Counted from the stretch's first letter, positions 1 through 24,630 are shown. The stretch: 24,630 bases of DNA from a candidate division WOR-3 bacterium (GCA_965649215.1 CBFGJZ010000025.1:1-24630), one strand, 5' to 3'. Notes: generated by a model not told the origin, from the sequence alone. A program made the numbers and translations.

Positions 1-3000
1 GATTCAGCAGGTAATGTATTACAAGCCAAAATCGGTTATGGTCAATATACTGAAATTGCAACTTCGATGATTAAAACAATATCGGAACCCGGCTACATTT
101 TGACTGGTTGGACCAGAGATTTTGGGGGGCAAGCTCGGAAAGCCAATATATTCGTAATAAAATTAAATTTGGATTTGAGTGTTGCTTGGGGAAGAATCTA
201 TTCTTCGGCAGGTGCTTATGAAGACCGGGCATATTCAATAATTGAATTGTCACCAGTACTCGCTCCCACGGGTGGTTATGCAGTGGTTGGTTGGACTGAA
301 TCAGCAACTCCGCAACCAGGATTAGTACTGATGCAGTTAGATTTATCAGGCAATCAAGTTGCGACAAGAATATATCATCGTCGCACTTGGTGGCAACCTT
401 CTCCAATTCTGACACCAACCGAAGGATATGATTTAGTTGAAGTGTTACCGGCACCAAATGTACCGGCTGGTGGTTTAGCAATAACTGGTCGCACAATGCA
501 TCCTATGTATCCAGGAACATATGATGCTTTTACAATGCTTGTTAATCATACGGGAAGTGTTGTTTGGTTTATTACAATTACAGGGACTTATGATGATGAA
601 GGATATTCGATTATATTTGATAATGACCCGGCCGGACCTTTTGTGGTTAGTGCGGGTTGGACAAATAGTTTTGGACCTGGCACAGGCGGCGGTGCCCAAG
701 GACCAGCAAATGTCTTTATCTGGAAAATTAGCATACTCGGCATTGAACTATGGAAAAACGCATATGGTCTGGAAACCGGTGATGAGAAATTAATGGATGA
801 GCAAGGATTATTAAGAACCACGGATGGTAATTATGTAATCGCCGGTTGGACCAATAGCACTGGACCAGGTATTCCTAATTCCAATTTCTGGATGATGAAA
901 GTCATGAGTAATGGCATTATAATGTGGTCAAAAGCACATCCGAGCATTCCTGGTTCTGGAAATGAACAGGCATTTCCAATAATCGAAACTTTTAGCTCAA
1001 TGGGTGCACCAACTGGTTATGCAGTGGTTGGTTGGACTGACAGTCCTGAATTCGTGATTGGACAAGAAGATTTTCATTTTGTAACATTAGATCCAACTGG
1101 TTCTCGACCGCGGTGTGTGCTTGAAGCACCGGTTGCGATGTTAACAATCCCATACAGCGAACCTGAGACCGCAGTGTTTTATATAGAACCATTTGATTAC
1201 ACAATAATAACCTTACGCGATACAATTGTGCAGTCACACGAGATATGCGGTTCAGTTGATACCAATGATGTTGGACCGACTGGTATTTTCTTTACGCCGT
1301 CTTCACCGTTTGATTCAACAGATATTGTGATCCCTTCTGCGTACTTATACAATTATGGCAATACGACGGTCAGTTATACTGCACAAATGGATATCGGTTC
1401 GTTTTACTCCAGCACTTACAATGTAGTTAACCACGCACCGCAAACAACAATTCAGGCCGACTTTCCGAACTGGACTGATTGGCCAAGGGGAACACATTCA
1501 GTTACTGTTTATACCCAATTAGGTTCAGATGGTAATCGGAGCAATGATACTTTGACAAGTTCAGCAACTGTGCATGTGCATGATGTTGGTACGATTGAGA
1601 TTAATTATCCTACCGGAACTTTAGATTCAACTGCAACTTTTACACCACAAGCGAAAGTTAAAAACTATGGTAATGTGCAAGAGACATTTAATGTTAAATT
1701 TTCAATTGATGGTCCAGTCAAAACAATTTGGAGCGACGATACTACAGTAACAGTTCAACCAGGAAATATTTTAGCAATTGATTTCGCTCCCTGGACAGTT
1801 ATTAGCAGAGGTGATTACACAACTAAATGTTCCACTGCACTTACCAACGATATGGATAATACTAATGATTTTCAAGATAGTGTATTTACAGTTGTAGGTC
1901 AAATGGATCATAATGTTGGGACAGTTGCTATTTATATGCCAACATCAGGGAATATTGATTCGGTTGCCACAATTACGCCACAAGCCAAAGTGAAGAATTA
2001 TGGCACCAGCCAAGAGACTTTTAATGTTAAGTTTACAATTGAAGGACCAACCAAAACAACTTGGACGGACGATACAACTGTGACTGTAAATGCATCTGAA
2101 GAACTTACAATAGATTTTGCATCTTGGACAGTTGGGCCGCGTGGTGATTACACGGCCAAGTGTTCAACCGAACTTTCGACTGATATGTTTAGCGCAAATG
2201 ATAAAAAAGAAGTTTCGTTTACGATTGTGGTTCCGCCGCCAGTTATTTCCGGTTGGGCATTAAAAGAGTCAATTCCGCATCCCCAGGATTTGAAAGCAGG
2301 TAAATATGTCAAAGATGGTGCGTGTATGGCGGTTGAAGATGGGAAAATATATGCATTTCCTGGTAATAAATCATGGCAGTTCTTTAAATATACAAAGGGC
2401 ACGCCAGGGTATTGGACAGTTTTAGAGTCGATTCCTTACGGGCCAAAATCATCTGACCCTACTAAACTAAATAAAAAGAAAGTAGGCAAAGGCGCGGCGA
2501 TGTGTGCCGAAGGCGATAAAATCTATGCAGTGAAAGGAAACGGAACAACCGAATTCTGGGTTTATTATATTAAAGCTGAAGCACCATATCCTGCTGATAC
2601 TTGGATTCAATTGGCATCAGTGCCGATTGACAAAGGATTGAAAAATGGTACGAGTATGCTACATTGGGGTAGAGCACAGGTTCATAAAATTTATCTTTTA
2701 GCAGGCGGAAGGAAAGTAGGAGAGCCCAACTTTTTTGTATATGATATCGCAACTGGTAGTTGGGATACTTTGCCTAATGCACCCACAACACCTGATAATA
2801 AGCCATTTAAAGATGGTAGTTGTATTGTCTTAGCCGATAAGAAAATTTGGGCATTAAAAGGCGGAGGTAAAAATAATTATCTCTACATGTATGATTCAAT
2901 ACCGCAAACTTGGTATTTAATCGAATCGGTTCCACCAATTCATTCAAGCATTGGCAAGAAAAAGAAAGTCAAAGTCGGTGCATCGATGACTGAATGCGAT

Positions 3001-3549
3001 GATTTGATTTACTTAATTAAAGGCGGTGGTTCAGGTGAATTCTGGGCATTTAACCCGGAAGATAGTTCATGGGCAGAAAAAGAGACAATTCCAATGTTAA
3101 ATAATAGTACAAAAAGCGTACCTAAAGCAGGCGCATGTTTAACTACCTTAGATGATAAAGTCTGGCTCTTAAAAGGTAATAATTCAGCCGAGTTCTGGTG
3201 TTATACGCCCGCCCCCAAAGATAAATCAGATATGAATATTCCAATTTCAGATGTTTCGGTAACACTTTCAAGCCCTCAAAACGAGATAATCTCAAGTATA
3301 AGACCATTACTAAGTATCACACCCAATCCATTCACCAAGATAACAACGATTAGTTATGTAGTGCCAAAAGCAGGAAGAGTAAGTTTGAAATTATATAATG
3401 CGACAGGCAGTTTGATTAAGACGATAATTGAGGAATATCACAGTGCAGGAGTACACACCTGTAATCTTTCTAATATCGCAAGCGGTGTTTATTTTGTGAG
3501 ATATACTACTGAAATCTCGAATCAAGAAATTAAATTAGTGGTGAAATAA
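1..3549 (+). CDS. Large secreted/surface protein, 5'-truncated: N-terminal beta-propeller-like repeats, three CARDB/Ig-like domains, kelch-like propeller, T9SS type A-like CTD
   Basis: Frame 1 is open from base 1 (DSAGNVLQAKIGYGQYTEIATSMIK...), so ATG 67 is internal. Motifs: repeats GYAVVGWTES/VSAGWTNSFG/VIAGWTNSTG; three Ig repeats starting DVGPTGI, DVGTIEI, NVGTVAI; kelch-like blades KGNGTTEFW, KGGGSGEFW, KGNNSAEFW; CTD LSITPNPF...LKLYNATG...ASGVYFV...KLVVK. Stop TAA at 3547-3549. Confidence 0.88.
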   Translation, partial: DSAGNVLQAKIGYGQYTEIATSMIKTISEPGYILTGWTRDFGGQARKANIFVIKLNLDLSVAWGRIYSSAGAYEDRAYSIIELSPVLAPTGGYAVVGWTESATPQPGLVLMQLDLSGNQVATRIYHRRTWWQPSPILTPTEGYDLVEVLPAPNVPAGGLAITGRTMHPMYPGTYDAFTMLVNHTGSVVWFITITGTYDDEGYSIIFDNDPAGPFVVSAGWTNSFGPGTGGGAQGPANVFIWKISILGIELWKNAYGLETGDEKLMDEQGLLRTTDGNYVIAGWTNSTGPGIPNSNFWMMKVMSNGIIMWSKAHPSIPGSGNEQAFPIIETFSSMGAPTGYAVVGWTDSPEFVIGQEDFHFVTLDPTGSRPRCVLEAPVAMLTIPYSEPETAVFYIEPFDYTIITLRDTIVQSHEICGSVDTNDVGPTGIFFTPSSPFDSTDIVIPSAYLYNYGNTTVSYTAQMDIGSFYSSTYNVVNHAPQTTIQADFPNWTDWPRGTHSVTVYTQLGSDGNRSNDTLTSSATVHVHDVGTIEINYPTGTLDSTATFTPQAKVKNYGNVQETFNVKFSIDGPVKTIWSDDTTVTVQPGNILAIDFAPWTVISRGDYTTKCSTALTNDMDNTNDFQDSVFTVVGQMDHNVGTVAIYMPTSGNIDSVATITPQAKVKNYGTSQETFNVKFTIEGPTKTTWTDDTTVTVNASEELTIDFASWTVGPRGDYTAKCSTELSTDMFSANDKKEVSFTIVVPPPVISGWALKESIPHPQDLKAGKYVKDGACMAVEDGKIYAFPGNKSWQFFKYTKGTPGYWTVLESIPYGPKSSDPTKLNKKKVGKGAAMCAEGDKIYAVKGNGTTEFWVYYIKAEAPYPADTWIQLASVPIDKGLKNGTSMLHWGRAQVHKIYLLAGGRKVGEPNFFVYDIATGSWDTLPNAPTTPDNKPFKDGSCIVLADKKIWALKGGGKNNYLYMYDSIPQTWYLIESVPPIHSSIGKKKKVKVGASMTECDDLIYLIKGGGSGEFWAFNPEDSSWAEKETIPMLNNSTKSVPKAGACLTTLDDKVWLLKGNNSAEFWCYTPAPKDKSDMNIPISDVSVTLSSPQNEIISSIRPLLSITPNPFTKITTISYVVPKAGRVSLKLYNATGSLIKTIIEEYHSAGVHTCNLSNIASGVYFVRYTTEISNQEIKLVVK
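1579..2232 (+). repeat. Tandem duplicated Ig/CARDB-like domains (copies 2 and 3) within the large CDS
   Basis: TPQAKVKNYG..QETFNVKF.I.GP.KT.W.DDTTVTV...IDFA.WTV..RGDYT.KCST.L occurs twice. Similarity is visible at DNA level (gagacatttaatgttaaattttcaattgatggtcca vs gagacttttaatgttaagtttacaattgaaggacca). Confidence 0.85.
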
Positions 3550-3565
3550 GTATAAACAAACAATC

Positions 3566-3603
3566 AAACGGGCGGAAGATTAACTGTTCCGCCCGTTTTT
3601 TCT
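3566..3603 (+). terminator. Rho-independent terminator
   Basis: Perfect 12-bp inverted repeat AAACGGGCGGAA (3566-3577) / TTCCGCCCGTTT (3587-3598) with a 9-nt loop, running into a T tract, 16 nt after the stop codon. Confidence 0.9.
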
Positions 3604-3793
3604 TGTTGTAGTTCTGATTGGTATCGCGAAGATTATTACCACCTCATTCATCAAATATTTTAAGATTATGAGAAGAATTTACTATCCATAACACGCTAAA
3701 CTCTAAATTTAATATATTATTAATTACAGACAGAAAAAAGGAAATTATTTGTTAATATTTTTAGCATCTGATTATTGGTTAGATAAATCTTAC

Positions 3794-3822
3794 TTGACTA
3801 TTAGAAAGTTATCCGATACTAT
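3794..3822 (+). promoter_or_regulatory. Sigma70-type promoter, probably giving a leaderless transcript
   Basis: TTGACT (3794-3799), 17-nt spacer, TACTAT (3817-3822). ATG 3828 follows after 5 nt with no SD. Confidence 0.7.
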
Positions 3823-3827
3823 TTTTT

Positions 3828-4334
3828 ATGGATAAAGAGATTACAAAAGATGGTTCTAAATTGTTAAGTTGTTTTGTTGGTTTTCCAACGGTTTTAATTA
3901 CTTGTCAGGAAAATATTATTACAGTTACTTTAATTCATATTTTCTCATTTGCGCCGCCGCTGTTAGGTATTGGAATTAAACCCGAACGATATTCCTATAA
4001 TCTAATTAAAGAGATTGGTGATTTTGTGGTAAATATTCCGACTAAAGAATTGTTAAAGGAGACTAAGTTCTGTGGCACAAAATCAGGTCGTGATTATAAT
4101 AAATTTAAGGAGACTAATTTAACTCCCGAGAAGTCTTTATCAGTTAAAAGTGTGAGTATTAAAGAGTGTCCAGTTAATATCGAATGTAAAGTTGTTCAAG
4201 AAATAGTAAGTGGAGATCGGACATGGTTTATTGGTGAAGTTGTTAATGGTCGCATCAAGCCCGATTATAAAGTTGAAGATTCAATTTTATACTGGCGGGG
4301 TGTCTATCGACTGGCAGGAACTGTTATAAAATAA
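3828..4334 (+). CDS. Flavin reductase-like (flavoredoxin-type) FMN-binding protein
   Basis: Motifs PTVLIT, PPLLGIGIKPERYSYNLIKEIGDFVVNIP, CGTKSGRDYNKF, IKECPVNIECKV, GDRTWFIGEVV. Confidence 0.9.
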   Translation: MDKEITKDGSKLLSCFVGFPTVLITCQENIITVTLIHIFSFAPPLLGIGIKPERYSYNLIKEIGDFVVNIPTKELLKETKFCGTKSGRDYNKFKETNLTPEKSLSVKSVSIKECPVNIECKVVQEIVSGDRTWFIGEVVNGRIKPDYKVEDSILYWRGVYRLAGTVIK

Positions 4335-4337
4335 AAT

Positions 4338-7280
4338 ATGAAAAATCTAAAATTAAAGAAAGAAGTATTGACATGGGAGGGCAATAATTCCCTAAGAATT
4401 TTTTTTGTTTTTTTAATATTAGTTGTTTGTCTTTGGTCTTTCTTTTTTAATATTACTTATGCTCAATATTATTTTAGTAAGAATAAAATCCAATATCAGG
4501 ATTTTCCTTTTAAAACCTATGAAACCGAGCATTTTACAATTTATTTTTACGATGGGGGCGAGAATTTATTAGAGTTTGCCAGTCGATATGCAGAAGAGTT
4601 TTATAATAAAATATCAACTGATTTAGGATTTTCGATAAAAAATAAGATTCCAATTGTGATTTATAATTCACCCAATCAATTCAGTCAGACGAATATTATT
4701 TTGGATATTATTGAAGAATCGGTCGGTGGTTTTTCCGAGCTTTTTAAAAATCGGATTGTCTTACCTTTTAATGGTTCGTATAAAGAGTTTCAAGAAGTGA
4801 TCGATCACGAGATTATCCATATTTTTGAATTTGAGATGTTCTATCGTTCACGCTTGGCTTCCCTATTAAGTTCGGCTTCGGATTTTGTTGTGCCGTTATG
4901 GATTATGGAAGGATTTTCTGAATTTTTATCGAATGAAGGTGAGATTGAAATTAATTCCGAAATTTTTATGCGCGATCTAATACTTAATAATCGATATGTG
5001 CCACTGCAAAACTTACATGACGGTTATGGCTATCTTAATTATCGGATTGGTGAGGCATTCTTCCAATATGTAGCTTTGACTTATGACCGTAAACGAGTGT
5101 TTGAGTTTATGCATAATCTGAAAAACAAACGCAATGTTGAGAGCGCTTTTAAGATTAGTTTTGGAATGTCAGTGGCTGAATTCAATGAGAAATTGGAACA
5201 TCACTTAAAAGTGAAATATTATCCCCAAATTATAAAGAAAGATAATTTTACAGAAATCGCCCGACTTTTAACTAATCACGAAAAAGATAACTCAATTTAT
5301 AATACATCACCAGCAATCTCACCAAGTGGAACAAAGATTGCTTTTATCTCAGACCGTAATGGATATGCAGATGTTTATGTTATATCAGCAGTTGACGGAC
5401 GAGTGCTGAGGCGTTTGGTTAAAGGTGAACGAAGCAGTGGATTTGAGTCGTTTCATATTCTTCGGGGCGGTATGGATTGGTCCAGCGACGAACGGATGTT
5501 GGTTTTGATCGCGAAAAGTAAAGGAAAGGATAATATTGTGATTTTAGATTATCCTTCGGGTCGAGTTAAAAAAAGGCTCAGTTATAATTTAGACGCAATC
5601 TATTCACCTTCTTTTTCAGCTGATAATCAAATGATCTGTTTTGTCGGTATTAAAAACGGTTATGCTGATATTTATATCGCTCGGGTTGATAATGGGGAGT
5701 TAAATCGGATTACTTATGATTATTATGATGATCGAGATCCGATTTTTTCGAAAGATGGCAAACAGATAATATTTGTATCGGACCGACCATCGGATAATGA
5801 TTGGCAGATTGGTGCTTATACTTTGTGCTCAGCAGAGATAAGTTATCCAAGCCATGCTCAAATTAATTTCTTACAATCGGCGAGTAAAAGAGAATATGCT
5901 CTTAATATTAAAACTTTTGAAAATATCCCCAGATCACAGTATTTAGCAAAACCACAAATGAGTGCAAATGATGAATATATAATTTTTGTGGCAGCCGATT
6001 CCGCATATAATCTATATGTTTATTCAATAAGCGAAAAGAGAATTACAAAACGGACTGATTTTATAGGTGGAGTTTATTATCCTTCGCTCACACGCGATGA
6101 TAGACGTTTAGCCATTTCTTACTTTAATAAAATTGGCTGGGATATTGGGGTTATTGATGAGCCATTAAAAAATATTCCTGATTTGAAAACAGATACTTTA
6201 AATTTCGCACCAAAGCACTGGTTGTCTTTTGAAGTTAAGGGCATTGAAAGCAAAAAAATAAATCCGTATAAATTTAATCTCAGTGCCGATTACGCAATTG
6301 GTCAAGCATCATTTTCCACAGGAGGGACTGGCCTTTCTGGTCAATTGGCATTGTCATTCAGTGATGTTTTAGGCAATCATCAGTTCTATTTACTTACTGA
6401 TTTATATCAAAATATAAATTATTCAGATATTTTATTCAGTTATTGGTACTTTCCAAAACGTATTGACTGGGCATTTGTTTTGTTTCAATATTTTGATTAT
6501 CCGGTGGTTGCTCGGGACTATTTACATATTCGGCGCAATCGTGGTTTTGGTGGTCTCGCATCTTATCCGTTAGATAAATTTATGCGCTTTGAATTCAGCA
6601 ATCTTAATTATTTTAATTATAATGAAATCTTAGTTAATATAAATGACCGATGGCAGCCACAAAACAGTTATCACGAACAGAATTTTGTATTATCCGAAGC
6701 ATTTGTTTTTGATAATACAGTTTGGAATAATTGGGGACCATTTCAAGGAACGCGACTGCGATTGGAATCAGAACAGTCCTTAGTTTTTTCGGACCGTAAA
6801 TTTTATACTTCTTATTTGGATTTCCGCAATTATTTTCGACTCGGTAATCGCTATATTTTAGCTAATTGGCTATATGGTATCAGTAGTTTTGGTAAAGACC
6901 GAGATCAGTATGTAATTGGTGGTGAAGTCGTGCGTGGTTATGAATATGATGAGTTTTATGATAATCCTGCGTCAGCCGTAGCATTTTTGAGCTGGGAATT
7001 GCGTCATCCGTTTATTGACCGTTTGAAAATCGCTTTTCCGTTACCAATTGAGTTGCGTAATATTCGGGGTGTGACCTTTTTAGATGCGGGTTCAGTATTT
7101 AATGATTCAACTGTTTTGTATAAGTCAGGAGAAGGATTTAAGGATTTAAAAATCGGTGTTGGTTTTGGAATGCGGATACAAATCTCTTATTTCTTTTTGA
7201 AGTTTGATTATGCTAAGCCATTATCAGCAACGGAAAACAAGAACTGGAAATGGTATTTAAGTTTAGGAACTGATTTTTAA
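4338..7280 (+). CDS. Omp85 (BamA/TamA) superfamily outer-membrane protein with N-terminal peptidase MA (gluzincin)-like domain and PD40/TolB-like propeller
   Basis: Signal peptide followed by QYYFSKNKIQY. HEIIH (4806-4820) plus PLWIMEGFSEF. PD40 repeats PAISPSGTKIAFISDR, PSFSADNQMICF, PIFSKDGKQIIFVSDR. Omp85 loop-6 motif VRGY (6930-6941). Amphipathic strands ending in C-terminal Phe (LSLGTDF). Confidence 0.85.
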   Translation: MKNLKLKKEVLTWEGNNSLRIFFVFLILVVCLWSFFFNITYAQYYFSKNKIQYQDFPFKTYETEHFTIYFYDGGENLLEFASRYAEEFYNKISTDLGFSIKNKIPIVIYNSPNQFSQTNIILDIIEESVGGFSELFKNRIVLPFNGSYKEFQEVIDHEIIHIFEFEMFYRSRLASLLSSASDFVVPLWIMEGFSEFLSNEGEIEINSEIFMRDLILNNRYVPLQNLHDGYGYLNYRIGEAFFQYVALTYDRKRVFEFMHNLKNKRNVESAFKISFGMSVAEFNEKLEHHLKVKYYPQIIKKDNFTEIARLLTNHEKDNSIYNTSPAISPSGTKIAFISDRNGYADVYVISAVDGRVLRRLVKGERSSGFESFHILRGGMDWSSDERMLVLIAKSKGKDNIVILDYPSGRVKKRLSYNLDAIYSPSFSADNQMICFVGIKNGYADIYIARVDNGELNRITYDYYDDRDPIFSKDGKQIIFVSDRPSDNDWQIGAYTLCSAEISYPSHAQINFLQSASKREYALNIKTFENIPRSQYLAKPQMSANDEYIIFVAADSAYNLYVYSISEKRITKRTDFIGGVYYPSLTRDDRRLAISYFNKIGWDIGVIDEPLKNIPDLKTDTLNFAPKHWLSFEVKGIESKKINPYKFNLSADYAIGQASFSTGGTGLSGQLALSFSDVLGNHQFYLLTDLYQNINYSDILFSYWYFPKRIDWAFVLFQYFDYPVVARDYLHIRRNRGFGGLASYPLDKFMRFEFSNLNYFNYNEILVNINDRWQPQNSYHEQNFVLSEAFVFDNTVWNNWGPFQGTRLRLESEQSLVFSDRKFYTSYLDFRNYFRLGNRYILANWLYGISSFGKDRDQYVIGGEVVRGYEYDEFYDNPASAVAFLSWELRHPFIDRLKIAFPLPIELRNIRGVTFLDAGSVFNDSTVLYKSGEGFKDLKIGVGFGMRIQISYFFLKFDYAKPLSATENKNWKWYLSLGTDF

Positions 7281-7303
7281 TAACGATAAGTGTTTTCTCT
7301 CAT

Positions 7304-8539
7304 ATGATAAAGTTAGATCTAAAACGGTGGTATTTATTATTTATTTTATTAGCAGTTAATAGTTGTAGTGTTAAACAATCAGTAATTGTAGAATCTTTCA
7401 GTAAATTACAACCTGAATTATTTCAAGAATTACTTCGAGAGCATCCTGATTCTATTGTTAAATTGGCGCTAATTAATTTACAAAATGCCAATTCTTTTCG
7501 ATATCAATATCAATTCCGTAGCGACCGTCCACATCGCATTAGTGCTTATTTCCAAGGTGCAATAATTTTACCTACTCAAGAAGAACGTAATGGAGAGTAT
7601 GTTGTCAATGATAAGAAAAGGATTGTTAAAATCAAAGCACGGGGTAATTATCAATATCAATATCAAGCAAAGTCAAGGCAGTGGCAACTAAAACCACGGG
7701 ACGAAGAAGGGGATTTATTTATGACCCTTAATCGGGTTATTGCCAATGCTAAATATTATCTAATTGAAGAAAACGAAGCGGCTTTAAAATACACCTTTCA
7801 TCCTAATGTAGCGTTTTTAGACCCCACTTTTAGCACTCAAATTAAAGGGTATATAGTCGTTGATAAAAAATTGGGTCTACCACAAAAGATTTTTGCTCAT
7901 GATAGTTTACAAGTAATATATTGGCAAATTGATTTTTTTGATTTTAATCGAGTCGGCGGAATAAAATTTCCATTTTTACCTAATACTGAATTACAGCTCA
8001 TCAGCACCCAGCGACCTTCGCAAGCTGAAAAGAATAAGATTAGTCAAGCGCTCAAACGCAGATTGGAACTAAGTGGTGAGAGTTTTGAAATTCGAACCAA
8101 GGGTAAGAATCTATTTCTTATCCGATTGGAAATATTAGAGTCAACCTTAGATTTTAGAACTTATGAAAATTTACTGACCGCGATGGGTAATTTAGATATT
8201 CACATTGACAATGAATCACTTCCTTTATTAAATAAGTCTAATATCCAAGAAATTCGGATTTGGAGCTTTGAACCGTATCCCGAACTGGAGTTAAAGTTAG
8301 ATTCAAGTGGTATTGCTTTAATAAATGATGCATTAAAGGAGAAAGAAAAACTTTATGGCAAAGTTTATTTAGATAAGAGAGAGCTTGCAATATTTGATAT
8401 TGACAGATATAATTTTTTAGATAAAATATTCTTTCGTATTTTATCCAATAAAAACGAAGTTATGAATATTTTGGCAATTATAAAAAGTGGTTCGTTGTCA
8501 ACACCACTGGAAATTAAAGAGATAAGGAAATTACGATGA
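7304..8539 (+). CDS. Putative lipoprotein with N-terminal LolA/LppX-like fold and C-terminal soluble SecD P1-like domain
   Basis: Lipobox-like LLAVNS-C. LolA/LppX-like motifs GYIVVDKKLGLPQKI and IDFFDFNRVGGIKFP. C-terminal half has ALKRRLELSG...KGKNLFLIRL, LELKLDSSG...VYLD and NILAIIKSGSLSTPLEIKEIR, resembling SecD P1. No further TM helices. Confidence 0.6.
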   Translation: MIKLDLKRWYLLFILLAVNSCSVKQSVIVESFSKLQPELFQELLREHPDSIVKLALINLQNANSFRYQYQFRSDRPHRISAYFQGAIILPTQEERNGEYVVNDKKRIVKIKARGNYQYQYQAKSRQWQLKPRDEEGDLFMTLNRVIANAKYYLIEENEAALKYTFHPNVAFLDPTFSTQIKGYIVVDKKLGLPQKIFAHDSLQVIYWQIDFFDFNRVGGIKFPFLPNTELQLISTQRPSQAEKNKISQALKRRLELSGESFEIRTKGKNLFLIRLEILESTLDFRTYENLLTAMGNLDIHIDNESLPLLNKSNIQEIRIWSFEPYPELELKLDSSGIALINDALKEKEKLYGKVYLDKRELAIFDIDRYNFLDKIFFRILSNKNEVMNILAIIKSGSLSTPLEIKEIRKLR

Positions 8540-10101
8540 TTGAAACAATTGTGCTAGTTACTTATTTTGTTTTAATTTTGATTATGGGCTTTTATTCGAC
8601 CCATGCCTATTTATTGCTCTATTTATATCTGAAAGATAAACGTAATCAGAAAAATAATTCTAAAAAGACCCCACGTTTAAAAGAATATCCAATAGTAACT
8701 GTTCAATTACCATTATATAATGAAAAGTATGTGATTGAACGGTTGATCAGTTCGGTATGTGCGATGGACTATCCCAAAGATCGTTTAGAAATTCAGGTGT
8801 TAGATGATTCGACCGACGAAACAACGATTATTGCCAGCCAACTTGTTGATAAATATAAAGCACAAGGATTTGATATAAAATTAATCCACCGTAACCGACG
8901 GCGGGGTTATAAAGCAGGTGCCTTACAGAATGGCTTAGCACAAGCAAAGGGCGAGTTTATTGCAATTTTTGATGCCGATTTTATTGTACCCCGACGCTTT
9001 TTGAAAGTGACCATTCCCCATTTTTACCGCACGGATAAGAAAGTTGGTGCCGTCCAAACACGATGGGGTCATGTTAACCGAAATTATTCGTTTTTGACTC
9101 AAGGACAGGCAGTGGCACTGGATGGACACTTTTATATTGAACAGAAGGTTCGCGCTGATCACAATTTCTTCATTAATTTTAATGGTACTTGCGGTGTGTG
9201 GCGTAAAGAAGCAATTGTGGATGCGGGTGGTTGGCAAGCCGATACTTTAACCGAAGATTTAGACTTATCTTATCGGGCACAATTAAAAGATTGGAGGATT
9301 GTTTTTATTCGAGAAATGGTAGTCCCAGGGGAAGTGCCGGTTGATTTTAATGGTTTTCGAGCACAACAGTATCGTTGGACCAAAGGAGCATTTGAAACTG
9401 CTCGGAAACTCTTAAAAACAGTTTTGCAGTCAAAATTACGCTGGACAACTAAATACGAAGCATTTATTCATTTAACTAATAATATGGTCTTCCCATTAAT
9501 GTTATTATTAGTAATTCTTTCTTTACCGATTTTAATTATCAAGATTAATCATCCCCAAACTTTACGATGGTATTTTTTAATTTTAGGAGCATTTACCGTT
9601 TCGGTTTTTCCTTATCCAATCCTTTATGGCATTGCCCAAAAAGAGATCTATTACCGTCGGAAGAAATTACCCTGGCCAAAACGCTTAGCAAGAAGCTTCA
9701 TACCGGTCTTTTTGATTGGTGGTTTTATGTCGTTGAGTTTATCGAATAGTTGGGCAATTGTAAAAGCAATCTTTAAAAAACCTACTGAGTTTACAAGAAC
9801 CCCCAAATTTAAGGTTGTTTCGAAAAAAGATTTAGTATATTCAAAAAAATATTTAGAAAAAATATCGCCGCTTTCCTTTATTGAATTGGGTTTAACAATG
9901 TACTTACTCATTACTACGACCTATGCTCTTTTGCAAGCCCAGTTAACATTATTGCCATTTTTAGTAATCTATACGATTGGTTTTGGTTATTTATCGATTG
10001 CTTCAATTTACCAGACTGCCTGCAATCGATTTAATTTTTATTGGCGGACTGAACCAACCGTAAAATCAAAGTCTTCTTTAATCCGTCAGGTTATTGATTA
10101 A
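8536..10101 (+). CDS. Processive membrane GT2 glycosyltransferase (cellulose synthase-like superfamily)
   Basis: VQLPLYNE, QVLDDSTD, GYKAGAL, IFDADF, NGTCGVWR, TEDLDLS and QQYRW (D,D,D,QxxRW). One N-terminal and several C-terminal TM helices. ATGA overlap with the upstream gene. Confidence 0.9.
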   Translation: MIETIVLVTYFVLILIMGFYSTHAYLLLYLYLKDKRNQKNNSKKTPRLKEYPIVTVQLPLYNEKYVIERLISSVCAMDYPKDRLEIQVLDDSTDETTIIASQLVDKYKAQGFDIKLIHRNRRRGYKAGALQNGLAQAKGEFIAIFDADFIVPRRFLKVTIPHFYRTDKKVGAVQTRWGHVNRNYSFLTQGQAVALDGHFYIEQKVRADHNFFINFNGTCGVWRKEAIVDAGGWQADTLTEDLDLSYRAQLKDWRIVFIREMVVPGEVPVDFNGFRAQQYRWTKGAFETARKLLKTVLQSKLRWTTKYEAFIHLTNNMVFPLMLLLVILSLPILIIKINHPQTLRWYFLILGAFTVSVFPYPILYGIAQKEIYYRRKKLPWPKRLARSFIPVFLIGGFMSLSLSNSWAIVKAIFKKPTEFTRTPKFKVVSKKDLVYSKKYLEKISPLSFIELGLTMYLLITTTYALLQAQLTLLPFLVIYTIGFGYLSIASIYQTACNRFNFYWRTEPTVKSKSSLIRQVID

Positions 10102-10114
10102 ATTTTAACTCATA

Positions 10115-10143
10115 TTGACAAGCAAGAAAACTGTAACTATAAT
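10115..10143 (+). promoter_or_regulatory. Consensus sigma70 promoter upstream of the porV-like gene
   Basis: TTGACA (10115-10120), 17-nt spacer, TATAAT (10138-10143): perfect consensus in the intergenic region. Confidence 0.85.
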
Positions 10144-10206
10144 AATTTACTATCGATAATTAAAAGTCTTTGATAAATAATAAAAGCAAATTCGTACCAA
10201 CGAGAT

Positions 10207-10272
10207 ATGAAAAAAGTGAGCAAGTATGTTTTTTTATATTTGCTAATATTTGCGATGGTCGCGAGTTTGTAG
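10207..10272 (+). other. Candidate 21-aa upstream ORF (MKKVSKYVFLYLLIFAMVASL)
   Basis: ATG 10207 to TAG 10270-10272, in the same frame as the downstream gene. The stop overlaps that gene's AGGAGG SD. Composition is signal-peptide-like, but its own SD is weak. Confidence 0.3.
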
Positions 10273-10281
10273 GAGGATCTT

Positions 10282-11388
10282 GTGCATAAATATCAAAGAC
10301 TAACTATCATTTTTCTTTTGATATCAATTTTTAGTACTTTGTCAGCCAGTGATTATCCGGGTGCTGTGTTTTTAATGATATGGCCCGGTGCTCGACCAAC
10401 CGGTTTAGCCGGGGCATTTTCTGCGATTGCCGATGATGCGTCGGCAGCTTATTATAATGTTGGTGGACTAGGATTTTTTAGCAAAAGCCATGCGACTATC
10501 ATGCATTCTAATTGGTTACCCGGTTTATATGCAGGAATGTTTTATGATTATTTAGGCTTCTGTCGTCCGTTGCGCAATCAAGGTACGATCGGTGCCAATG
10601 TGATTTATATTAATACAGGCGAAACCGAAGTGACCGATTTTTCAGGAACACCCTTAGGTGAATACACGACCTTTGATTTTGCTATTGCAGGTAGTTATGG
10701 ATTTAAGATTAATCCGCAAGTTGGCGTCGGGGTTAGTGCCAAGTTTATCTATTCGTTTTTAGTGCCGGATTGGGTTTGGCAAGCAATGCCCGAACTAGGT
10801 ATTGAAGCTGGTGGTACAGGGATTTCGTGGGCATTTGATGCGGGTGTTTTATATAAGCCCTGGGATTTTTTATCCGTAGGAGTTTCGGTTAATAATATTG
10901 GACCGAATATCTCTTACACATCTTCTTCAGAATCTGACCCGCTCCCAAGAATGTTAAGAACCGCGCTCTGTTATACGCCGGTTCGAAATAATACGATGAC
11001 CTTAAATATTACACCAGAAGTTACGACGGTTTTAGTTGGTTTATTTAAGAATAAAACATTTGCAGAAGAATGGCAGGAAACTTGGAAGAGCTTCGGTGTC
11101 GAAGCCTGGTTTTATAATATCTTTGCCGCTCGGTTAGGTTATTTTGAAGATATTAAAGGTCAACGGGGCGGTATTTCAGTAATTGATCCATCAGGCCGTC
11201 AAGAACATATTTCGTTAACAGAATATCTTTTTGATAAAGGTAATCGAAGATATGATGGCAAAATTGGTGCTTGTCTTGGTTTTGGAGTTCAGTATGCAGG
11301 ATTTGTTTTTGATGTTTCTTATGATGGTTTTATCTATGATTTTACGACCCAAAACTGGAAATTTTCTTTAACTTATCAATTTCAATGA
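10282..11388 (+). CDS. porV: PorV/PorQ-family outer-membrane beta-barrel (T9SS-associated)
   Basis: GTG start after an AGGAGG SD; signal peptide; family N-terminal motif GAVFLMIWPGARPTGLAGAFSAIADDASAAYYNVGGL; LPRMLR; terminal strand FSLTYQFQ. Orthology to PorV versus a paralog is not established. Confidence 0.8.
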   Translation: MHKYQRLTIIFLLISIFSTLSASDYPGAVFLMIWPGARPTGLAGAFSAIADDASAAYYNVGGLGFFSKSHATIMHSNWLPGLYAGMFYDYLGFCRPLRNQGTIGANVIYINTGETEVTDFSGTPLGEYTTFDFAIAGSYGFKINPQVGVGVSAKFIYSFLVPDWVWQAMPELGIEAGGTGISWAFDAGVLYKPWDFLSVGVSVNNIGPNISYTSSSESDPLPRMLRTALCYTPVRNNTMTLNITPEVTTVLVGLFKNKTFAEEWQETWKSFGVEAWFYNIFAARLGYFEDIKGQRGGISVIDPSGRQEHISLTEYLFDKGNRRYDGKIGACLGFGVQYAGFVFDVSYDGFIYDFTTQNWKFSLTYQFQ

Positions 11389-11439
11389 GCAGTGAATTGT
11401 TTTATATAAATAAATGTTTTCATAACCCGAAAGGCTTAA

Positions 11440-12729
<1,290 letters not shown>

Positions 12730-12850
12730 TAGAGAAATTATCGATTTCTGAAATTAAAAACAAGGATATTAATAAATAGAAGTAAATGTTTGTTAAAGTA
12801 ATCTCGTCGTGTAAACGGTTGTTTTAGAGATTAAAAAGAAAGGAAAGATA

Positions 12851-13522
12851 ATGAGAATTCAAGTATTAAATAGGGTTTTAGCATCAAATGATGCTTTAGC
12901 CGAAAAGTATCGCAAAGAATTTGATAAACATAAGGTTTTAGCAATTAATATCATGTCGGCGCCAGGTTCAGGAAAAACTGCGTTACTGGAACATACGATT
13001 GGCTATTTTAAAAATAAAGTGAGAACCTTTGTGATTGAAGGTGATATCAAAGGTGATTTAGATGCACAGCGGATTATCCAAGCTGGCGGTAAAGTTTATC
13101 AGCTCAATACAGATGGTGCTTGTCATCTCGATGCATTTATGATTTCGCAAGTTTTACCTAAAATTGATCTTAACAAGATTGATCTTTTATTTATTGAAAA
13201 TGTTGGCAATTTGGTTTGTCCAGCGGAGTTTTATATTGGTACCCATTATAATGTGATGCTTCTTTCAACTCCTGAAGGGGCCGACAAACCAGCCAAATAT
13301 CCGTTGATGTTTTCCAAAGCCGATTTGCTGTTAATCAATAAGATTGATTTGTTACCCTATGTAAATTTTGATTTTCAGGCATTAGAGCAATCCTTAAAAA
13401 AGATTAAACCATCATTAGAAATCATAAAAATTTCCTGTCGGACTAAAGAAGGTCTAAATAATTGGTATCAATGGCTCAAGCGGCATCTAGTAAAAAGGAG
13501 CCGTAACAAATCAGGAAAATAG
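12851..13522 (+). CDS. hypB: Hydrogenase nickel-incorporation GTPase HypB (short form, no His-rich N-terminus)
   Basis: P-loop SAPGSGKT, IEGD, GACHLDA, IENVGNLVCPAEF, EGADKPAKYP, NKIDL. SD-like AAAGGA upstream. Confidence 0.93.
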   Translation: MRIQVLNRVLASNDALAEKYRKEFDKHKVLAINIMSAPGSGKTALLEHTIGYFKNKVRTFVIEGDIKGDLDAQRIIQAGGKVYQLNTDGACHLDAFMISQVLPKIDLNKIDLLFIENVGNLVCPAEFYIGTHYNVMLLSTPEGADKPAKYPLMFSKADLLLINKIDLLPYVNFDFQALEQSLKKIKPSLEIIKISCRTKEGLNNWYQWLKRHLVKRSRNKSGK

Positions 13523-13528
13523 CGAGAA

Positions 13529-14584
13529 GTGTTTAATTATCTTTTCGCTATTCAGTTTTTTGCTAATTTAGCGCCAACTTTAATTTTAATATATATTCCA
13601 TTAATAGCTAAAAGCTATGGTGCGCCGTCGGTGAAAATTGGGTTAGTGGTATCGGTTTATCATGCCATGGTCTTTTTAGCCGGGCTTATTTTTGGACGAT
13701 TGGCTGATTTACACGGTCGGAAAAAATTTATCGTGATCGGACTTGGTTTAGCAACGGCAGCATTTTTCGGTCATCTTTTAATTCGTGATTTATTAAGTTT
13801 GTTTGTAATGCGGGCTTTGGCAGGGTTTGCAATCGGGATGTTTCCTGCAGCACTTTTGACATATGCTTATGAAAAGAAAAATACCTTAGGCCGATTCAGT
13901 TCAATTGGTGCTTTGGGTTGGGGTATTGGTTCCATTTTAGCGGGAATTGTGGCAGTTTATTATAAACTCTATATTTTAGCAGGGGTTTTCTTTCTGATTA
14001 CTTTTCTGTTGGCAATTTTTAGGTTGGAGAAGACGCCTGCTATAATTGAGCAAACTTTTTGGGATTTATCAGTAGTTAAGAAAAACTGGCGGATTTATTT
14101 AGCATTTTTGATGCGACATGCTGGGGCATTTGGGATCTGGGCAATCTTTCCGATTTTTTTAGCCCAACTCGGGGCAAATAAATTCTGGATTGGTATCATC
14201 TATTCGTTAAATGCGTTTGGTCAGTTTCTGTTTTTACCGATGCTTGATCGATTTAAGAGTACTAAACTTATTGCTAGTGGTCTGATTCTTTCCGCATTGA
14301 CTTTTGTCATTTTTGCGCTTTGCCAAAATCATTGGCAGATTTTACCGTTTCAGATCTTACTGGCGCTCTCATGGTCATGCCTTTATTTGGGGACTTTGAA
14401 ATATTTAATAGAAAACAATGAGGAACGAGCAACTGCGGTTGGTGCTTTTAATTCGTTAATGAGTTTATCAGGAATTATTGGTCCATTGCTGGGTGGTGTG
14501 ATTGGTACTTTTGGCTATCGACCAGTAATGATTTCAGCCGCGATTTTAACCACATCAAGTTTTGTTATTTTTAAACCAAAATAA
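13529..14584 (+). CDS. MFS transporter
   Basis: GTG start; about 12 hydrophobic segments; motif A GRLADLHGRKK; RALAG; GIIGPLLGG. Confidence 0.9.
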   Translation: MFNYLFAIQFFANLAPTLILIYIPLIAKSYGAPSVKIGLVVSVYHAMVFLAGLIFGRLADLHGRKKFIVIGLGLATAAFFGHLLIRDLLSLFVMRALAGFAIGMFPAALLTYAYEKKNTLGRFSSIGALGWGIGSILAGIVAVYYKLYILAGVFFLITFLLAIFRLEKTPAIIEQTFWDLSVVKKNWRIYLAFLMRHAGAFGIWAIFPIFLAQLGANKFWIGIIYSLNAFGQFLFLPMLDRFKSTKLIASGLILSALTFVIFALCQNHWQILPFQILLALSWSCLYLGTLKYLIENNEERATAVGAFNSLMSLSGIIGPLLGGVIGTFGYRPVMISAAILTTSSFVIFKPK

Positions 14585-14649
14585 GAGAGTTTTAATCTAA
14601 CTGTAAACTCAGGAGCGGGTTTAACTGAGTAGATGATTAGGAAGGATAG

Positions 14650-14829
14650 GTAGATGATAATCTTTTAGGTAACCTACTAGGTAGCCTGGGGGCTCACCTA
14701 ATAATTTGCCGATAAGTAGGTGTATAAGGATATAGAGGTGATGAAACGCTATACTACCGATAAGATAACATTTCAGATTACCAACTTGGTTGCGCAGATG
14801 ATAACTTGCTCAGCCGCTTAGAAGATAGC
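14650..14829. repeat. Degenerate 12-bp-period intergenic array (consensus nnnnnnGRTWRC)
   Basis: Fifteen in-register 12-mers from 14650; 7 end in an exact GRTWRC and 11 end in AC or GC. Units at 14650 (gtagatgataat) and 14794 (gcagatgataac) match 10/12. Confidence 0.6.
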
Positions 14830-14897
14830 CAAAATGGTTAGCCGAGGTGCTGAGATTTTTTATTGATATTTATCTCGTTGGGGTAGGTAAAAAATTA

Positions 14898-14926
14898 TTG
14901 ACAATGGTGATCAATTTTGATAGTAT
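14898..14926 (+). promoter_or_regulatory. Sigma70 promoter with extended -10 upstream of efp
   Basis: TTGACA (14898-14903), 17-nt spacer, TAGTAT (14921-14926) preceded by TG at 14918-14919. ATG follows after 8 nt with no SD. Confidence 0.7.
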
Positions 14927-14934
14927 CATAATGT

Positions 14935-15504
14935 ATGGTGCTGGCGTCAGATGTTCGTGAGGGGATGACTATAAAAATTCAAGACCAACTTTATAAAGTA
15001 ATCAGTGCTGAATTTAAGACCGGTACGGCCAAGATGCAGAGTGTGGTGCATCTTAAATTAAGAAATATGACAACCCATACTTTTACCGAACAACGATTCC
15101 ATCCCGAAGAAAAAATTGAAGAGATTGAGTTAGAAACTGTGCCGATGGAATATCTGTATCACGATGATACGGATTATTATTTTATGCATCCCGAGACTTT
15201 TGAACAGTTTTCTTTTTCCAAAGAACGATTGGGTAATTTTACGAAGTTCTTGACCGCAGGGATGAAGGTAAAAGTGGAGTTATACGAAGAAAAACCAATT
15301 GATATCGTGCTGCCCAAGAGTGTGGATTTAAAAGTGATTGCTACGGGCGCAGGCGTAAAATCAGATCATGATGCAGCGTACAAACCAGCAGAATTAGAAA
15401 ATGGCATTGAAGTACAAGTGCCTCAGTTCATTAAGGTCGGCGATATTGTGCGGATTGATGTCGAAACACAACGCTATTTAGACCGAGTTAGTAAATCCGA
15501 ATGA
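14935..15504 (+). CDS. efp: Elongation factor P family protein with atypical tip loop (probable paralog)
   Basis: ASDVREGMTI, LKLRNMTT, MEYLYHD...FMHPETFEQ, KPAELENGIEVQVPQFIKVGDIVRID. The tip loop reads KTGTAKMQ instead of KPGKG. Confidence 0.9.
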   Translation: MVLASDVREGMTIKIQDQLYKVISAEFKTGTAKMQSVVHLKLRNMTTHTFTEQRFHPEEKIEEIELETVPMEYLYHDDTDYYFMHPETFEQFSFSKERLGNFTKFLTAGMKVKVELYEEKPIDIVLPKSVDLKVIATGAGVKSDHDAAYKPAELENGIEVQVPQFIKVGDIVRIDVETQRYLDRVSKSE

Positions 15505-15692
15505 TTGCAATGATTGGTAACAAAATTTCATTATATTTAGCCATTCTTACTTATCTATGGTTTTTATTAGTAATCTTAACGGGCTTAAGAGTAATTAAAG
15601 CCAAAGTGAGCACTCATAAAAGATTGGCATTGATTGCGTTGATTTTGGCAACAGTTCACGGAATGTTGATGTTATATTTAATGTATTTTTAA
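15501..15692 (+). CDS. Small two-TM membrane protein with H-x13-H (cytochrome b/ferric-reductase-like helix)
   Basis: ATGA overlap with efp; fills the gap to the next gene; two hydrophobic helices; HKRLALIALILATVH (H39, H53). Confidence 0.7.
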   Translation: MIAMIGNKISLYLAILTYLWFLLVILTGLRVIKAKVSTHKRLALIALILATVHGMLMLYLMYF

Positions 15693-15703
15693 AAGGAGGT
15701 CAT

Positions 15704-16048
15704 ATGAGATTGTTTGTTGCACTGTTAATTGCGCTCTTGTTCAATGGTTTATTATCAGGACATCCAGCCGAAGCAATTAAAATAAGTTTTGATTCAACTG
15801 CCACGATCTTGACTGTTAATGTTATTCATCCCGTGAAGAATATTGAGAATCATTACATTTCATCAATTGTAATTGATATTAATGGAAAAGAAAAGATTAA
15901 ACAAAACTTTAATTGGCAATTTAATGAAACCGAACAACTCGCGACCTATCGAATCTTTGATTTGAAGAAAGGGGATAAGATTAATATCACTACGCAGTGT
16001 AATCGAATCGGTAAGAAAAAAGAATCATTTGTCTATTCAATCCAATAG
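15704..16048 (+). CDS. Exported small beta-sandwich protein, superoxide reductase (desulfoferrodoxin C-domain)/SoxZ-like
   Basis: Strong SD AGGAGG; signal peptide; H20-P, H42-P-V...H50-Y-I and C99-N-x-x-G, matching SOR ligand spacing except for the last His. Confidence 0.7.
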   Translation: MRLFVALLIALLFNGLLSGHPAEAIKISFDSTATILTVNVIHPVKNIENHYISSIVIDINGKEKIKQNFNWQFNETEQLATYRIFDLKKGDKINITTQCNRIGKKKESFVYSIQ

Positions 16049-16076
16049 CAAATTTTTACTTTAACTATTTATAAAA

Positions 16077-16634
16077 CTACCATTTAATAATTAAGTCAGT
16101 CGAGGGTTTAAAATTTCTTTTTTCCAGATAGTAATATAGGCGATTGTTAAAGATATAAGTGCGTTGAGGTTGGTAGGAGATATCTTTAATAGGGTGGGTG
16201 GTATCAATATCAATTGTAAAAATTGCTTTTTGTAAAGGATATCGCCATTTTTGAGTGGTACTTAATATGTAACGGCTTTGATTGGCAGTTAAACTTTGAC
16301 GGTAAAATACATATAATGTTTCTTGAGAATGAGCTTGAAAAGTAATCGGAAAGTAAATTCCACTGTCGCTTTTAGTATAAGAACCGATACTGGTAGAGAT
16401 TGAATCAGGATAGGTATGATAATTATCAATTGGAAACGGATAATAGATTAAAGCAGTTTTAGTTTGAGTAGCTATATTCTGAAATATATATACACCATTG
16501 ATTCTAACACTCGCTGAGTCAATCGAAATTTTTATCTCTTCACTTAAAAAGCGAATCGGAGTGGGTATCTGATGGTGACAACTAAGAAAAGATACTATTA
16601 GCAAATAGTGGAGCGATTTTAATCGGATAAACAA
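16077..16634 (-). CDS. Putative lipoprotein, DUF4424-like
   Basis: TTG start; lipobox-like SFLS-C; pattern SEEIKI...YIFQN...YPFP...RYILSTTQKW...NFKPSTDL. Lies 5 nt downstream of the preceding minus-strand gene. Confidence 0.65.
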   Translation of the reverse strand: MFIRLKSLHYLLIVSFLSCHHQIPTPIRFLSEEIKISIDSASVRINGVYIFQNIATQTKTALIYYPFPIDNYHTYPDSISTSIGSYTKSDSGIYFPITFQAHSQETLYVFYRQSLTANQSRYILSTTQKWRYPLQKAIFTIDIDTTHPIKDISYQPQRTYIFNNRLYYYLEKRNFKPSTDLIIKW

Positions 16635-16639
16635 TATTT

Positions 16640-17674
16640 TTAATTAATTAGACATAATTTTTCAATGATTTTTTTATCATTAAGGTGAACAGCTACAAAA
16701 TAGATGCCATTTTGTAAATTGAGCGGGAGATTAAAGGTATGATAACCGATCGGGAGTTGGGGATAATGGAAGGTTTTTGAGAGAACACCATTTAAATTAT
16801 AGATATGGACAATAAGGCGTGTTGGCTGTTGTAATAAGCATGACAATTCAAGATTAGATTTATTTATCATTTTAATCCTAAGTTGTTTTGCGTCGATGCG
16901 TGAGTGATGCGCTTCGTGGATGTCGCCGGTCGGAATAATGATATTGATGTTTGTTAAATGCTGATTATATCCAAGATCAACTGAATCCGAATAAGTACTG
17001 ACAAGATTATGATTGTAATAGATGCTGATTTGATATTTATCAGCACCTAAACCTTGAATTGTATATTGCCCCAAAGAATTAGTGATGCCGCAAGAAGTGC
17101 CTGTTCGACCACTTGCATAAACAATATGATTTATTGCGGGTATGCCCTGATTGTGAGTTACAGTGCCACTAATTGAACTCCAATCATCATTGATACTGCC
17201 CAAAGTCGGAGTGGAGTCAATATACCAATTCATAATATTTTCCCATAACCAATTTAGACGATACAAAGCGATACTGCCATTTAGCGATGGAGCCGGAGCT
17301 CTTCGCCAACCAGCAGGTTGATATGGCCAAGAGACTTGATCTAAAATACTGTTGGCGTTATAACGAAAGATAATCGTATCACAAATGGGATTGATTTGAA
17401 AAACACCGCTTGTATTGGTTGCGTCAATCGTCACATAACCGCCAGCCGGTAAAACGACACCACTATTTATAATAGCAACACCGGCTCGAGTTTTTATTTG
17501 ATAGCCACTGAGATTGAGCGTCGTTGAAGATTCTTCTGGGATTTCGTGTAGTTCAATTCTTTGTAAAGAAGGCGGATTTGCTTGCACTTCGTTAATATAA
17601 GTCACAATAATTGGATTTGCGAATAAAGGATGACAGACTAATAATAAAATTAACCAATGGAAATGCCTGTTCAT
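16640..17674 (-). CDS. Secreted protein: lamin-tail-like domain, carboxypeptidase-regulatory-like domain and T9SS-type CTD
   Basis: GGAGG SD; signal peptide ending LFA; INEV...IELH...LNLSGYQI...PTLG..ND (LTD); SISGTVT...TNSLGQYTIQGL (CarboxypepD_reg-like); IYNLNG...NGIYFV...EKLCLIN (CTD). Confidence 0.8.
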   Translation of the reverse strand: MNRHFHWLILLLVCHPLFANPIIVTYINEVQANPPSLQRIELHEIPEESSTTLNLSGYQIKTRAGVAIINSGVVLPAGGYVTIDATNTSGVFQINPICDTIIFRYNANSILDQVSWPYQPAGWRRAPAPSLNGSIALYRLNWLWENIMNWYIDSTPTLGSINDDWSSISGTVTHNQGIPAINHIVYASGRTGTSCGITNSLGQYTIQGLGADKYQISIYYNHNLVSTYSDSVDLGYNQHLTNINIIIPTGDIHEAHHSRIDAKQLRIKMINKSNLELSCLLQQPTRLIVHIYNLNGVLSKTFHYPQLPIGYHTFNLPLNLQNGIYFVAVHLNDKKIIEKLCLIN

Positions 17675-17704
17675 AACATCCTCCGGCTAAGGTGGTACTA
17701 TTTT

Positions 17705-17733
17705 AACTTAACATTTTTTGGTAGTTTTGTCAA
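17705..17733 (-). promoter_or_regulatory. Sigma70 promoter for the minus-strand LTD-CTD gene
   Basis: Minus strand TTGACA (17733-17728), 17-nt spacer, TAAGTT (17710-17705) with a preceding TG (extended -10). Confidence 0.55.
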
Positions 17734-17761
17734 GATTTTATTTGAAAGTCGATAATTATTG

Positions 17762-17789
17762 TTGACATTATAGATAATCAGTTTATACT
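17762..17789 (+). promoter_or_regulatory. Sigma70 promoter of recA
   Basis: TTGACA (17762-17767), 16-nt spacer, TATACT (17784-17789). SD GAGGTG precedes ATG 17831. Confidence 0.7.
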
Positions 17790-17830
17790 TAAAAGGTGAT
17801 AAGTAATAAATTAGTGTTAAGAGGTGAAAT

Positions 17831-18865
17831 ATGGCTGATGAAGAAAGATTAAAAGCATTAAAGATAGCGATTTCCCAGATTGAAAAGCAATTTGGCAAAG
17901 GTGCGATTATGCGACTGGGTGAAACTGAAGCTAAAGTTCAAGCCGAAGCGATTCCAACCGGCTCGATTGGGCTTGATTATGCATTAGGTATTGGTGGAGT
18001 TCCTCGCGGTCGGGTCGTCGAAATCTTTGGTCCGGAAGCATCGGGTAAGACCACTTTGACTTTGCAGATTGTGGCTGAAGTCCAAAAAATGGGTGGCACT
18101 GCAGTTTTTATTGATGCCGAACATGCTTTGGATATTAGATATGCCCAAGCGTTAGGAGTTAATTTAGATAATCTCTTTATTTCCCAACCTGATACGGGTG
18201 AACAAGCATTAGAAATTGCTGAAACTTTAACGCGGTCGGGTAGTTTAGATGTTTTTGTGATCGATTCGGTCGCGGCTTTAGTGCCGCGGGCTGAAATTGA
18301 AGGCGAAATGGGTGATGCTTTTATTGGAGTACAGGCGCGCTTAATGTCACAAGCGTTACGGAAGCTTTCCGCGGTAATTAGTAAATCGAAAACCTGCGCA
18401 ATTTTTACTAATCAAATTCGACAAAAGATTGGTGTGATGTTTGGTAATCCCGAAACGACGCCGGGTGGCTTGGCCTTGAAATTTTATGCGAGTGTGCGAT
18501 TAGATATTCGACGAATCGGTGCTATTAAGAAAGGCGAAGCAGTTATTGGTAGCCGTACGAAAGTGAAAGTGGTTAAGAATAAATTAGCGCCGCCATTTCG
18601 GGAGGTTGAATTTGATATTATCTATGGTAAGGGTATTTCCCGCATGGGCGAACTGGTTGATTTAGGTGTTGAGCATAATGTGATTGAAAAGGCAGGTGCC
18701 TGGTATCAATACGAAAATGAAAAAATTGGTCAAGGTAGAGAAAATGCTATTGAATTTTTAGAAACGAATAAGGAATTAGCTAAAAAAATCGAGAAAAAAT
18801 TATTAGCTGTATTATATCAAACCGCCGATGCGAGTTCAGCTAAAACCGCAAAGAAGAAATCCTGA
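17831..18865 (+). CDS. recA: Recombinase RecA
   Basis: [68 protein letters not shown]. No intein. Confidence 0.99.
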
Positions 18866-19448
18866 TCGTACTTCAGTTTTTATTGATGGTAAGTATGCTT
18901 TTAGTGTTGATAAAGAAACGCTCAAGCGTATGGGTTATTTTACAGAAGCCGAAATAAGTGAAGATGAGTTAGATAAATTATTGTACGAAACGGAGCGAAC
19001 CCAAGCCCGTAATTATGCGTTTCGATTACTGTCGTATCGGATGCGTACAAGCAAAGAGATAAAAGAACGTTTAATGAAGCGTAAGTATTCCGAGATAGTC
19101 ATACAAGATGTCTTAGCAGAACTTAATTCTTTAGGGTTAATTGACGATGAAAAATTTGCTGAAAACTTTGTACGGGATCGTCTTAATTTTGCACTAAAGG
19201 GTAAACAGATGATTTTTGCGGAATTGATCAAAAAAGGTATTAATGAAGAAGTAATTAAAAATGCCTTGAAGAGTATTTCCGACCAACAAGAAGAAAGTGC
19301 TTGTTTAAAACTGATTCGCAAATATGAACCACGTTATCGCAATTTAGCGAAAATTAAAAGACAACAAAGAATTTATAGCCTCTTAAATCGGCGTGGTTTT
19401 TCATACGCGACGATTAAAAAAGTATTAAAACTTAATGAAGAGAATTAA
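18828..19448 (+). CDS. recX: Regulatory protein RecX
   Basis: [38 protein letters not shown]. Overlaps the recA 3' end by 38 nt. Confidence 0.93.
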
Positions 19449-19468
19449 GATTTAATGATTGAGATATT

Positions 19469-22096
19469 ATGAAACATCGAGAAATAAGACAGACTTTTTT
19501 AGATTTTTATGCCCAGCGAGGACATAAAATTGTTGCCAGCTCATCGTTAATTCCGAAAGACGATCCGACAATGCTCTTTACAAGCGCCGGCATGGTCCAG
19601 TTTAAACCGTTTTACGCAGGCACAGTGCCATTGCCCTATCGTCGGGCAACAACAATTCAAAAATGTTTGCGAGCAACTGATTTAGAACAAGTTGGCAAAT
19701 CGATTAAATATTGTACTTTTTTTGAGATGTTAGGTAATTTTTCTTTTGGTGATTACTTTAAGAAAGAAGCAATTCCTTGGGCTTGGGAATATTTAACCCA
19801 AGTTGTGAAATTACCCAAAGATCGTCTTTTTGTATCGGTTTTCGAACAAGATGAAGAAGCATATCAAATCTGGCGTGATGATGTTGGTTTAGAAACGCAG
19901 CGTATTTACAAATTAGGTGAAAAAGATAATTTTTGGGGTCCGGCAGGTTCGGTTGGCGCGTGCGGACCATGTTCTGAAATCTATTATGATTTAGGTGAAG
20001 AATTTGGTTGTAAAAAAGAACATTGTGGACCCGGTTGTGACTGTGAACGATTTTTAGAAGTTTATAATATCGTCTTTCCCCAATACGATAAACAACTAGA
20101 CGGTACTTTATTACCATTAAAAAATCGAGGCATTGACACGGGGATGGGGATGGAACGTTTATGTATGGTTTCTCAAGAGAAGAAATCAATTTTTGAAACT
20201 GATTTGTTTGTCCCAATTATCAAAACGCTCGGCAAAATTCTCAACGCACCGTTAAATGACAAAAATCGGTTGGTCTATTATACATCTGCTGATCACTGCC
20301 GTGCTTTGACTTTTGCAATTGGCGACGGCGCAATTCCTTCGAATGAAGGTCGTGGTTATATGTTGCGTAGTATTTTAAGGCGGGCTTTACTTTTTGCATA
20401 TCAAATCGGGATTGAAGAACCTTACTTGTATAAATTAAGTGGAGAAATCATTAACGAGATGCGCCAATGGTATCCCGAATACCGCGAAAAACAGGAAGCG
20501 ATTGCTTTGATCATTAAGTCCGAAGAAGAACGGTTCTTTAAAACCATCGACGCGGGTCTTGACCGTTGGTATGAGTTAATTGAGCAATATAAAGATAATA
20601 AAGTAATTCCGGGCAAAGAAATTTTTAAACTGCACGACACTTTTGGACTACCGGTTGAATTAACTTTAGAACTAGCAAATAAAGAAAATTATCAGCTTGA
20701 TTTAGAGGGTTATGAGAAAGAAATGGCTTTGCAAAAAGAACGGTCAAGAAAAATAGTGATTGATGTTAAAACCGCAATTAGTGATGTGATGGAACAAGCA
20801 TTGTCAAAACAAAGTCCAGCATTTATTGGTTATGAGACTGACGAAGTAATTACGCGTCTTTTAATTAGCCAAAAGATCAGTGATAACTTATGGGAAGTTT
20901 ATTTAGAAAATCCGCCGTTTTATGCCGAAGCCGGTGGCCAAGTTGGCGATACAGGTAAAATAATCGGTGATAATTTTGAATTAGAAGTTATTAATAGTTA
21001 CTATAAGAATAAACATCGTTGGTCTCAGGCAAAATTAATTAAAGGTGAAATAAAAGAGGGTGTCTTTTTAGATGAAGTCATTACCGTGAAGGCAACAATT
21101 GATAAAAAACGCAGACGAGAAATTGAACGTGCCCATACCGCAACTCATTTATTACATGCGGTATTACGAAGTGTGCTTGGTGAATATGTTAAACAAGAAG
21201 GTTCGTTGGTGGAAGCAGGCCAATTTAGATTTGATTTTACCTGTCCGCATCCCCTTACCAAGGAGCAACTTAATAAAGTGGAATCGTTGGTTTACGAGAA
21301 GATTATTGAAGATATAAAAGTCGATCATCTAAAAGATATTCCAATTGAAGAAGCGAAAGCGATGGGCGCTTTGGCATTTTTTGGTGAGGTTTATGGAGAA
21401 AGGGTTAATGTTTTGAAAATCGGCAATTTCTCTTGTGAGTTATGTGGTGGAACACATTTGAGACGCACCGGTGAGATTGGTATATTCAAGATTACTTCGG
21501 AAACAGGGATTGCCGCGGGAATTCGGAGAATTGAGGCGAAAGTAGGTAAGTTAGCCTACCAAACTATCAAAAAAGAACGAGAAATTCTTGATGAATTGAA
21601 CTTAAAATTAACCGCCACGGATGCTTTACTGATCGAAAAGATTGAGCATCTTTACGGTGTCCAAAATAAATTACAGCAACAGATCGAAAGGTTAAGTGCA
21701 AAAATTATTGATGTTGAAGTTGAAAAATTAATTACAAATCCTGAAGTAATTGAACAACTTCGTTTAGTATTTAAGGTATTTGATTATCTTGAGTTAAATC
21801 AACTACGAATTATTGCAGATAAATTAAGAGCGGTCTATAACGATAATCTGTGTGGGTTGTTAGTGAGTCGTCAAGAAAGCAATGAGCGCATCCGCTACAT
21901 TCTTTTTGTAACTAATAATTTAGAGGATAAACTACCAGCTAATGAATTAGCAAGAACGATTGGTAAAGTGATGGAAGGCGGTGGCGGTGGCAGAGCGGAT
22001 TTAGCAGAAGGTGGCGGTCGATTAGATAAAGTTGCCGATGCCTATGAGATGCTTAAAAATATTATTAAAGAACGATTGACAAAAACAGAGTTATAA
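19469..22096 (+). CDS. alaS: Alanine--tRNA ligase
   Basis: DPTMLFTSAGMVQFK, TFFEMLGNFSFGDYFK, IDTGMGMER, PSNEGRGY; editing domain HTATHLLH and ELCGGTH; C-terminal GGGGGR. Confidence 0.99.
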   Translation: MKHREIRQTFLDFYAQRGHKIVASSSLIPKDDPTMLFTSAGMVQFKPFYAGTVPLPYRRATTIQKCLRATDLEQVGKSIKYCTFFEMLGNFSFGDYFKKEAIPWAWEYLTQVVKLPKDRLFVSVFEQDEEAYQIWRDDVGLETQRIYKLGEKDNFWGPAGSVGACGPCSEIYYDLGEEFGCKKEHCGPGCDCERFLEVYNIVFPQYDKQLDGTLLPLKNRGIDTGMGMERLCMVSQEKKSIFETDLFVPIIKTLGKILNAPLNDKNRLVYYTSADHCRALTFAIGDGAIPSNEGRGYMLRSILRRALLFAYQIGIEEPYLYKLSGEIINEMRQWYPEYREKQEAIALIIKSEEERFFKTIDAGLDRWYELIEQYKDNKVIPGKEIFKLHDTFGLPVELTLELANKENYQLDLEGYEKEMALQKERSRKIVIDVKTAISDVMEQALSKQSPAFIGYETDEVITRLLISQKISDNLWEVYLENPPFYAEAGGQVGDTGKIIGDNFELEVINSYYKNKHRWSQAKLIKGEIKEGVFLDEVITVKATIDKKRRREIERAHTATHLLHAVLRSVLGEYVKQEGSLVEAGQFRFDFTCPHPLTKEQLNKVESLVYEKIIEDIKVDHLKDIPIEEAKAMGALAFFGEVYGERVNVLKIGNFSCELCGGTHLRRTGEIGIFKITSETGIAAGIRRIEAKVGKLAYQTIKKEREILDELNLKLTATDALLIEKIEHLYGVQNKLQQQIERLSAKIIDVEVEKLITNPEVIEQLRLVFKVFDYLELNQLRIIADKLRAVYNDNLCGLLVSRQESNERIRYILFVTNNLEDKLPANELARTIGKVMEGGGGGRADLAEGGGRLDKVADAYEMLKNIIKERLTKTEL

Positions 22097-22123
22097 AAGG
22101 TTTAGATAAATCAAACATCAGAT

Positions 22124-23110
22124 ATGATTGATAAAAAAAAAGGCTGTTGTAAGTTTATTATTATTTACCTGTTATTAACTTGGGCTTTACTTTATGGTCA
22201 ATTAAATGTTGGGGTGCTTTTCCCTATCAAGCAAAATGGTAAATATGGATTTATTGACCAATGGGGAAGGGTGATGATTCGGCCGAAATTTGACCAAACC
22301 TTGGGTTTTAAGGATAAATTAGCCGCAGTTTGCACTCAGGGTAAATGGGGTTATATCAATACCGACGGTGAATATGTAATTTCACCCCAATATGACTGGG
22401 CAGAAAATTTTTCTGAAGGTTTAGCACGGGTTATGTTAAATAAGAAAACATATTATATAAATAAAGCAGGTAAGGTAGTTATTAAATCAAAGTTCCCTGA
22501 GTCAGGTGATTTTAAGGAATTACTAACCTGGGTTAGTGACGGTAAGAAATATGGTTATATTGATTATGAAGGGAAACAGGCAATTAAAATTCAATATGAT
22601 TGGGCAAGTGATTTTTCAGAGTGGTTAGGGGTAGTGAGAGTTAAAGATAAATACGGCTACATTAATCGGCGGGGCGAATATTTTATTGCGCCCCAGTTTG
22701 AATGGGCAGGAAAATTTTCAGAAAGTCTAGCGGTAATAAAAATAGGGAGAAAATGCGGTTATCTGGATAAGAGACAACGCTTAGTAATCGATACACTATT
22801 TGACGATGCCGGTGATTTTTCCCAAGGACTGGCCAAAGTAAAAGTTAATAATCGATGGGGCTTTATAAATAAAAGAGGAAATTTTGTCATCGAGCCAAAA
22901 TATAAAATGGTCGGTGATTTTTCCGAAGGGTATGCTTATTATCAAAGCGATTCCTTGTATGGTTATATTGATCGCGAAGGACAAGTTGCAATTAAAGCTA
23001 AATATGATTATGCAATGGATTTTAAGGATGGGTTAGCAAGAGTAAAAGTTGGTAAGAAATGGGGGTATATTGACAAGAGTGGTAAGTATATTTGGCAACC
23101 GAGCGAATAG
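22124..23110 (+). CDS. Secreted WG-repeat (KWG) protein
   Basis: Signal peptide followed by about eight repeats of FSEGLA.V....KWG(Y/F)I...G...I.P.Y. Confidence 0.92.
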   Translation: MIDKKKGCCKFIIIYLLLTWALLYGQLNVGVLFPIKQNGKYGFIDQWGRVMIRPKFDQTLGFKDKLAAVCTQGKWGYINTDGEYVISPQYDWAENFSEGLARVMLNKKTYYINKAGKVVIKSKFPESGDFKELLTWVSDGKKYGYIDYEGKQAIKIQYDWASDFSEWLGVVRVKDKYGYINRRGEYFIAPQFEWAGKFSESLAVIKIGRKCGYLDKRQRLVIDTLFDDAGDFSQGLAKVKVNNRWGFINKRGNFVIEPKYKMVGDFSEGYAYYQSDSLYGYIDREGQVAIKAKYDYAMDFKDGLARVKVGKKWGYIDKSGKYIWQPSE

Positions 23111-23196
23111 ATCCTAAGTTTTAGTCAAATAATTTTGGACAAAATTAAAATCACTTAGCGATGATAATATTAGAAGGTTATAATTAAAAATATAAG

Positions 23197-23868
23197 TTAT
23201 TTATTAACTGGTTGTATTAATGCTGGACTGTTATTTTTTACTGAGTTGACCAAATCCGATACCTGATAGATGTGCATTTGTAAATCATCAAAAGGAATAA
23301 GTAAAGATGATAATTTTCTAAGATCCTGAAAGTTCTTATCAAGCCAGATTTCGTAAGCAGTTTTGGGTAAAATGACAGGCATTCGATTATGAATTGAAGC
23401 GAGTAATTGATTAGCTTTAGTTGTAATTATTGTGCAGGTGGTAATAATTTCACCGTCAGGGGATTGCCAGTGATCATAAAGACCTGCAAAAGCAAAAGGT
23501 TTATTGTTTTTCAAAGTGATAGCATAGGGTATTTTTCGGTGTTCGTCTTTTCGCCATTCATAAAAGCCATCAGCAATGATAAGACATCGTTGAGATTGGA
23601 ATGGTCTTAAAAAACTCGGCTTTTCGATTAAACTTTCAGCCCGAGCATTGATAGTTCGATAGGCAATCTTTTCATCTTTTGCCCAGGCTGGAATCAATCC
23701 CCAACGCATAGAGACGAGTTTATTATTATGATTACTTACTACACATAAAACATTCCGACCCGGAGCAATGTTATAATCAGGCTGAATATCTTCACTGATA
23801 ACTTCATAGATATTAAATTCATTGACAATTACACTCTTTTCGCTTTTTAACCAATAGCGGCCACACAT
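23197..23868 (-). CDS. SOS response-associated peptidase (SRAP; YedK/HMCES family), abasic-site protecting protein
   Basis: Start reassigned to ATG 23868, giving the family N-terminus MCGRY (catalytic Cys2). Motifs YNIAP, MRWGLIP, INARAE, RCLIIADGFYEW, FAFAGL, IHNRMPVIL. Confidence 0.93.
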   Translation of the reverse strand: MCGRYWLKSEKSVIVNEFNIYEVISEDIQPDYNIAPGRNVLCVVSNHNNKLVSMRWGLIPAWAKDEKIAYRTINARAESLIEKPSFLRPFQSQRCLIIADGFYEWRKDEHRKIPYAITLKNNKPFAFAGLYDHWQSPDGEIITTCTIITTKANQLLASIHNRMPVILPKTAYEIWLDKNFQDLRKLSSLLIPFDDLQMHIYQVSDLVNSVKNNSPALIQPVNK

Positions 23869-23874
23869 AATATT

Positions 23875-23903
23875 ATTAGACTTAAGAAGCATTATGATGT
23901 CAA
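23875..23903 (-). promoter_or_regulatory. Possible sigma70 promoter giving a leaderless SRAP transcript
   Basis: Minus strand TTGACA (23903-23898), 17-nt spacer, TCTAAT (23880-23875), then 6 nt to ATG 23868. The -10 box lacks the usually conserved A at its second position. Confidence 0.45.
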
Positions 23904-24020
23904 GGTCTTTTTTGAAGGCAATGAGTAAAAATGAAGGTAAATTTTATACGATTTAGGAGCGTTTAAAACAAATAGAACAAAACACAAAGCATTTGTAATG
24001 AAATAGTAATAATTAGTGAT

Positions 24021-24629
24021 TTATCTGGGTTTTATGGCGGAGAGGTTTATACTGATAACTGAATCAATTAATTTTTTGTTTGTGGTTTTTGTCGGTTTGT
24101 AATTATTTATTACACAATCAAGGGGAAAACTTGTCTCTTCAACTATCTTTATATTTCTAAATCCTGCTTGTTTTATTGCATTAAGATATTGATTTTTAAG
24201 CATAGCACCAGCAACACAACCTATATATGCTTCGATTGAGTTTTTTATTACAGATGGTAATTCTTTTTCAAGCACAATATCTGAGACTATTAATCGACCG
24301 CCTGGTTTTAACACCCGAAATGCTTCTTTGAAAACCTGTTTTTTGTCAGGCGAAAGGTTGATAACACAATTTGAAATTATCACATCAACAGAATTATCAA
24401 TCACAGGGAGATTTTCAATTTCACCTAAGCGAAACTCGACATTTTTGTAGTTACCCTTTTTAGCATTGGCTTTTGCTTTAGCAATCATTTTGGGTGTCAT
24501 ATCAACACCAATAACTTTTCCTTTGGGACCTACTTTTTGAGCGGCGAGAAACGAATCAAGCCCTGCGCCACAACCAAGATCAAGGACGATATCACCTTTC
24601 TTTATAATTGCATATGCGAGTGGATTGCC
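24021..24629 (-). CDS. arsM: Arsenite S-adenosylmethionine methyltransferase, 5'-truncated by the window edge
   Basis: The frame stays open beyond ATG 24500 to the window end: [46 protein letters not shown]. Downstream motifs [30 protein letters not shown]. Confidence 0.9.
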
Positions 24630-24630
24630 A

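Follow-up and report, generated by a model that had tools for sequence, protein, structure and literature searches.

Gene content and domain layout of the locus

The window, which is the whole stretch of DNA analysed here, comprises 24,630 nucleotides from a candidate division WOR-3 bacterium (GCA_965649215.1 CBFGJZ010000025.1:1-24630), and the gene under study, encoding a two-domain lipoprotein, is flanked in it by the gene of a large Omp85-barrel protein and by that of a membrane glycosyltransferase (Table 1). The gap between the stop codon of the Omp85 gene and the lipoprotein gene measures 23 bases, and the lipoprotein stop codon overlaps the ATG of the GT2 gene as ATGA (8536-8539). No terminator-like sites were seen between the Omp85, lipoprotein and GT2 genes, and a promoter scan did not rise above chance (41 sites against 39.4 expected).

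Table 1. Genes and protein features at the locus, in window coordinates
Feature	Position	Strand	Basis
Peptidase_MA (HExxH) + TolB-like PD40 propeller + Omp85 barrel protein ('WD40-Omp85' class), 980 aa	4338..7280	+	Pfam, NCBIfam, PDB
Two-domain lipoprotein gene, 411 aa	7304..8539 incl. stop codon	+	ORF list and full-length homologues
Signal peptide with lipobox ending at Cys21 (LLAVNS-C)	7304..7366	+	Read off the sequence
N-terminal domain of predicted LolA/LppX/LprG fold, residues ~41-226	7424..7981	+	AF2 model, VIA-align, Foldseek
Complete SecD P1-like domain, base and head, residues 227-411	7982..8536	+	Profiles, Pfam in members, hhalign, AF2
Membrane GT2 synthase-type glycosyltransferase, 521 aa	8536..10101	+	Pfam, NCBIfam
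PorV/PorQ-family outer-membrane protein (type IX secretion), 368 aa	10282..11388	+	NCBIfam NF033709

The gene product is a lipid-anchored envelope protein in which a domain of the LolA/LppX fold is joined to a whole SecD P1 domain, without the transmembrane helices of SecD. The preliminary description of this DNA had assigned 7979-8539 to a detached SecD P1 domain, a span that covers residues 226-411 of the 411-residue frame together with its stop codon, and the motifs it quoted are present in the translation of that frame. A Cys following a hydrophobic stretch is found in 20 of 21 lipoprotein orthologues, as read from the alignment. In the AlphaFold2 (AF2) model of the 411-residue protein the domain boundary falls at residue 226-228, and the signal peptide is the sole helix preceding the two domains. 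According to the secondary structure of the same model, the P1-like base runs through beta-alpha-beta-beta-alpha-beta over residues 228-301, the head (about 302-380) consists of strands and one helix, and the chain then returns in a long helix (383-395) to a last strand (402-409). The protein ends, after the G-x-L-P helix and strand, at what in SecD is the boundary between P1 and TM2, and it does so in 21 of 21 aligned orthologues, as the preliminary description had said of the window protein itself. The RND-type transmembrane domain (TM1, TM2-6; SecD_SecF_C) is absent from the lipoprotein, which stops at residue 411 before TM2; matches to PF02355 in the source genome were confined to contigs 16 and 5, with none in the lipoprotein frame. 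Among orthologues the P1 half is the less conserved one, with a mean pairwise identity of about 25% as compared with 34% for the N-domain.

With regards to the neighbouring proteins, the Omp85-barrel protein matched TolB (1e-17) and a TamA-like barrel in the PDB, and among 21 orthologues its residues H157, E158, H161 and E191 do not vary. The nearest solved relative of the GT2 protein is BcsA (8e-22). The PorV/PorQ gene scored 189 bits with NF033709, for which the cut-off is 90, and in relatives it closes a conserved block of genes.

Sequence evidence for a SecD P1 domain

Taken singly, the window protein gave no match at E≤1 in Pfam or NCBIfam, PF22599 (SecDF_P1_head) included, the family cut-off of which it does not reach, and BLASTP of the lipoprotein against the SecD of its own genome gave nothing better than E 4.9. 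A word-index search with the window protein returned three relatives of 43-49% identity. An exhaustive search of 1.84 billion representatives gave 87 matches at E≤0.001, of 227-498 residues and with no SecD among them; the full-length homologues within these 87 representative clusters have about 370-470 residues. Three alignments were built from such sequences, containing either the 4 closest sequences (A1), 75 of 91 available proteins after exclusion of 16 fragment-like ones of 227-311 residues (A2), or 13 members in which the similarity to the window protein extends into the C-terminal half (A3).

Compared with all PDB sequences, A1 came closest to 3aqo_A, the SecDF P1 construct of Thermus thermophilus, at E 0.014 only, and an hhalign comparison of this 4-sequence alignment with the SecD of the window's own order covered no more than the last 18 residues, at a probability of 4%. 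With A3 the same chain was matched at E 4.1e-14 (profile positions 223-395 aligned to 22-227 of the 229 residues of the chain), the first non-SecD match following at E 0.79. The A2 profile gave 3aqo_A at 2e-14, 3aqp_A at 3.7e-13, E. coli SecD (5mg3_D) at 7.3e-8 and Deinococcus SecDF at 8.8e-8 and 1.3e-7; of the six sequences matched at E≤10, five were SecD or SecDF, and the remaining one stood at E 1.3. When aligned by hhalign with 24 SecD sequences of the order, A2 reached a probability of 94.4% (E 9e-8) and A3 one of 74.6% (E 2.6e-5), with reversed SecD as control at E 0.84 and 0.65. In the complete set of 4,418 open frames of at least 60 residues from the source genome, the A2 profile found the lipoprotein gene and SecD (E 1.1e-5) only.

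Single members of the family also carry a recognizable P1 head. PF22599 was matched at E≤0.1 by 6 of the 75 members of A2, and among 69 members scanned singly five (P0011, P0046, P0047, P0054 and P0070) passed the Pfam cut-off of 27 bits, with 33.5-69.8 bits; P0058 fell slightly under that cut-off and showed an additional SecD_1st match at 217-264. P0011, which passes the PF22599 cut-off, can be aligned with residues 35-409 of the window protein, and the chain of homology from the window protein to SecD is therefore short.

Structure models and fold matches

A full-length AF2 model made with A2 had a mean pLDDT of 93.4 and a pTM of 0.81. When this model was compared by VIA-align with 48,161 PDB representatives, the best match was 3aqo_A (Z 15.5, rmsd 3.9 Å), with 183 aligned residues at 21% identity that covered model residues 227-410, and Foldseek with the full-length model likewise gave the Thermus P1 construct first (3aqo_C, E 3.2e-10), followed by 5yhf, 5xap and 5xan. 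Together with the profile matches, these values bear out the earlier assignment of residues ~226-411 to SecD P1. An ESM Atlas model of the homologue P0005 gave the same two fold answers, i.e. a LolA/LppX-type domain and a SecD P1.

The N-domain was modelled separately from residues 22-232, using an alignment of 21 orthologues (A6), with a resulting pLDDT of 89.9. Its closest structure by VIA-align was Mycobacterium tuberculosis LprG (3mh9_C; Z 14.4, 185 aligned residues, rmsd 4.7), and the further matches were LprF (Z 13.5), LppX (Z 13.2), a Bacteroides LolA-like protein (Z 10.9), RseB (Z 8.3), MucB (Z 7.8) and LolA chains (Z 6.3-8.9). Foldseek gave 70 matches at E≤0.001, among them Pseudomonas aeruginosa LolA (3.8e-7), LprG (1.5e-6) and RseB/MucB (3.5e-5), and the best 36 of the 70 were all LolA, LprG/LprF/LppX, RseB or other chains of the LolA superfamily or fold. 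The PDB titles among the matches include LprG bound to PIM and to triacylglyceride. No Pfam match of the N-domain was seen to either LolA (PF03548) or LppX_LprAFG (PF07161), and hhalign with the LolA of the order gave a probability of 1.1%. A PF07161 search of the source genome was also without match; since its controls were equally silent, this search alone says little. As judged from its model, the N-domain has the LolA/LppX fold, yet it is not a member of the LolA or LppX family at the sequence level. The preliminary description of this half as a LolA-fold lipoprotein agrees with the fold matches and with the conserved lipobox Cys.

The matches to RseB and MucB, which are likewise two-domain proteins, raise the question of an envelope-stress or regulatory sensor, in which the LolA-like domain would sense misplaced lipid and the second domain would bind an unfolded partner. 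The RseB matches are however far below those of LprG, whole-protein superpositions had rmsd values above 18 Å, and no sigma or anti-sigma gene was found in the block of the window or in the 40 related loci mapped (see below), all of which makes such a sensor very improbable.

Distribution and integrity of the lipoprotein gene

The source genome carries on contig 16 a secD gene (539 residues, PF22599 and PF02355) followed by secF (304 residues), which settles the question raised by the preliminary description of a separate and complete secDF, and SecD and SecF were both present in 31 of 31 related genomes. The lipoprotein is therefore not a SecD substitute. Also encoded in the genome are an ordinary LolA and a BamA-like protein that carries five POTRA domains.

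The architecture recurs well beyond the window. A single-protein query found the lipoprotein in 30 of 41 genomes of the window's own order, and the A5 profile found it in 73 of 201 genomes of a phylum sample, always in single copy. In 21 of 21 orthologues the frame is open and ends at a common point. In four genomes without the gene, tblastn for decayed remains gave nothing better than E 0.62. Longer (fused) forms were not seen by word-index search, which is weak evidence, and nothing over 498 residues was among the matches of the exhaustive representative search.

It could be asked whether the lipoprotein is a decayed secD fragment, or whether its likeness to SecD arose by chance, as the lack of any Pfam match for the window protein alone, the failure of BLASTP with its own SecD and the modest E-value reached with the shallow 4-sequence profile might suggest. 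Such an origin is refuted by the conserved intact frames with the same end point in a family that spans the phylum, by the E-values of the deeper profiles, by the fold match to the Thermus P1 construct and by the separate complete secDF of the same genome, and we give it practically no weight.

Gene order around the lipoprotein

We mapped 41 loci, i.e. the window and 40 others with the lipoprotein gene, half of the latter (20) being drawn from the order's 29 further positive genomes and half (20) from the 47 positive genomes outside the order; several of the 41 are cut by contig ends. The recurring order is flavin reductase, peptidase_MA/PD40/Omp85 protein, lipoprotein, GT2 (not always), C25 peptidase (about 1,170-1,300 residues), PorV-family protein and purA. 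The lipoprotein gene is immediately preceded by an Omp85 gene in the window, in 20/20 loci of the own order and in 8/20 of the rest of the class or phylum (29/41 in total), often with overlapping reading frames, and in 12/41 loci the two genes are not adjacent. GT2 lies directly downstream in the window, in 4/20 loci of the order and in 8/20 of the rest (13/41, spread over 7 families, 4 of the 13 having no Omp85 gene). A C25 gene is the next one downstream, or the next after GT2, in 10/20 and 17/20 loci, respectively, and not in the window (27/41). Three loci (L100, L103 and L108) have none of these neighbours. Conserved gene order among relatives is not independent evidence, and no statistic was attached to genome or locus counts because the kin are not independent.

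The C25 genes of the block match the PorU sortase model NF033707 from end to end at 355-405 bits, just under its cut-off of 420 bits; the single full-length PorU-like gene of the source genome lies on contig 12. For the lipoprotein itself NCBIfam gave no family, and hence no curated type IX secretion model, the matches to PorV/PorQ and PorU being confined to its neighbours.

The Omp85 gene was present in 40 of 41 genomes of the order and in 190 of 201 of the phylum, as compared with 73 of 201 for the lipoprotein, so that in most lineages the Omp85 protein must do without the lipoprotein. Both genes occurred together in 69 of the 73 lipoprotein-positive genomes, a number that carries no information because the Omp85 gene is near-universal. 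Ten genomes of the order have the Omp85 gene without the lipoprotein: five (f5) show Omp85-PorU-PorV, three (g3) continue into unrelated genes and in one the contig ends. In G004, which also has no lipoprotein gene, the order is Omp85-GT2-PorV-purA, with the Omp85 gene leading straight into GT2. Outside the order, what came after the Omp85 gene in 16 genomes that lack the lipoprotein was def-fmt or other housekeeping genes, with a C25 gene in only 1/16, so that an Omp85-PorU link as a phylum-wide rule was rejected.

GT2 orthologues, taken at a threshold of E≤1e-60, were found in 64 of 201 genomes. Tallied by hand over the 201 genomes, 29 had both GT2 and the lipoprotein, 44 the lipoprotein only, 35 GT2 only and 93 neither, and in family f2 the lipoprotein was present in 19/19 genomes and GT2 in 0/19. 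With a phyletic pattern that barely tracks the lipoprotein, GT2 was rejected as an obligate partner.

These gene counts bear on the main rival to the reading that we prefer, namely that the protein is a periplasmic carrier of lipid or glycolipid, in which the LprG/LppX-like domain would ferry a lipid-linked product towards the outer membrane and the P1 domain would be a docking or glycan-binding part. In mycobacteria, LprG and LppX have lipid-carrier roles, and pairs of a lipoprotein with a transporter are known. A carrier would fit with the ranking of LprG, LprF and LppX above the LolA chains, with the lipid-bound LprG structures, with the overlapping stop and start codons of the lipoprotein and GT2 genes, and with the number of loci and families in which GT2 lies directly downstream, also where there is no Omp85 gene; the frequent PorU-like gene downstream would fit as well. 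Molecules of PEG have moreover been seen to occupy P1-head cavities in crystals, as given in PMC5974789. Against this stands the poor tracking of the lipoprotein by GT2 orthologues, and a carrier leaves the role of the P1 domain unexplained, while the mycobacterial likeness is an analogy. We regard a carrier as rather unlikely, if the most serious of the rivals. Candidate cargoes for it would be whatever lipid-linked product the adjacent GT2 enzyme makes, or the lipid anchor to which type IX cargo is attached by the PorU sortase. P1 is an RND-superfamily periplasmic module, and the protein would then resemble a fused version of the mycobacterial lipoprotein-plus-transporter pair.

Discussion

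SecD P1 is thought to pull proteins from the Sec channel using the proton-motive force. Published passages on the P1 head report that its amphiphilic cavity crosslinks to precursor proteins and has a poorly conserved lining (Tsukazaki 2018, PMC5974789), and in E. coli deletion of SecD P1 is reported to abolish the association of Sec with BAM (Alvira et al. 2020, PMC7695460). A 'WD40-Omp85' cluster, which the gene upstream of the lipoprotein gene fits, was defined by Heinz and Lithgow (2014, PMC4104836), who likened it to a BamA-BamB fusion serving as a platform.

Our best reading, which we hold tentatively, is that the lipoprotein may be an unpowered periplasmic substrate-holding accessory of the adjoining Omp85 machine. 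Asp at position +2 after the lipoprotein Cys is one known sorting signal, and in Bacteroidota an acidic export signal after the Cys is another. Since none of the 21 orthologues has Asp at +2, and the 411-residue lipoprotein has no acidic export signal after its Cys, the protein probably faces the periplasm. Lacking any SecD transmembrane helix or proton motor, the P1 head would be a passive clamp that takes up polypeptide, extended or unfolded, in an amphiphilic cavity as the SecD head does. Such a clamp may act as an accessory subunit of the peptidase/TolB-propeller/Omp85-barrel machine encoded immediately upstream, holding or presenting its substrate, with the LprG-like domain as a second, lipid-binding hand or as a docking module. 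The partnership with the Omp85 protein is suggested by gene order (29/41 loci), and, judging from the PorU-like sortase and PorV genes nearby, the substrates could have to do with the biogenesis of surface or outer-membrane proteins in connection with type IX secretion. Less easily reconciled with an Omp85 accessory are that the N-domain is nearest to the glycolipid carriers LprG and LppX and not to protein chaperones, that the gene is translationally coupled to a glycosyltransferase in the window, and that the P1 half is less conserved than the N-domain.

The preliminary description had proposed a two-handed chaperone that holds both an acyl chain and an unfolded polypeptide, a function that we can infer only by analogy with the roles of the parent folds elsewhere. 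All the checks that it had asked for turned out in favour of its architecture; the gene context, which is the chief clue to function, did not enter into it. In its most explicit form the protein would be a hand-over device, its LprG-like domain gripping a lipid moiety and its motor-less SecD head an extended polypeptide, while docked on the Omp85 machine beside a type IX sortase; we consider this version distinctly improbable. If it were true, the protein would be a periplasmic chaperone dedicated to proteins that are lipid-anchored or bound for the surface, in a phylum of the FCB group, as well as a natural experiment in which SecD P1 functions with no proton motor and as a direct partner of an Omp85 protein.

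A conserved, motor-less P1 fused to a lipid-carrier fold beside an Omp85 gene offers a simple soluble system with which to ask what P1 binds alone, and whether it contacts Omp85 machines directly. To our knowledge, the WD40-Omp85 class, described in 2014, is still without a function, and the lipoprotein gives a first handle on that class, and also on how the envelope is built in an uncultured phylum where type IX cargo is abundant.

In public databases the members are labelled 'hypothetical protein', in metagenome-assembled genomes called candidate division WOR-3 or TA06. The preliminary description did not recognize the fusion as described, and in the literature searched we found no published description of a LolA/LppX-fold domain fused to SecD P1; some members, however, are automatically named in UniRef after the P1 head ('SecDF P1 head subdomain domain-containing protein'). 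Both folds are already known, and what seems to be new is their combination in one lipoprotein.

Comparison with known systems

With SecD and SecDF, as represented by the structures from Thermus thermophilus (3AQO, 3AQP, 5YHF), Deinococcus (5XAN, 5XAP) and E. coli (SecD, 5MG3), the lipoprotein shares a whole P1 with the same order of elements, including the final helix and strand with G-x-L-P. TM1, TM2-6, the proton pathway and a SecF partner are all missing, so that no proton-motive drive is possible; the P1 of the lipoprotein is instead held by a lipid anchor and joined to a second domain, and it has no equivalent of about 33 residues present in that of Thermus.

With the mycobacterial lipoproteins LprG, LprF and LppX, and with LolA and LolB, the N-domain is to be compared for its half-open beta-barrel and helices on a lipid-anchored protein, the Z-scores for the mycobacterial three being 13.2-14.4 over 159-185 residues. 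Identity is however only 9-12%, no Pfam LolA or LppX_LprAFG match was found, lipid binding is here putative, and the C-terminal domain is an addition. RseB and MucB are two-domain periplasmic proteins too, with a LolA-like first domain and a second domain that binds a partner, but their second domain is unrelated to P1, their fold match is weaker (Z about 8), and the locus has no context of the sigma-E type.

The upstream gene fits the WD40-Omp85 subfamily in having a beta-propeller before the Omp85 barrel, and to the proteins as described in passages of Heinz and Lithgow (2014, PMC4104836) it adds an HExxH peptidase domain; a lipoprotein partner is not named in those passages. A lipoprotein gene beside an Omp85 gene, finally, recalls the accessory lipoproteins BamB-E of the BAM complex, to which, as to TamB, the lipoprotein has no relation in sequence or fold, and it is gene order that argues for a comparable partnership at this locus.

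Conservation of the Omp85 gene and variation of the lipoprotein gene

The peptidase_MA/TolB-propeller/Omp85 gene, which lies directly upstream of the lipoprotein gene, was present in 190 of the 201 genomes sampled across the phylum, where it comes close to being a core gene. The HExxH...E motif of the encoded protein was invariant among the 21 orthologues compared, and the portions of the literature consulted assign this protein no function.

The lipoprotein gene was absent at the corresponding locus of a related genome (L070; G004:C46:1300-5800), where the gene order was Omp85, GT2, PorV and purA, with the glycosyltransferase gene directly following that for Omp85. With a gap of only ~145 nt between the Omp85 and GT2 genes, this looks like a clean loss. 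All three genomes of genus g3 (G003, G007 and G009) were also without the lipoprotein, and in each of them the ordinary LolA is accompanied by another LolA-like open frame, 217-255 aa long. The lipoprotein orthologues of family f4 (L031 and L032) were shorter, at 338 and 392 aa, with a P1 head region that was much reduced in the alignment.

Features in the window
Feature	Position (nt)	Remark
Protein with Kelch repeats, Ig-like domain and type IX C-terminal sorting domain	67-3549	1,160 aa; upstream of the block
Peptidase_MA/TolB-propeller/Omp85 gene	4338-7280	
Sigma-70 consensus (TTGACA, 17 nt, TATAAT)	10115-10143	Perfect, 12/12; within the 180-nt gap preceding the PorV-family gene

Promoter-like site and type IX secretion

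The promoter scan that includes the perfect sigma-70 site was, taken overall, not above chance. In the 1.64-Mb genome from which the window derives (G000), type IX C-terminal sorting domains number in the dozens and there are 16 Peptidase_C25 matches, spread over many contigs (e.g. C7:7312-8319 and C12:12207-15431). Only one of the C25 proteins, on contig 12, gives a full-length match to the PorU model. The Kelch/Ig-like protein encoded within the window is probably a type IX cargo.
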